DNA from: Candidatus Obscuribacteraceae bacterium
GTDB lineage: Bacteria; Cyanobacteriota; Vampirovibrionia; Obscuribacterales; Obscuribacteraceae
NCBI GenBank assembly: GCA_044229845.1
Contig: JBGASG010000002.1
Coordinates: forward strand, 64,001-128,000
Direction: 5' to 3'
DNA length: 64,000 nt
This document shows positions 1-64,000 of this stretch, in pieces. Positions within the stretch are counted from its first letter, which is position 1; each line of letters starts with the position of its first letter. The position numbers and the translations under genes are program-made. The notes under the pieces are model-generated. The model did not search any database and was not told the origin of the DNA. It saw nothing but the letters and a program-made list of their open reading frames with translations.

Positions 1-136
1 GATGAGTTCGCCCTCTCGACTCGATGAGAATGCCTTAATCATCAAGAATCATCTGGTGGGGAGCCCGGATTGCTCCTTTGTGCAAATCAACAGTTTTGTT
101 GATCTCAAGAGAAACAGAGTACGAGGAGAGGTTCCC

Positions 137-829
137 TTAGTAATTCTGTCCGCTCGGCGGTTGCAGCCTCTGCGGCTGAGCACGAAGCTGAGCGACCAGC
201 TGCGAAATCTGCGGGTCATACTTGATGTGGAGCGCCGCCTGAAACTCGCGTATCGCCGTTTCCTGGTCGCCTTCCGCGAGAAGTTGACGGGCGTAGGCTA
301 CACGGTGGTCGAACGAACCGATGTCGATGCCTTTGTTGCGCAGGCGCACCGTCAGCACTTTGGTGGCGAGCTCGTTTTTCGGGTCCCATTCGAGAACGCC
401 GTCGAGAATTTTGATCGCCGCGTCGTCTGAGATCTCGCGATTGGCCAGCTCAATCGAATAGTTGTCCTCGGCTTTGTGCAGGTCGGCGTCGTAGCCGAAT
501 TTGATAATTGCCGATCGAATGATGCTCAGCGCGTCGGAATAATTCTTCTTCTCCGCCAGTTTTTTCGCGCGGTCGAGGTACATGTCTTCGAGCTTCTTCT
601 GCGAACGCCAGTAGCCCTTGTCGCCGGGCGAAGGCCCCGCGCCGGGCTCGTTCGTCGGGCGTCCCATCAATGAAGCCGCCGCTGCGTCAATTTCGCTGAA
701 GCCGGCGTTGTATTGCCGGTCCTTCTTTTTCGCCGATGCGTCCCCGCCGGCACTCAACGCGGAGATGGACACCGCAAGCAATGCGACCAGCAATTTAGTT
801 CGTCGGATCAGCTTAGTTCGTCGCATCAT
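137..829 (-). CDS. Secreted TPR-like hypothetical protein
   Basis: ORF 137..883; likely start at ATG 829 (GGAG upstream) giving a signal peptide (MMRRTKL...LLVALLAVSISALSA); helical TPR-like repeats (AIREFQAALHIKYDP). Confidence 0.7.
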   Translation of the reverse strand: MMRRTKLIRRTKLLVALLAVSISALSAGGDASAKKKDRQYNAGFSEIDAAAASLMGRPTNEPGAGPSPGDKGYWRSQKKLEDMYLDRAKKLAEKKNYSDALSIIRSAIIKFGYDADLHKAEDNYSIELANREISDDAAIKILDGVLEWDPKNELATKVLTVRLRNKGIDIGSFDHRVAYARQLLAEGDQETAIREFQAALHIKYDPQISQLVAQLRAQPQRLQPPSGQNY

Positions 830-963
830 ATCGGCTCCGAAATATTCGCCCAGGCAGCTGATTGCGCAGCCATCGACGCGCACAGATAGGAGGCGACAAC
901 CGATGTCAAAATTCGAACCAATCTCACGACGCGGATAAAACCGATTTGAATACGCTATTAGAA

Positions 964-1755
964 CTAGGTGTAGAGCCCACCGCTGACTTCAATTACTTGA
1001 CCGCTGATGTAGGAGCCTGCGCCGGCAAGAAACACAACAGCGGCGGCGATGTCTTCAGGAGTTCCCATGCGACCCAGCGGAACACGCGATAAGATTGCGT
1101 TAATCACATCTTCGCTGAGCGCGCGCGTCATATCGGTGTCAATGAATCCGGGAGCGACTGCATTGCAAGTGATGCCGCGCTTTGCGTATTCGATGGCGAC
1201 CGTTTTGGTGAATCCGATCAATCCGGATTTGGCGGCGGCGTAGTTGGCTTGACCGGCGTTTCCGTGAACGCCCGACGTCGAACTTATATTGATAATTCTG
1301 CCGTGGCGATTTTTTGCCATTACCTTGACAACGGGCTGCGTGACTTTGAATGCGGAGGTCAGGTTGGTGTCGATGACGGCCTGCCATTTGTCTTCGGTCA
1401 TACGCATCAATAGATCGTCGCGGGTGATACCAGCATTGTTGACCAGGATGTCAATGCGTCCAAACTTCTCGACGACCGCAGCCACCATCTTGTCGATGCT
1501 CTCGGCCTGGGTGACGTTGCACGGAACGCCGATTACCTGCCCACCCTCGGCGGCCAGTTCTTTGGCGGTGTTGGCGGTGGTTTCTTCGTTGATGTCGGAG
1601 ATGACAATCTTGGCGCCTTCCTTCAAAAGCGCGTGCGCGATTGCTCTGCCGATGCCGCGTCCGGAGCCGGTAACAATCGCTACCTGGTCTTTCAGCGACT
1701 TGCGGATTTCATGTTGGTCTTTGGCTTCCGCGCGTGTTGCTTGTTCTGTCGTCAT
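964..1755 (-). CDS. fabG: 3-oxoacyl-ACP reductase (SDR family)
   Basis: TGSGRGIG Rossmann motif, LVNNAGITRD, NYAAAK catalytic YxxxK, VAPGFIDTDMT. Confidence 0.93.
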   Translation of the reverse strand: MTTEQATRAEAKDQHEIRKSLKDQVAIVTGSGRGIGRAIAHALLKEGAKIVISDINEETTANTAKELAAEGGQVIGVPCNVTQAESIDKMVAAVVEKFGRIDILVNNAGITRDDLLMRMTEDKWQAVIDTNLTSAFKVTQPVVKVMAKNRHGRIINISSTSGVHGNAGQANYAAAKSGLIGFTKTVAIEYAKRGITCNAVAPGFIDTDMTRALSEDVINAILSRVPLGRMGTPEDIAAAVVFLAGAGSYISGQVIEVSGGLYT

Positions 1756-2498
1756 CGCTTTTCCCTACATCTGATGAATGGAACGGTGGGCGGCAAGTAT
1801 AGCAATCGCGGCGCCCTCAAAGCCGCTTGCGCAGCCAATTGTACGCAGGGTTTTACACGCCAACGCCGCGCCGCACTCTATTTCGCATCGTCCACGCAGT
1901 TCGCTTGAGAACCAACACGCGAAAAACGTTGGTTTATCGCTGCGCGTGCTTTGAGGTTTCTCGCCTCGCGGGTTGTCATGAGGCTCGACGGCGAATGCGC
2001 GAAAAACGCATTTTCTTCGCGCGATGATTTGAATTGCAAGCAACAGGTGGTGCACCGCGCAGGCACCAGTCTGCAACTACCGGCAGATCGCTGCGCGCGC
2101 ACCATCGAAGACCCGCATTGCAAGCCTGAGTTCGCAAGTCGATCACAGAGCGCGCACATTGCACTGCAAGAAACCACACAGAAATGATCGCGTTGAAGAA
2201 ACAGAAAAAGACGCCGCAAAGCTGCAAAAAATGCGTTGCAACACAAAAACTGTTTTTGGGTGATACCAAATCCGGTGAAACGCGCATATGAAGCCATTTA
2301 TGCGATGCGTCTCATAACCACTTTGTATCGAAAAGTGTCGACTTATACCATAACCTGAGATACACTTAACAGCTTTTAGCCGCCTTCAGTGGGGTAATTA
2401 CGTATCCAAATCTCATATTTCTTATCGACACTTCACCGTTTCTAAATTATGTTCTTGTCATTGGTAGAGGGTACGAGCATGCAACCGATAAGCGGATT

Positions 2499-3005
2499 CC
2501 GAGTACAACTCGGCTGACTTATCGTGGGACAGTTCACATCTACAAGCAAGCCGTTCGCCACGTAGCAGGAGGTAGCGAGCGGAGATCTTAACGCAAGCCT
2601 CAGGAGGGCGCTGCGATAAGACTTGCTGACCAGGAACAGGAAGGCACACGTTCGAGCGCATAAACAGAGCAACAGACTATGGCGGTCTGTTCCTCTAACA
2701 CGGGTTGAAGTACATCGAGCAGTTGGCGCTCGTAACTTCACCGATTCGGTTCATGCCGGCACCGCCGGCAGTGCGACTGCATCGGGGTGCATCCGCACAC
2801 CCATCGTTCAAAACGAGTAAACAGGTCAGCTCGGATCACAATCACGTCCAATAAACGAATCAGAGAACCGATTGGCGTCGGTTCCTGTTCGTCCCTGGCG
2901 TGAAAAACATAAAACAACGGATCGGCAGTTCAGCACCGGTCGGTTATGTCCGCATGGAAACAATTTATCTCGATCGTTCGCGACGTAGCAGGAGGTAGCG
3001 AACGG
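2499..3005 (+). ncRNA. Putative long structured RNA or 5' leader (family unknown)
   Basis: No convincing ORF; nested helices (2518-2527/2611-2620; 2625-2631/2824-2830), three hairpins with UGGCG-containing loops, and a duplicated 32-nt hairpin at 2551-2582 and 2974-3005. Strand inferred from G-U pairs. Confidence 0.5.
2551..3005 (+). repeat. Two copies of a 32-nt hairpin repeat (2551-2582, 2974-3005)
   Basis: ccgttcgccacgtagcaggaggtagcgagcgg vs tcgttcgcgacgtagcaggaggtagcgaacgg; 29/32 identical. Confidence 0.9.
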
Positions 3006-3064
3006 GTTCTGCCGCGCGCTTGTCGAAGCGCACCGCACGCAACATCATCGGGAGTGGAATCACT

Positions 3065-6000
3065 ATGGGCGATCGTGGATTTGAAGGCGTAGTCAGTAAT
3101 ATTGTTCAACAACAGCAAGCTGCTGTATTCGATGTTCCGACACTGTTCGGCAATGGACCGAAAAACATTCCACAAATCGACGCACAAGTGCTCGAGAATG
3201 TAGGTCACGATTCTGTTCTTCAAAGTATGGCCAATTATCGCGTGGCGAGATTGGCGATGGTAACTGCGGATGGCGTCCGCTACTTACCTCAAGGTTTTGC
3301 AAATGCAGTTGAATATAACTTAGACCATCCCGGTGAAATGGCTCTCAAGGTTGGCGTAGCCGCGGGACTGGGACTGGCTATGCGCGCCATCCTGCCGAAG
3401 GCAGGTGCCGCTAAGGCGTTGGCGGGGACAATTATGGGCGCGTTCTTTATAAAAGATGCTGCCAAGCCGATCGTTCAAGGTTGGGCTGATGTGTGGGACA
3501 ACAAGTCGCTCGCCAATCTCGATCGCGCCGGACAGCGCATGGGTGATGGACTCGGCATGTTCGCGTTCGACAGCGCGCTGACCTTACCGGTCGGCATGCT
3601 GGCCGACAAAGCCGCCGGCATGACGCTCACCAAGACGAGCTGGGGCCGCTCGTTCGAACTGGGCAAAGAAAACTTCTACAACTCCGACGCCAGTGCGGTC
3701 GGTCGCTTCTTCAACTGGAGCACCCGCACCGCCGACAACACCAGCACTTATCTCTCGCAGCGCTTGCTGGGCAATGCGCCGCACGAAACACTGACAATAG
3801 ATCAGAAACTGGCGCTGATCGCCGATGCACAGCGCTCACATCTCACCGATGCGCAAGCCGCTCGCGCCGGCACTATAGATGATGCGTTCAAAGCGCAACT
3901 GGAAACACAGCGCCGCTACCGCATGGACATGCCCGATACCATCGAAGGATTGATGGCGGATGTTCCGGTCGGCGAACAAGCAAAGTTTGGTCTGACAAAC
4001 AAGGGGTTGGAAACACGCACCGCAACGACAGCAACTCAACTGGCCGCTGCGGAACTGGAAGCTGGTCTGGTTGCAAAACCGGGGCAGATGGGGCAAGGGC
4101 AAGGATTGTCTCCGGCGCGCTTTGTTGATGAAGGCGCAGGAACCGGTGGTGCAGGCAGGGGCACCGAGACTACTGGGGGCGATGCTCCTGGCACCGGAAC
4201 TGGCGGCAAAGGCACGCCGGTAGACAAACCGCCCGTAGTGGCAGAGCCGCAAGCTCCGCCGCTGCCGACCGGACCGAAGGTGCCGCTGGATGTGCGCGAC
4301 GTCGGCAACATGGCATCAGCCGTACGCGAACGCGCCGGTCAAGTCACCGAATCCGACATGGCAATCGCCGATCTGCGTGAGGGCTGGCAGTCGTCGATGC
4401 GCGCCACCACCCTGGAACCACCAGGACCACCGAAGCTGCCGCTGCTCGATCGCGGTCACTTCGAAAACAACAAAAATCTCATCGAGTTGGCGGATCAAAT
4501 TCGCACTCCGGAGCAGGTTAAGGAAGCCGGTTTCCTCATGGAACACTTCCGCGTCGCCAACCAGCAACTCGTCTTGAACGAGAAGTTGCCTGAGATCGTC
4601 GATCTGAACAACTACTCGCGTTCAGTCCACAACAAATTGATGGAGCTGTTGGTCAAAAATGGCGTCAAGCCGGAAGAAGTTCTGCGCGGCACCAACTCTC
4701 CGATGTTCCTGATCTTCGATTCACGCGCCGCGGGTCCCTACACCATTCCGGCGATCAAAGGCGTCACCGACACACCGGTGGTGGTGCTCCCGCGCGAATA
4801 CCAGAACATGCTGGGCGTGCACGTGGCAGGCGTCTACCCGCACGAACTGGGACACGATCTTATATATGGCGACTTGCTGCGTTTTCCAGAAACCCTGCGC
4901 AATAAAGTGCTCACCGAAGACGTTGTCTCGGCCGGCATGAAACAAGCAGGCATCCCCGACGTTCCGGTGAACGTCCCCGGTCACGGACTGATGCAAAAGA
5001 GCGAACTCTTCGTGCGCTTGCTGCAAGCTCAAGCCAATGAAAACACAGCAGATTGGTTTGGCACGGCAATCGATCCGAATACTGGTTTGTCGCTGGCGGT
5101 GCTCCTCGGCTCTCTCCGCAAACCTCTACCCGGTGCGCCGGCGGGAGCCGCGGGAGCTTTAGAAACCCGCAGCATGTACGGCAGCGAGTTTGCCGATCCG
5201 ACCAATCCGCTCGGCATCGAGCCGCACGGAATCGACAGATGGCGTCTGAAATCGACGGCACAAGTGCTGCGCGAAATGAGCGGCGGCGACAAAGCGATTC
5301 TCGAGCGCGCCACCAACATGGATCGCCTCGCAGAACAGATGGCACGCCCTGGCGAAACATACGCCTGGGCTAACATGGACAAGCCGGGTGAATACTTCGC
5401 AATTCCTCAAAAAGAGTGGGACGCGATTATTCCGGCGATTGTCAAAGCGCAACTCGATACGCCGCTTGACGCACTGAACGGACGCACGCTGCGTCAGGTA
5501 TTCCCTGACATGCGGCAGACCTTCCCGCGCGTCGATGCGCTCGCGGATCAGATGGCGGCTGCGGCTCTGGAAGGACGTCCCACTGTGATGGGCACATTCG
5601 ACAAGTCGGCGCACCGCATCGAAGATGTGTTCTCGGCTGGTCTCTCTGCCTGGGCGAAAGCCATGGAGAAAAATCCGGCGGCCGGTGAAAAAGGACACAT
5701 TGCACCCGACCAACTGATTTCGAATATCAACGCGATTTCGGAAAGTCTGCGCGCCCAATATCGCGGCGACGCGCCAATGCCGATTCCCGGCTTGACCACT
5801 CCCGGCAAGGTGGACTTCGCGACTGCATTCAAGAGACCGTCGTACTTCGTTCAGCAATATCTCGGCAAGGCAGTGGAAGCGCAGCCGCAGATTCGCGAAA
5901 CGGTCGGAAACTGGGAACCCTTCTTCACTCGCTACGTGGGCACGCAACTGGGACTGGCATTCTCAGGTGAAGATCTGCGCCGGCAGCGGGCAGCTAAATT

Positions 6001-6082
6001 CGGGTTCACGATCGACGATCACAGTGCCACCATTACGCCGCCTCCGGGCAGCGAGACGCAACCAAAGCAACGCGGTAATTGA
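3065..6082 (+). CDS. Large protein: hydrophobic N-terminal helices, Gly/Pro linker, C-terminal zinc metallopeptidase-like domain
   Basis: ORF 3020..6082; ATG 3065 has GGAG upstream; HELGH (HExxH) followed by NENTADWFG (ExxAD) and EPHGIDRWR, a gluzincin/M48-like motif order. Confidence 0.7.
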   Translation: MGDRGFEGVVSNIVQQQQAAVFDVPTLFGNGPKNIPQIDAQVLENVGHDSVLQSMANYRVARLAMVTADGVRYLPQGFANAVEYNLDHPGEMALKVGVAAGLGLAMRAILPKAGAAKALAGTIMGAFFIKDAAKPIVQGWADVWDNKSLANLDRAGQRMGDGLGMFAFDSALTLPVGMLADKAAGMTLTKTSWGRSFELGKENFYNSDASAVGRFFNWSTRTADNTSTYLSQRLLGNAPHETLTIDQKLALIADAQRSHLTDAQAARAGTIDDAFKAQLETQRRYRMDMPDTIEGLMADVPVGEQAKFGLTNKGLETRTATTATQLAAAELEAGLVAKPGQMGQGQGLSPARFVDEGAGTGGAGRGTETTGGDAPGTGTGGKGTPVDKPPVVAEPQAPPLPTGPKVPLDVRDVGNMASAVRERAGQVTESDMAIADLREGWQSSMRATTLEPPGPPKLPLLDRGHFENNKNLIELADQIRTPEQVKEAGFLMEHFRVANQQLVLNEKLPEIVDLNNYSRSVHNKLMELLVKNGVKPEEVLRGTNSPMFLIFDSRAAGPYTIPAIKGVTDTPVVVLPREYQNMLGVHVAGVYPHELGHDLIYGDLLRFPETLRNKVLTEDVVSAGMKQAGIPDVPVNVPGHGLMQKSELFVRLLQAQANENTADWFGTAIDPNTGLSLAVLLGSLRKPLPGAPAGAAGALETRSMYGSEFADPTNPLGIEPHGIDRWRLKSTAQVLREMSGGDKAILERATNMDRLAEQMARPGETYAWANMDKPGEYFAIPQKEWDAIIPAIVKAQLDTPLDALNGRTLRQVFPDMRQTFPRVDALADQMAAAALEGRPTVMGTFDKSAHRIEDVFSAGLSAWAKAMEKNPAAGEKGHIAPDQLISNINAISESLRAQYRGDAPMPIPGLTTPGKVDFATAFKRPSYFVQQYLGKAVEAQPQIRETVGNWEPFFTRYVGTQLGLAFSGEDLRRQRAAKFGFTIDDHSATITPPPGSETQPKQRGN

Positions 6083-6663
6083 TCTGATCGAATGATTGGA
6101 TCCGCGAAATCAGTCAAAAAAGGAGGTGAGAATTTAGGAGACCCGTTCCAAGCGACGATGCAACTGCGCAATTCGAGCAGTTACAGCGATCAAAAAACCG
6201 TGCACCGCGCGAAACCGCACAGCACGTAGGACAGCCCAATTAACCCTGAAAGTCCGCGGGCTACGATTAATCGAATCAATTGATTCGCAAGGGGACAAAA
6301 AAGAGCGACACATCAAGTTGAGGGAGGTGGTGACTTAACGAATCAGGACTATGTATGACCGAGTTAAACCTTCAAATGTCCATGTACGAAACAGCTTAAA
6401 TTGCGAAATGCCTCCCCGGCAAAGTAGCACGACGACAACAAACCCAAGACAATTTGTTATCCACATATAGGTTGACAGTGCGCATCGCACACTCCATGTG
6501 AGAAACAAAATTTCAGCGGGGCCACTTGCGAAAAGGAAGGGCAGAGGAAAGACAAAGTGTTCTGCGGACTAGAGCGTTACAACTAATTTTCACGCTTCCT
6601 AGCATGCATGTGCACTTTGAAAAATAGCAAAGGAAGGCCCCGCAAACTTTTAGGCGGATGGGC

Positions 6664-6701
6664 AAGCACCGGGAGATCCCCCCGGTGCTTTCCTGCTTTT
6701 T
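6664..6701 (+). terminator. Putative intrinsic terminator hairpin
   Basis: 10-bp stem aagcaccggg/cccggtgctt followed by a T-rich tract (tcctgcttttt). Confidence 0.45.
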
Positions 6702-6833
6702 GCGTTTCTTCCCGCGGCGCTTTGCGTTTCTTCCCGCATGCCAACAGGTTCTGCATGCGCGACTGCTACAATCTAAGGAATGGATTGGTCGCTTGGCAAT
6801 CCAAATTTTTCAGCTCCGTCAACAGGTGGACAC

Positions 6834-7643
6834 ATGATCGGTCGCACAAAGATGCAGACGATGCGGGCACTGCTTGCAGCCTCTATGATTGCGGTTTGTC
6901 TGATTGCGGGCACGCAGCAAAATTGCGCCGCCGGTGACACGACCGGGGGCGGGGGCGGCGGTGGTGGCACGGCCGGTGGCGGAAAAATCTGGGGATCCTT
7001 TGGCGCGTTGTCGGGCAAATCTTCGCCGATCGCGCCGCCGAACGCGTCAGGCGGTCCCGGAAAAATCGTCACGAGCAGAGGGCAAAAATTCCAAATCTAC
7101 AATTTCGGGCGCTTCACGTCTATCGTTACCGCCATGACGTCAAACCCCAAGTTCGCTCAGAAAGACGCAGACCAAATGTATGGTTGGGCTGCGGACATAG
7201 CAAAACAGTTTCAACTGCCACTGGTACCACAGCCGAAGCGCGGTGGTCCGCAAGGAGATTCAAAGGCAGCCAAAGATTACTGGATGAAACAGCTGCAGGA
7301 GGCGGACCCGGTCCTGGAAGCTCGCTACGGTGCAACGGAGCGCTATATCTTCGATTTGAGCATGCACGCGCATTTGCTGCAGGTCATCTACGACCCCAAA
7401 GCTCCGAAGATTCCTTTGAATGAAGCACTCAACAATCCCAAGGCTAAGTTGTCGATGACGGAATCGCTGACGCTGGTGTTCAAAGTTCACGGCGCCGAGG
7501 CGATGCCCGAGCGCATCTGGAAGCCATTCATCGACGCGGTGGATCGGCGCGCTCCGTTCTCAGAAGTAAATAAGCGACTCCAGGAAATGGATGACCAGGT
7601 TGAGGCGTGGTTTCTGCCCAAAGGTCCGGCGCCACACAATTGA
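6834..7643 (+). CDS. Secreted hypothetical protein
   Basis: ORF 6780..7643; signal-peptide-like MRALLAASMIAVCLIAG, poly-Gly linker, helical C-terminal domain; start uncertain. Confidence 0.65.
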   Translation: MIGRTKMQTMRALLAASMIAVCLIAGTQQNCAAGDTTGGGGGGGGTAGGGKIWGSFGALSGKSSPIAPPNASGGPGKIVTSRGQKFQIYNFGRFTSIVTAMTSNPKFAQKDADQMYGWAADIAKQFQLPLVPQPKRGGPQGDSKAAKDYWMKQLQEADPVLEARYGATERYIFDLSMHAHLLQVIYDPKAPKIPLNEALNNPKAKLSMTESLTLVFKVHGAEAMPERIWKPFIDAVDRRAPFSEVNKRLQEMDDQVEAWFLPKGPAPHN

Positions 7644-8473
7644 ACGACGCGCGAGATGACGAATGCAATGAGCAGCTCGCCATCGCCATCGGAGCTGCGA
7701 CTTTGAACGTGCGGCGCATCCCGGCTGGGGGCGCCGGCGCGCCAGCAACGATTGTGTTTTTGCATGACTCGCTGGGATGCATCAAGTTGTGGCGCGACTT
7801 CCCTGATCGATTGTGCGCGGTCACCGGATGCAGCGGGTTGATTTACGACCGCCAGGGTTACGGCGAGTCGAGCCCGTTCACCGAAGCACGCGGATTGGAT
7901 TATCTCGAGCGGGAGGGCGATGCCCTCGTCGAGTTGTTGCGCCGCGAGGGCGAGCAGCGCAAAATCATCTTGTTTGGACATAGCGATGGCGGATCGATCG
8001 CGTTGATTGCCGCGGCTAAGTTGGGAGCAAGCACTGCGCCCGCAGTCGTTGGCGTGATTACGGAAGGGGCACATGTGTTCGTCGAGGATATCACCCTCGA
8101 CGGCATCAGGGCGGCGGTCGCGGAAAAGGCGCAGCTGGTGCCGCGGATCCACAAATACCATGGCGAGAAGTCCGAAGCCGTTTTCGATGCTTGGGCCGGC
8201 ACGTGGTTGAAGCCGGAATTTCGCGATTTCAATATGGAACATTTCCTGCCTGCCATTTCGTGCGACGTATTGGTGATTCAAGGTGAAGTGGACGAGTATG
8301 GCACCGAAGCGCAAGTCGACGCAATCATTGCCGGCGTGAGCGGAGCCCGCAAACATAAGTTGATGGTGCCCGGCGTAGGGCACACACCCCACCGCGACGC
8401 AGCCGATTTTGTGCTGGAAGCGTGCACCGACTTCATCGCTTCCGCGTCCGCTCACGCGCCCTCCAATACATAG
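7640..8473 (+). CDS. Alpha/beta hydrolase
   Basis: VFLHDSLG, YDRQGYGES, GHSDGG nucleophile elbow, IQGEVDEYG, GHTPH; TTG start overlaps the upstream TGA. Confidence 0.88.
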   Translation: MNDARDDECNEQLAIAIGAATLNVRRIPAGGAGAPATIVFLHDSLGCIKLWRDFPDRLCAVTGCSGLIYDRQGYGESSPFTEARGLDYLEREGDALVELLRREGEQRKIILFGHSDGGSIALIAAAKLGASTAPAVVGVITEGAHVFVEDITLDGIRAAVAEKAQLVPRIHKYHGEKSEAVFDAWAGTWLKPEFRDFNMEHFLPAISCDVLVIQGEVDEYGTEAQVDAIIAGVSGARKHKLMVPGVGHTPHRDAADFVLEACTDFIASASAHAPSNT

Positions 8474-8495
8474 GTAGAAAAGCCTCTGCAGCGCC

Positions 8496-8579
8496 GAATT
8501 TCGGTTTACCGGAAATTTGAGCTTCAGAATTCCGGCATACCGGAAATTTCGCTGTCTGAAAATCCGGTTTACCGCAGCG
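8496..8579. promoter_or_regulatory. Three phased palindromic operator-like sites (YCGG-N4-CCG)
   Basis: gaatttcggtttaccggaaatt (8496), gaattccggcataccggaaatt (8527), aaaatccggtttaccgcag (8559); 31-32 bp period; upstream of an XRE gene. Confidence 0.65.
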
Positions 8580-8689
8580 CCAAGCCAATAAAAGCACTGC
8601 TTGCCGTTAGGCGTTTCAAACTCGACCGGTGCAAAATTTGCCCGCAGCTTCGAGAGGACTCAGCAGCGGCGAAATCTGCAGGTTTCATC

Positions 8690-8955
8690 ATGAAATCAGA
8701 CAACATCGCTACGATGATGAAAGAACTCCGCGAGGCTGCCGATCTAACTTTGTCCGAGCTCGCCGTAAGCACCGGACTCTCAACCAGCACCATCCACGAT
8801 ATCGAGCGCGGAAAGCACATTCCCCAGTTCGACTGGTAATAATCTGGAATGCCCTTAACTATGAATTGGTCTCCTTTCCCAGCGACGCCACTCGCTTGCT
8901 CGAACAGATCGCACGCCTTTCTCCGATTACCGAGCCGCTACGGCGCAGCCCATGA
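8690..8955 (+). pseudogene. Frameshifted XRE/Cro-family HTH regulator
   Basis: 8690..8839 reads MKSDNIATMMKELREAADLTLSELAVSTGLSTSTIHDIERGKHIPQFDW*; the expected last helix (LVIIWNALNYEL...) continues in another frame to 8955. Confidence 0.75.
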
Positions 8956-9052
8956 CGCAGATCGAGCCAATGCTGAGCTTGGCGACGGACGCCGGAAGGG
9001 AACAAATGCGCCGCCCCATCAATCTCATCACTTGAGTAGTAGGAGTAGTCTT

Positions 9053-9604
9053 ATGACTGAGCGCAGCGCAGCCGGCAAGAAACAAAAACCTGCGGCCGAA
9101 GGCACCAGCAAAAAACCGAGCCCGCAACATTTCTCTAGTTGCGGTGATTGCCGGGCACACCACGCAGAACATCACACAGGACTGTTTGCTGATCTGGCAA
9201 GAAACGTCTCGTGCGCCGCCGGCAAGCCCAAGACTTTTCTGCTCGCCCTCTCGATCATAGTGGTGTGGGCTGTGACCGGCCCGCTGTTTCATTTCAATGA
9301 CACCTGGCAGCTGGTGATCAACACAGGCACCACTATTATCACGTTCTTGATGGTGTTCTTGATTCAGAACACGCAAAACCGCGAGAGCATCGCCGTGCAA
9401 TTGAAGCTGGACGAAATTATTAGATCGCTCCACGGTGCAAAAAATCAGGCAATCGCACTCGAAGAGCTATCCGAAGACGAACTCGAAGAAATCAAACGAG
9501 ACTACCTGAATGTCGCAGAGAGCGCTGACGAGACAGTCGAAGACGTCGAAGAAGTGGAAAAACGTCGCAGCACTTCCGCCAGGCGCAAGCGAAAGGCTTC
9601 GTAA
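9053..9604 (+). CDS. Low-affinity iron permease (Fet4-like) family membrane protein
   Basis: WAVTGPLFHFNDTWQLVINTGTTIITFLMVFLIQNTQNR..A.QLKLDE signature; AGGAG upstream of ATG 9053. Confidence 0.88.
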   Translation: MTERSAAGKKQKPAAEGTSKKPSPQHFSSCGDCRAHHAEHHTGLFADLARNVSCAAGKPKTFLLALSIIVVWAVTGPLFHFNDTWQLVINTGTTIITFLMVFLIQNTQNRESIAVQLKLDEIIRSLHGAKNQAIALEELSEDELEEIKRDYLNVAESADETVEDVEEVEKRRSTSARRKRKAS

Positions 9605-9653
9605 AGTAGCCGCTCCAACGCCATTCGGAGTCAGGATGCCATGCCACCTGAGG

Positions 9654-10553
9654 TCAGGAAGCCATCTTCCTTTCGGGCAGGAACAGAACGGGCGGCTTGC
9701 CACTTTCCAAAAACTTGATCGTTCGCTGAATGTCGTCGGCTTTCATCTGCGAGTAGCTACTCGTTGAATCTCGCTCCCGGTGCAACCAGTCGATCGTGAT
9801 GCCGTTAGTTTGATAAAACTTCAACTGCTCCTTGAGCGCCTCGATCGTTTTGGGACTGGTGATTCCAGAGGCGGTCGCCACTTCGTTAACGTGCTTTTCG
9901 TGATAGGCTTCCATACCACCGACGGTGGCACGTTGTTCCGATTTGCGCTGCGCGAGAAGCGACTCGGCAACAGCCAACTTGCGCTCACCTAGCTGATCGG
10001 AAGCATGGCGATCACCGAGCAGTTCGCGCACCATTTGGTAACGCATCAGATAATCGAGCATCGCCGGATTTTTGCCTTCACCGGCTGCATCCAACTTGCC
10101 GAGCAACTGCTCGTATTCCTTAGCAGCATTTTCCAGAAATGGCTTGTCGAGCGCAATCGTGTTCGTCTTGCCGCTGGCAAAAGCACTGATCGCCGCCTCG
10201 ATTTTCTGCGCAGTAGCCGCATCGAGATTTTGAAATGGTGCATTGCGCTTTTGCATGATCTGGTCATACGTATCGACCATGTCGAGTCCCTGGTCGAACT
10301 TGCCGTCACGAAACGCCTCGTACACTTGCGTGAGTAACTTATCGGTATAGGCAGGCGCCATCATTTCCGGAGTGATGACCTTGCGGTCGCCCTCCATCAC
10401 CGAAACATTGGGCGCCACATCCAGCGTCTGCACCGCCCGATCGCCTCGCCGATCAGGCAGGGGTGGATTCTCAGGCGTAATCGCCGCTGCCGGCACGGGT
10501 CTGACCGGCGCCTCAATGCGCTCCAATTGGGTTGGGGGCTGATCGGTCACCAC
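9654..10553 (-). CDS. Hypothetical helical protein
   Basis: 299-aa ORF, GGAGG upstream of the GTG start; Pro-rich N-terminus, TPR-like helices. Confidence 0.6.
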   Translation of the reverse strand: MVTDQPPTQLERIEAPVRPVPAAAITPENPPLPDRRGDRAVQTLDVAPNVSVMEGDRKVITPEMMAPAYTDKLLTQVYEAFRDGKFDQGLDMVDTYDQIMQKRNAPFQNLDAATAQKIEAAISAFASGKTNTIALDKPFLENAAKEYEQLLGKLDAAGEGKNPAMLDYLMRYQMVRELLGDRHASDQLGERKLAVAESLLAQRKSEQRATVGGMEAYHEKHVNEVATASGITSPKTIEALKEQLKFYQTNGITIDWLHRERDSTSSYSQMKADDIQRTIKFLESGKPPVLFLPERKMAS

Positions 10554-10742
10554 GCCTGGATCCTCCCGTAACTGTCCCGACTGTACCAGAGGGGGCGGGC
10601 GTTTCTAATGTGCAAATCCACAGCTGGAAAGAAACGCCCAAACTTCCGTGCCCGTCAGGATTTAAGGCGACGGGGCGTTCCAGTCGAGGGGCGAAAAACG
10701 GAGGGTCGAGGGCGGCGGGTCGGGGCATATATAGAGGATGGG

Positions 10743-10784
10743 CTCTCCACACTTTTTCCACACTTAATCCACGACAGGGCCACA
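10743..10784. promoter_or_regulatory. Phased CCAC(A/G) array including a TTTTCCACA DnaA-box-like nonamer
   Basis: CCAC(A/G) at 10747, 10758, 10769, 10780 (exact 11-bp period) in a divergent intergenic region. Confidence 0.4.
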
Positions 10785-10913
10785 CGTTGCGGTTATCTTG
10801 TTGCCCTGAGGAATCGACGCCTCACTCCACCCACCCCCACTCACCCAGTCACTCGCGTCCACAACCATTGACCGAAGGCATCCCGCTGCCCACCTCCTTT
10901 CGAGGCATAGTTA

Positions 10914-13900
10914 ATGAGTCACGAGAACCAGCACAAAAATCTGCCCAACGATCAAGCCAAAGAGGGCGACAAGCAACCATCCATAACCAGCGCCAAGACT
11001 GCTAACGAAAACATTACCGCCGAGCCGCAGGCACCGAGCTATGAGGCGAAGTTTCACTCATTCTCGAGCAGCAGTGATAGCACTGCCACCACCAGTGATG
11101 ACCAACCTCTCCTCGACTTGATCAAACGAGTGACCGGCGGAGGAAACAATACAGAAAGCCAGGGAAGGGCGGTTTCGGAATTCGCCATCGAAGATGCGGC
11201 ACAGGGAGTGGTGCACACCCATCGCGGCGCCGAACGTCTCGGTGCACAAGCGGAGAAGGCAGCGACCGCCGAGCCCGCGCCGCGCCAGTCATTTCTGGAT
11301 GGCTTGAAGAAAATCTTCGACCACGCCTCGTCGCCGGAAGAGCGCGAGCAGATGCAGAGCGCGTTCTCAATTGATTACATGATGCGCAAAGCAAAAGAAT
11401 TCATCGGCGATGTGCAATCTCTGATCACCGGCAAACCTGTCGCTGTGGAGAAACTGCCATACGACCCCTCTACCGGTGCCGATGTGCAACCACTGCCGTT
11501 TCGTCCGGGAGAGAAGGACTCCCAGCCGGTGCCAATGATCATTCGCGAGCGCATGTCACCCGATGAACCGGAAGCCGCTCGCAGCCTGGGAGTGCAAATC
11601 ACTGAGGCTGTGATAAACGCAGCTGGTGCGGATGCATACAATCCGAGCACCGGCACGTTGCAGAATGACGCCGGCGGCGACACCGCCGAGGACAAATCAG
11701 CAGTGCCACCACGGCCGCCTCGTCCGGGAGAGGAGGACGCTCGCCAGCGGGAAGAAATGATAATCCGCCAGCAGATGTCACCAGGTCAAACCGAATCTCT
11801 TCGACTCGGTGGGCAATTCGCTCAAGCCGCAATCGATGCCACCGGCGCAAATGCATACAATCCGAACGCCGGCACATTGCCGATTGACTCCGCGGGGCGT
11901 CCGAGCACCGCCGAGGACAGATCAACAGTGCGACCACATCCGCCTCGTCCGGGAGAGGAGGACGCTCGGCGGGAGGAAATGATCATCCGCCAGCAGATGT
12001 CACCAGGCGAATCCGAAGCCCGTAGAGTCGGCGGGCAATTCGCTCAAGCCGCAATCGATGCCACCGGTGCACGACCATTCCGTCCGGGCATCGACGACGC
12101 CAAAGTCGAGACGCTGCCGTACAAACCCGGCGACAACGACCAGCCAGTACAACAAATAATTCGCGAACAGATCTCAGCTGACTTTCATGCAATCGGAGCA
12201 CTGGGAAACTCACTATCAGATTTCATAACTCAATCAGGCGACCGGATAGCAGGCGTTGTCCAAAGTGCACTGGACTATGCTCAGGATGGACACAAGAAGG
12301 GCGACAGCGCTCCCGCGAAAACCATTCCTCCCGATGGCAGCCTCCCGCAGTACGAAGCTGCACGCGGCGTGTTCCGCGAATACCTCAAGCATGCTTACTC
12401 GGGCGAGCCGGAGCTAACACACTGCATGGTTAAAGCCGGTTTACGGGAGACCGGGAGGTATGAGAAGCTTGTCGACATTGCAGACAATAATCTTCCCAAA
12501 TCAGCAACGCAGCAGCAGCAAGAAGCTTACGTGAAAGAGATCATTCGCGTAAATGGACTTAAACCGTCAGATGGATTTGCTCCACCTGACTCGGTGCTCT
12601 TGCTGCCTGGACACGATGGGAAAGGACACATCATTGTCAGCATCGGCGGACAGACCGTCACAACGGATCAGAGTAACACACGCGTAATCGATACCGGCGG
12701 ATTCCGCACTACAACCCTCACTTCTGATGGTGAACAACACGCAGGTCCAGGTCCATCAGACGGATTTTTTGTACAGAAGGACAAAAACGGCGCGAAACAT
12801 TTTTTTGAGAGACCAGGCAGCCGCGAATTACAGACGAGCGTTGAACCACACATTCAAGAAGCACATAAGCACCTTCTCGAACTGGCTGCCAAACGGATTT
12901 CAGACCCTGAGGACAGGCTGAAGTTCGAAGTAGATATGGCAAGATTCGAACAGCGGGCCGCCGATGCTCATCTGCCACCAAATTCAGTCGTCGATACCTA
13001 CAAAAACATCGAACGACTTCTCAGCGCAGACCACGGGGCGGGACACATCAATAAGCTGGCGATGATTGACCTGGCAGAAGAAGTGATGTCTCAGGCAGCG
13101 CGACCTCGAACTATCACCCAAGGAGGATTTAAAACTTGCCACGTGACGGCTATCGAGTACCACATGTACCGCTTCGACCCTGCTGAAGCATCCAGACTCG
13201 TCGCAGACGTTGCTTTGACAGGTAGGTTCAAATCATCAGACGGGACATCAATCGATTTCAATGATGGTGGCATTCTAGCAACCAACCTGAATACCAAAGA
13301 ACAGGGCACCGCAGATGGTGAACGGACCCTGGCTACCCAACTCTTCAACGGCACCACGGTAAATCTCGTTTATCAAAAGGAAGGTGGTGAGAAGAAGTAC
13401 GGTCTTGTTACACCCAACAGAAAGGACCATGGCGACTCCGGCGAGCGCCTCTTCGAAGACGGAGTAGAAATTGATCGTGACCCCGACCTGAATGACGATC
13501 AAGTCGTGAGAGCATACCGAATCCTGACTCAGCCGATACAAAAGGCTGGCTCACCGGAACCAGAAAGTGTCTGGAACCAATTACAACGTCGTCATGCTAG
13601 CCATGAGGAAATTGTCGAAACATTGAAGAAGAGTGAGTGTGTCTACATCTGCAACGCTGACCTTGCGACTGGCGACCGCAAACTGGTTGACTTGGTTCAC
13701 AGCGAAAAAGAATTCTGCTCGCTACTTCAGTGTCTTAAAGAAGCCGGTAAGCTTCCAGTGATGCTCGGAGTTCACACAGCCATTGAGCCCTTTTATACGG
13801 ACTCAGAAGGAGAAAAGCTCGGCGGTGCCGGAGGCCCACATGTTGTGACAATCACAAATTTCCAAAACCCACCAGGACTTGTCGCCATCGACAATCAATG

Positions 13901-14324
13901 GTTCTCGATGATGGATCACACATCTACTGACATCTCGCTGCACCAACTATACCTCTCAACCCTGGAGCCAAAAACGGCCTTAAGTGAGATGCAGCAAACC
14001 GCAAGTGCCAATCGCAACCGGAACCAGATTGATACCGAACTTGAGCTTGACATAGCACGTCTACGCCGTCGGACTGAACAAACCGACGATAGTGACTATG
14101 GATGGGATGTCGCAAAACTGATGAAGGAAGCAAAGCTTCGATGGGAAGAACAGAAGAAAAGCCACACGTTCAATCCAGCAGAACAGCAAAGGGCGCTGCG
14201 CAAGTTTAAGCTGATGAGATCAAATTGGCAAAAGGATTCAGAGCGAGCATTTGGCGAGGGCGATTTGAATAACTGGGATAGGATGATGAAACATGGACGC
14301 AAATCGATAAATGATCCGCAATAA
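10914..14324 (+). CDS. Repeat-containing LysM + papain/calpain-like cysteine peptidase protein
   Basis: LysM-like segment (LVDIADNNL...EIIRVNGL...VLLLPG); ITQGGFKTC (C742), GGPHVVTI (H976), IDNQW (N994); no signal peptide. Confidence 0.72.
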   Translation: MSHENQHKNLPNDQAKEGDKQPSITSAKTANENITAEPQAPSYEAKFHSFSSSSDSTATTSDDQPLLDLIKRVTGGGNNTESQGRAVSEFAIEDAAQGVVHTHRGAERLGAQAEKAATAEPAPRQSFLDGLKKIFDHASSPEEREQMQSAFSIDYMMRKAKEFIGDVQSLITGKPVAVEKLPYDPSTGADVQPLPFRPGEKDSQPVPMIIRERMSPDEPEAARSLGVQITEAVINAAGADAYNPSTGTLQNDAGGDTAEDKSAVPPRPPRPGEEDARQREEMIIRQQMSPGQTESLRLGGQFAQAAIDATGANAYNPNAGTLPIDSAGRPSTAEDRSTVRPHPPRPGEEDARREEMIIRQQMSPGESEARRVGGQFAQAAIDATGARPFRPGIDDAKVETLPYKPGDNDQPVQQIIREQISADFHAIGALGNSLSDFITQSGDRIAGVVQSALDYAQDGHKKGDSAPAKTIPPDGSLPQYEAARGVFREYLKHAYSGEPELTHCMVKAGLRETGRYEKLVDIADNNLPKSATQQQQEAYVKEIIRVNGLKPSDGFAPPDSVLLLPGHDGKGHIIVSIGGQTVTTDQSNTRVIDTGGFRTTTLTSDGEQHAGPGPSDGFFVQKDKNGAKHFFERPGSRELQTSVEPHIQEAHKHLLELAAKRISDPEDRLKFEVDMARFEQRAADAHLPPNSVVDTYKNIERLLSADHGAGHINKLAMIDLAEEVMSQAARPRTITQGGFKTCHVTAIEYHMYRFDPAEASRLVADVALTGRFKSSDGTSIDFNDGGILATNLNTKEQGTADGERTLATQLFNGTTVNLVYQKEGGEKKYGLVTPNRKDHGDSGERLFEDGVEIDRDPDLNDDQVVRAYRILTQPIQKAGSPEPESVWNQLQRRHASHEEIVETLKKSECVYICNADLATGDRKLVDLVHSEKEFCSLLQCLKEAGKLPVMLGVHTAIEPFYTDSEGEKLGGAGGPHVVTITNFQNPPGLVAIDNQWFSMMDHTSTDISLHQLYLSTLEPKTALSEMQQTASANRNRNQIDTELELDIARLRRRTEQTDDSDYGWDVAKLMKEAKLRWEEQKKSHTFNPAEQQRALRKFKLMRSNWQKDSERAFGEGDLNNWDRMMKHGRKSINDPQ
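11450..12190 (+). repeat. Intragenic ~220-bp (~74 aa) tandem repeats, 3-4 copies
   Basis: RPGEEDAR..EEMIIRQQMSPG...GGQFAQAAIDATGA recurs; cgtccggg at ~11502, 11721, 11946, 12081. Confidence 0.85.
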
Positions 14325-15009
14325 ATTGCCCAACCTTTTAATCGTGCTCCTCGCTTCAATCCTCTTGGTCCAATGCGGAACTCAAACCGCAACCGAAAAC
14401 AAGAAAAAAGGAAAAACCCAAGAAATGCCTCTGAAGCCTGCTCTCAAACACGGCATCGCAGGAGTCGGAGCGGTGAGCCGATTTAGAGTTCCGGACAACT
14501 GGGAATTGACCCGCCACGCAGAGGACGCGCGCGGCTACGGTTACACCTGGAAGCCACTCGGGGAAAAGGACGTCTCTCTCAATGTCTCGTGGGACGGCGG
14601 TATTGTGATGCGTCCTCAGCCAATTCAAGAAATTTTGACCCAGGCTCCGCACGCGTTATCACGCGAGGAAATTGAATCAATCAGGAATCTCCTGGGAGAA
14701 AGGGCGTCTGCCGAAGCTTTCAAGGTTGAAACAGCGAAGACCGAGGATGTTTCTGGATATCGCGTTCTGCGACTATCCGGAACTTACACTGATCAAGACG
14801 TCTACGAAGACACAATTTTTGTCAACTCAGGCGGTGATTGCAGCGGCTTCCAAGAGGTTTCTTTTCTCTCGCCTGCCGCCGATGCAGCGAAGTATCGCAA
14901 AGATGCGGATCAAGCGTTCTCTACTTTGAGAATTGAAGAGAGAGTTCCTGTTCCTAAAGATCCGGCAACCGACACCGCCGATGATACCAGCTCTGATTCA
15001 CCGATATAA
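14311..15009 (+). CDS. Exported (possible lipoprotein) PsbP/Mog1/DcrB-like domain protein
   Basis: Signal peptide ending LLVQC (atypical lipobox); FRVPDNW...GYRVLRLSGTY...QEVSFLSP...AFSTLRI pattern; overlaps the upstream gene by 14 nt. Confidence 0.65.
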   Translation: MIRNKLPNLLIVLLASILLVQCGTQTATENKKKGKTQEMPLKPALKHGIAGVGAVSRFRVPDNWELTRHAEDARGYGYTWKPLGEKDVSLNVSWDGGIVMRPQPIQEILTQAPHALSREEIESIRNLLGERASAEAFKVETAKTEDVSGYRVLRLSGTYTDQDVYEDTIFVNSGGDCSGFQEVSFLSPAADAAKYRKDADQAFSTLRIEERVPVPKDPATDTADDTSSDSPI

Positions 15010-15234
15010 CGGCACCACTGGCGCTACCAGTGAAGACGCCAGTTTGTTCCACTAATTCCGCCGCCTGCATCCGACTGCACATATGCGGTCTGTCCAAGCG
15101 CGCGACAGTTTCTTCGAAGCGAGTCCGACAATGCCAAGTAGAAGGAGCAAAGGCTTGCTTAACCTGCTGTCTGATGACAACGCATCACGGTATACTAGAA
15201 ATCCTGCTTTTAATTAGTTGGAGATGTGTCTGCA

Positions 15235-17829
15235 ATGGGTCGCGACGACGAGAAGCCGAGCAAGAAGAGCGACTCTTTAGTTGGCGGCTTCATGAAGAAG
15301 ACGCAGGGTTTCCTGAAGTCGGCGTTCCAGGGCGACAAGGCGGGTGGCGGCGCGGCGGCGGGGACCGGAAGCGGAGCCGCCGGTGCTTCGACAGCCGACC
15401 TCGACACAGACTCCGGCACGGGCGCCGCCCCGTCGGCAGATAGCGCGACCGCTGGAACAGTTGCGCAAGCCGAAGAAAAATCGGCATCCGGTGACAAACC
15501 GCAGAAAGGCGGTCTGTTGGGCGGCAAACTGCCCGGGCTCGGCGGCGGCAAGGACAAAGACAAGGACAAAGACAAGGACAAAGCCAGCGCCTCGGCAGAA
15601 ACGCTTGAAGACTGGGCAGGACTTCAAGAAGTCATCGATGAAAAGGTGCAAACCCAGGTTTACCAGGAGCAGTCCGAGTCTGCGTACACGGGCGAAAAGC
15701 CCCTCGCCAAGTCGTCCATCCCTCCCGGCACCTACGCAACCAAAGCCGGGGACACATTTTTATCCATCGCCGAACAACACCTCGGTCCCAAATCGAAAAA
15801 GCCCGACCGCGAGGCATACGCGCGAGAAATCCAGCTGATCAACGGATTGCCTCCGGGCAAAGAGCTGCCGCCCAGCCTGCCGCTGGTGCTGCCGGGACAC
15901 ACCAGGGATGGTGGCTTCGTGATTGCCGACGGCGCCAAAACAATCACCAAGTTCCCCAGCGGCGTCAAAGTTTTCGAAAACGAAGACGACCAGCGCAAAG
16001 GCACCCAGACTCCGGGCACAGACGGCAGCTACACCGAAGAACACACCGGTCCGGGCGCCGCCGACAACTATTTTGTTTCGAAGAACGCCGAAGGCGAGTT
16101 TCAGTATTCGGAGAAGTCCGCGAGCGAACCTTACCAACTGATTCAGGACGAAGCGGTGCAAGCCGCTCACCAGAAGTTGCGCGACCTCGCCGACAGGCAC
16201 ATCGTCGAGCAAGCCGAGAAAACCAAGTTCAACGTGGACATGGCGCGCTTCGAAGACCGGGCGACGAAACGAAACCTGGCCAACGCCGCCGTCATCGAGA
16301 CCTACAAACAGATTTCGCGCCTGCTGGAAGCTCCGGTTCCCGGCTTTGGCGATCGGGGGCTGCGCGCGCCCGTCAACAAACGGCTGCAACTGGCGCAAGA
16401 GTTGCTCGCTCAGTCGGCCGAGCCGAAGACTGTTTGTCAGGGCACTTTCAGCCGCGGTAGCCTGGCTGCCATCGAGCACCATGTCTACCTCGCCGATCCC
16501 GCGAAGATCTGCCGGTTGGTGGTCGACATCGCATTGACCGGAAAGTTCACCGCCACCGACGGCACCAGCCACACGATGTCGCCCGAGTCACTGGAGCCAC
16601 AGTCGCAGCCCAACACAGTTGAAGATGGCTTGCGTTCATTCGCCACGCAACTCTTCCAAGTTGCGATTGCCAACCTCGCGCATGAGAGCGTCGGCTTGCG
16701 CAACACGCCGCAGACCCAGGAAGGCGCCGACAAAAAATATTCCATCGAACCGCTCGATCGCTTGCTCGAACAAGACAACGGCGAGCGGCTTTACGACAAG
16801 GTCAACGGCAAGTGGGAATTGACGGGCGAATCGCCCGGGCTCGACGACGACAAGACAATCGGTTGCTACCTTCTGGTCATGGCCCGCGGCGGCGAGACCT
16901 ACAAAGCCGTCAACAGCACCGCCGAAATGATGAAGTGGTTGCCCGGTCGCACTGGCGTCGGTGTCATGATCGGACACGAAGACCACATCTTCGGATTCGG
17001 CAAATTGCTTGATACCATCAGCAGCGAACGCGACCTGATGTACAAAATCTCCGACATCTCAAAATCCAATCGCCTGCCGGTATTTATTAGAGTGCACACC
17101 GGCAACGAACCCTTCTTGTCCGAGTCGGGCAATCAAACCGCCGGCGGTGCAGGCAACTGGCACGTGCTGGCAATCACCTCATACGAACCGAGCGCTGACG
17201 GCAAGCCAGCTTCCGTCACCATCGACAATCCCTGGCGCGCACGTGCGGAACAACGCAGTGCGACTCTGACTCTGCCCGAATTGCACAAGTCCACCACCTT
17301 GCCTGAGAGAGTCGAGCCGGTATCCGGAAGCGCCGTTTCTAACCTCGGTGCAATCGAAAGCTTCACCGTCCCGGAAGGCTGGAACCTTGGGCGCCGCTCG
17401 GAGCGCGCCTACGGCTACATCTATGCATGGCAGCCGCAGGCACAGACAAACGTCTCACTCAACATCAGCTATCGCGGTCGCCCGCTTTCCGATGCCGATG
17501 CAGCCAAGTTAAAATCAACACTCTCCGGCGGACCGCGCACGCTCTCATCCCATGAAGTTCACGCTCTCAGTGGCACGGTCCGCGAACTGGCAAGCTCCTC
17601 TGCGTTCACTATCAACTCGGCCAAAGTCATCGACGTGGACGGCGTCGCAGCGCTGGAAGTCACCGGCGCATACAAAGATCAATATGTCGACAAGCACGCA
17701 CTGTTCATCAACGCCGACGGCGCCGGTCGCATTGTGCAAGAGATCTCATACATCGCACCGCGCGACAAATATGCAAACTTCGTCGCGACTGCAAAATCAG
17801 CACTGGCATCTCTAAAGCTGAAGAAGTAG
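15235..17829 (+). CDS. LysM + inactive papain-like domain + C-terminal PsbP/DcrB-like domain fusion
   Basis: TYATKAGDTFLSIAEQHL...INGL...LVLPG LysM; collinear paralogue of 10914..14324 with QGTFSRGS replacing QGGFKTCH; last ~160 aa align with the 14311 and 20676 products. Confidence 0.72.
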   Translation: MGRDDEKPSKKSDSLVGGFMKKTQGFLKSAFQGDKAGGGAAAGTGSGAAGASTADLDTDSGTGAAPSADSATAGTVAQAEEKSASGDKPQKGGLLGGKLPGLGGGKDKDKDKDKDKASASAETLEDWAGLQEVIDEKVQTQVYQEQSESAYTGEKPLAKSSIPPGTYATKAGDTFLSIAEQHLGPKSKKPDREAYAREIQLINGLPPGKELPPSLPLVLPGHTRDGGFVIADGAKTITKFPSGVKVFENEDDQRKGTQTPGTDGSYTEEHTGPGAADNYFVSKNAEGEFQYSEKSASEPYQLIQDEAVQAAHQKLRDLADRHIVEQAEKTKFNVDMARFEDRATKRNLANAAVIETYKQISRLLEAPVPGFGDRGLRAPVNKRLQLAQELLAQSAEPKTVCQGTFSRGSLAAIEHHVYLADPAKICRLVVDIALTGKFTATDGTSHTMSPESLEPQSQPNTVEDGLRSFATQLFQVAIANLAHESVGLRNTPQTQEGADKKYSIEPLDRLLEQDNGERLYDKVNGKWELTGESPGLDDDKTIGCYLLVMARGGETYKAVNSTAEMMKWLPGRTGVGVMIGHEDHIFGFGKLLDTISSERDLMYKISDISKSNRLPVFIRVHTGNEPFLSESGNQTAGGAGNWHVLAITSYEPSADGKPASVTIDNPWRARAEQRSATLTLPELHKSTTLPERVEPVSGSAVSNLGAIESFTVPEGWNLGRRSERAYGYIYAWQPQAQTNVSLNISYRGRPLSDADAAKLKSTLSGGPRTLSSHEVHALSGTVRELASSSAFTINSAKVIDVDGVAALEVTGAYKDQYVDKHALFINADGAGRIVQEISYIAPRDKYANFVATAKSALASLKLKK

Positions 17830-17850
17830 ATTACGCCTGCGGGCTTACTG

Positions 17851-20325
17851 CTACTGCCCCGATGCAAACACATCTCCCTCACCTGTCGTTCTCGGGAACG
17901 GCACGGAACTGCGCGAGTACGAGTAGTTATTGCTTGGAACATATTTGATCAGCTTGACCGGTTCAGGAATGTTTTGCACCGTCTCGATCGCGTGGCGCAA
18001 CTTGCCTTTCGCATTGTCGGCTGCGTATAACTGCATCAATCGCACAAATTGCACGCTAACCTCATAAGAGCCATCGCTCTGCCGCACGCGCTTCTCCAGT
18101 AGTTTACGCGCGTCCGCACGCTTGCCGTGTTTCTCCAGCAGGTCGACATAGCGCAACAGCTCATCGCGATAAGACCATTCGTCCTCGGCGACCAGATCGA
18201 ACAGCCGCTTGTACGCGACAAGCGCTTCTTCGTCTCGTCCATTGTCCTGATAGCAGCAGGCCAGATCGGCTAAAGTTGACGCCAACAATACGTCATCTTT
18301 ACCCCATGCTTCCTGGCGAATTTGCAGTTCTCTCCGCAGAGGGGCAATTGCCTTCTGCCCTTCGATGCGCGTCACACGGCGCAAGCATTCCTCTTTGTAA
18401 TGGTTGTCCAGATCCGATATCGCGGAGGTAAATTGGTAAAAGTTACCAGTGGTGTCGCGATCGAAATACACGTGCGCTGCTTCTAAGTTGCCGTCCTCCA
18501 GAGCTCGACAAGCGAGCGCCACCATCGTATCGTTTTCCTCAGGCAGATATCCCAGCTTCACCAAAGTGGGAGCGAGATCATCAACTTCGGGGTTCAGCGC
18601 GCCTGCATTGCCGTAATGATAATCAGCCAACTCGAAGTAATGAAGCGCTTTCTCAGGAGGCAGCGCCTGTCCCAACTCAGTATTTGCCCGACCGGCATAA
18701 TAGCTGATCTCCTGATCATTGAAGTCCTTCAAGAAACCAGCGGCCACTTTCGCGCATTGCGCATACATTTTCTTTTCGAATAGAGTGCGCACCTTTTCAC
18801 GCGCAGCATCCTGAGGGTCAAGCAACTTTTCGGGGTCGCTCTGCTGCAACCACAGTTGAGCCATTTGCGCCACCAGCATCATTTCATATGAGCGGTAGCT
18901 GGTGCCGTGTTCATAATACTTGCTCGCCGCTTCATAGTGTTTGAGAGCCTCTTCTCTCATGGCATTGCGAGCTTTATCATTGCTGGATTCGTACACCTGA
19001 GCAGCGAGAGAATCAGCCACTTGCCAGTGCAACTCAGCTTGCAAACTGGGCGGCTTGTGGAGAGATTCGGACAGCGCGAGAGCCTGTTTCCACGCGGCGG
19101 ATTCCTCGGGGCGATGACTGCTGCCTGCCAGCTGGGCCGCATCGATCGATTTCTGCAACTGCAGTTCGCCCATGTACTTCTGACAGACCAGTCCGAGCAG
19201 AAGATACGCGCACATGCAGACAACGATCTTCTTGTCGAAGAAATCGAGAAACCTGAAAAGCAAGAGCTTCTCCGCCTTGGGCGGCAGCTTGCGCGTCACA
19301 CCGTTGCAGATGCAATCGGAAACCATGCGCAACGCATCCATCAACTCGCGCACGTTTCGAAAGCGCTTCGCCGGTTTCTTCTGCAAACACTTGATGATTA
19401 TGCAATCAAGCAACTTCAGCGCGTTATACTCCGGCGTGTCCTTGCCGTGCTGACTAGCCAGTTCGTGCAGATAGCCAGCGGACGCATGACCCGACTGATC
19501 GCCGACAAATGGCGGTCTGCCGACCAGCGATTCATACATCAGGCAACCCAGCGAATAAATATCCGAGCGTTCGCTGACGCGGTTGCGGTCGAGACACTGT
19601 TCAGGACTGAGATAAAATGCGTTTTGCACCGGGTCCGGTGGCATGCCAAAATCGATCAGCTTGACCAATTCGGCATCGGTATCTTCTTGATGAACAACAA
19701 TCACTTTGTTCGGCGAGAGGTTGCCGTGCACCAGCTGGTGCGAATGTGCTTCCCCGAGAGCTTCGCAAACCTGCATGAACACATTGAGAAACGTGGCGAT
19801 GTCCAGGCGTTTCGTGACCAGAAAAGTCTCGGCGAGGGTCTCGCCCTCGACCCAATCCTTCACCACATATGGTGCGCCGTCGTCGCCGACACCACACTCG
19901 TACACGGTGACATGGTTGACGTGAGTCAGTTCCGATGCACGTTGCGCCGCCTTCTTGATATTGCGCACCTGGGCGCTGTCGGTCAATCTGGCATTGAATA
20001 CGCGCAATGCGAAGATGCCGTCCATGCCGTCGCGTTTCGCCGCCCATGTGGTGCTGAGCGCATCGCGACACAACTCCCACACGAGCTCATAACTCCCGAA
20101 ACGCTGCACCGGCTCGCGGGCGTCACCGCAGGTTTCTTCCTGAGGCTTTCCGCCGCTTTCATGACTAACTGGTGGCGCAACCAATTTTATGGCTGCGCCG
20201 CCCGTACTTGGTTCGGGTTCGCTGTCTTCGTCGACGCTATGGAGAGATTCGCTGGGAAAACCGGTCTCGGACACCAGGGCGACACCAGGCCGCTGGTCGT
20301 GGCTTGCTCGACTTTTTCTTGTCAT
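17851..20325 (-). CDS. Membrane-anchored Ser/Thr pseudokinase with C-terminal TPR region
   Basis: Hanks-type fold (KLIDFG, YLSPEQ, SDIYSLGC, GRPPF) with degenerate catalytic motifs; one TM (IVVCMCAYLLLGLV); TPR-like repeats; likely start ATG 20325. Confidence 0.8.
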   Translation of the reverse strand: MTRKSRASHDQRPGVALVSETGFPSESLHSVDEDSEPEPSTGGAAIKLVAPPVSHESGGKPQEETCGDAREPVQRFGSYELVWELCRDALSTTWAAKRDGMDGIFALRVFNARLTDSAQVRNIKKAAQRASELTHVNHVTVYECGVGDDGAPYVVKDWVEGETLAETFLVTKRLDIATFLNVFMQVCEALGEAHSHQLVHGNLSPNKVIVVHQEDTDAELVKLIDFGMPPDPVQNAFYLSPEQCLDRNRVSERSDIYSLGCLMYESLVGRPPFVGDQSGHASAGYLHELASQHGKDTPEYNALKLLDCIIIKCLQKKPAKRFRNVRELMDALRMVSDCICNGVTRKLPPKAEKLLLFRFLDFFDKKIVVCMCAYLLLGLVCQKYMGELQLQKSIDAAQLAGSSHRPEESAAWKQALALSESLHKPPSLQAELHWQVADSLAAQVYESSNDKARNAMREEALKHYEAASKYYEHGTSYRSYEMMLVAQMAQLWLQQSDPEKLLDPQDAAREKVRTLFEKKMYAQCAKVAAGFLKDFNDQEISYYAGRANTELGQALPPEKALHYFELADYHYGNAGALNPEVDDLAPTLVKLGYLPEENDTMVALACRALEDGNLEAAHVYFDRDTTGNFYQFTSAISDLDNHYKEECLRRVTRIEGQKAIAPLRRELQIRQEAWGKDDVLLASTLADLACCYQDNGRDEEALVAYKRLFDLVAEDEWSYRDELLRYVDLLEKHGKRADARKLLEKRVRQSDGSYEVSVQFVRLMQLYAADNAKGKLRHAIETVQNIPEPVKLIKYVPSNNYSYSRSSVPFPRTTGEGDVFASGQ

Positions 20326-20675
20326 GTTTTGTTTGTCTACTAAGGGTGGAGGAGAGAGGAGCGAAGGCTCCGTCGTTGAATGGCGTCGAGTATATTGCCA
20401 GGTTGCCAAGGGGCAAATAGGGTTAACACTGGATTTGGACACCCCGGACCAGAACGGACGCAACTCACGCGAATAATTGATGTTTTTCGCGTGTCGTCGA
20501 TGGCGCCGAGCAGACCCACCGGGCATCCCGGAGCCTACGAGCGCCCCAGGGAAGTCTGATGAGTGATAACCGTCACCCTCGGGCACATAGTTAATATCGG
20601 CAGGATTGATTGTGCAGGCGAACACAATTAATATTGACAACTAATTCCTCACGTCATTTATGGAGCCAGACGACC

Positions 20676-21320
20676 ATGGCAGGAGCCGGGGAACAAGACA
20701 TCCCTAAACCCAGAAAAATCGGCGGCGGCGACGAAACCGGCGACGCAGCGATTAACCAGAAGGTCCAGAAGGAATCCGGCGACGCCCCTCCGGCGACGCC
20801 ACCCACCGAGGTCACCGATGCCGGTGCCAAAAACCTCGGCGCCATCACATCTCTGGACGCTCCGGCTGATTTCAAACTGACCACCAAGGTGGATACAGCC
20901 CTGGGCTACACATATATGTGGACGCCGCCCGGACGCAAGGACGTTTCCGTCAGCGTCAGCAGCCGCGCACAAGATCTGAACGCCAACGACACCAAAACAC
21001 TCAACGACATTCTCGCCAAACCAGATGGCTACGTGCTCAGTCCGCAAGAGATCCAGTCGCTGCAAGGGCTTTTGCGCGAGAAAGCGGATCCCAGCAAATT
21101 CACTACTTCGCTCGTGTACGTCCGCGAAATCGAAGGCAAGAAAGTCTTGAGCCTCGCAGGCGAATATGACAAAGAGAAAATCCACAACGAAACGCTGTAC
21201 ATCCCGGCTAACAGGTCAGGCAGCGCCATCCAGGAAGTCGCATACCAGGCTCCCATCGGAGTCAATCGCTGGGGCGACGCAGCCGGCAAGTCGATGGATT
21301 CGATCAAACTGAAGAACTGA
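20676..21320 (+). CDS. Stand-alone PsbP/DcrB-like domain protein without signal peptide
   Basis: NLGAITSLDAP...GYTYMWTP...VLSLAGEY...IQEVAYQAP...SIKLK aligns with the 14311 product and the 15235 C-terminus; GGAG before ATG 20676. Confidence 0.7.
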   Translation: MAGAGEQDIPKPRKIGGGDETGDAAINQKVQKESGDAPPATPPTEVTDAGAKNLGAITSLDAPADFKLTTKVDTALGYTYMWTPPGRKDVSVSVSSRAQDLNANDTKTLNDILAKPDGYVLSPQEIQSLQGLLREKADPSKFTTSLVYVREIEGKKVLSLAGEYDKEKIHNETLYIPANRSGSAIQEVAYQAPIGVNRWGDAAGKSMDSIKLKN

Positions 21321-21465
21321 AGAACTGAAGAACTGATCGCCTGCCCCAAGAGCGATGCGTCAGTTTTGATGCAGGAAACCGGTTTTTTGCTTGTGGATCC
21401 CCTCTGAAAAGCCATCTCGCAAGCAGATTTTGCCTGACTTGCGTCAAATCTGACGCAAGAGGGCG

Positions 21466-22923
21466 TTAGTCGTTGCGACGACCCAGGTCATCGACCTGGT
21501 TAGCTTGGTCTTTAGTCAGGAGCACGTACTGTTCGACGCGCAGGGCGCTGAGCGGCAATCCCAACATCGCATCGCGAGGCGGAGCATGCGGAGCGACATT
21601 CGGCGACAGCCAGTCGCCTGGCGACACCGGCTGCGGCTCAGGACTGACGAACACCCCAAGTTCCACGATGGAAGGATTCCAGACAGACTTCTCGGAGTTC
21701 CAGATCGGCTCCGCCCAGGCAAAGTTCGAACGCAGATCATTGCTGTCGACGTTGAAAAACTGAGTCGACATGCCGTACGCGCTCATCACGACCGGGTAGC
21801 TGTCGCGCTGATCTGAAGGTCGCAAATCGTAGAGGCGATTTTTGAGATTTAAGAGTGTTGTCCCAAATGCAGTCTTGCTGCCGGGAATGACGAAGAAACT
21901 GCGCACCGATTTCCGGTTGTCTCCGAATTGCAAAAGGGTCTCATCGTCCATCAACTTATTCAGCCGATCTTCGGAAATCGGCATCGGGTATGGCAACACA
22001 CTGAGTGGATTGTCGCCGGGCAACTGCGTCAGGGCCCGCTGGTAAATCACATCAGCGGCATCCTTGTGTCCATGCCGGTCCAGCGTTGCCGCCGCCATCA
22101 TTGATTCGAATTGCACATAGGGCAGATCGGGCGCACGGTACTTCGCCAGCGCAAACGCCGCCATGGCGCGCCGGTCGCGTTTCAGCGCTTCGTACAAAAC
22201 GGGATCGCCGACTTCCTGCTCGCTGACCTTCATGCGCCGCGCCCAGAAAAGCGCAATGCCATGCAGCCGCCTGGCCGTAGCGAAGTCGCCTTTCTTGAGA
22301 GCGATATCACGCATGGTGGCAACTCTGGTAGCGGCATAGCGGCGCGAAACCAGTCCTTCCATAAATGCAGTCGCCCGCACCAGGGGCGTCGGCAACAACC
22401 TGCCTTTGCGCGCCGCCGAATCCAGCGGCACCGAGGCGAGAAACGTGACCAGCAACCAGCAAAGTGGTGCCAGCCAGAGTCCGCGAATGACACGAAACTT
22501 GCGGTTAGACATCGGTGCCGGCGGAATGGCGCGATACCAGCGCGGCGCGGCAAGGTGAACCAGGAACAGCGCCAGGCAGATCAACTGGAAATAAGCCACC
22601 GCATGCAAAAACACATGCATACCGGTCAAGGGACGAAACATCGCATCGATGTAGAACACGAAGAGCGATGAGGCAAGAAACATGAAGCCGACAACCGCCG
22701 CCTTTGTGCCGCGCAACACGCGCCACCAGCGACCGCGGCGAAACTCGCCGGTGTCCATCCACACCGGTGCGATTGCCCCGGGTGAGATTGCCCCGGCTGA
22801 CGCAGCCTGTCCGGACTCAGAAGCAGGTTTCTCCAGCGCCGTAGACTCCCCCACCGGAGATGGCTCCCCCACCGGAGATGGCTCTCCGCCCGGCGCCGCA
22901 GCGGATTCCGCCTCCGCCGCCAT
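21466..22923 (-). CDS. Hypothetical membrane protein (about 3 TM helices plus helical soluble domain)
   Basis: Long ORF with three hydrophobic segments; GEPSPV repeats at the N-terminus; start uncertain. Confidence 0.6.
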   Translation of the reverse strand: MAAEAESAAAPGGEPSPVGEPSPVGESTALEKPASESGQAASAGAISPGAIAPVWMDTGEFRRGRWWRVLRGTKAAVVGFMFLASSLFVFYIDAMFRPLTGMHVFLHAVAYFQLICLALFLVHLAAPRWYRAIPPAPMSNRKFRVIRGLWLAPLCWLLVTFLASVPLDSAARKGRLLPTPLVRATAFMEGLVSRRYAATRVATMRDIALKKGDFATARRLHGIALFWARRMKVSEQEVGDPVLYEALKRDRRAMAAFALAKYRAPDLPYVQFESMMAAATLDRHGHKDAADVIYQRALTQLPGDNPLSVLPYPMPISEDRLNKLMDDETLLQFGDNRKSVRSFFVIPGSKTAFGTTLLNLKNRLYDLRPSDQRDSYPVVMSAYGMSTQFFNVDSNDLRSNFAWAEPIWNSEKSVWNPSIVELGVFVSPEPQPVSPGDWLSPNVAPHAPPRDAMLGLPLSALRVEQYVLLTKDQANQVDDLGRRND

Positions 22924-23101
22924 GGTGGTCTCGGCGCAAACAAGTTGGGGATCGCGACGTTCTCGGTGTTTGAACAATTCGAATTCCTATACCTCCATGA
23001 TACCCGGACAAAAACAGCCACGGGAATAGGGTTGTCGGCGCTTTTTAATGCAGAATCTGGGTATTATGAATGGCAGACTCACCCGAGGGAGACGCTACCC
23101 C

Positions 23102-24655
23102 ATGACTCGTCTGTCCAGAATTTGGCGTGCCGCTTGCGCTTCAGCGACTGCCCTGACGGCAACCATAACGATGGCAACCCTTTTAATGATTGGGCAGTCC
23201 GCCACGCCGGGCACCGGGCAGGCGGCGTGGGCGCAGGGTGGACCGGGCGGCGGTTTCGACCCCGAATTTGGTACGACGGCTGCCGGGCGCCAGAAGAAAG
23301 CCTACGCCTACTACCAGCAAGGTCTGGAAGCTGAGCGCATCGGCGACATCCCGTCGGCGGTCGAGTTCTATAAAAAGTCCCTTGGAGTCTATCCCAAAAT
23401 CAAAGAAGTACACCACGCTCTGGCACAAGCACTCACCAAGACCGGCGATATGCAGCGCGCATTGGCTGAGTTTCGGTCGGCTTTGAACATGGACTACAAC
23501 TTCGTTCAGTGCCGCAACAACCTGGGCGCCTACTACCTGAGGCTCGACAAAACCCAGGAAGCCGAGCGCGAGTTCAAAACTTGCGTCACCATCGACCCCA
23601 AATATCCGTTCCCGTACTACAACCTGGGCAAGATCTATCACGGCAAGGGCGACCTGGAAGCCGCCATCGAAAACTTCAGAACTGCCACCAGATTGCGTCC
23701 CGATTTTGCCGAGTCATACAAAGAACTCGGGCTGTGCATCTTCGAGCGCGCCAAGCAGGGCGACATCACCACCGCCATGGAAGAGCTTCAGAAGGCATCA
23801 TCCCTGGTGCCAAAAAATCCGGTCATCCACTACTACCTGGGCATCATCTACTGCACGAAAGGCAATCTAGATGCGGGAGAAACCGAATTTCGCAAAGCCC
23901 TCATGTGCGATCCGCGATTTGCCGCTGCCCACTGGGAATTGGGCAAACTGCGCTACTTCCGCGGTGATCTCGACCGCTGCCTGATGGAAATCGGTCAGGC
24001 GGAATCTATTAATCCTACATACGGAGAAGGCAGACAATATCCCGGCATCGACCTGATCAAAGTAAAGGCATTGAAGGCGGATGCACTGGAATATCGCGGC
24101 GAGTACGTCAAGGCGTACGAGACATACGAAGAACTGTGCAAGTTGCGGAAGGGCAACGCCGCCTACCTCGAACACATGGCCTATCTGCAAAAGGAAATTC
24201 GCAAAGACCAGAAAGGAAAACGACCGAGCAAGAAGGGACCGCAGTTCGATCCCGAAGAAGTGGAAGCGCTGGTGCAGAAGGGCATCTCCGCCTACGAAGA
24301 CGGCGACCTCGATGAAGCGAAATCCAACTTCGAACAAGCGTTGCAGATGAATCCCAACTCGGCGCTTGCCACTATCAATTTGTCGTCCGTTCAAGAAGCA
24401 CAAGGCGACCTGAACAATGCGGTCGCCAGCTGCCAGAAAGCAATCACTCTCGACCCACGCTATGACGGATTGGTTTACAACCTTGGATACCTGCTTGAGA
24501 AGATGAACCTGCCCAACGACGCCGCTCAGCAATACATGCGCTATCACGAAATGGGCGGCAAGTATCCTTATGATCCGCAGCATGTCATTGAGTTACAACA
24601 AAACATAATCCGCCAGCAAAAAATCGAAGCCGACAAGAGAAAACGCGGCTTCTGA
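23102..24655 (+). CDS. Exported TPR-repeat protein
   Basis: Many canonical TPRs (NNLGAYY, YYNLGKIY, HYYLGIIY, YNLGYLL); N-terminal hydrophobic segment. Confidence 0.85.
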   Translation: MTRLSRIWRAACASATALTATITMATLLMIGQSATPGTGQAAWAQGGPGGGFDPEFGTTAAGRQKKAYAYYQQGLEAERIGDIPSAVEFYKKSLGVYPKIKEVHHALAQALTKTGDMQRALAEFRSALNMDYNFVQCRNNLGAYYLRLDKTQEAEREFKTCVTIDPKYPFPYYNLGKIYHGKGDLEAAIENFRTATRLRPDFAESYKELGLCIFERAKQGDITTAMEELQKASSLVPKNPVIHYYLGIIYCTKGNLDAGETEFRKALMCDPRFAAAHWELGKLRYFRGDLDRCLMEIGQAESINPTYGEGRQYPGIDLIKVKALKADALEYRGEYVKAYETYEELCKLRKGNAAYLEHMAYLQKEIRKDQKGKRPSKKGPQFDPEEVEALVQKGISAYEDGDLDEAKSNFEQALQMNPNSALATINLSSVQEAQGDLNNAVASCQKAITLDPRYDGLVYNLGYLLEKMNLPNDAAQQYMRYHEMGGKYPYDPQHVIELQQNIIRQQKIEADKRKRGF

Positions 24656-24714
24656 TGCTCAGATGAAACCCCTTTACAGCGCCGCATGACCCCAAGCTGA
24701 TATACTTTCGGGCC

Positions 24715-25596
24715 ATGAGCAAAGCTATCTCCACTCTTACCTTTCAGAAGTACAAAAAAGAGGGGCGCAAAATAGTCGCCCTCACCGCGTACGACTACTC
24801 GACCGCCAAGATATTAGACCGGGCGGGCGTCGACCTGATTCTGGTCGGCGACAGCCTGGCGATGGTGGCACTCGGTCACCAGACCACGCACGCGGTCACC
24901 ATGGATGAGATGGTGCACCACACCCGCGCCGTGACGCGTGGCGTGCAGACCGCATTTGTAGTGGCCGACCTGCCGTTCATGAGCTATCAGGTGGACGAAG
25001 TGCAGGCGATTACCAACGCCGGACGTTTCATCAAAGAAGCCAACGCGCATGCCGTCAAACTGGAAGGCGCCACTAAACTAAATCTGGAAGTGATCGAACG
25101 TCTGGTCGGCATGGGTGTGCCTGTAATGGGTCATCTTGGATACACGCCGCAATCTATTCACGCGCTGGGCGGCACACGCGTGCAGGGACGCAGCGCCGAA
25201 GACGCGGCGCGCCTCCTGGAAGACAGCGTGGCGCTGGAACGCGCCGGTGTTTTCAGCCTGGTGCTGGAGATGGTACCGGCTTCGGTGGCACAGCTGATCA
25301 GCGAGCGCTTGCAGATTCCCACGGTCGGTATCGGTGCCGGTGCCGGTTGCGATGGGCAGATTCTCGTCACCGACGACCTGCTCGGCAAATACACCGACTT
25401 CCAGCCGCGCTTCGTGCGCCGCTATGCCAACCTCTCGGATATCTGCACGAGCGCCATCACCAATTACGCGGAAGACGTTCGCAAAGGCGAGTTCCCGAAC
25501 GCCGCCGAGTCATTCGCATTGCCTGAAGACGAGCAAAAACGGCTCCTCGAATTGATCGGCGAAGCAGATCGCAATCACAGCGAAGTCAGCTGCTAG
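24715..25596 (+). CDS. panB: 3-methyl-2-oxobutanoate hydroxymethyltransferase
   Basis: LTAYDY, ILVGDSL, ADLPFMSY, AVKLEG, GHLGYTPQ, GIGAG..CDGQILV. Confidence 0.96.
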   Translation: MSKAISTLTFQKYKKEGRKIVALTAYDYSTAKILDRAGVDLILVGDSLAMVALGHQTTHAVTMDEMVHHTRAVTRGVQTAFVVADLPFMSYQVDEVQAITNAGRFIKEANAHAVKLEGATKLNLEVIERLVGMGVPVMGHLGYTPQSIHALGGTRVQGRSAEDAARLLEDSVALERAGVFSLVLEMVPASVAQLISERLQIPTVGIGAGAGCDGQILVTDDLLGKYTDFQPRFVRRYANLSDICTSAITNYAEDVRKGEFPNAAESFALPEDEQKRLLELIGEADRNHSEVSC

Positions 25597-25616
25597 AGCC
25601 AGAGCCAGAGCTAGAG

Positions 25617-26066
25617 CTATTCCGCAGCAGCCTTTTTGTCCGGCAAGATCCGACTGCCATCAGAAGAAACTTTGATGTGCGCCACGATTCTACCCTCGTG
25701 CGCAAGCGGAACCGCCCAGCAAAACTCCGGCTCGCGAAACTCGGCTCCATCCAGGACCGATAGCTGAGCCGGAATCTGCCGCAAGCGCGCTTCGATCAAA
25801 GAAACAGTCTCCTCAGAGCACCCGGCCATGGCATGCAAGCCGCGCGGCAGTACACTGCCGTCCGCTCCAAAGTGCAGCACGACAACCGGCGCACCATCCA
25901 GCATCAGCGCGCCCTTCATCTCGTGTTCGCCGCGCGGGGCAATGTGGCTCCAGACACGCCCGGGCATTAGATTTGCCAGGCAGCCGCGGCTGGTGGAGAC
26001 TGCCTTTTGCGCATGTTCGGGAGTATTGAATGCCCGCATTTCGTGCGGCGATTTATCTGGCGGCAT
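25617..26066 (-). CDS. Hypothetical protein
   Basis: 149-aa ORF starting 3 nt after the response regulator stop; GAEFREPE..W.VPL motif. Confidence 0.65.
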   Translation of the reverse strand: MPPDKSPHEMRAFNTPEHAQKAVSTSRGCLANLMPGRVWSHIAPRGEHEMKGALMLDGAPVVVLHFGADGSVLPRGLHAMAGCSEETVSLIEARLRQIPAQLSVLDGAEFREPEFCWAVPLAHEGRIVAHIKVSSDGSRILPDKKAAAE

Positions 26067-26069
26067 TTG

Positions 26070-27398
26070 TCAGTCCTTCAGTTCGTTCATCAGTCCATGC
26101 GATTTCAGTTTGGCGTATAACAACTGGCGATTGATCCCCAGCAGTCGTGCGGCTTCCGCCCGGCTGCCCCCGGCGGATGTGAGCGCGTGCAGCAGCAGCT
26201 GTTTCTCCAGCGCCGCCATTGAAGCGTAGTAATCCATGCCGTTGCCGTCGCCTGCCGGCGCCGAACCGCTTTCGGCACCCCGTCCACCGAAACTCAAGTC
26301 GGTTTCTTCAATGACCGCAGCGCGTGTGGTCACGCAAAGGTGATACATGAGGTTTTGCAGTTCCCAGAGATTTCCGGGCCAGGGGTAGTCGAGCAAAGCC
26401 TTGGCGGCGCCGCTGCTCAAGCGCTTGGGCGCATCCGGTTTGGCTTGCTGCAGGAAAGTTTCGGCAAGAAACAGAATGTCGCTTCCGCGTTCGCGCAGCG
26501 GCGGCAGCGAGATGCCCATTACGTTCAAGCGATAATACAGATCTTCGCGGAACCGCTTCTCCCGCACCATCGCAATCAGGTCATATTGCGTCGTGGCGAT
26601 GATGCGCGGCGGCACCATATCTGGTGACGAGGCCGGTGAACCCGCGACGGGCGCGACCGGCATCTCTTTGAGAGCTCGCACCAGCTTGGCCTGCATCTGC
26701 GCATTCAAGTCACCGATCTCATCGAGAATCACGGTTCCACAAGCGCCCGGCGCCAGCGACTGAAACGACTCGTAATCTTCAGGGATGGCCGTGCACTCGA
26801 CCACGGTGAGCGGATTGTCGCGCTGCTCGCTGTATGCATGGATGGCGCGCGCCACTGTGCTTTTGCCGGTGCCGGTCTCGCCTTGCACGAGCACCGTTGC
26901 AGCGCTCGCCGCCGCCAGACCAATCAATTTCTCGACCCGCCGCATCGCCGCACATACGCCGACGAGACGGTCATCATGCCGCTCACCGCCGCCGGATGCG
27001 GGCACGGCAGCGTCAGGTTGTTTTGGTCTGGACAGCGCCCTCTGCACAACAGCAGACAGCTCATCTAGACCGAGCGGACGAGTCAAATGATCGAATGCCC
27101 CCAATCGCATCGCCTCGATTACATCATCGCTTTTCACATCGTCGGCAGTCAGGACAACCATCGGCAGCGATGCCAGTCGAGGCTGCGATTGCAGTTCGGT
27201 CAGCGTTTCAATCAACCACTGAGATTGACTGTGGTGATCGAGAATCACGACATCGACGGTGGCGTTTCCTCCGGACACGCAAGCAATCGCCTCCTCCGCT
27301 GAGTCAGTCTCGATCACCTGGTGTTGAAGTTTTTCAATCATCTCAGAGAGAACGCCGCCGGCGGCACTCTGGTCATGAATCAGAAGAATGGTCGCCAT
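26070..27398 (-). CDS. NtrC/Fis-family response regulator lacking the GAFTGA loop
   Basis: Receiver domain, GETGTGKS Walker A, ILDEIG Walker B, FREDLYYRLNV, WPGNLWEL, Fis-type HTH (EAARLLGINR). Confidence 0.88.
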   Translation of the reverse strand: MATILLIHDQSAAGGVLSEMIEKLQHQVIETDSAEEAIACVSGGNATVDVVILDHHSQSQWLIETLTELQSQPRLASLPMVVLTADDVKSDDVIEAMRLGAFDHLTRPLGLDELSAVVQRALSRPKQPDAAVPASGGGERHDDRLVGVCAAMRRVEKLIGLAAASAATVLVQGETGTGKSTVARAIHAYSEQRDNPLTVVECTAIPEDYESFQSLAPGACGTVILDEIGDLNAQMQAKLVRALKEMPVAPVAGSPASSPDMVPPRIIATTQYDLIAMVREKRFREDLYYRLNVMGISLPPLRERGSDILFLAETFLQQAKPDAPKRLSSGAAKALLDYPWPGNLWELQNLMYHLCVTTRAAVIEETDLSFGGRGAESGSAPAGDGNGMDYYASMAALEKQLLLHALTSAGGSRAEAARLLGINRQLLYAKLKSHGLMNELKD

Positions 27399-27402
27399 GA
27401 TT

Positions 27403-27816
27403 TCAAAGAGATGCGTTGACGGTCGCCGGCTCCGACGCAGTCGCCGGAACTTGACAATGCGACTGCGCGTTGCTGCCGGTCGGAATGAACACGAAGAACA
27501 CAGCGCCGACCATCAATAGAAAAGCTACTAGGTAGTTCCACTGAAACTGTTGTTTGAGGTAAAGGACTGAGAAGAAACCAAACACGATGAGCGTGATCAC
27601 TTCTTGAATAATTTTCAGTTGAGCAGCTGTAAATGTATAGCTGCCAATGCGGTTGGCCGGCACCTGGAAGCAATACTCGAGAGATGCGATCAGCCAGCTG
27701 ATCAGAATCGCTTCCCAGATTGGCGATGAACGATATTTGAGATGCCCGTACCAGGCAAACGTCATAAAGATGTTGGAGATTGCCAGCAATCCAACGGTCA
27801 ATAAACCTTGCATCAA
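27403..27816 (-). CDS. Small DMT-superfamily membrane protein
   Basis: SNIFMTFAWYGHLK, EYCFQVPANRIG, QLKIIQEVITL signature. Confidence 0.88.
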   Translation of the reverse strand: MMQGLLTVGLLAISNIFMTFAWYGHLKYRSSPIWEAILISWLIASLEYCFQVPANRIGSYTFTAAQLKIIQEVITLIVFGFFSVLYLKQQFQWNYLVAFLLMVGAVFFVFIPTGSNAQSHCQVPATASEPATVNASL

Positions 27817-27922
27817 TAACCCACTCCTGGAGTGCTAAGCCCGTTTTTGTTGACAATATTATGGACCAGCGCCTGGCGCCTAAGTGGATGATTGCGCGAC
27901 AGATGTGTCCGAATTCATGACA

Positions 27923-29647
27923 CTAGCGCACAGGAACCAGCGGCAAGGTGAAGTAGAACTGCGCTCCTTTGCCCGGCTCCGACTCCGCCCAGATTCGGCC
28001 GCCGTGAAACTCCACGATCCGCTTGGCGATAGCCAGTCCCATCCCAGTGCCCGGACTTTCGCGCCGCAACTTGCGGAACATCCTGAACATGTCGTGCATC
28101 TCGACCTGCTCGAAACCGATGCCGTTATCCGAAAAACAGAACTGCCAGAAATCATCTATCTGCGTGGCCGAAACTTCCACCTGCGGAACTGCGGATGTGT
28201 TGAACTGCAGTGCGTTTGAGAGCAGTTGCCTGATCAGGGTCGCCAGTTCGCGGTTGTCGCCATGCACCGCGGGTAGTGCCTGATGAGCGATCACGGCGGA
28301 GCGCGATTTGATCACGTCGTCGAGACCGGCAACCACTTTGCCGAACAACTCCTCCATCTCCAGCGGATGAAATCGAATGTGCGGGCGGTCGATGCGAGCA
28401 TACTCCCAGAGATCGTCGACCATGCGCTCGACGGTGTTCGATGCCGTTTTTGCATCGGAGATAAACTCATCGGCGTCGGCACCGAGTTTACCGCGGTAGC
28501 GCGCCGACAGAAGACCCAACTGAGTTTTGACAATCCGCAGCGGCTCTTGCAGCTCGTGCGATACGGTGTAGGCGAGATCCATGAGTGTTTCGTTGGTCTG
28601 CTTGAGTTTCTTCTCGGCAGCATCGCGCTCTGCCAAAATCTCCTGCTCGTGCAACGAGCGACGATAGCTCTCGAAAATGCCGCTACAAGCGCGCAGCAAC
28701 TGCCGCAACGAAGCGCGCTGCTGCTCCGAATAGCCACCCTCGCGATTGGCAATGCCCATGGCGCCCACGACTTCGTCGCCGCGAAAAATCGGCAATCCCA
28801 GGAAGTTGCGCAGCGGCGGATGACCGAGCGGCCGGCGTCCGCTGCGACGCTGATCATTTTCAGGTTCGTTGGTGATCAGCGCGTCTCCGTTCAAAATCGG
28901 CCAGCCGAACAAATTGTCGAGCTGCGGGAAATCGATGTATCCCTTGGTCTCGTAATCGCCAATCACCTTTTCGTAGAGCTCGCGATTTTCAGTTTGCGAC
29001 CAGTTGAAGCCCTCATCCGCAAAGACTCTCAGCGTCACACCATGCGGACCGCCCGGCACCGTCGCCCCGACGAATCCATACTCCGATCCGGTTTCTTTGA
29101 GGGCGAGCAAAATCAACTGACTGCACGCCTCGCGAATGTTGCGTGTGGCAACGAACGCAGAAAGCACGTCGGCAACAGTCGCCATGCGGTGTTCGCTGAC
29201 TCGCAACTCAGCCGTTTTGGTTTGCACTTCATTGCCGAGCTTGAACGTTTCTACCTTGCGATCGTGTATGTCCGAACAGATGCCGAACCACTTGTAGATT
29301 TGATTTTTACGGTCGCGCAGCGGTGAGCCGCGCCCGATGAACCAGCGATATTCGCCGTCGGCGCGACGCAGACGATATTCCACCTCGTAGGGGTTGCCGG
29401 TAGCAAGCGACTCTTTCCAGCGCCGCACACTCTCGTCAAGGTCGTCAGGATGCACGACATTCTGCCAGTCCCAGCCGTTTGTCGAACCGTGCGGCAGACC
29501 GGTAAATCGATACCAGCGCTCGTTGAAATACTCGGCAAAACCGTCTGCACCGGTCACCCAGACCATGGTGGGCACAGTCTCAGCAAGCAGGCGAAAGTGC
29601 TGTTCGCTGTCGATTTCAACCTGGGTCTCAGAACTGTCGAAAAGCAC
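27923..29647 (-). CDS. PAS-GAF sensor histidine kinase
   Basis: PAS/PAC (VHPDD, EYRLRRADGEYRW), GAF (GHPPLRNFLGLPI), H-box SHELQEPL, DNGIG, GTGMGL. Confidence 0.92.
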   Translation of the reverse strand: MLFDSSETQVEIDSEQHFRLLAETVPTMVWVTGADGFAEYFNERWYRFTGLPHGSTNGWDWQNVVHPDDLDESVRRWKESLATGNPYEVEYRLRRADGEYRWFIGRGSPLRDRKNQIYKWFGICSDIHDRKVETFKLGNEVQTKTAELRVSEHRMATVADVLSAFVATRNIREACSQLILLALKETGSEYGFVGATVPGGPHGVTLRVFADEGFNWSQTENRELYEKVIGDYETKGYIDFPQLDNLFGWPILNGDALITNEPENDQRRSGRRPLGHPPLRNFLGLPIFRGDEVVGAMGIANREGGYSEQQRASLRQLLRACSGIFESYRRSLHEQEILAERDAAEKKLKQTNETLMDLAYTVSHELQEPLRIVKTQLGLLSARYRGKLGADADEFISDAKTASNTVERMVDDLWEYARIDRPHIRFHPLEMEELFGKVVAGLDDVIKSRSAVIAHQALPAVHGDNRELATLIRQLLSNALQFNTSAVPQVEVSATQIDDFWQFCFSDNGIGFEQVEMHDMFRMFRKLRRESPGTGMGLAIAKRIVEFHGGRIWAESEPGKGAQFYFTLPLVPVR

Positions 29648-29767
29648 GAAACTCCGCCGCTCACTCGCGGTCTGCCGCTGCTGTTTGCAACTTGGATTCT
29701 ACGATGGAATTTTGTGCCATTGCGTCTCAAATATCAACCTCATGTGAGGATTGATATGCAGGCTAAA

Positions 29768-30040
29768 TCATCTGCTCGATGGCTGCGCGGACGGCGACGG
29801 CGCTGACGACTGCGACTGCGACTGCGACTGCGACTTCGATTTCGATTTCGATTTCGATTGCGCCTCACGCTCACGGGTCCAGCGGCTCCAGGCACTGTCT
29901 TCCTTAGCTCTCAGTGCCGCCCGCCGCGCTTCCTGCTCGTGATCGAGCAGCCCGCGCGCATAATGCCCGCCGATTGCCAGCAGCACCATCATCGCCAGAA
30001 TGGTGGCCATAAACGGAAAATGCTGTCTGAGAAACGACAT
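29768..30040 (-). CDS. Small membrane protein with SK/SQ low-complexity tail
   Basis: One TM helix; tail encoded by 6-bp tandem repeats (gactgc, gatttc). Confidence 0.55.
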   Translation of the reverse strand: MSFLRQHFPFMATILAMMVLLAIGGHYARGLLDHEQEARRAALRAKEDSAWSRWTREREAQSKSKSKSKSQSQSQSQSSAPSPSAQPSSR

Positions 30041-30047
30041 AATTGCC

Positions 30048-30110
30048 TGGTGGCGTATTTCGTGGCGTATTTGGTGGCGTATTTGGTGGCGTATCCGGCG
30101 TATCCGGCGG
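30048..30110. repeat. Short tandem repeat, 4 x 12 bp plus 9-bp units (core GGCGTAT)
   Basis: ggcgtat at 30052, 30064, 30076, 30088, 30097. Confidence 0.85.
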
Positions 30111-30130
30111 ACTTTCCGGCGGCTAGTTTC

Positions 30131-30391
30131 TTAGTGGCAGGTGCCGCAAGATTTGGAGACGCAACTCCCGCAACCGCTCTTACTGCCTTCAATACTGCCG
30201 CCGCCGCTCGATTTGCCGGTGCCCTGACCGTAATCAGGAGTGATACCACCGGTGCGGAAAGTGATATTCCAGATGCGGTTGATATTTTCAGTCCCGCAGT
30301 GGATGCAGCTTTGCTTGGTGCTGTCGCTCATCGAGCGCTCGACGCTGAATTCTTCTCTGCAATCGGCGCACCGATAATCATAACTAGGCAT
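30131..30391 (-). CDS. FmdB-family zinc-ribbon protein
   Basis: MPSYDYRCADC...CIHCG and C-terminal CGSC...CGTC. Confidence 0.9.
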   Translation of the reverse strand: MPSYDYRCADCREEFSVERSMSDSTKQSCIHCGTENINRIWNITFRTGGITPDYGQGTGKSSGGGSIEGSKSGCGSCVSKSCGTCH

Positions 30392-30404
30392 GCGGATCGA
30401 ACTC

Positions 30405-31850
30405 CTAAGGTTTCGTCGCCGGCTCCGCTGTTGAGGTTGGAGCTGGCGTCACCGGCTCTGGTGCCGGCTCGGTTGTCGTGGGTGCCGATGTGGTCGGTGT
30501 ACCTGGGGGTGAACTGCTGCTGTCCGCTGGTGCGGTCGGCGTTGCAGTGGTGGTCGCAGTCCCACCTGGAGGTGTCGAACTCGATGTGCCTGGTGCGTCC
30601 TTGTTCTGTTGCTCCTTGCCCTTTTTCATCTTAAATTCCAGTTCGCCATTCAGCAATGCCCGAACGTCATTAACCATGATCACAGCCATCAAAACGAGCA
30701 GGCTGATAAATCCCCATTTGACGATCTCACCCTGGGCGCGCTCGCCCATCGGGCGTCCGCGCACCGCTTCCACAGCCATGAATGCAAGGTGACCGCCATC
30801 CAATGCCGGCCACGGCACCAGGTTGATAATCGCCAGGTCGAGGCTGATCAGCGCGGTAAACAGGAACAACCCGCGCCAATCGGATGAAAACACGTCCATG
30901 CCGAATTTAACGACGGCCATCACACCGTGCACGTCGCCGATGCCGACAGCCGGCGCGCCCGGCGCCGCGGCTTTGCCGCCCGACATGATGCCCGTGAAAA
31001 CCATGCCGAGGGCACCGATCATTTGACCGGTGAGAAACCACATCTTGTCCCACGCCATGACGGCGACTTCGAAGAAGTTGCCCTGGGGCTTGATGTATTC
31101 CGCTTCGCCGACACCGTCAAGCGCCATGCCGACCTTGCCGGCGGCGTTGGTGGTGACCGGGATGTCTATGCGCTGTTTGTTGCGAATGACATTGAGCACC
31201 ACGCGTTGATTGGCGTGATGACCGAGATAGAGAACAATCTCCTGCGACGACTTCATAGGCACACCGTCGATGGATGGCAGCTCGTCGTTGACCTTCACCC
31301 CGGCTTGCGCCGCAATTTTGTTTTCCGGCGGCAGCGCTTTCACTCCAATCGCCTGATGGTGATCGCCGATGGTGGTGAGCATGGTCAGGATGACGATGTA
31401 GGCGAAAAACACGTTCATGGCGACGCCCGCGACAGCGACCAGCGCACGTTGCCAGATGGGGAATTTCTTGAACGGCTGCAGCGGCACGCCGTAATTTTCT
31501 TCTTTGGCGTTCGACTCATCGCCCAGTTCCGGTATGGCGACGTATCCACCGAGCAGGCAGGCATGAAACCGGAATTCCGTGCCCCACTTGTGACCCATCA
31601 CCCAATATGGACCGAAAGGCAAGCCGAAACCGAACACGGGGGTCTGAAACCCGAACATGCGCGCGACACAGAAGTGACCGCACTCGTGGACGATGATCAG
31701 GGCGCTGAGGACGGCCAGCATCACGAAAATGCCGAGCGTCGATTGTGCCACGACGTTCAGCCCCCATTTGGTGATGCAGTACGCCATGCCGGAAAGCGCC
31801 AAACCGATGAACACTACCAGCATCAGGTAATTGGGTTTCTTATCGCTCAA
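30405..31850 (-). CDS. rseP: Site-2 intramembrane metalloprotease (M50) with PDZ domain
   Basis: HECGH, GGYV, AGVAMN, PDZ segment, NLVPWPALDGGH. Confidence 0.92.
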   Translation of the reverse strand: MSDKKPNYLMLVVFIGLALSGMAYCITKWGLNVVAQSTLGIFVMLAVLSALIIVHECGHFCVARMFGFQTPVFGFGLPFGPYWVMGHKWGTEFRFHACLLGGYVAIPELGDESNAKEENYGVPLQPFKKFPIWQRALVAVAGVAMNVFFAYIVILTMLTTIGDHHQAIGVKALPPENKIAAQAGVKVNDELPSIDGVPMKSSQEIVLYLGHHANQRVVLNVIRNKQRIDIPVTTNAAGKVGMALDGVGEAEYIKPQGNFFEVAVMAWDKMWFLTGQMIGALGMVFTGIMSGGKAAAPGAPAVGIGDVHGVMAVVKFGMDVFSSDWRGLFLFTALISLDLAIINLVPWPALDGGHLAFMAVEAVRGRPMGERAQGEIVKWGFISLLVLMAVIMVNDVRALLNGELEFKMKKGKEQQNKDAPGTSSSTPPGGTATTTATPTAPADSSSSPPGTPTTSAPTTTEPAPEPVTPAPTSTAEPATKP

Positions 31851-32081
31851 GTGAACTTCCTGCCTGTAGATCTAGATATCAAGTACACCCTGGTCTGCTT
31901 GTGTCTATTGTGCCAAATTGTGGTCTGGAAAGGGTCTAAGCGTAAAGACACATTCTCTTCCGTAGGACTAAATCTGCTCGGCTTGGTTCCACTGGCGCAC
32001 CGCGAGGACGCCCCTCTGCGTGTCCCCGCGGCGGACAGCCTTGTCCTTCATCTGGGTGTCCCGTTCATCCCTTTGTTGAAA

Positions 32082-32160
32082 TCAACAGAAGTGTTGAAAG
32101 CCTTTTGCAAATCAAGCCTGCAGAGCGATTCACAGAAAAATCAACACTAGTGTTGATTTT
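32082..32160. promoter_or_regulatory. Two TCAACA-N4-TGTTGA operator-like palindromes
   Basis: 32082-32097 and 32141-32156; the second extends to a perfect 24-bp palindrome (32137-32160). Confidence 0.65.
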
Positions 32161-32537
32161 CACAAGGCCGAGATTGAGACCACCCAAAGTTTTTCCGGCG
32201 GCCTCCAACGTCATGTCACCGCGACGCGGCAAAAAGTCGCCTGCCGGATGCGCCTCATAGCGTGCCTGCGCCAGTTTCGCCCTTCAGGGTCCTGGTTTCC
32301 CCCCTCGCCCAAAGCCCAAAATCCTCTCCCTGTGATGAATTGGGGCTTCTCGTAGTTTCCCCAGTGACATTGCTACTTGCAACTTCTATGCTAGGCCTGC
32401 ACTCTCAAAGACCACGTTAGACCACCCCGAATAAACCGAAAACGCCGCTCCAGAGACCAAGTCCGGAGTCGCGGCGGATTCGACACGCCACAAACTCATC
32501 TCCACACCTCAGCGAACCCGACCACCCCTCCCACCTA

Positions 32538-35519
32538 ATGTCGAATATCTTTAGCGGACTCGAAGATTACCTCGCGAAGAAAGAAGCGGACCTTCCGCCT
32601 GACCAGCGCCCGCTGCAACGCGCCGAGCCGCACCGCGAAAGCAAAGGATTCTTGGGAGAGCTGGGCAATTCTTTCGCCTACAGCCTTATCGAAGACCCGA
32701 TTCGGGCAGTCACCCAAACCGTCGACCAGTTCGCCAACACCAAGATGACGCAGGGCGTCACCTCGGCGTTCGCTTCGGTCGGCATCGAAAAGCCGGGAGC
32801 CCCTACGGGCGCGAGCGATTGGGTCGCGCAGAACCTGGGCGGCGCCGGCGGCATGATCCTCCTTTTCCAGGGCGCGAAAAGCCTGGTCGGCAACCGCGCC
32901 GGCGCATTGTTCGACAAATACGCGCTGGAACCCGGCGTCAAGCCCACGATGTTGCAGTTGTCGCAGCGCGAAGGTCTGGTATCCGGCGTCAGCGGCTTGT
33001 TCTACGGCGGCTTGATGCGCAGCAGCAACGACGCCAACGTCGGCACATCGCAATTCTTCTGGGACCGCGGCAAGCAAGCCGCCGGTGACGGCGCAGTCTT
33101 CTATACATTAGGCGCCACCACTCCATATATCAGTAAGGGTGTGACCTCGGCTTTCAACGGCATCGAACGCTCGACGACACTGCCTGTGGCGCAATTCGGC
33201 AGCTACAATTCCCTTTCCAACCGCCTGTTGACCGGTCTCATCTCAGCAGTACCCGCCGGCACGGTGGCATCCGAAGCTCATGCTCTCCAGGACGGACGCT
33301 GGCTGCCGACCGGCGGCGAATGGCTGAACGCCACCGGGTCGATGGCATTCGTCGGCACCGCTTTTGCCGGTGCTCAGTGGGCCGGCTCGCAGCGCCCCGG
33401 AACTCTATCAACTAATGCACGCTACCTGACCGACAAGATTGGACTGACGACCGAAGCACCGGCGGACGCGCCGGCACAGTTCCGCATCGTCAACGGCAAG
33501 AGTGAATTCGATGCCTTCATGAATGATCTGGCCGCCGGCAAAGAAACAGCCGATGCCCAGATTACTGTCCGCCCACGCCTCAACACTCTCACCGGTTCGA
33601 TTCTGGGCAGCCGCTTCAATTCGTTCGGCGATGCGCGCGCGATTAATCTGGTGCACCGCGGACTGGGCGGACAGCTCACCGCCGCCGAGGTCGCAGGCGC
33701 CGATCTGGTCGCCACCTGCCTGCCCATGGAAGCGACGGCTGCAGCCAAAGACGTGTTGCCTGGAAGAAACTCACCGGACGCCACCGTCGGGGACGGCACC
33801 GCCTTCATTACGCGCGGCGCGCAGAAGCCGTACGACTTCACCGTTTCGACCGAGCCGCTCAAGGTCGCAGACCAGACTTCGCAAGCGCCGGAGTCGTTCG
33901 CACTCGGCAAACGCGTCACCGGTCCTTTTGGAAAAACTCTCGATTCGCGCGTCGACGTCATGGGACAGGAGCTGGCCTCGGGCAGCATCCGCATGAGCTT
34001 CGACATATATGGCGACCGCCTCAACAACTCCATCGGTGCCGCCACCATCAGCACCATCGGTCTGACCACCAATGGCTATCCTTATTTCGAAGTCGGCGTC
34101 GGACTGAAGTCGTGGACCTTGAACGGCGAACCGCTCGTACCCGGTCGCAACTACCTCGACATCAAAGGCTCCGATGTCCTCAACTACAACAATGTCCTCA
34201 ACCTGAGATTGACCCCGGGAGCCAAGTCCGGCAAACTCAGCACTTTCGATTTCCGCTCCGAAAACCTGTTGCCTATCGAGCAACGTTCGTTCAGAGACGC
34301 GCCCGAGGCCCGCATTTCGGTCGACGGCAAACCGCTGGACGCCAATGGCGAACTGCCGGTCGGCGAACCGATCGTCAAACTGGGCGGCCGAGCAGAAGAA
34401 GGTCTGGTCGCCGGACTGACCAGCAAGGTCTTGCCGGAAATCGGCGAAACCACAATGGGCGGCCAATACGGAACAGTCGCGCGCCGCGCCGATGGACGCT
34501 TGATCTTCCGCGCCCGCGGAGGCAATTCATTCCTGAACGGACAACCGATCGCCGATGGCATGGAGATTCCGTTTGCATCGACCGACCGCCTCGTGCTGCC
34601 GGACGGCAAAGTATTGAGAGTGGACAACTATGGTCCGCCGCCGCCGGAGCCGCCGCCGAGAGAGCCGCGCGCACCGAGAGAGCCGCGTGAGCCGCGGGAG
34701 GGTGAACCCCGTGAACCGCGTGAGGGTGAACCACGCGAAGGCGAGCCACGCGAAGGCGAAGTAGTTGAGCCACGGGAAGGCGAGCCGCCCGTATCCGACA
34801 CGCCAGTCACACTGGAAAATGGCGACGTCATTAATCCGCGTACAGGCGAAGTGCTGAAGGAAGGCACTGGCGCTGAAACCGAAGTTAAAACTGCAGTCGA
34901 AGTCGATGGCACCGGCGTCCCGACCATCAAGATCGAAAACGACAACACCGGCAAAGAAACAGTCGTAGAGCCGCCGGTAGAAGTCGTCGAGCGTCCCGTA
35001 GCCGTAGAACCAGTCGAGCGCGTCGAACAACCGCCCGTTGATGCCGCTTCCACAACACCAAACCCGGTTCCGCAAAAGATCATGGGACTCGGCGAAGCCA
35101 AAGTTAACCCCGGCAAAGAGATGGTCACTGACTCCTGGAGCACGGGCATGGAAGCGATGTTGGCCAAAGCCGAGCGCGTGCAACTTCCGGATGGCTCATG
35201 GTATCCGCGCTTCAAGAATGCCAGCGACGCTCGCGACGCAGCTCGCTACTTCGGCAAGATCTTGCAATCGAAACACAGCGATCAAACCATTCGCTTCGGT
35301 CACGGCGAACAAGACGGTGGGTTCGTGCCGATGGTCGATGTCACCACGGTCACAGTGACCAAGGTGGGCAAAGGCATGGCACCGACCAGAACCACCACCA
35401 ATCAATTTGGTGCCCTCACATTCAAACCGGGTGAAGGCGACGTCAGCGTGCAGGTCACACCGCCAGCCGGTCAGCCGAGCGACATGCTGCACGTCAAGAA
35501 ACCCGCAGGCACCCCCTAA
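32538..35519 (+). CDS. Large hypothetical protein: hydrophobic N-terminal helices, FHA-like segments, EPREG repeats
   Basis: 993-aa ORF; NSFLNGQPI...TDRLVL and WTLNGEPL...GSDVL resemble FHA C-terminal halves; no signal peptide. Confidence 0.65.
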   Translation: MSNIFSGLEDYLAKKEADLPPDQRPLQRAEPHRESKGFLGELGNSFAYSLIEDPIRAVTQTVDQFANTKMTQGVTSAFASVGIEKPGAPTGASDWVAQNLGGAGGMILLFQGAKSLVGNRAGALFDKYALEPGVKPTMLQLSQREGLVSGVSGLFYGGLMRSSNDANVGTSQFFWDRGKQAAGDGAVFYTLGATTPYISKGVTSAFNGIERSTTLPVAQFGSYNSLSNRLLTGLISAVPAGTVASEAHALQDGRWLPTGGEWLNATGSMAFVGTAFAGAQWAGSQRPGTLSTNARYLTDKIGLTTEAPADAPAQFRIVNGKSEFDAFMNDLAAGKETADAQITVRPRLNTLTGSILGSRFNSFGDARAINLVHRGLGGQLTAAEVAGADLVATCLPMEATAAAKDVLPGRNSPDATVGDGTAFITRGAQKPYDFTVSTEPLKVADQTSQAPESFALGKRVTGPFGKTLDSRVDVMGQELASGSIRMSFDIYGDRLNNSIGAATISTIGLTTNGYPYFEVGVGLKSWTLNGEPLVPGRNYLDIKGSDVLNYNNVLNLRLTPGAKSGKLSTFDFRSENLLPIEQRSFRDAPEARISVDGKPLDANGELPVGEPIVKLGGRAEEGLVAGLTSKVLPEIGETTMGGQYGTVARRADGRLIFRARGGNSFLNGQPIADGMEIPFASTDRLVLPDGKVLRVDNYGPPPPEPPPREPRAPREPREPREGEPREPREGEPREGEPREGEVVEPREGEPPVSDTPVTLENGDVINPRTGEVLKEGTGAETEVKTAVEVDGTGVPTIKIENDNTGKETVVEPPVEVVERPVAVEPVERVEQPPVDAASTTPNPVPQKIMGLGEAKVNPGKEMVTDSWSTGMEAMLAKAERVQLPDGSWYPRFKNASDARDAARYFGKILQSKHSDQTIRFGHGEQDGGFVPMVDVTTVTVTKVGKGMAPTRTTTNQFGALTFKPGEGDVSVQVTPPAGQPSDMLHVKKPAGTP
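34645..34790 (+). repeat. Intragenic EPR/EPREG peptide repeats
   Basis: EPPPREPRAPREPREPREGEPREPREGEPREGEPREGE. Confidence 0.8.
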
Positions 35520-35525
35520 AACGGG

Positions 35526-37367
35526 TTACTGAATAAACGGCTTCAGCGTCACGTCTTTGAAGTAATGCGACAGTATGTTGGGCGCGTTGTAGCCCTGTTC
35601 GGCGAGCCCTTTGGCACCGTACTGCGACAGCCCCAGCCCGTGCCCGAAGCCGCGTCCCGCAAACACATACGCTTCATTCGCATGACCGACATTGAAACAA
35701 CTGCTCGGCAGACTGAGCATGCCGCGAATCTGTTCACCGGTGATATACGTGGTGCCGCGCGTACCTGTGACCAGCAACATCTTCACCCGCGACGAGTTGC
35801 CACGCGACACAGGAAGAATGGCCAGCAATCCGCCGACATCGCGCTTGGTGCGAGCCAGCGCCGCTTCCAGTTGTCCCACACTCACGGTGCGCGTCCATGT
35901 AAAAAGCGGCGAGCCGTCATCGTAATCAGGCACGGACTTCAGATATGGAACCGGTCTGCTCCAGACATTCTCGGCAGTTTCGGTGCAGCCGCCGCTGGTG
36001 CTGTGGAAGAAAGCCGTCACCACCTTATCGCAGTGGTAAAGCACCAGCCCGCGTGTTTCGGCAACCGCCTGGTTGCTCGATTCCTGTTCGGATTGAACCC
36101 CAGAATAAACCTGATCTTCGATGGTCGGACGTACGTCGAATCCCTGCGAACCGTTCTTGCCGATGTTCGAGATGGCATAAGAGCGAGCCGCGATGGCTTG
36201 CGCTTTCAGCGCTTCCAGCGGCCACGACGAGGGCATCTCGGAAGGCACCACGGACAGCAAGTAGTCTTCCACATCTAACACATTGATGACATTGAAGTTA
36301 TCGGGCGTCTTGACGTTGGCGTTCACCAGCAGCGAACCGCGGTAGAGTTTGCCGTTCACGCCGACCACACCGTCTTCGCCCTGCGGCATAATAAGGTAGC
36401 CGGTCGAACCGAAGTTGCCGGCGCCGCTGCCGGGGCGATTCTGAAATGGCACCAACGGCATCGAGAGGCGCGGCGCCGGGTCACGCATGGTCTCCGGTGC
36501 CCGTTTGAAGTCACCGAACTGCGGCACCGAGGGCGGTGCGGCACTGGGTGCGTAGGCTACCGGTTGGTAATCGGCATTGTTGCGCCGCGCGACGAGCATC
36601 TGGTTGAGGCGGGCATTGCCGCAGCGACCTTCGAACTTGATGCGATTGCCGGCGGCGATGTTGTTGGTCGAGACAGACCAGAAACTTTGCTTGGGCAACT
36701 CAGCGAGCGCTTCGCCGGTGCTCAAATCCACGAGGCGCGCGCCGTCGGGCAAGGAGACATTAACGGAAGAAACGCCTAGCGCCAGCGCTACGCGGATCGC
36801 CGTCTTGCGATTATCGGTCACCGTTGGTGGTGCCATGAGCTCAGCGACAGGCGGCGGACTCATAGGAGCCGGCAGCATCCCGGCACTCTCGGGAGCGACG
36901 GGCATCATACGAGAGCTGAGCGGCATCAAGGCTCCGGCTGAACGCGTCTGGAGCGGCGGGGCGGCAGCCTGAGGCGTTCCGTCCTGCGGACCGGAGTAAA
37001 TGCGCCAGCCGGCGGCTGGTGGCGCCGGTGGTGCACCGACGCTGCCGTACATCAAGGCGTTATTGTTTCCTTGCGCGTTAGCAGCCGCTGCAGCAGCAAA
37101 CATAACGGCGAGCGCGGCCATCGTGTAGCCGCGCATGCGCACCTTCCAAGGATTGACACGCAGTTCGCTGGTCATCGGGCGAGAAAATCTGCGACCCGGC
37201 TCGACGCCCTCAAGCAAGCGAGCAGCACGCCACGAAGGCTTTGCTGTCGCCTCCTCGGCCTCGGTTGCCCGCCTGGTCTCATCATCTAAGACGCCTTGCA
37301 CCGCTGCCAATGCGGCAGCGACCTCATCTTCGTTGGCGTCTTGCGACTCGAAACGAATGTCCCTCAT
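35526..37367 (-). CDS. spoIID: SpoIID/LytB-domain lytic transglycosylase-like protein
   Basis: EDYLLSVVPSEMP..W..EALKAQAIAARSYA, DQVY.G, FHSTSGG.TE, GFGHGLGLSQYGA; alternative start at 37136 gives a signal peptide. Confidence 0.88.
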   Translation of the reverse strand: MRDIRFESQDANEDEVAAALAAVQGVLDDETRRATEAEEATAKPSWRAARLLEGVEPGRRFSRPMTSELRVNPWKVRMRGYTMAALAVMFAAAAAANAQGNNNALMYGSVGAPPAPPAAGWRIYSGPQDGTPQAAAPPLQTRSAGALMPLSSRMMPVAPESAGMLPAPMSPPPVAELMAPPTVTDNRKTAIRVALALGVSSVNVSLPDGARLVDLSTGEALAELPKQSFWSVSTNNIAAGNRIKFEGRCGNARLNQMLVARRNNADYQPVAYAPSAAPPSVPQFGDFKRAPETMRDPAPRLSMPLVPFQNRPGSGAGNFGSTGYLIMPQGEDGVVGVNGKLYRGSLLVNANVKTPDNFNVINVLDVEDYLLSVVPSEMPSSWPLEALKAQAIAARSYAISNIGKNGSQGFDVRPTIEDQVYSGVQSEQESSNQAVAETRGLVLYHCDKVVTAFFHSTSGGCTETAENVWSRPVPYLKSVPDYDDGSPLFTWTRTVSVGQLEAALARTKRDVGGLLAILPVSRGNSSRVKMLLVTGTRGTTYITGEQIRGMLSLPSSCFNVGHANEAYVFAGRGFGHGLGLSQYGAKGLAEQGYNAPNILSHYFKDVTLKPFIQ

Positions 37368-37445
37368 ACAATGGATTATATAGCCCGGCGTTTCTCAATA
37401 AATCATGCCCTTGCCAACAGTACAACTGGCGGTTATCCGCGCTAT

Positions 37446-37690
37446 TTACTTCCCTGCCGGCTGAAAACTGCCGCCGCCGCGACCGTTGAAGACGTTGTAG
37501 TCGAAGGTAAATTGAATGTCGATGTTCTCCGGCGAACCTTGAGGCAAGGGACGAAACGGCGCGGCATTCTGCACCGCCTTCATGGCTGCCTGATCGGCAA
37601 TAGCCACACCGGAAGACTTGTGCAGTTTCAAGTCCGATAACTCACCCTGCGGAAACCATGCTCGCTTGATGCGGCGCTGCAAGTCAGCAC
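37446..37690 (-). pseudogene. Truncated TonB C-terminal domain remnant
   Basis: ADLQRRIKRAWFP/QGELSDLKLHKSSG.AIADQAAMKAVQNAAPFRPLP...IQFTFDYNVF; no N-terminal anchor and the first beta strand appears missing. Confidence 0.6.
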
Positions 37691-37696
37691 TCTCAT

Positions 37697-38710
37697 CTAC
37701 AGTCCCTTATTGGAAGTGGCGGCGGTCACAGGCGCTTTGGAGTGCTCGTCGAGCCAAGCCAGCAGTTGCTCCATGATGCCGTCGATCGTTTCGAACTGTG
37801 CTTCTTCGAAGGTGAGGTGCTCGCCGTTGGCGATCACGATGCAGCGCGTATCTGGTGATTTGATTTCGTTGGTGACGTTGAGCGTGCTGGAAGCCTTGAC
37901 CAGCATATCCTTTTCACCTTGAACGACCAACACCGGCGTCTTAGTGATGCGGCGGGCGCATTCGACGTTGCCCTCGCAAAGTTTCTGGAAGTGAATCAGA
38001 TCCATCGGCGTCAAATCAAAACGCGCGAATTCGTCCTTGTGCCACTCCTCCCGCAAGTCTTCCTTGACGGTGGAGCGCATTAAGATCGGCGCCACGTCCA
38101 TTGTCTTGCCCGGGCGCAAAAACAGGTTCATGCCCACCTTCACCGAATCGGACATCATGTGCCAGCGGTCGCCTGCCGGCACCGAGGCAATCAAGCCATC
38201 GATCAATTCAGGGTAGAACGAAGTGGTGCGCACGGAGATGGCGCCGCCCATCGACTCACCAAGCAGGAAGACCGGCTTATTCGGATGCTGGGCGCGAATA
38301 AACCGCAGAGTCTTCGCCACATCTTCAATCGTGCCGTGGAAATCCAAATGCCGCACCTCGGGCATCTTCTGGAAAGACCCGAAGCCGCGCACATCCATGG
38401 CATACACCGCCCAGCCTTTGGGCGCCATCCGCTCACCGAATGTTCTGTAGCAGCCTTTGTGCAGTCCCAGTCCGTGCACGCAAAGAATCACACCCTTGAG
38501 CGGCACAGACTCGTCGATCCACGTCATGCATGGCGTGTCGTTGACGAATTCGGAATTGCCCTTTTCATATTTCGGTTTGGCACCAGGGGCGGTATCATGA
38601 AGCTTTTCGGTATCGTCGCCCCTGAGCAGCTGGGCTTGCACCACCGGCATCGTCAGCGCCAGCGCCGCCAGGGCAGCGAGGAGGGCGATCCGCAACTTGA
38701 TGAGCTTCAT
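37697..38710 (-). CDS. Secreted alpha/beta hydrolase (lysophospholipase/monoglyceride lipase-like)
   Basis: Signal peptide; VHGLGLH, DVRGFG, GESMGG, QGEKD, GEHL. Confidence 0.87.
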   Translation of the reverse strand: MKLIKLRIALLAALAALALTMPVVQAQLLRGDDTEKLHDTAPGAKPKYEKGNSEFVNDTPCMTWIDESVPLKGVILCVHGLGLHKGCYRTFGERMAPKGWAVYAMDVRGFGSFQKMPEVRHLDFHGTIEDVAKTLRFIRAQHPNKPVFLLGESMGGAISVRTTSFYPELIDGLIASVPAGDRWHMMSDSVKVGMNLFLRPGKTMDVAPILMRSTVKEDLREEWHKDEFARFDLTPMDLIHFQKLCEGNVECARRITKTPVLVVQGEKDMLVKASSTLNVTNEIKSPDTRCIVIANGEHLTFEEAQFETIDGIMEQLLAWLDEHSKAPVTAATSNKGL

Positions 38711-38724
38711 TGGCGTTTCTTCCT

Positions 38725-41298
38725 TTACTTCATACCGACGACAACGTCGCTGGAATAGAGTTTCTTGAGCGTACCGACGTCACGCTGCGACAACATGGGC
38801 TTGGCACCGGCGGACGGCATCGAGCAAAACATGATGTCTGTCGGTTTCGGGCTGTGCCCCATCAGTCCCAGCGAATGCCCGACCTCGTGCAGACACACGG
38901 CATTGACCTGGTTGACGGTCAACGGTGCGTCGGGCGACGGATCGCAAGTCATGATCGTGATCGTCACGTGTTCGATGCCACCACCGCGCCAGCTGACTTT
39001 GGCAACGCCGCCTTCGGACAATGATGCGGCTTCAGCCGGATCGCTGCTCCATCGGCAGTCTATGTCGGCACCGTTTTCTGAATTGACGAATGCAAACTTC
39101 ACAGCGCTGCCGGATGCATCAGACCAGGTGCTGAAAGCAGACTTGAGCAGGGCTGTGTACTCGGTCTTGTAGCCCTTGGTACCGGACCCGTTGGAGATAT
39201 AAACCTTGATCGGTCCTTTGCTGGCGCCAGCCCAGCGAATCGGCTTTTGCTTGGTGGCATAGGCGAAGTAATCAATGGCATCTTTAAGACCGGCGACTTT
39301 CTCCACCATCGATTGGTCGGCGGCTTCCTCAGCCAAGTGATCCGAAAGGTCTTTGGCTTTGGCAGCCAGGGTGTCTTTCGGGAAGCGGCGAACGAACTCT
39401 CTATATGTAGCGACCGACTCCTTCAAGTGCCCGCCCATCTGGAAGGCGCTGGCCAGGTTCACCCAGGGCGCCGGCTTGGTGGCATCGAGGGCGATGGCAT
39501 CTTTGAGGTGATCGATGGCATCCTCCTGATTGCCGGTCTGAATCATGGCCAGCCCGATATTGGTGTGCGCCGAGGGCAATGTGTTGCACATGCTGAGCGC
39601 CTTGTTCAACAGTTCAATCGCCAGCTTGTACTTCTCTTCGCGAATCAGTTCATACGCCTGGTTAGCCAGGAGCATCGCCTTGTACTCGTCTTCGGTAATC
39701 AGCTTGCCGCCGGCCAGATACTGGATACGACCCCAGTTTTTGGGATTGGAGACGCCACCATTGACGGCGGCATGTCCGATCAGGGTTTTGCTCCCAGATA
39801 TTTGCCAGGGACGAAACTCGTCAGGCGTCGACTTCTCAGACTCCAGTCCAGGCATATGCACTATTCGCGGAGTGCTGGCGCTGGCAATCTGGGTCGTCGT
39901 GCCGCTGCTGCCCTGTCCGACCGTCGTGGTGCCGGAGTCGGGCAAGCTGCCGCCTTCCTGTGGACGCGGAATGTTTTTGTTTTCGACCGGCGGACGTGGA
40001 ATGTTTTTCTCCTCATCCGGCGGACGCGGAATGTTCTTGTCCTCGACCGGCGGCGTCGGGATGTTCTTCTGCTCGACCGGCGGACGCGGAATGTTCTTGT
40101 CTTCGACCGGCGGTGTCGGAATGTTTTTGTCTTCGACCGGCGGACGTGGAATGTTTTTGTCCTCCACCGGCGGCTCGGCGATCGGCTTGGTCTCAACCGG
40201 CGGACGGGCTATGTTTTTGTCTTCGACCGCTGGGCGCTTGATGTCTTTTTTCTCAGCAGCCGGGCGTTTGATGTCTTTGTTCTCGACCGGCGGACGCGGA
40301 ATGTTCTTATCTTCGACCGGCTTGGTTTCTAGGTCCTGGGTATTCTCGGGCGCGGTCTTCAACGTGCCTTCGTCTCCGCCATCGTCATCGGGCTTGAGTT
40401 TCGGGGTCTTGGCAGGCTTCGGAGGTTTCTTCTCCTCAACAGCCTTAGCAATCGCGGACTCAAGTGATATCGGCTTGGCTTTCGACTCCCAGTTACCGGT
40501 CGGCTCGCCTTCCAGAGCACCGTCATCGCCTGTGTACGGGGTGTTCAATTGTTGTTGAATGAAACGCAAGTTTTCTTTGGCGGCGTCCAATGCAATCGAG
40601 CTGCCCGCCGAGCGTCTCAACACATCGATGGATTTTTTGGCGGTGGTTTCGGCTTCATTGAGATTGCCCAGGTTGGCTTGCGACTGGGACAAGAGGGTCA
40701 ATGCATAACCGGCTTGTTGGCTATTGGCGCCGTATACGGACTCCTGGACGTTGACTAATTGCTTGTAGGTCTTATTGGCATACTGGTAATCGCTGGCCAT
40801 GATGGCTGTGGAAGCCAGGACCGGCAAAATTTTGGTGAGGCGTTGATCGGTCGGACCGTACTTGTCGGACCAGATCTGCACGACGCGCTTCAGCCAGACT
40901 TCAGCCGACAGCGGCTTTTCCTGCTGAGCGCAGACAGACAGCCCGTAGAGAGAATCCGCCACTTCCAAGCTGTCCGGTCCGAACCCCTTGGTCAGCCCCG
41001 GCAGCGACTGCTCGAAGTAGTCTTTCGCTTTCAGGTAGTCCTGCTGCCCGAGATACATCTGAGCGTAGAGCTGGTTGACCTGAGCCAGACGCGGGTCGTT
41101 GGTGGGAAACGCAGCCGTCTGCTGCACGGCCGTCTTCAGCGTCTGATTGGCGAGGTCATACTGCCCGGCGGTGATTTGCTGGCGAGCCGTGTCTACTGAA
41201 ACCTTCCAGGGCTCCTCTTTCTTGCCGGCATATACCGGTGTCGACACCAACAGCTGCATGCCAATACTCAGCGCCAGCGTGCGTTTCAGGAATTGCAT
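38725..41298 (-). CDS. Secreted TPR + Pro-rich repeat + matrixin-like metalloprotease
   Basis: Signal peptide; TPRs; HEVGHSLGLMGHS zinc motif with DIMF Met-turn. Confidence 0.85.
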   Translation of the reverse strand: MQFLKRTLALSIGMQLLVSTPVYAGKKEEPWKVSVDTARQQITAGQYDLANQTLKTAVQQTAAFPTNDPRLAQVNQLYAQMYLGQQDYLKAKDYFEQSLPGLTKGFGPDSLEVADSLYGLSVCAQQEKPLSAEVWLKRVVQIWSDKYGPTDQRLTKILPVLASTAIMASDYQYANKTYKQLVNVQESVYGANSQQAGYALTLLSQSQANLGNLNEAETTAKKSIDVLRRSAGSSIALDAAKENLRFIQQQLNTPYTGDDGALEGEPTGNWESKAKPISLESAIAKAVEEKKPPKPAKTPKLKPDDDGGDEGTLKTAPENTQDLETKPVEDKNIPRPPVENKDIKRPAAEKKDIKRPAVEDKNIARPPVETKPIAEPPVEDKNIPRPPVEDKNIPTPPVEDKNIPRPPVEQKNIPTPPVEDKNIPRPPDEEKNIPRPPVENKNIPRPQEGGSLPDSGTTTVGQGSSGTTTQIASASTPRIVHMPGLESEKSTPDEFRPWQISGSKTLIGHAAVNGGVSNPKNWGRIQYLAGGKLITEDEYKAMLLANQAYELIREEKYKLAIELLNKALSMCNTLPSAHTNIGLAMIQTGNQEDAIDHLKDAIALDATKPAPWVNLASAFQMGGHLKESVATYREFVRRFPKDTLAAKAKDLSDHLAEEAADQSMVEKVAGLKDAIDYFAYATKQKPIRWAGASKGPIKVYISNGSGTKGYKTEYTALLKSAFSTWSDASGSAVKFAFVNSENGADIDCRWSSDPAEAASLSEGGVAKVSWRGGGIEHVTITIMTCDPSPDAPLTVNQVNAVCLHEVGHSLGLMGHSPKPTDIMFCSMPSAGAKPMLSQRDVGTLKKLYSSDVVVGMK
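39961..40320 (-). repeat. Intragenic 30-bp tandem repeat, ~12 copies (PVEDKNIPRP)
   Basis: Directly visible 30-bp periodicity (cggacgcggaatgttcttgtcttcgaccgg variants). Confidence 0.92.
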
Positions 41299-41455
41299 GA
41301 AGTCACCTGCAAAAGATAGGGGTTATGGAGACACGAGCCATTTTATCCCGTCTGCGCCCGGTTGAGCCACGGCACGGGCAATGCCTCACGACCTTTTACA
41401 GGATCCTTACCGGCAGGCGGGAGTAGTTAGGAGGGATTAGCGAGAACACACCCTT

Positions 41456-42586
41456 TTATTGAGCATCTTTAAGGTCGCGGGCGCCCAGCCGCAGCATTTC
41501 GGTGCCCAAGATTTGCCGATAACTGTAGTCGTCCGGATCATGCGCGTCGATGAAATTCACAATCGCATCGAGCGCTGCCGAACGCAGGTATCTGGTCTCG
41601 AGCAGAAGGTGGCTGTACCCCGTCATCCAGCGGATCGTTTGATCCGGCGAGTTGATGTTGCGCGCCAGCTTGGTCACCGCCTGCGGTACCATCGCTTTGT
41701 CCTTGCTGCCCTGCAAAATTAAAACCGGCATCCCTTCCTTGAACTTCCTCGCCCATTTATTGGTCTTTTTCACAAAGCTCTGGGTCTCCAAAAGCGCCGC
41801 CAGCGGCATGTCGTGGCGCACCAGAGGATCGGCCGCCAGCTCCTCGCGAATCTGCGGTTCGTCACTGACCAGCTCTTTGAAAAAGACCTCGTAAGACATC
41901 TCGTGCCCCTTCTTGAAGAGAGCACCGATGCCTTCAGCGATGGTTTGCGGATGCACATACATGAGCGGATTGACACGCGAAGTCGGTGCGGCAACGATGA
42001 TTTCATCGATGATCTCCGGATGTTCTCCAGTGAGCCTGACGCAGAATGATGTGCCGAGACTCTCGCCAAGACAGGCAATTGAGAGATTCGTATATTTCTC
42101 TTTGAGGGCTTTCGCCAGGCCGACTATGTCGTCATAGCTTTTTTCATTGTCGATCTTTTGCAATGCCTCCGGTGCATCGGCTTTGGAGTTCAGTCCGTAG
42201 CCGCGCATATCCGGCGCAACAAATATTGCGCCACCACTGGCGAAACCACGAGCCAAAACTTCATAGCAGCGCCCATGCAGTGTCAAACCGTGCACGGCCA
42301 GCACCACCATGCGCACCTTCTGTCCGGAAGGAGCCCAGACGTGCACCGGCAATCCGTTGGCAGCCTTGCTCAACTCCGGATCATTTTCGATGTAATTGTA
42401 CTTGCCGTTCCACGTGACTTCTTGCAGAAACACCGGTGGGAAAACACCCGGCTCTGCCGACGGCGGTTCAACCTCGGCGAAACAGTGCGGCATCGCGATC
42501 AGCGATACGATCGCAGCAAACAGACCCGCTATCACAATACGAAGATTTGGCACCGGACGTTTCCTCACCAGAGCGGTCGTGGTCAC
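41456..42586 (-). CDS. Secreted alpha/beta hydrolase, paralogue of 37697..38710
   Basis: VHGLTLH, DMRGYG, GESLG, QGSKD, YSHLL; GTG 42586 overlaps the upstream TGA. Confidence 0.85.
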   Translation of the reverse strand: MTTTALVRKRPVPNLRIVIAGLFAAIVSLIAMPHCFAEVEPPSAEPGVFPPVFLQEVTWNGKYNYIENDPELSKAANGLPVHVWAPSGQKVRMVVLAVHGLTLHGRCYEVLARGFASGGAIFVAPDMRGYGLNSKADAPEALQKIDNEKSYDDIVGLAKALKEKYTNLSIACLGESLGTSFCVRLTGEHPEIIDEIIVAAPTSRVNPLMYVHPQTIAEGIGALFKKGHEMSYEVFFKELVSDEPQIREELAADPLVRHDMPLAALLETQSFVKKTNKWARKFKEGMPVLILQGSKDKAMVPQAVTKLARNINSPDQTIRWMTGYSHLLLETRYLRSAALDAIVNFIDAHDPDDYSYRQILGTEMLRLGARDLKDAQ

Positions 42587-43305
42587 TGCACAGACAACCA
42601 TACGCCGAGCAGCAAAATAATTCCAGAGACAATCTGTTTGAAGATCCGGTCGGGAATTTTGGCCAGCACTTGTCGTCCTGCGAAAGTGCCGACGAGGACG
42701 CCGGCGGTGCTCAGTGCGAGCAACGTCCAGATGGCGGACAATTGCTGCCACTGCAGATAGAAATAAACCGGCATGCGCGCGGCATCGACACACAGGGCAA
42801 TCGCAGTCGCGGTTGCCACCATGGCATTTTTGCTCAGATCAAACGACAGCAGCGCCGCGGATCTGATACCGCCCTGGTTACCTACAAGACCGCCCAGCGC
42901 GCCGGACAGCCCACCAGCGACCCAGCATAACGGGCCTTTGAACAAAGCGCGTTCATTGACCCGGGTGATGCCCACCAGCCCGGCGGCAATCAGCACCACG
43001 CCGAGGATGCGCGTCAATAGCAGGCTGTCGAACAAATTGTGAGCCATTGCTCCAGCCAGCCCGCCCAACGCGCTGGCGATACCAAAGTGCAACAGCACCG
43101 TTTTGTTGATGTCGGCGCGCAGCATCCAGCAGCGCACCGCTGTCCCGATCAAATGCGGAATAGAAACAGCAGCCACTGCCAGCTTTGCATCATGCAGATG
43201 CAACCAGAGCAGCGGCGTCAAAAGGCTGCCGATACCAAAGCCCGAAACTGACGCCACCGCACCAGCCAGGAATGCCACCAGCATTAGGAGCATCACGAAC
43301 TGCAT
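42583..43305 (-). CDS. TauE/SafE-family sulfite exporter-like permease
   Basis: SGFGIGSLLTP, GALGGLVGNQGG, about 8 TM helices. Confidence 0.88.
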   Translation of the reverse strand: MQFVMLLMLVAFLAGAVASVSGFGIGSLLTPLLWLHLHDAKLAVAAVSIPHLIGTAVRCWMLRADINKTVLLHFGIASALGGLAGAMAHNLFDSLLLTRILGVVLIAAGLVGITRVNERALFKGPLCWVAGGLSGALGGLVGNQGGIRSAALLSFDLSKNAMVATATAIALCVDAARMPVYFYLQWQQLSAIWTLLALSTAGVLVGTFAGRQVLAKIPDRIFKQIVSGIILLLGVWLSVQ

Positions 43306-43418
43306 GCCCCAAGCTTACACCGCGCCGAGTCTAAGCTCTAGTATTCCAGGAAAAACCCTGAGGCTGAATGGCTGAGTTGCAGGTACGCTTGATCACAGGG
43401 TTAATTTCGCAAGGCGTT

Positions 43419-44660
43419 ATGCGCGTAATCAAAGTTTTTGCGCTCATCATCGCAACCGCGTGCACGGCAGCCGCGGTTGCAGAAGAGAAACCGCACCTGC
43501 ACGGCAGCATCAATTCGCCGGCAGCGCCTGGTGCATCGGTGAAGAAACCAGCGTCGGCATCGACCAAGCAATCCACTCCTAAAACAAAAAAGCGCGGACT
43601 AGATCTGGTGATCGTCGACCCCAGCGGATCATACATCTCAAATCTGAATCCGAACTCAGACAGCAGCAACACAGCCCGGGCGCGACGCGAATCGATGGCA
43701 ACATATGCCAACCGCCGCGCTCGCGATCTCATGCAAAAGAAAGACTACGAGAATGCACTGCGCGAGTTCAATGAAGCGATCATGGCCAATCCTGATATGT
43801 CATACGTAATCGGTCGCGCCGAACTCTATGAACTCATGGGGCGCTACGAAGACGCCGCTCGCGACTGGAACAAGATTTACACCGACTGCCCGCAAGCCGA
43901 CGGCGACCTTTTGTTAGGCGCCGAATTTTTCAAGAAACGCGCAGACTACGAGAGCGCGTTGAAGTTTTGCAATCAGTCGTTGAAAGCATATCCGTCATCT
44001 CAAGCCTACCGCACGCGAGCCGACATTTATAAAGCGTCCGGCAACTACAGGCAGGCAATCGAAGATGCCTACAGTGCTTATCGCACAGCTCTGCAGAGCG
44101 GCTACGACGGGCAGGCGGAGAGGCAGTTGCTCAAGGCTTGGCTCGGTAAAGACCCTGGCATGCCGCAACCACCGAGACAAAAAGTCGGTGCCGTATTGAG
44201 CGTAATTAAGGCCCTGTCCGAATCGAAGAAACCATTCTCCCCGACGCTCACATCTCGACTCACAGGGCTGGCGTTAACGGAGCTGCCACTGCAGGGGACA
44301 TCCGAACATACCGGCAGTTTTGAGTCTCTGGTGCGGGACAGTTCCAAAGAGTGGTGGCGAGTAGAATTAGATCGTCCTGATGCGGGTGGATACCGAAATT
44401 GCCTGGAATTAGTGCTCAATCCGGCGGTCGTATCCGTCTCGGAAGATGACGTACGCAGCGTGTTCGGAGCCTGCGACCTGATTCCGAATCGCTCCACCAT
44501 GTGCATCCTGTCTCCCGCACATATGGAATACATTCGTCCCTGGGGCAAGCTGACTTTCCTGTTTCAAGACAGCGGATTCAAGTCGTTGTCCAGCGTCGTG
44601 ATGTGGGTGGAGCCTATATCAAAGCCCACATCCCGTTCGGGTTCCAGAAGTAAGGATTGA
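43419..44660 (+). CDS. Secreted TPR protein with a C-terminal alpha/beta domain
   Basis: Signal peptide MRVIKVFALIIATACTAAAVA; TPRs; C-terminal YIRPWGKLTFLF. Confidence 0.72.
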   Translation: MRVIKVFALIIATACTAAAVAEEKPHLHGSINSPAAPGASVKKPASASTKQSTPKTKKRGLDLVIVDPSGSYISNLNPNSDSSNTARARRESMATYANRRARDLMQKKDYENALREFNEAIMANPDMSYVIGRAELYELMGRYEDAARDWNKIYTDCPQADGDLLLGAEFFKKRADYESALKFCNQSLKAYPSSQAYRTRADIYKASGNYRQAIEDAYSAYRTALQSGYDGQAERQLLKAWLGKDPGMPQPPRQKVGAVLSVIKALSESKKPFSPTLTSRLTGLALTELPLQGTSEHTGSFESLVRDSSKEWWRVELDRPDAGGYRNCLELVLNPAVVSVSEDDVRSVFGACDLIPNRSTMCILSPAHMEYIRPWGKLTFLFQDSGFKSLSSVVMWVEPISKPTSRSGSRSKD

Positions 44661-45678
44661 CGTCGGAGAATTCGCACTTGCGCCACTGAGCGATGAACGT
44701 GCGGTCGTGCACCACCGAGTAGAAATTGCATTGCGGCGGCAGCTTGTTGTAGTTGAGCGCCTGAAAGCGCGCGAATTCCTGGATGATTTCGCGGTAGTTC
44801 GAAGCATTCATGGGCGCTTGCACGCGCACGTCGGCATAACCGATAGAGTGCATGCCGAACGAGTATGCATCCTGTTCGGAAAATCCCATCATCACCAGCG
44901 CATTGAATGTATATCCAGATTGAGCGCAGCGCCGCCACTCATCTGCATCAAGAAGCAGTCCGCTGTGAAATGACCAGATCAACTGACCGCCGACCGCGTC
45001 CATCAATGCCGATGTCGTGCGCAGAAAAGATTTGGCGAAGGCTTGCTGATTGGGAAAACTCTGGGCGATGGATGAAGCCGGTCCGCTGATGCGTAGAGAA
45101 TAATTGCGTTCTTTTACTGCCTTGAACGCTGAGCGGTCCAGGTAGCCGAGCGCCAGCATGTTTTCGTACGTATCGAGACTGGCCTGGCGCTCGCCCGGTC
45201 TGGCAGGCTCGATGCTGATCTCGAAGATGGCACCATGCCCGCCCACTGTGACACCATCTGTAGAGACAGTGCCGGCGTTGACGATGCGGCGCAGCACTTC
45301 TGACGGATCCTTCGCCCGCACAAAGACGACGGCACTGAGCGCACTGTTGAAGGGAGCCAGGTTTTCCACAGTGTTCTTCGCGCCGTGCGCACGAAATTTG
45401 CATTGCTCAAGTGACGTGCGCACCCCTTCAGCATCACCATGTTCATTGATATGAGCCAGTCCGGCACAGGCGCGTGCGTAAGCAGATTCATAATTGCCCA
45501 GCGAAAAGTGCAGCTCTGCCAGTTCAAGCAATGCACTCGGAGATTTGACGAAGCCGAGCGCGATTTCAAACTCTCTAGCTGCTTCATCGAGTCTCCCGCT
45601 TGCTGCAGCCTGGCGCGCCAACGCCATTCTCTGAATAGCGTAGTCATTCCAATGGCCGGACAGATTCGCTGTGGACAT
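44614..45678 (-). CDS. TPR + DUF4261-like hypothetical protein
   Basis: N-terminal TPRs; C-terminal SFGMHSIGYAD...FWNPNGMW (family resemblance from memory). Confidence 0.55.
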   Translation of the reverse strand: MSTANLSGHWNDYAIQRMALARQAAASGRLDEAAREFEIALGFVKSPSALLELAELHFSLGNYESAYARACAGLAHINEHGDAEGVRTSLEQCKFRAHGAKNTVENLAPFNSALSAVVFVRAKDPSEVLRRIVNAGTVSTDGVTVGGHGAIFEISIEPARPGERQASLDTYENMLALGYLDRSAFKAVKERNYSLRISGPASSIAQSFPNQQAFAKSFLRTTSALMDAVGGQLIWSFHSGLLLDADEWRRCAQSGYTFNALVMMGFSEQDAYSFGMHSIGYADVRVQAPMNASNYREIIQEFARFQALNYNKLPPQCNFYSVVHDRTFIAQWRKCEFSDVNPYFWNPNGMWALI

Positions 45679-45986
45679 TCCTGCCACCTCCTATGAACGG
45701 GTAGGGGTGAAACGGTTGCGGGACCAATCTGAACCGATTCTCGGTCAAAGCCGGCGATTAGTCATGCGTAAATTTACTAATCAAGCGGCGCCGAGAACCC
45801 GCTCCAGCACAGGCCAGTTGGCGAATGGCGGCATAGAACACTTTCGGATCGCAAGTGTACATGCGTGATTCGGGAGGCAGGGAAAAATCGCTTTGGCGAC
45901 GCCACCACTGAGAATTTACGAGACAAATCTCGTTGCAATTTGAATCATTCTTAACATGGAAGAAACCGCTCCAGCACGAGAGTGCA

Positions 45987-48155
45987 TCAAGTTTCTTCCG
46001 ACGGCAAATCGGGGGCAGCTTGCGGCGGAGATTCCGGTGCGGCTTCCGACTCCGGTGTCGCAGGCAGTGGCTTGCGCATGAAGTTGAGCCCCAGCACCGT
46101 TGAATAAAGCGCGGCTCCGATAAAGCCCAATGCCCGGATTCCCACCATCATCGAAGCATATTCAAGACATACACCGCCGACGCCGCCGATCAGGTTAAAC
46201 GCAAGCGCCGTACTGGGATTGCGCGTGCCCTTGAACAGCAGCGCAAAGCAGGTAGAGGCGAAGATTAGCGGGAAGAGGTACATGGTGCAAGCTGCGGTTC
46301 CACCAAGGGTCGGACCGAGCGGAATGAAACTGCTGGAGCTCACCATAGTCGAGGCGAGCAGCGAAGCGATGACGCCGGCGAGCAGCCAGGATACCCATTT
46401 TTCGCTGATCTTCATGGCGATGTAGTTGCCGATCAAAATCACGATCATGACGGCCGAGATAATGACGCTGTTAATCACCCAGGTCGAGCCGAACAGCAAT
46501 GATATATCCGCCATAGCACGCACTTCCATCATCATGAAAGCCATGCCCAGGAAGAACATCTGCCAGTTGCGGACGTTGCGCGCTCCGCGAGCGAATTCCA
46601 GTGCCACCGGGATGGCACTCAACAGCAGTACCGCCACGATCGGCAAAATGTACGAAGTTGGAATCTCTCGTTTAGGCAAGAACAAGAACGGCCAGTCATC
46701 AGTTGAAATCGATATCGGCGAGCTGGAAGTGACAGGGACGGCACGCCCCTTCAAGTAATCAGGCACCGCCTCCGGCTTGATGCCGCCGTTGGCGCCGAAG
46801 AGCATGCCGCTGTTCATATCGGCATAAGCGCGATAGCCAACCGGAGGCGCGCCGGTTGCATTAGCCAATGTCTTCAAATGCCTGTCCCAGAGCCATTCAC
46901 CAGGCATTACGAAACTGACGCAAATTATGCCGCCCGGCTTCAAACAATTGGCGGCGCTCTTCAGCGATTCTTCGGTGAAGACGTAGTTGTCCATGCGCAA
47001 TGACGACAGCGACGAGAACGCGGCGTGACTATCGAGAGCAGCGAAGACAATCACATCGTATTTCTTGTTGCAGGTCTGCAGGAAGTTGCGGGCATCCGTG
47101 ATGTACAGCTTGACGTTGGGGTTGTCGTACGGCTTCTCGGGATGCATGTCCTTGCCGATCTGAGCAATCGCCGGATCGATTTCGATGGCATCTATGTGCT
47201 TGATGCCGTTTCTGATGGCAGCAGCGACATCGCTGCCGCTGCCACTGCCGAGAACCAATACTTCCTGCTCGGGACGCTTGTCTTTGAACCAGCGCATCGG
47301 CTCGGTGAGCAGGTCTCGCTGCGCTGTGGCGACGTTGGGCGGCAACTTAGCCAGGGTCTCGGACGAGCAATCAACTATCGATTGGAACGAGTCGTAATTG
47401 ATAAAGAGGTTATAGCCGATGATCACGTCTTTGAAGCGGCCTTCATTGCCGCCCCGCTGCTTAACGACGTCGATACGGTAATACGGCGACCAGACCGTCT
47501 TCACGCAATCGCCGCCGTAAGCGCGCTTGGTCATCAACGGTTCCAGGTACACACCATAGGCAATACCAAGCAAGCAGAGCGCAATCGGTATCGCTCGCCG
47601 CTCGATCGTAAAGTAGAGCAAGCCCGCGACGATTAACCAGACCATCGGACCGGTGCTCATGAACGAGAGCACGGAAAATAGTATGGTTCCAAGCAACCCA
47701 CCAAAGACGTTTATTGAATAAGCGTTCAGCGGCGGCAACTGCGAGAAACACTTCCCTGTGCGCTGCCCCAATCCTATGAAGATGAAAGCAATCAGCGAGA
47801 ACACGGACAGCATGATCGCCAGACTGCGCAATGTTTGTTGGATAGTCACGACATTTTCCGGCTTGAGGCTGCCCTGCAAGCCCCACATCATGAATTGATC
47901 GGGATTCACGAACGTCAGGTAAGTCAGACCCAGTCCAAATGCCGTCGTCAGGAGACCAGCCAGGATCATCAGCGCAAAGGCTGACCAATTATACAGATCG
48001 CGCTTACGCTCGGACCAGATGAAACCGAGACCCAGTCCCAGAAAAACCGCCATCAAAGGCAGGTTTTTGAAATAAGCAAAGATGCGAATTTCGGTAGAGA
48101 CCCAGCGAATGACCAGCAACTCGCAGAAGAGCGCCAGAACGCTCAACAGCAGCAA
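45987..48155 (-). CDS. Membrane-bound spermidine-synthase-like SAM-dependent transferase
   Basis: TM blocks flanking WSPYYRI, VLGSGSGSD, EIDP, DARNFL, STDDWPFLFL. Confidence 0.82.
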   Translation of the reverse strand: MLLLSVLALFCELLVIRWVSTEIRIFAYFKNLPLMAVFLGLGLGFIWSERKRDLYNWSAFALMILAGLLTTAFGLGLTYLTFVNPDQFMMWGLQGSLKPENVVTIQQTLRSLAIMLSVFSLIAFIFIGLGQRTGKCFSQLPPLNAYSINVFGGLLGTILFSVLSFMSTGPMVWLIVAGLLYFTIERRAIPIALCLLGIAYGVYLEPLMTKRAYGGDCVKTVWSPYYRIDVVKQRGGNEGRFKDVIIGYNLFINYDSFQSIVDCSSETLAKLPPNVATAQRDLLTEPMRWFKDKRPEQEVLVLGSGSGSDVAAAIRNGIKHIDAIEIDPAIAQIGKDMHPEKPYDNPNVKLYITDARNFLQTCNKKYDVIVFAALDSHAAFSSLSSLRMDNYVFTEESLKSAANCLKPGGIICVSFVMPGEWLWDRHLKTLANATGAPPVGYRAYADMNSGMLFGANGGIKPEAVPDYLKGRAVPVTSSSPISISTDDWPFLFLPKREIPTSYILPIVAVLLLSAIPVALEFARGARNVRNWQMFFLGMAFMMMEVRAMADISLLFGSTWVINSVIISAVMIVILIGNYIAMKISEKWVSWLLAGVIASLLASTMVSSSSFIPLGPTLGGTAACTMYLFPLIFASTCFALLFKGTRNPSTALAFNLIGGVGGVCLEYASMMVGIRALGFIGAALYSTVLGLNFMRKPLPATPESEAAPESPPQAAPDLPSEET

Positions 48156-48289
48156 CTCTATGGCTATGCTCTTAGCACTTTTTACCGATTGAGAACTAGT
48201 AATTTTGGGGCTCCGCGCTGCTTACTACACCAACATAACAACGATATCACAACGCAGTCGTCAAGCCCTCCCGTCCAATCGTCGAAACG

Positions 48290-48892
48290 CTACCTACCGG
48301 CAGTCTTCACGCGTACCAGGCGCGCACTCACAACCCCTTCGCCTTGATCAGCGGCTGATTGTTTGTCGTCCGCGGCAGAACCGGTGTCCGGCTTGCCACT
48401 ATATATGGTGTAGCACACGTCAATGACGGCTGGTCCCCTCGCCGACCAGGTTTTCGGAAGGCGCACGTTCCGCAGCATATTTACGGTCTCTGCCGAAAAC
48501 GCTGGATCAGTGGAGACCGTCTCATCGACTTTTATCGCCGTGATCTGTTTGGTTTTCCTGACAATAGTGAACCTGACTGTAGCAGTGTGTCCCTCGTCCC
48601 CGCCTCCCAGTTTCTTGCCGCCGTGCCGCTGCGCGTACAGTCGATCCATTTGCGCATCGAGCTTGTCAAACAGAGGATCGGCTTGAACGCCGTCCCACCC
48701 CTCTACAACCTCGCCTTCATACATACATCCATGTACCGGGATCGACGGGTAACCAACAGGCGCTTTTGCTTGTCCTCTGCCGACGCCCCAGCGGCGGCCC
48801 AGCCCTGGTTCTGATTCAGGGCAGGCAACATCTGCGCTCGCTGCCGTACTCGCCAATATGTTGATGATGACCGCCAACACCAGATACTTCAC
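48290..48892 (-). CDS. Exported TonB-C-like protein
   Basis: Signal peptide; ATVRFTI...ITAIKV...DPAFSAETVNMLR; paralogue of 48892..49509. Confidence 0.6.
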   Translation of the reverse strand: MKYLVLAVIINILASTAASADVACPESEPGLGRRWGVGRGQAKAPVGYPSIPVHGCMYEGEVVEGWDGVQADPLFDKLDAQMDRLYAQRHGGKKLGGGDEGHTATVRFTIVRKTKQITAIKVDETVSTDPAFSAETVNMLRNVRLPKTWSARGPAVIDVCYTIYSGKPDTGSAADDKQSAADQGEGVVSARLVRVKTAGR

Positions 48893-49509
48893 TACGGGAT
48901 CGCTCCATTGTCGGGTTCCGGATCCATACTGGGATTTGACTCGCCACCAAATATGGTGAGTTCACAGACAACCAGCGTCGGTCCCTTCTGCCAGCCTCTC
49001 GGCAAGCGCACACGTCGCACCATATCTAGTGCCTCAGCCTTGAAGGCAGGATTTTTCGACGAGTCCAGAACGCGGGCCCCCGTAACCCGTCCATCGCGCA
49101 TCAGGTAAAAACCGATCTTAGCCATGGCGCCCTCATCCCTCTGTCCGAGCGTTCTCCCTGGATGGGCTGCGGCATAGAGTTTGTCCAGGCACTGCTCGAA
49201 CTCAGACATCGGCACACGGAACGACATCGGCGAGCTGCACTCGAAATCGTAGCTCCATTGATGGAAGACACCTTCATCCGGTCCAATCATGCCACCACCC
49301 ACATGCGGCAGTGGAACGGTAGATGTTGAAGCAGGTATCGGCATGCCGCCCAGCATCATTCCCGGCTGGGGAAGGAGCACAGCCTTCCGGGGCGCACGGG
49401 CAGCTGGTTTCTTCGCGGGGGCAGCGCCTGCGTCAGCGGTCACAAAAGACAGTACAACCAGCGTCAGCAGCACAAGAGCAAATTGTTCCACTTGAGCCAT
49501 TACGAACAC
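48892..49509 (-). CDS. Exported TonB-C-like protein
   Basis: Signal peptide; IGFYLMRDGRVTGARVLDSSKNPAFKAEALDMVR. Confidence 0.68.
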   Translation of the reverse strand: MFVMAQVEQFALVLLTLVVLSFVTADAGAAPAKKPAARAPRKAVLLPQPGMMLGGMPIPASTSTVPLPHVGGGMIGPDEGVFHQWSYDFECSSPMSFRVPMSEFEQCLDKLYAAAHPGRTLGQRDEGAMAKIGFYLMRDGRVTGARVLDSSKNPAFKAEALDMVRRVRLPRGWQKGPTLVVCELTIFGGESNPSMDPEPDNGAIP

Positions 49510-49519
49510 TCCGCCGCAA

Positions 49520-50185
49520 TTACCGACCAGTCAACACGCGCCCGCTGATATGTCCTCGTTCGTCGGAAACGTCACCGGCAGCGTCGCTTTCTGCCATCGC
49601 GTTGTTGCCGTAAATGTTGTAGTAGCAACGGACCTCAGTTGGTCCATCTTTTGGCAGAGGCGCCATCTTCGGCAACTTACGGACTAGGCTTCTCGCCTTC
49701 TCATTGAGGCGCTGGTCGCCACTGGTGCGACATACGAAAACGTTCTCTATGCCTCCATTTTGCGAATAGGTAAACGCGATTTTGGAAAACCCGATAGTGC
49801 TTCCGAATTTCTTCTCAGACTGACGCCGCATCTTCAATATCTGCTCATCGAGCGCCTGCATATATGGACCGAAATCGAACGCGTCGAGACTGCGTTCTCC
49901 CAGCCTTTGAAAGCAAGATTCGCTTTGTGCTGACTCCCAACCAGCCTCAAATCTGGCTCGCGGAGGCCATTTTCGCAAAAGCGCTTGCCATTGGCTGTCG
50001 TTCAATTCGTCGAGCGTGTCAGCCATAGCTTCACCCTCAACCGGCGTCGCCTGTTGAACTTGAACGACCGCAGGAGGCGTTGGAATCGCGTCATCGGTAG
50101 GCGAGGCGGTGGCGGCTGCGGCGCAGATGCTCAGGAATAATAGGCATGAAATTAGTACTACTAGGAACATGGGAGTTACCTCCAT
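49520..50185 (-). CDS. Exported TonB-C-like protein
   Basis: Signal peptide; DFGPYMQAL...IAFTYSQNGGIENV...TSGDQRLNEKA...MAPLP. Confidence 0.68.
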   Translation of the reverse strand: MEVTPMFLVVLISCLLFLSICAAAATASPTDDAIPTPPAVVQVQQATPVEGEAMADTLDELNDSQWQALLRKWPPRARFEAGWESAQSESCFQRLGERSLDAFDFGPYMQALDEQILKMRRQSEKKFGSTIGFSKIAFTYSQNGGIENVFVCRTSGDQRLNEKARSLVRKLPKMAPLPKDGPTEVRCYYNIYGNNAMAESDAAGDVSDERGHISGRVLTGR

Positions 50186-50236
50186 GCTCCATAAAAACAG
50201 AAACTGAGTTTTTCAAGTAGGTGGAAAACCCTTGAA

Positions 50237-50863
50237 TTATTTGGCGACCGGCTCCTTGATCCACAGCTCATAGCGCGCCTTAACTCCAGCCGGCGGCAGC
50301 GACGGTATCGCCAGAAGCTTGGGGCACGACTTGAACTGCGCCAGGAGAGTCTTTTTGATTGCTTCCGACCGCGCGCTCTCTCGCTGAGCATCCGTCACCC
50401 GAATTGTTGAATCGCCCACACTGGGATTGACGATGCTGCCATCGGGAAGATAGGTGAATGTCACGGTCACCTGGCGCGCGGCGGGCGTGTAGTTATCCAC
50501 CGTGGTGAATGCGGTGCACTTGCCTGCCTGCTCCAACAGTCCAATAGGTTTCCAGGCTTTCGCCCACCTGTCCCGCTCACCAGCGACTTCAGCGTCCGTG
50601 GACAGCTGCACCGCGGGGGACACCAGCGCATTCAATTTTTGAGAAATTTGGGCGGACTCGGAAAGCAGACGGGAGTCGCCGGCTCCATTCCGAAGCTCTG
50701 AAGTGCCGACCTTTTGCTGGGCGTAAAACCTGAAATCGGGTGGACTGGACTGAAGTTTCTTTTCAGCAACTACCGCCTGCGGCCACGCAACCGCTATGCC
50801 GACGCTGAGCAACGCAGCAAAAATTGCCACGACACAGAGATTGAATCGAGTTCCTGACGGCAT
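50237..50863 (-). CDS. Exported protein, divergent TonB-C-like
   Basis: Signal peptide; VTVTFTYLPDGSIVNPSV; starts 9 nt after the atpG stop. Confidence 0.55.
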   Translation of the reverse strand: MPSGTRFNLCVVAIFAALLSVGIAVAWPQAVVAEKKLQSSPPDFRFYAQQKVGTSELRNGAGDSRLLSESAQISQKLNALVSPAVQLSTDAEVAGERDRWAKAWKPIGLLEQAGKCTAFTTVDNYTPAARQVTVTFTYLPDGSIVNPSVGDSTIRVTDAQRESARSEAIKKTLLAQFKSCPKLLAIPSLPPAGVKARYELWIKEPVAK

Positions 50864-50872
50864 CTCGGCGCG

Positions 50873-51763
50873 TTACTTGTTGAGCGCTTCGGCGCCGCCG
50901 ACGACTTCCAGCAGTTCTTGCGTGATGCTGGCTTGACGCGCTTTGTTGTACACGAGCGTCAAAGACTGAATCAGGTCGGCTGCGTTAGTAGATGCGTTGG
51001 ACATGGCGTTCATACGAGCAGCCAGTTCCGAAGCTGATGCATCGAGCAACGATTGATAAATGACGTTCTCGATGTACTTGGGCAGCAATTCGCGTTGCAG
51101 AACTTCTTCGACTGTGGGCTCGAAGATAAGCAGCGGGTCGACATGTGGCGTTTCGTCCTTGGCGGCTTCCGGCAATTGCACGGGAAGATACTGCATGTGG
51201 TTGATCTTCGAACGCAGCATGGAAATGAAGTGCGTGTAGATCAGCTCAACTTGATCCGCTTTGCCTGAGACAAAAACTTCAGACGCGGTTTCAGCGATCA
51301 ACTTGGCTTCACCGACTGTCGGCACGGCAGGCAATTGCGTGAAGTGTTTGTGCTTCTCACCGCCGACATGCTTCAAGAACGCAGCGCCCTTCAAACCGAT
51401 GACGATCCAGGACACTTCTTTGCCTTCTGCTTTCAGAGCACGCATGCGCTCGATAGCGAACCGCAACAGAGTTGTGTTGTAGGAGCCGCACAGACCGCGG
51501 TCGGAAGTGACCACGAGCAAACAGACTCTCTTCACTTCTTTGCGCTGTTCCAGCAGCGGAATCCCAGCCAGGTCGATAGCATCAGTGTCGCGCACCACTT
51601 CGCGCAACATGCGAATGACGCGCTCCGTGAACGGTCGGGCAGCGAGCGTGCGGGCTTGCGCTTTACGCACTTTCGCTGCAGCCACCAGTCGCATGGCGCG
51701 CGTGATTTTTTGCGTGGCTTGAACGCTCTTGATGCGCCGGCGAATTGCCTTCAGGTTGGCCAT
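50873..51763 (-). CDS. atpG: F1 ATP synthase gamma subunit
   Basis: MANLKAIRRRIKSV..TQKIT.AM, TSDRGLCG.YN, YNKARQASITQELLEVVGGA. Confidence 0.97.
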   Translation of the reverse strand: MANLKAIRRRIKSVQATQKITRAMRLVAAAKVRKAQARTLAARPFTERVIRMLREVVRDTDAIDLAGIPLLEQRKEVKRVCLLVVTSDRGLCGSYNTTLLRFAIERMRALKAEGKEVSWIVIGLKGAAFLKHVGGEKHKHFTQLPAVPTVGEAKLIAETASEVFVSGKADQVELIYTHFISMLRSKINHMQYLPVQLPEAAKDETPHVDPLLIFEPTVEEVLQRELLPKYIENVIYQSLLDASASELAARMNAMSNASTNAADLIQSLTLVYNKARQASITQELLEVVGGAEALNK

Positions 51764-51807
51764 CTTATTGTCTGGGCTCCCTTTCCTTTACGTGCGTCCT
51801 TGCCTGA

Positions 51808-53340
51808 TTACTTGCGAACGAAGAAGTTTTGTTTGAACTTGGTGAGTTCATCCTTCATTTCTTTTTCTTGTTCTGCGGTCGGCTTGTCGCCGGCATTCAA
51901 GCGCTCTTCAATGGCCTTGGCGGTGGAGCCGAGGTACTTCTTCCATTCTTCTTTGAAGCGAGCGATGTCTTTGTTGTCGACATCATCCAGCACGCCGCTG
52001 TTGGCAGCGAAGATCAGCGAGACCTGTTGAGCCAGTGTGAGCGGAGCAAACTGCGGTTGTTTCAAGACTTCCATCAGCTTTTGACCGCGGCGAATCTGGT
52101 CTTGCGTGGCTTTGTCCAGGTCGGATGCGAATTGGGCGAATGCTTCCAGTTCACGGAACTGAGCCAGGTCGAGACGCAACTTACCAGCCACCGATTTCAT
52201 GGCTTTCGATTGAGCGTTACCGCCTACGCGGCTGACCGATATACCAGCGTTAATAGCCGGGCGGATGCCGGCGTAGAACAAGTCGGTTTCCAGGAAGATT
52301 TGACCATCGGTGATTGAAATCACGTTGGTCGGAATGTATGCCGATACGTCACCGGCCTGGGTTTCGATAATCGGAAGAGCGGTCAGCGAGCCGGCGCCCA
52401 GTTTATCGGACAACTTGGAGGCGCGCTCCAGAAGGCGGCTGTGCAGGTAGAACACATCGCCGGGATACGCTTCGCGGCCTGGCGGACGGCGCAGGAGAAG
52501 CGACATGGCGCGGTAGGCCTGGGCGTGCTTGGAAAGGTCATCGTACACGTTGAGGGCAGCTTTACCCTGGTGCATGAAGTATTCGCCGATGGCAGCGCCG
52601 GAGTACGGAGCCAAGAATTGCACCGCGGGCGGAGACGTCGCCGGAGCGTTGACGATAATCGAATATTCCATGGCGCCGTTTTCTTCCAGGATCTTTTGAA
52701 TCTGGGCGACGTTGGATTCTTTTTGTCCGATGGCGACGTAGATGCAAATCGGGGTGTTCGGTTGCGTCTTCTGGTTGATGATGCAGTCGATAGCGACCGC
52801 AGTCTTGCCGGTTTGACGGTCGCCGATGATCAACTCGCGCTGTCCGCGACCGATCGGGGTCATGGCGTCGATAGCAGTGAGACCGGTCATCAGGGGCTCG
52901 TGCACTGATTTACGAGCGATGATGCCAGGGGCTTTCTTTTCAATCGGTACATATTCCATTTCGGCGATCGGCAGCGGTCCTTTGCCGTCAATCGGCTGAC
53001 CGAGCGGGTTGATCACGCGACCGAGCAGTTGAGGTCCGACTGGAATCGAGGCGATACGACCGGTGGTCTTGCAGGTGGTGCCTTCTTGAATGTCGCGGCC
53101 TTCGCCCATGAGCACGATACCGACGTTGTCTTCTTCCAGGTTGAGCACCATGCCCATCGTGTGTTCCGGATCGTCAAACTCGACGAGTTCGCCGGCCATC
53201 GCTTTTTCCATACCGTAGATACGGGCGATACCATCACCGACTTGCAGCACGCTGCCGACATTAGCAACGTTCAGCGAAGCGCGGTACTTCTCAAGTTGCG
53301 ACTTGAGAATCGAGGTGATTTCGTCAGGTCTGATTGCCAT
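51808..53340 (-). CDS. atpA: F1 ATP synthase alpha subunit
   Basis: [31 protein letters not shown]. Confidence 0.98.
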
Positions 53341-53383
53341 TTTTTTGGACCTCTATTGTTCGTAATTCCGAGAAGTGTGAGTA

Positions 53384-53929
53384 CTAGACCGAAAGCAAGC
53401 TGCGTTCGATGGCTTGCAGTCTGCCTTTCAGACTGCCGTCGATCACTTGATCGCCGATGCGCAGAACGTAGCCGCCGATGAGCGAGCTGTCGACCTGCAA
53501 ATTGAGTTCCAGTTGTTTGCCGAGTTTCTGACGCAGTTCGCTCTCGAGATGAGCGCGCTGCTTGTCGTCGAGCGGTTCCGCTGAGACCAGCGTGCCGACA
53601 ACGATGCCTTTCTTATCGCGGAGCAGTTGATGATAAGAGGTCTCCAGCGCCGGCAAAATCTCCAGGCGCCGGCGATCGGCCAGCATTTCCACCAACCGCA
53701 TGGTCAGGTCGTCGCTCTTGTCCTTGAAAAGATCGACGATGATCTTCTTCTTTTCGCTGGCGGGAATGCTCGGGTGACCAAGCATTTTGCCGAAATCTGG
53801 AGTCGATTGCAGTGCCAGGTTGATGGTCTGCAAATCGCCCAGCACTCGGTCGATCTTGCCGTCTTTCTCAGCCAGATCGAAGATTGCTTGTGCGTATTGG
53901 GTGGCGACGCCGCTCAAATCGGACTTCAT
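53384..53929 (-). CDS. atpH: F1 ATP synthase delta subunit
   Basis: VATQYAQAIF, VDSSLIGG..LRIGDQVIDGS; operon position. Confidence 0.95.
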   Translation of the reverse strand: MKSDLSGVATQYAQAIFDLAEKDGKIDRVLGDLQTINLALQSTPDFGKMLGHPSIPASEKKKIIVDLFKDKSDDLTMRLVEMLADRRRLEILPALETSYHQLLRDKKGIVVGTLVSAEPLDDKQRAHLESELRQKLGKQLELNLQVDSSLIGGYVLRIGDQVIDGSLKGRLQAIERSLLSV

Positions 53930-53936
53930 TATCTAA

Positions 53937-54464
53937 TCAATTCCTGCCGTTGGTGCCTGTTTTTACTGTGTCGAGCTGTTCGACGAATTGCGTCAGCAAG
54001 CGTTTCTTGGCACTATCTGTGATGGCGCCGGGAAGCGATGCCTCAGCCAGCCGTACGGCTGCTGTCGCTGCTTGCGAGCGCAACTGGGTGATTGCCATGT
54101 TGCGCTGCGCATCGACCGATTGTTCGATCTTGCGCGCGATTTCCGCAGTTTCTTTCTTGGTCTGCTCGCGAATGTCAGCCTGCATGGTAGAGGCTATTTT
54201 TCTGGCTTCTTCCAGAATCTGCTCCGCTTCCTTTTCGGCGTTTGCGATGCGTGCCGATTGTTCTTGAAGAAACTTCTGCCCTTCTTCTCTGGCTTTGTTT
54301 GCTTCTTCGATGGCGCGGTTAACGCTGTCTTCGCGGGTTTTGAACATCGGCGGCGCCATCTTCATCCAGAGGATGACGAGCAGAATGACCAGCAAAATCC
54401 AGTTGGCGACGTTGGTTGTAAACGCCTCCACCAGCGGATTTGCTTCGGCGAACAAGAAATACAT
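53937..54464 (-). CDS. atpF: F0 subunit b
   Basis: N-terminal TM (NVANWILLVILL) plus coiled coil; operon position. Confidence 0.9.
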   Translation of the reverse strand: MYFLFAEANPLVEAFTTNVANWILLVILLVILWMKMAPPMFKTREDSVNRAIEEANKAREEGQKFLQEQSARIANAEKEAEQILEEARKIASTMQADIREQTKKETAEIARKIEQSVDAQRNMAITQLRSQAATAAVRLAEASLPGAITDSAKKRLLTQFVEQLDTVKTGTNGRN

Positions 54465-54940
54465 TATTGGGGTCCCTCAAGCGACTTGCGAACCTGGCTG
54501 GCATCCAGAGAAACGGCGACCGGCTCACCGAGCACTTTCTGTGTGATTACTTCCACCAGTTCTTTTTCTTGTGCCACCAGGGCATCAATCAAACTGGCGC
54601 GCTCGGATTCGATCGCCGCTTTGGCGTCGTTCAGCTGCTGCTGACCCTGTTTGTGCAAGCGGGAGATTTCCGCGTGCCGCTCCTTGTTGGCTTGTTCAGA
54701 CGCGTCGGCGATATGCTTCTGCGCCTTTTCGCGAATTTCGCGCAAGTCTTGCTCGTACTTCTCGAGCAGCTTTTGCGCTTCTTCACGGGAGGATTTGCCT
54801 GCTTCGATCGCTGCTTTGATCTTTTCATCGCGCAGCTCGATGGTTTTTGCCACCGGCTTCAGGAGAATCGCATCGAGCAGATACATGAACAGCAGGAAGC
54901 TGATAACAAAGATTGCCAGGGTGCCATTGATGTCAAACAT
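54464..54940 (-). CDS. atpF2: F0 subunit b'
   Basis: MFDINGTL...ILLKPV...R; second b-type subunit as in cyanobacteria. Confidence 0.9.
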   Translation of the reverse strand: MFDINGTLAIFVISFLLFMYLLDAILLKPVAKTIELRDEKIKAAIEAGKSSREEAQKLLEKYEQDLREIREKAQKHIADASEQANKERHAEISRLHKQGQQQLNDAKAAIESERASLIDALVAQEKELVEVITQKVLGEPVAVSLDASQVRKSLEGPQ

Positions 54941-54965
54941 GTTGATCCTGCGAAGTTGCTTACGC

Positions 54966-55319
54966 TTATGAAATTGACTGATTCACGAACTCGACTTGAG
55001 AAGGCACGTTCATGTAGGTGGTGGATGCATGCTCGGCAGCCTTGGAGCCGAAGGTGTAGAGCTGAATGGCGATAACGAATGCCAACAGTCCAAGCGCTTC
55101 CATGAGGGCGGCGATAATAATCGCGTTGACCAGCAATTTACCGGTCATTTCCGGCTGACGAGCCATGCCTTCCAGGGCGCGCGATCCGGCGACACCAATG
55201 CCGATACCAGGGCCGATAACGCCGACTGCTGCGATGCCAGAGCCGATCAGCGAAGCGGCTTTGATAATCGTTTGGCTGTCGATAGCGCCAGCACTTTGCG
55301 CGATGAGTGTGTGGTCCAC
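54966..55319 (-). CDS. atpE: F0 subunit c with C-terminal extension
   Basis: GPGIGIG, ARQPE loop, MEALG ion-binding Glu; GGGAG before the GTG start. Confidence 0.94.
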   Translation of the reverse strand: MDHTLIAQSAGAIDSQTIIKAASLIGSGIAAVGVIGPGIGIGVAGSRALEGMARQPEMTGKLLVNAIIIAALMEALGLLAFVIAIQLYTFGSKAAEHASTTYMNVPSQVEFVNQSIS

Positions 55320-55619
55320 TGTAGTTCTCCCTTTGAATTCGATAAGTTGGGCAAAAGCGGCTGGGCTATTGACTTCCCGGCCTGGTGCGCGTCGGACACG
55401 GTCTTGTCAGCTCGTCTGAACGCGCAATTTAGAAAACAGACAGCTGAAATTATATCAAGCGCGATCTGCGCTTTTTGGCGTAAAACGGGCGTTGTAACGC
55501 CACTTTGGAATTGCTGAGCGACATTTAAAAACGCCGCGAGCAGCGCAAATCAAGAGCGCACCGTATGACAGCGGTCATCGCAGGGGAAGCGCTTCTCCGG
55601 CGGCTGTGCGCCACGCAGC

Positions 55620-56354
55620 TTAGTGGTGCTGAACAGTCAGACCGATGTAGATCGAGGTGAGCAGCGCGAATACGAAAGCTTGAATGACGCCGATAAACAT
55701 CTCGAAGCCCATGACGAACGTGGGCAAGATGAAGGGAACCATCATCAATGCGGCGGCACGCATCAATTCGTCGGCGGTGATCACCATCATCAGGCGCAAA
55801 GCCAGTGTGGCTGGGCGAATAATCAGGTCAAGCCATTCGATCGGGTTGAGGTAGAGCTTCAAGTAGCCGGCGCCGTGCGCCCAGAAACCAGCCCCCAGGT
55901 AGGTGAGAAGTGCTATGCAAGCCAATCCGAACGTGACGTTGAAATCAGTTGTCGGTGAGCAGAGTTCAAGCGGTTCGCCGTGAATATGCGGCCAACCGGC
56001 TTGTCCTTCGAAGACTTTCCAGGGACCGATGCCGATGAAGTTGGCTATTAATACAAAGATAAAGATTGCTGCAATCAGTTTTACGAACGGCTTGTACTCA
56101 TGCCCCATGTTTCCCTTGCACAAGCCTTCGATGGATTTGTAGAAACCCTCAGCCATTGCCTGCAGTGGGTTGCCCGGTCCATCCGCTGTGAGCGAGGAGC
56201 GAGCAGCGACTGCCCAGACCAGGATGATCACCATGCAAGCCCAGGAAAGACCGATGGTATCTGCGTGTACTTCGCCGAGGCTGCCGAGCGGTCCGAGCGA
56301 AACGTTCGCCGTGTCCGGAAGCAGCGTTTTCAAGGGTAGGTTATGACCGAGCAT
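55620..56354 (-). CDS. atpB: F0 subunit a
   Basis: SPTTDFNVT, RPATLALRL (conserved Arg), IQAFVFALLTSIYI. Confidence 0.95.
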   Translation of the reverse strand: MLGHNLPLKTLLPDTANVSLGPLGSLGEVHADTIGLSWACMVIILVWAVAARSSLTADGPGNPLQAMAEGFYKSIEGLCKGNMGHEYKPFVKLIAAIFIFVLIANFIGIGPWKVFEGQAGWPHIHGEPLELCSPTTDFNVTFGLACIALLTYLGAGFWAHGAGYLKLYLNPIEWLDLIIRPATLALRLMMVITADELMRAAALMMVPFILPTFVMGFEMFIGVIQAFVFALLTSIYIGLTVQHH

Positions 56355-56429
56355 CTATAAGAATCCGTCGTGTACGTCGTTGCCATGCGGCGCGAGAGAG
56401 GCGCCAGCAACGGATGATAACAGATGCCT

Positions 56430-56885
56430 TTAATCGGAATTGTCTTCCGTGAAGTGTTCGTAAGCGGCTCTCGGTGCGCTCGTGCCGCCGTCCTGCACAG
56501 CTTGTCCGTAGGCGCCCCGGTCTGTGCCCTGCTTGCCGGGCGTGGTGCCGGTTTCTGCCTCTTCGCCGGACGGCGTAGCCGTTTCTTCACCGGACAGGCT
56601 CAAGTGCGCCCCCCGTTTTCTCACGCCAGTGAGCTTTTTGCCGCTCCCGCCCGTGTCCAGAGCCATAGCTTTGACGCAAAGCCGCCAGAGTCCCAGCCCA
56701 CCACCCAGCATCGACAGCCCAAGTGACCACCAGGGCGCCGTGTGCAGCTTTTCGTCCAGCCAGTTGCCGGCAAAAACCCCGACCAGAACCAGCGCCGCGG
56801 CGCCCAGAACGCCGTCCATGACGAACATCATCGCCTTCTTGGAATTGTCGGATTTATCGGATGCTCCGGGCTCATTTGGTGTCAA
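56430..56885 (-). CDS. atpI: ATP synthase accessory protein (AtpI/AtpZ gene-1 type)
   Basis: GVFAGNWLDEKLHTAPWW..G...G..G motif; TTG 56885 with GAGGGGAG upstream; first gene of the operon. Confidence 0.8.
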   Translation of the reverse strand: MTPNEPGASDKSDNSKKAMMFVMDGVLGAAALVLVGVFAGNWLDEKLHTAPWWSLGLSMLGGGLGLWRLCVKAMALDTGGSGKKLTGVRKRGAHLSLSGEETATPSGEEAETGTTPGKQGTDRGAYGQAVQDGGTSAPRAAYEHFTEDNSD

Positions 56886-57083
56886 GTGCGGCTCCCCTCG
56901 CTTAATCTTTGTTTGATGATTGGGGTGAATATAGGGCGTAGTCAGGCGATCCAAACTGGGAATAACCTTAAAGGTATCTCTGTTAGACTGAAATATTGGC
57001 GGGGAATGCCTCTTTTCAGGAATACCTCTGGTCAAGAATATGCCCACCCGGGCGCCCGTTAAGGAAGGGAAGGAGTTCACAGG

Positions 57084-57842
57084 ATGTTTTCGCGCTTCAT
57101 GTCGCTCGTCCGCGCAATGTTCGGTCGTGTCATGGGTCAACTCGAAGACCCGGAAATGATGCTCGAACAGAAGTATCAAGAACTCCAATCCAACCTGATT
57201 CAAGTCCGCCAGGCTGTTGCTCAAGCCATCGCCACCGAAAAGCAACTCGAGCAGTCGTTGCAGAAGAACCGGGATCAAGCAGCCACCTGGGAAAATCGCG
57301 CCCGCATGGCGGTGCAGCAAAACAACGACGATCTGGCACGCCAGGCATTGCAACGCAAGACTCAATACTCTCAAGCCGCAGCCGATCTGGAAGCTCAACT
57401 CAATCAGCAACGCGAGCACACAGCCCAATTGCGTGAGCGCCTGACGTCGCTGGAAGGCGAAGTGCAGAAGGCTTACACAAAGAAACAAGTGCTGATCGCT
57501 CGCGACAAGGCTGCGCAGGCGACCACACGTGCCAACGAGATCATGGCAAAGACAACGTCTTCCGGCGCTATGTCGGTCATCGAACGCATGGAACAGAAAG
57601 TCGTCGAGCGCGAAGCGAAAGCCGCTGCCCTGGCTGAACTGGGCAGTGACACGCTGGACAAGAAATTCAAAGATTTCGAAGGTCAAGTCGACATCGAAGC
57701 CGAACTCATGGCCCTCAAAGGGACCATGGGCGGTCCGAAACTGATCGTGGACAACAAAGTCAAAGAACCGGTTTCGGCGCAAAAAGATGAATCGTTGTCG
57801 GTGGAAGCCGAAGACGTCACCGAGCTGGACGAGTCTAAGTAA
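57084..57842 (+). CDS. pspA: PspA/IM30 (Vipp1-like) membrane-stress protein
   Basis: MFSR...LEDPE.MLEQ, DDLARQALQRK, ERMEQKV, IEAELMALK; GGAG RBS. Confidence 0.92.
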   Translation: MFSRFMSLVRAMFGRVMGQLEDPEMMLEQKYQELQSNLIQVRQAVAQAIATEKQLEQSLQKNRDQAATWENRARMAVQQNNDDLARQALQRKTQYSQAAADLEAQLNQQREHTAQLRERLTSLEGEVQKAYTKKQVLIARDKAAQATTRANEIMAKTTSSGAMSVIERMEQKVVEREAKAAALAELGSDTLDKKFKDFEGQVDIEAELMALKGTMGGPKLIVDNKVKEPVSAQKDESLSVEAEDVTELDESK

Positions 57843-57901
57843 CGACGCGCGTTTTGCACACCACATCTGGTGATCGCCCGTACCGGAGGTTTGCAGACTA
57901 A

Positions 57902-58963
57902 ATGGCCGGCGAAGCCCTGAAGCAATTATTCAAAGCGTTGATGCACATCACGCTGTTGAAACGACTGGCGCTGTTCATGGTCTGCGTCGGCATCTATTCG
58001 ACCATCGTCGCCTTTTTCGGCAGGCATCTACCTTATAACGATGCGCTTTTGCAAACCGACTCGGCACTGTTCGTCGGCGTGATTCTCAGCGTGCTGTTGG
58101 TGTTCAGGCTGAACAGCGCTTATGAAAGGTGGTGGGAAGCCAGCAACCTCTGGGGGCAACTGATTAACGAAATTCGCAACGCCTGCTGCAAGGTGGACAG
58201 AGTGCTTTTGCTCGAACTGCGCGAGCGCGAACGCTTTGCCGTACTGATGGTGGAATTCGCCTATTCACTGAAAGACCACTTGCGGCAGGTGACCGCCGAA
58301 AGCGGTGCACCATCGGCGGTGCGGGCTGCCGGTGGCGTGGTGCGCAAACCGATGGCTGTCGTGCATGATGTCTACGCGCAGCTGGGTCGCCAGCTGCAAG
58401 CCGGCAAGATCAGCGTCGAAATGGTCGAACTGATGGACACGCACATCAAAGCGCTCGCCGACATCCTCGGCTCCTGCGAGCGCATCAGCACTTCTCCAAT
58501 TACCGCGGCCCACAAAAGTTTGCTGGCCCACATGCTCTTGATTTATGTGGCACTGTTACCCTGGTCGCTGGCGCCGGGGCTGGGTTTCTTCTCCGTGCCG
58601 GTGGTTGTGGTGGGCGTTTATCTGGTGATGGGCATGGAAGTGGTGGCAGCCGGCAACGAACATCCTTTTGGAACCGACGAGGAAGACATTCCTTTAGATA
58701 GGCTTTGCAAGACGGTTGAAACATCGGTCTTCGAATTGCTCGAGTTATCGCGACCGATTGAAGTTGTCATCTCACCCGACGATGTGGTGCAGTGGGTGGT
58801 GCCAGATGACCTGACGGACTGCCTGGCGATTCAGAAACACCATTTTGACGGTGGCGCGGACGACACGCACGGCGATCCGGGAGGAAACGGCGACGCTGCC
58901 GACACAGGCAAGGGTGCAGTCGCGTCGGTGTATGATGACCCGCTGGCTGATTTGAGATCCTGA
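57902..58963 (+). CDS. Bestrophin-family ion channel
   Basis: LLVFRLNSAYERWWEA...WG, GSCERI, HPFGTDEEDIPLD. Confidence 0.9.
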   Translation: MAGEALKQLFKALMHITLLKRLALFMVCVGIYSTIVAFFGRHLPYNDALLQTDSALFVGVILSVLLVFRLNSAYERWWEASNLWGQLINEIRNACCKVDRVLLLELRERERFAVLMVEFAYSLKDHLRQVTAESGAPSAVRAAGGVVRKPMAVVHDVYAQLGRQLQAGKISVEMVELMDTHIKALADILGSCERISTSPITAAHKSLLAHMLLIYVALLPWSLAPGLGFFSVPVVVVGVYLVMGMEVVAAGNEHPFGTDEEDIPLDRLCKTVETSVFELLELSRPIEVVISPDDVVQWVVPDDLTDCLAIQKHHFDGGADDTHGDPGGNGDAADTGKGAVASVYDDPLADLRS

Positions 58964-59021
58964 TTGAATTGCCCTGAACACTTTACGTCATCGGTTCCCC
59001 AACTATATAAAGAGATCACCA

Positions 59022-61973
59022 TTGAGCCCCGCCAGCAACGCCGACCAGATCAGAAAGACGCTCTTCAAACTGGGCGAAACAAAAGACCCCGAGCAATTCA
59101 ATCAAGCTGCGGAAGCGGCACTTATCATGCTGAAATCGCAAAGCGAGCCGATTCCGAAAGACTGCTGCTCCACCCTGCAGGCGGTACTGCGGCGGCTGGG
59201 GGAATTTAAGAACATTGAGCTGCTCGACAAGTACGGAACTCTCATATCGGCACAAGTCTATCCCCATATTCCGGATGCGGAGCTGCGCGCGGCGGTCAAG
59301 GTGTGCGTCGATAAAATGCGCGCACGGCGCGTCGAAGATCCGGTCGCCGTAGCCGGACTCTATGCTGGTCTTCTGAAAGAGGCTCTGGTACCAAAACCGG
59401 CAACCGCAGGCGCGTGTCTCAATTATTTCATTGCCCTGGCGGAGGAGTTCACCGATCGCGACGACACCGATGATGTCGATGTGATTTATCTAGCTGCCGT
59501 CGATATCTCGATGCGTTTAAACGGCAAAAACTGCACCGAGACCGCCGATTCGTACGAGTTTTTGGGACTATGCTACAGAAACCAGGGCTATTACGAAGAC
59601 GCCTACACAGCCCTCCAACAAGCCAGAGGCATTCAGGAAGAATTGTTGAAATCGGACGCCGTCGATCCATCGTCTCATTACGACGTGCTGCTGACCATAT
59701 GCGATGTCGCCCGCCAGGGCGGGTTTCCGGAGAAAACTCAAGACGTTTTTCAGTTGCTAAAAAAGCTCAGCGAGGAAAACAAGCTGCCATCTAAATTGCA
59801 GGCGCAGTTGCACGGCATGCTCGGGCGCCAGGCCCAGGAGGAAGGCGACGAGGCTGACGCCATCGAGTCTTTTAAGCGCGCCCTGGAAGCGCTGCGCGAG
59901 ATGCCGGAAGACAAAGCCGCGCTCGAGCGTCAGCGCATCGCCATCTCGCTGGCGCGCGTCTACTCCAACTTGAACGAACCGGCGCTCGTCGAAAAGTACT
60001 ATTCGGAAGCGCTGAGCGTCATGGATAAGATTGCTCGCCTGCATGCGGACGAAGTCTCTGACAACATGTATTACATTGCTTGTTTCTTCAGCGATCGCCA
60101 TGACTACCGGCGCGCGGAAGAATTGCTCAAGCAGTCGCTGAAGCTGAAACGGCAGGCTGCCAAACACAGATATGTCGAACTGGAATTGATCGAACGCGAA
60201 CTGGCCACCGTTCGCAAATTGGTCGAAGAAAATTCCAAGCGCGATGCGCGCAGCCTCGAACATCTGCTGGGCGAAATCGAAGGCATGGTCGGTCTGGAAG
60301 AGCTTAAGAAAGCTTTGCGCGAACATGGTGTCTATCTGGACTTTTTGCGACTGCGTAAGGAACGCGGTTTTGAGTCGGTGGAAAATCCGGTACTGCATGC
60401 GGTGTTCATGGGCAATCCCGGAACCGGCAAAACAACTGTCGCAAAGTTACTCGGCGAGGTTTACTACAAGCTGGGATTGCTATCCTCAGGGCATGTGCAC
60501 ACAGTCGTACGCGCCGATTTGATCGGAGCTCAATACGGCGCCGGAGAGAAGGGCGCGCGCCGCGCGCTGGATGCCGCCAGAGGCGGTGTGCTGTTCATAG
60601 ATGAAGCCTACACGCTTTCTCGTCACTATCGCGAAGGCGATGTGGACGGACGAGACCCGGGGCAGGAAGTGATCGAAACACTGCTGCCCGTCATGTCCAA
60701 CCCGGGCGCCGACATCGCCATCGTGGTGGCAGGGTATCCCACCGAGATGGAGGCTTTTCTCGGGTCCAATCCGGGCTTGCGTTCGCGTTTTAAATTGTTT
60801 TTCGACTTCCCAGACTACACACCTCCGGAGATGCTGGAGATTGCCGTCACCGCCGCCAAGCGACACGACCTCACCTTCTCCGACGAAGCGCGCGAACTGT
60901 TTCTTGAAGCGCTCGAAGATGTCTATCGCAAGCGTGACCGTACGTTCGGCAATGCCCGCCACGTCATGTCACTGATCGATGATTGTAAGCGCGCGATGGC
61001 GCTGCGCATCATGCGCTCTTCAAAGCTCAATCTTTTGACCAACGAACAGATCTCTGTGGTGTCCGCGGAGGACGTCCGCAAAGTGACCGGCATCAAACGC
61101 AAAGCCGGCCCTTACTGCGCCCCGCTCGACGAAAAGATGCTGGCGCAGAGCCTCGCCCAGCTGGATGCGCTGGTCGGTCTCGATAACTTGAAAGCCTTCG
61201 TGCGCGACACCGTAAAAGTGGTGCGCGTCTACCGCGAACTTGGCAAGGACGTGCTTTCGGCATTGAAGTTCAACCTGGTGTTCGCCGGCAATCCCGGCAC
61301 GGGCAAGACGGTGGTGGCACGCATCATCAGCGACGTCTACAAGGCGCTCGGCATACTGGAGCGCGGACATCTGGTCGAAACAGATCGTTCCGGGCTGGTC
61401 GGCAAGTACATCGGCGATTCGGAAGCGCAAACCAAAGCCAAGATCGAAGAAGCGATGGGCGGCGTATTGTTTGTAGATGAAGCTTATGCGCTGATGGGCG
61501 AAGGCAACGACTTCGGTGCTCGCGTGATCGAAGTTTTGCTCAAGCAGATGGAAGACCAGCGCGGCAAGTTCTTCTGCATATTCGCGGGTTATCGCAAGGA
61601 AATGCAGCAGTTTATGGATGCCAATCCGGGGCTGCGTTCGCGCATCGACAAAGTGCTGGACTTCGAAGATTACACAACTGCGCAGCTGGAAGAGATAACC
61701 GTGGCTATGCTGAAAGCGCAGGACCTGTCTGTCGACGAAGAAGCCTGCAAGGCCCTGCGCCAAAAACTCGCCTCTATAAAAGACTCGAAGGGTTTCGCCA
61801 ATGCTCGCTCATGCCGCAATCTGGTGGAGCGCATCGCACTCAGGCATTTCGCGTCTCTCGCCGATATACCAACCGACGAACGCACCGCGGCGGTGCTCAC
61901 AACCGTCACAGCGCGTACCGTGGAAGAAACCGAACTGAGCGACCTGGCAGTCAAACGCCCGGTGGGCTTTTAG
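59022..61973 (+). CDS. TPR + tandem SpoVK/CbbX-type AAA+ ATPase
   Basis: TPR N-terminus; two GNPGTGKT / F(I/V)DEAY / NPGLRSR / F(G/A)NAR modules. Confidence 0.88.
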   Translation: MSPASNADQIRKTLFKLGETKDPEQFNQAAEAALIMLKSQSEPIPKDCCSTLQAVLRRLGEFKNIELLDKYGTLISAQVYPHIPDAELRAAVKVCVDKMRARRVEDPVAVAGLYAGLLKEALVPKPATAGACLNYFIALAEEFTDRDDTDDVDVIYLAAVDISMRLNGKNCTETADSYEFLGLCYRNQGYYEDAYTALQQARGIQEELLKSDAVDPSSHYDVLLTICDVARQGGFPEKTQDVFQLLKKLSEENKLPSKLQAQLHGMLGRQAQEEGDEADAIESFKRALEALREMPEDKAALERQRIAISLARVYSNLNEPALVEKYYSEALSVMDKIARLHADEVSDNMYYIACFFSDRHDYRRAEELLKQSLKLKRQAAKHRYVELELIERELATVRKLVEENSKRDARSLEHLLGEIEGMVGLEELKKALREHGVYLDFLRLRKERGFESVENPVLHAVFMGNPGTGKTTVAKLLGEVYYKLGLLSSGHVHTVVRADLIGAQYGAGEKGARRALDAARGGVLFIDEAYTLSRHYREGDVDGRDPGQEVIETLLPVMSNPGADIAIVVAGYPTEMEAFLGSNPGLRSRFKLFFDFPDYTPPEMLEIAVTAAKRHDLTFSDEARELFLEALEDVYRKRDRTFGNARHVMSLIDDCKRAMALRIMRSSKLNLLTNEQISVVSAEDVRKVTGIKRKAGPYCAPLDEKMLAQSLAQLDALVGLDNLKAFVRDTVKVVRVYRELGKDVLSALKFNLVFAGNPGTGKTVVARIISDVYKALGILERGHLVETDRSGLVGKYIGDSEAQTKAKIEEAMGGVLFVDEAYALMGEGNDFGARVIEVLLKQMEDQRGKFFCIFAGYRKEMQQFMDANPGLRSRIDKVLDFEDYTTAQLEEITVAMLKAQDLSVDEEACKALRQKLASIKDSKGFANARSCRNLVERIALRHFASLADIPTDERTAAVLTTVTARTVEETELSDLAVKRPVGF

Positions 61974-61987
61974 TAGTTTTAGTTCCG

Positions 61988-63154
61988 TCAGTTCGGCGAC
62001 AACTCCGGCTCTGCATGCCCGGCGGCCAGGGCGTTGGCCACAAAAGTCCCGACCGCTGCCAGAAACAGCAGCAAGCCTATGAACGCGAAAGCGGCCGACA
62101 TGCCACACCGGTAAGCCAGCAAACCCAAAATAAAAGGCGCCACAAATATCGAGCCGCCGGTGCTGATTGACATACGCGAAGCGGCGCGCGCCGACTGATT
62201 GGCGGCCACACCGATAGCGGCGCTGAAGCTGAGCGGATACATGTTGGCTTCGCCCAGTCCTAAGAGCAAGAGCCCTAATATGTGAATCGGCAGGCTGTGC
62301 GCCAGCCAGAAAATCACGAAGCCGACCGCTGCCAGAGTGGCGGCCGCCGGCAGCATGACGCGCATCGGGACGACGCGATTGAGGCGGCTGCCGATGATGC
62401 GCCCGAAAAACATGGTACCCAGGAAGGCACTAACAGTGGTGGCAGCATCAGCCTTGGTCAAGCCGGCCGCACGCTCCATAAATTCTGCAGTCCAGAAGAT
62501 CATTGACCATTCCGCTGCCACACTGAACGCAATAACCACGAAATATGCCCAGTACGAGGCGGGCAGCTTGACCGGCGCCGGCGGCACCTGAATCGCCGAT
62601 GTTTGCGGTGCCACGGTGCGCAGGTTGGTGAGCGCCAGGAGCGCAAACATGGCCACCGGAAAAATCATCGTATAGCGCCAGTTGTAGCCGGCATTGGCCA
62701 CGGCTCCCACCACCACCGGCGAGAGCGCGCAAAACGTCGACGCGACAATATTGCATTCGTAGATGCCGACAGAGCGCTGGGCTCCAAAGCGATTGGACAT
62801 GATGGCGGTCACAGTCTGCCCCATCAAGCTACCGGACGAACCAGTCAAAAGCGCACCAAATATGGTGACGAAAGCGGATTGCCCGACGACGATTAAGACC
62901 AGACCGGCGAGAATGCCCAGCGCACCGCCCCAGAGCGTGGCGGGCGTGCCGAATCGGCGCATCAGCTTGTCGCCGGATGTCCCCATCAAAAGACTGCCCA
63001 GCGCAAAGGCGCTGAAATGCAGTCCGGCGACACGCAGGTCCAGGTTCAATTCGCCGCGCAAAAACGGCATGATTGGTCCCAGTGACGTCATGACGAAACA
63101 GCAGTATCCGACCAGCAGATACCCGAGCCATGTCAGTCTGTCGCGGATGAACAA
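61988..63154 (-). CDS. MFS transporter
   Basis: About 12 TM helices; degenerate motif A (GDKLMRRFG). Confidence 0.87.
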   Translation of the reverse strand: MFIRDRLTWLGYLLVGYCCFVMTSLGPIMPFLRGELNLDLRVAGLHFSAFALGSLLMGTSGDKLMRRFGTPATLWGGALGILAGLVLIVVGQSAFVTIFGALLTGSSGSLMGQTVTAIMSNRFGAQRSVGIYECNIVASTFCALSPVVVGAVANAGYNWRYTMIFPVAMFALLALTNLRTVAPQTSAIQVPPAPVKLPASYWAYFVVIAFSVAAEWSMIFWTAEFMERAAGLTKADAATTVSAFLGTMFFGRIIGSRLNRVVPMRVMLPAAATLAAVGFVIFWLAHSLPIHILGLLLLGLGEANMYPLSFSAAIGVAANQSARAASRMSISTGGSIFVAPFILGLLAYRCGMSAAFAFIGLLLFLAAVGTFVANALAAGHAEPELSPN

Positions 63155-63238
63155 AGTTGCGGGGTCCTCCGGAGCGACCCCACAACTTTAGCATCATATG
63201 CGCCCGCGGCGCCTGACTACCTCAGGATGTTGCGCGAT

Positions 63239-63619
63239 TTAGTGATGTTTGTAATAGCCTTTGCCGCGGCGGTGGTTGCGGTTCCAGCGGGTGTCGGCGT
63301 CGCTTATCTGGCGCGTGATGGCGTTCTGCAGGCGATCGAGTTTCGCTTCCAACGCACCGCGCTCCTTGGGCGACAGTTTGCCGCCGCTGCGGCGATACTG
63401 CGCTTCTATAGCGGTGATTTCATTCATACGCGATTGCAGTTGCTGCGCCTCCGATTTGGTCAGTCTGCCGCTGGCGACGCCTGCATTAATCTGATTTTGC
63501 AGCTGCACCTGGGTGCCATTGATGCCGTCGCCGCCCCAAATCCAGCGGGCTTCGGCGGGAAGGCTGGTGGCAGCAAGCGCGATCAAAGCGAGAGAGGCCA
63601 AAAGAGTAGTACGTTTCAT
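63239..63619 (-). CDS. Small secreted helical protein
   Basis: Signal peptide; GVASGRLTKSEA...GKLSPKER..L...LD pattern; AGGAG RBS. Confidence 0.78.
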   Translation of the reverse strand: MKRTTLLASLALIALAATSLPAEARWIWGGDGINGTQVQLQNQINAGVASGRLTKSEAQQLQSRMNEITAIEAQYRRSGGKLSPKERGALEAKLDRLQNAITRQISDADTRWNRNHRRGKGYYKHH

Positions 63620-63935
63620 GACGGCTCCTTGTCTTCATTTGCCGGAAATCTGTCTGTCCGTGAATTCAGGGTTGTCTTCACGTTCGTAAATGATGACGTG
63701 CAAAAGTTGATGAGGGGTCCCGTTTAAAACGATCATTTTATATTGAGGAACAACGTTTCATCTATCCAACAATTTTGCCGCCTCCGGCGGGCGCCACTAT
63801 ATGTGGTGCCGGTTCTCAGTCAGCTGATGATGCGGCAGTTTCCCGCCGGCGCCCGATCGGTCTCTTTGGCACTGCTATTTGATTTCAGCCTGCAGTCAGC
63901 ATGCTAAACTCTGTGTCAAGAGGGCAGGCAGACGC

Positions 63936-64000
63936 ATGACCACTAACGAGCCGAAAAGCGACGCGCCAGTGCGCATCCCCGCCAATCCAGGCGAGGGTCT
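63936..64000 (+). CDS. Possible 5' end of a CDS running off the window
   Basis: ATG 63936 is open to the window end; purine-rich upstream sequence and a TGCTAAACT -10-like element. Confidence 0.35.
   Translation, partial: MTTNEPKSDAPVRIPANPGEG

Follow-up and report, generated by a model that had tools for sequence, protein, structure and literature searches.

The locus described here lies in a 64,000-nucleotide stretch of Obscuribacteraceae DNA (the window) and is probably a polymorphic toxin-immunity site, at an estimated probability of ~0.6, in which an exported protease toxin is paired with a neutralizing PsbP-fold partner and the pair is exchanged by recombination. At the level of sequence, the shared N-terminal carrier, the variable C-termini, the linked downstream gene and the joint replacement of toxin end and partner are the features by which polymorphic toxins are recognized. 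The protease and partner families both appear to be new and the gene pair apparently is undescribed. The toxin, P0001, would be exported by a route that may recognize its N-terminal module, and the C-terminal papain-fold domain would harm a rival cell through cleavage or acyl modification of a target. The PsbP-fold product of the gene directly behind would bind and neutralize the protease, and recombination that replaces the protease half and the partner together would leave strains of one species with different pairs.

The protease and its carrier proteins

P0001 (1136 aa; 10914–14324, forward strand) is a predicted polymorphic toxin that possesses neither a signal peptide nor a membrane segment. 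From the amino to the carboxy terminus the protein comprises a shared N-terminal module, a low-complexity region, a LysM-like domain, a β-rich linker, a papain-fold protease and a helical tail. The N-terminal module (aa 59–175; 11088–11438, forward; profile E = 1e-37 to 1e-49) is a candidate export or trafficking module that heads seven further open reading frames of this genome, eight in total; the C-termini differ in the six module-bearing frames that were examined and several are unrelated. The LysM-like domain (aa 496–570; 12399–12623, forward) was assigned through a profile link to a LysM-matching paralogue. The LysM label that the initial annotation gave to P0001 and to a second protease, P0003, is supported by an indirect route: Pfam detected no LysM domain in either protein, but matched the same segment of the paralogue C1:959633 (E = 4e-4). 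LysM matches at E ≤ 0.1 were present in 24 of 62 protease family members. Carriers elsewhere in the family place RHS repeats, annexin-like repeats, FHA or LysM before the protease.

The helical subdomain and catalytic domain together span aa 641–1019 (12834–13970, forward) and contain Q736, C742, H976 and N994. They are followed by the helical tail (13971–14276, forward), which some family members possess and P0003 lacks. The predicted fold (model pLDDT 85) and a Cys-His-Asn triad with an oxyanion Gln place P0001 in the papain-like cysteine peptidase superfamily. The Q, C, H and N residues are invariant in all 62 aligned family members. Papain-fold enzymes provided the best structural matches to the protease model (2btw, Z 9.1, rmsd 3.4, 160 residues aligned) and the majority of the best 50, although Foldseek with the protease model by itself returned nothing at E ≤ 0.001. 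Sequence searches of solved structures produced only E ≥ 0.2, with matches to cathepsin and caricain over the His-Asn part. The Peptidase_C39_2 profile matched four of the 62 members (best E = 7e-4), P0001 not among them, so that by profile the protease does not belong to the C39/Cpe1 family. No model in Pfam or NCBIfam names either the protease domain or the partner domain. Both families have expanded genome-wide, with 15 protease reading frames and 16 partner domains in this genome (G000), and protease matches reach up to 34 per genome in the lineage.

The partner domain and its linkage to the protease

The product of the second gene, P0002 (14311–15009, forward), has a lipoprotein-like signal peptide and is the predicted cognate immunity protein. 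As first annotated, it overlaps the end of the protease frame, the overlap measuring 14 bases, and the reading-frame positions given at that stage all were reproduced. The N-terminus of P0002 is a hydrophobic segment ending in Cys that is retained in two relatives (P0204 and P0206), but the start is uncertain as the database call for the same gene (P0006) begins at a later Met. The domain recurs as a direct fusion to the dead protease paralogue P0003 (15226–17829, forward; partner domain 17329–17826) and as the orphan P0005 (20676–21320, forward), which has a 48-aa hydrophilic extension. The three copies belong to one subfamily, and those in P0003 and P0005 may be extra immunity copies. The initial annotation had recognized the triplication, and alignment over ~165 aa bears it out with 32% and 27% identity to the first copy, 28 invariant columns and pairwise tblastn values of E = 1e-18 to 1e-28. 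The family as a whole amounts to 536 clusters at 50% identity.

The proposed PsbP-like fold likewise was recovered in two of the copies. A model of the 14311 copy adopts the Mog1/PsbP fold (Z 13.4, rmsd 3.6, 143 of 164 residues aligned to 2xb3; Foldseek E = 4e-5) and the Atlas model of the 20676 copy gave TM values of 0.62–0.68. Membership of DUF1795/DcrB (PF08786) was not borne out, with a profile match in one of 109 partner family members at E = 0.087. A hydrophilic extension is present in 81 of 150 partner matches, 53 others are short and eight contain a signal-like segment. Such mixed predicted locations are odd for one toxin family with a single target compartment. The long extension, searched as a profile, matched none of 46 protease N-termini (best E = 0.044) and so lends no support to a shared export signal.

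The protease-partner pair is present at ten of 14 protease loci in G000, the other four having no partner. Outside the genus, 36 of the 122 proteases among the matches listed have a partner on the same strand within 1.5 kb downstream; in these matches two partners lie upstream and none on the opposite strand. The downstream pairs occur in 18 genomes of 18 genera, and the linkage in related genomes anticipated in the initial annotation is thus evident. By chance, ~0.07 pairs would be expected compared to the 36 observed; artefact or coincidence was rejected. No partner was detected within 1.5 kb of the remaining 86 of the 122 listed proteases, which, like the four G000 loci without one, counts against a toxin-immunity reading. 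At metagenome protease loci, five of 12 had a partner, in support of the linkage. Protease and partner trees have subfamilies in common across genera and the distance correlation was 0.39 over 43 pairs. Congruence of the trees would be expected from linkage alone too. Complex predictions for P0001 aa 641–1136 with the P0002 domain yielded scores of 0.35, 0.01 and 0.17, and were counted neither way.

A direct sign of joint exchange is found in a close strain, G001, in which the LysM-protease-tail half of P0001 and the whole of P0002 (12382–15123) have given way to another cassette, 3.3 kb long, that carries a diverged protease and other partners. The flanks are 97.5% and 99.3% identical between the strains and, as a control, 40 kb of the remaining window is collinear with G001 at 97–100%; the best protease pieces in the cassette are 31–37% identical and the partners 27–40%. 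The G000 cassette has a GC content of 50.7%, compared to 58.3% for the earlier portion of the P0001 gene. The many frameshifts in the G001 cassette mark that allele as either decayed or poorly assembled, which counts against a toxin-immunity reading. The joint replacement of toxin end and partner is drawn from this one comparison of G000 with G001. The relative P0188 is 85–90% identical to P0001 over aa 1–400 and 39–78% identical beyond.

Neighboring genes and export machinery

P0003 is collinear with P0001 (32% over 614 aa, E = 7e-77) and, as initially annotated, is a pseudoprotease, in which Gly (aa 411) takes the place of the catalytic Cys and both His and Asn are retained. The open reading frame begins at 15226 and the ATG at 15235 is the probable true start. 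The protein does not possess the shared N-terminal module. The dead fusion is genus-restricted, occurring in two of 104 family genomes, and fusions with an intact Cys also occur (P0018 and P0020). The core of P0003 is 97–98% identical to P0008 over aa 401–600 and 64–89% elsewhere, and all nine variants listed in one contig are synonymous. The dead protease may be a scaffold or decoy.

The opposite-strand gene at 17851–20325 specifies P0004, a membrane pseudokinase with a TPR-like C-terminus. The description given initially was accurate: Arg replaces the ATP-binding Lys, Asn replaces the catalytic Asp, and there are one hydrophobic segment and weak TPR matches. The genome contains about 100 kinase genes, and the sole orthologue of P0004 outside the genus (in G022) has neither protease nor partner within 27 kb, so that P0004 is viewed as a neighbor only. 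The proposed five-gene cluster similarly is not a conserved unit in view of the scarcity of the dead fusion. Both the five-gene unit and membership of the pseudokinase were rejected. Four RNA runs, chosen by this stretch, gave low-depth contigs that reach each of the five genes, with the 20676 gene covered in three studies; given that choice and possible DNA carry-over, these were not counted as expression. The 14 DNA data sets carrying the stretch were each flagged as a possible source and likewise left uncounted.

The export search covered T6SS, T3SS, T4SS and T7SS markers. The T6SS sheath protein TssC was found in none of 41 genomes, and a T6SS context for the partner was rejected; the T3SS gate FlhA/SctV was found in none of 28 genomes of the order. 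VirB4 exceeded the cut-off in two of 41 genomes and WXG100 in one of 41. Two Tad clusters are present. A tail-tube (eCIS) search gave no signal anywhere, the control included, which leaves eCIS a possible route. The want of a known delivery machine among the markers searched counts against a toxin reading. With neither a T3SS gate nor a T6SS sheath found in 28 genomes of the order, the delivery route emerges as a clear question.

Known systems and alternative readings

The closest parallels are the polymorphic toxin systems, including Tox-PL1, Tox-PL2, Tox-PL3 and Tox-PLC39, which in the account of Zhang et al. (2012; PMC3482391) share with P0001 and its relatives a conserved N-terminal carrier, a variable C-terminal enzyme, RHS-type repeats, a small downstream gene and cassette exchange. 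In contrast, the triad here is C-H-N with an upstream Gln, Pfam Tox-PL models matched none of the 62 protease family members, and the order is, in the genomes searched, without T6SS or T3SS and almost without T4SS or T7SS markers. Cpe1/Cpi1 (PMC12136450) and StbD-CT/StbI (bioRxiv 10.64898/2026.05.07.723447) are described as antibacterial papain-fold toxins, C-terminal and with a downstream immunity gene, as proposed here, and the toxins are reported to cut GyrB and ParE. The StbD domain is a structural neighbor of the protease (8ssm, Z 7.4, rmsd 2.9, 124 residues aligned). However, Cpe1 and StbD are small C39-type domains (~140 aa) with a C-H-D triad and T6SS or CDI delivery, whereas the present domain includes a helical subdomain and runs to ~350–380 aa. 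The fold described for StbI comprises a five-stranded sheet and two helices, and no StbI chain is among the best 50 matches of the partner.

Tsi3 and TplEi are immunity proteins of the Mog1/PsbP fold with which the partner model aligned at Z 7.8 and 9.6, respectively, although sequence searches matched the partner to no solved chain. TplEi blocks a lipase. Tsi3 is reported to block a muramidase and to have a signal peptide (PMC3792639), like the putatively exported P0002 form, whereas most members here have none. The use of the fold by these immunity proteins, together with the precedent of papain-fold toxins that have downstream immunity genes, supports a toxin-immunity reading. The Mog1/PsbP fold also serves in the T6SS chaperones EagT6 and SciW, which counts against an immunity function. 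The genes for these Eag/DUF1795 proteins adjoin effector genes, as here, but the present pair has no PF08786 match, its carriers show neither PAAR nor a membrane segment, and no T6SS sheath was found.

A partner that acts as an Eag-like chaperone or adaptor, binding the effector before export to pilot or stabilize it and perhaps being co-exported, is an unlikely alternative that accords with structural matches to EagT6 (E = 2.5e-4), SciW and DcrB and with the listing of PsbP/MOG1 proteins as adaptors beside toxin genes (Zhang et al., 2012; PMC3482391). The form of the partner also follows carrier size: a short partner succeeds nine of nine protease reading frames >2000 aa, and a long one 28 of 31 of 650–1250 aa. 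However, Eag chaperones are described as binding membrane segments of prePAAR effectors (PMC12881460), and in a membrane-segment scan no 19-aa segment scored above 1.6 in P0001 or in any of 46 longer relatives, nor was PAAR detected; TssC was found in none of 41 genomes. Moreover, the partner follows the protease regardless of carrier type, and partners of both alleles at this locus have a signal or anchor segment. A protease that mainly processes itself, freeing parts of large exported proteins with the partner as a safety catch, is less probable again. The domain is internal or repeated in the giant proteins L129, L168, L158, L162, L167 and L108, and in L129 and L168 at least it precedes further domains, as expected of a processing peptidase, which counts against a toxin reading. 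Zhang et al. (2012; PMC3482391) describe papain-like domains that act in polymorphic toxins as releasing peptidases, and StbD-CT is reported to self-cleave as well as kill (bioRxiv 10.64898/2026.05.07.723447). Nevertheless, P0001 has no other recognizable catalytic domain, several family members end in the protease with tails of 0–17 aa, and a sole C-terminal peptidase is a toxin by the criterion of Zhang et al. (PMC3482391).

Effectors directed against eukaryotes, whether algae or protists serving as prey or as hosts, for example deubiquitinase-like enzymes that the partner restrains inside the producer, are improbable. The structural neighbors UfSP, ZUFSP and Josephin-like proteins (Z 5.5–7.9) and a weak Prok-JAB match in a sibling protein (E = 0.007) point in that direction, but common arrangements also reach Z scores of that size, and the LysM domains and strain-level exchange of pairs would indicate bacterial rivals. 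A resident proteolytic signaling circuit with the pseudoprotease and pseudokinase as scaffolds, raised in the initial annotation, is highly improbable: the strongly conserved dead core and its synonymous variants are in its favor, but the G022 pseudokinase is remote from any protease or partner, the dead fusion is rare, and swapping of a low-GC cassette would be unexpected for signaling modules. The competing proposal of an effector-partner module for competition survives in its linkage and cassette exchange, shorn of the T6SS and the five-gene unit.

The toxin-immunity reading can be extended, tentatively, to a large Obscuribacterales polymorphic-toxin arsenal that might use a route other than T3SS, T4SS, T6SS or T7SS, perhaps Tad pili, reading a disordered N-terminal module; the partner might then be a dedicated protease inhibitor with a cytoplasmic, an envelope-anchored and a co-exported version, and the dead fusion a decoy that captures incoming rival proteases or the targets of these. 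The two strain alleles at one locus allow cognate and non-cognate rescue to be compared. The pair represents a candidate weapon system for a little-studied, uncultured sister lineage of cyanobacteria.

Proteins of the window locus

The window corresponds to G000:C8:64001-128000. All five genes, checked as open reading frames, lie where the initial annotation placed them: the 1136-aa protease P0001 (10914..14324, forward strand), its partner P0002 (14311..15009, forward), the fusion of a dead protease paralogue with a partner domain, P0003 (15226..17829, forward), the pseudokinase P0004 (17851..20325, reverse) and the orphan partner P0005 (20676..21320, forward). The three partner copies had been thought to share a domain and prove homologous, two being 32% and 27% identical to the first, and P0001 and P0003, noted as collinear, are paralogues with 32% identity along 614 aa. 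The designation of P0003 as a pseudoprotease is borne out by Gly at the Cys position. P0004 lacks both catalytic Lys and Asp, alone among 99 aligned kinase domains of the source genome G000, seven of which (P0004 included) miss one or the other. The system at this locus is real and larger than originally envisaged.

The protease model (pLDDT 85) matched best the papain-fold enzyme 2btw (Z 9.1), followed by a C39 domain (8.2), PeiR (8.1), UfSP1 (7.9) and calpain (7.6); a Foldseek search with the model gave no clear match. Although these Z values are middling, the papain-fold assignment is supported by the Gln, Cys, His and Asn residues (Q736, C742, H976 and N994 in P0001), which are invariant in 62/62 aligned family sequences. 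The partner model (pLDDT 95) has the Mog1/PsbP fold, with Z 13.4 to cyanobacterial PsbP and lower-ranked matches to TplEi (9.6), DcrB (9.4), Tsi3 (7.8) and SciW (7.2). Neither domain belongs to any Pfam family.

The P0003 fusion occurs in two of 104 family genomes and in the protein P0008. Its best-conserved part is the dead core (97–98% over aa 401–600), and all nine variants listed in one low-depth contig are synonymous; thus, the fusion seems to be kept by selection. Among 40 relatives, P0004 has one orthologue outside the genus; it is 53% identical, and neither protease nor partner lies within 27 kb of it.

Elsewhere in the window, positions 3020-6082 (forward) encode a 1020-aa protein with a hydrophobic N-terminal part, a HELGH zinc-peptidase-like motif and a weak M6 match (E = 0.1), without a Pfam match; it is possibly another exported effector. 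Short stretches at ~21340-21470 (intergenic) and ~19500-19610 (within the kinase gene) have several 72–86% identical copies elsewhere in the close relative G001, and the former may be a repeated element.

Linkage and co-inheritance of protease and partner

An iterated profile search of G000 recovered 15 protease ORFs, representing 14 loci as one gene is split, and 16 partner domains; the partner follows the protease directly at 10 of the 14 loci, once by fusion. The split gene (G000:C8:513364-515132) is interrupted by a frameshift, and its G001 counterpart is a single 612-aa frame. Relatives that carry a source name go under Candidatus Obscuribacter, Obscuribacterales or Melainabacteria, on which the assignment to the order is inferred. 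Among 40 relatives, the protease was detected in 27/27 genomes of the order and the partner in 24/27, compared to 0/13 from other orders in each case. The matches listed comprise 150 of 288 for the protease and all 141 for the partner. With G000 and G001 left out, 36 of 122 protease matches listed are followed on the same strand by a partner no more than 1.5 kb away, in 18 genera, where ~0.07 would be expected by chance; two have a partner upstream and none on the opposite strand. In the other 86 no partner was detected within 1.5 kb downstream, which fragmented assemblies and profile sensitivity explain in part. The pair is also present at 5/12 metagenome loci, and intact protease is fused to partner in two further proteins, P0018 and P0020. 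In other fusions the partner domain is doubled (P0014), comes after a region of helical repeats (P0090) or, in P0150, precedes a segment that by eye resembles the His half of a protease. Two or three protease domains share one chain at L158, L162, L167 and L108. Another 300 genomes from the phylum yielded no partner match; 47 of them hold distant, partial and often multi-copy protease relatives, of which the seven examined (L175-L181) are open frames of 390–520 aa that contain the Cys motif and lack a neighbouring partner.

For 43 complete pairs, taken from the G000 loci and 40 regions selected for holding a pair, protease and partner distances were correlated (Spearman 0.39; 0/2000 permutations as high), and quick trees agreed on the subfamilies. 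One protease clade of six rows (support 100) with both window proteins, C1:959633, P0018, P0020 and P0188 is mirrored by an eight-row partner clade (support 95) that includes all three window copies, and a 12-row protease clade recurs within a 13-row partner clade. As linkage alone can yield such agreement, the comparison shows long co-inheritance rather than binding.

Cassette exchange between close relatives

G001 is 97.5% identical to the window up to 12381 and 99.3% from 15124, with a different 3.3-kb stretch between. This stretch encodes a diverged LysM-protease-tail with several frame switches (decay or assembly error); of the two partners that come next, the first is broken and the second, of 227 aa, is intact and carries an N-terminal anchor. 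A diverged protease and different partners between near-identical flanks argue for joint replacement of the predicted toxin half and its partner. In the control comparison, 40 kb of the remaining window is collinear in G001 at 97–100%, interrupted only by a contig break and an insertion of 105 bases; a 0.7-kb insertion lies upstream, near 8440-8570. The first part of the P0001 gene has 58.3% GC, the G000 cassette 50.7%. The related protein P0188 is 85–90% identical to P0001 over aa 1–400 and 39–78% beyond, which suggests a third allele and rules out an assembly chimera as the source of the G000 arrangement.

Carriers, export and proposed function

Residues 59–175 of P0001 form a module, absent from P0003, that is common to seven other ORFs, six of which differ in their C-termini. 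One C-terminal type has JAB-like HxH motifs and a weak Prok-JAB match (E = 0.007); by eye, other motifs at the C-terminus are presumably caspase-like. Small membrane-protein genes follow most of these ORFs. At G000:C15:150999-157749 three tandem genes have near-identical N-termini corresponding to the module, with a different membrane-protein gene behind each, and the C-termini of the two compared differ; the locus is likely a toxin-immunity array. At G000:C8:656259-668075 a 2319-aa protein with the module and annexin repeats precedes five tandem paralogous kinase-like genes (~325 aa). In other family members RHS repeats, annexin repeats, FHA or LysM stand in front of the protease; the longest such open frame has 18,420 aa, with the protease domain near its end (G020:C1:168335-169381). 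This arrangement of carriers and variable C-termini corresponds to the polymorphic-toxin pattern of Zhang et al. (2012; PMC3482391).

P0001 lacks both a signal peptide and a membrane segment. TssC was found in 0/41 genomes, VirB4 was present in 2/41 and WXG100 exceeded the cut-off in 1/41. A separate tail-tube search gave no match, its control included. FlhA/SctV was found in 0/28 genomes of the order compared to 13/13 of other orders in the class, and on this gene content the flagellar or T3SS export gate is lost in the lineage where the putative toxin families expanded. In G000 (88% complete) there are two Tad pilus clusters (G000:C19:379077-386095 and C22:232082-239113), candidates for an export route, and a PilT-like ATPase; that Tad pili take part in export is only a guess.

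We infer, with a probability of about 0.6, that the protease is a toxin exported from the producer cell and that the partner would bind it as an immunity protein. The two would be exchanged together as a cassette and spare immunity copies kept behind it, akin to the orphan immunity arrays known from Vibrio cholerae (PMC5361080). The three partner forms (among 150: eight signal-like, 81 long, 53 short, two intermediate and six within longer proteins) and their tie to carrier size are left unexplained by this mechanism. The partner might instead be a chaperone or adaptor, which is unlikely, and somewhat less likely still is a self-processing peptidase with the partner as its inhibitor. We regard an effector against eukaryotes as improbable, and a signalling circuit as marginally more so.

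No literature on either family or on Obscuribacterales toxins was found in a search of mainly open-access literature; the supplements of Zhang et al. could list related domains. Among T6SS and FlhA/SctV markers no standard delivery route was found in the order, and the protease and partner would represent a new toxin family and a new partner family within the known polymorphic toxin-immunity kind.
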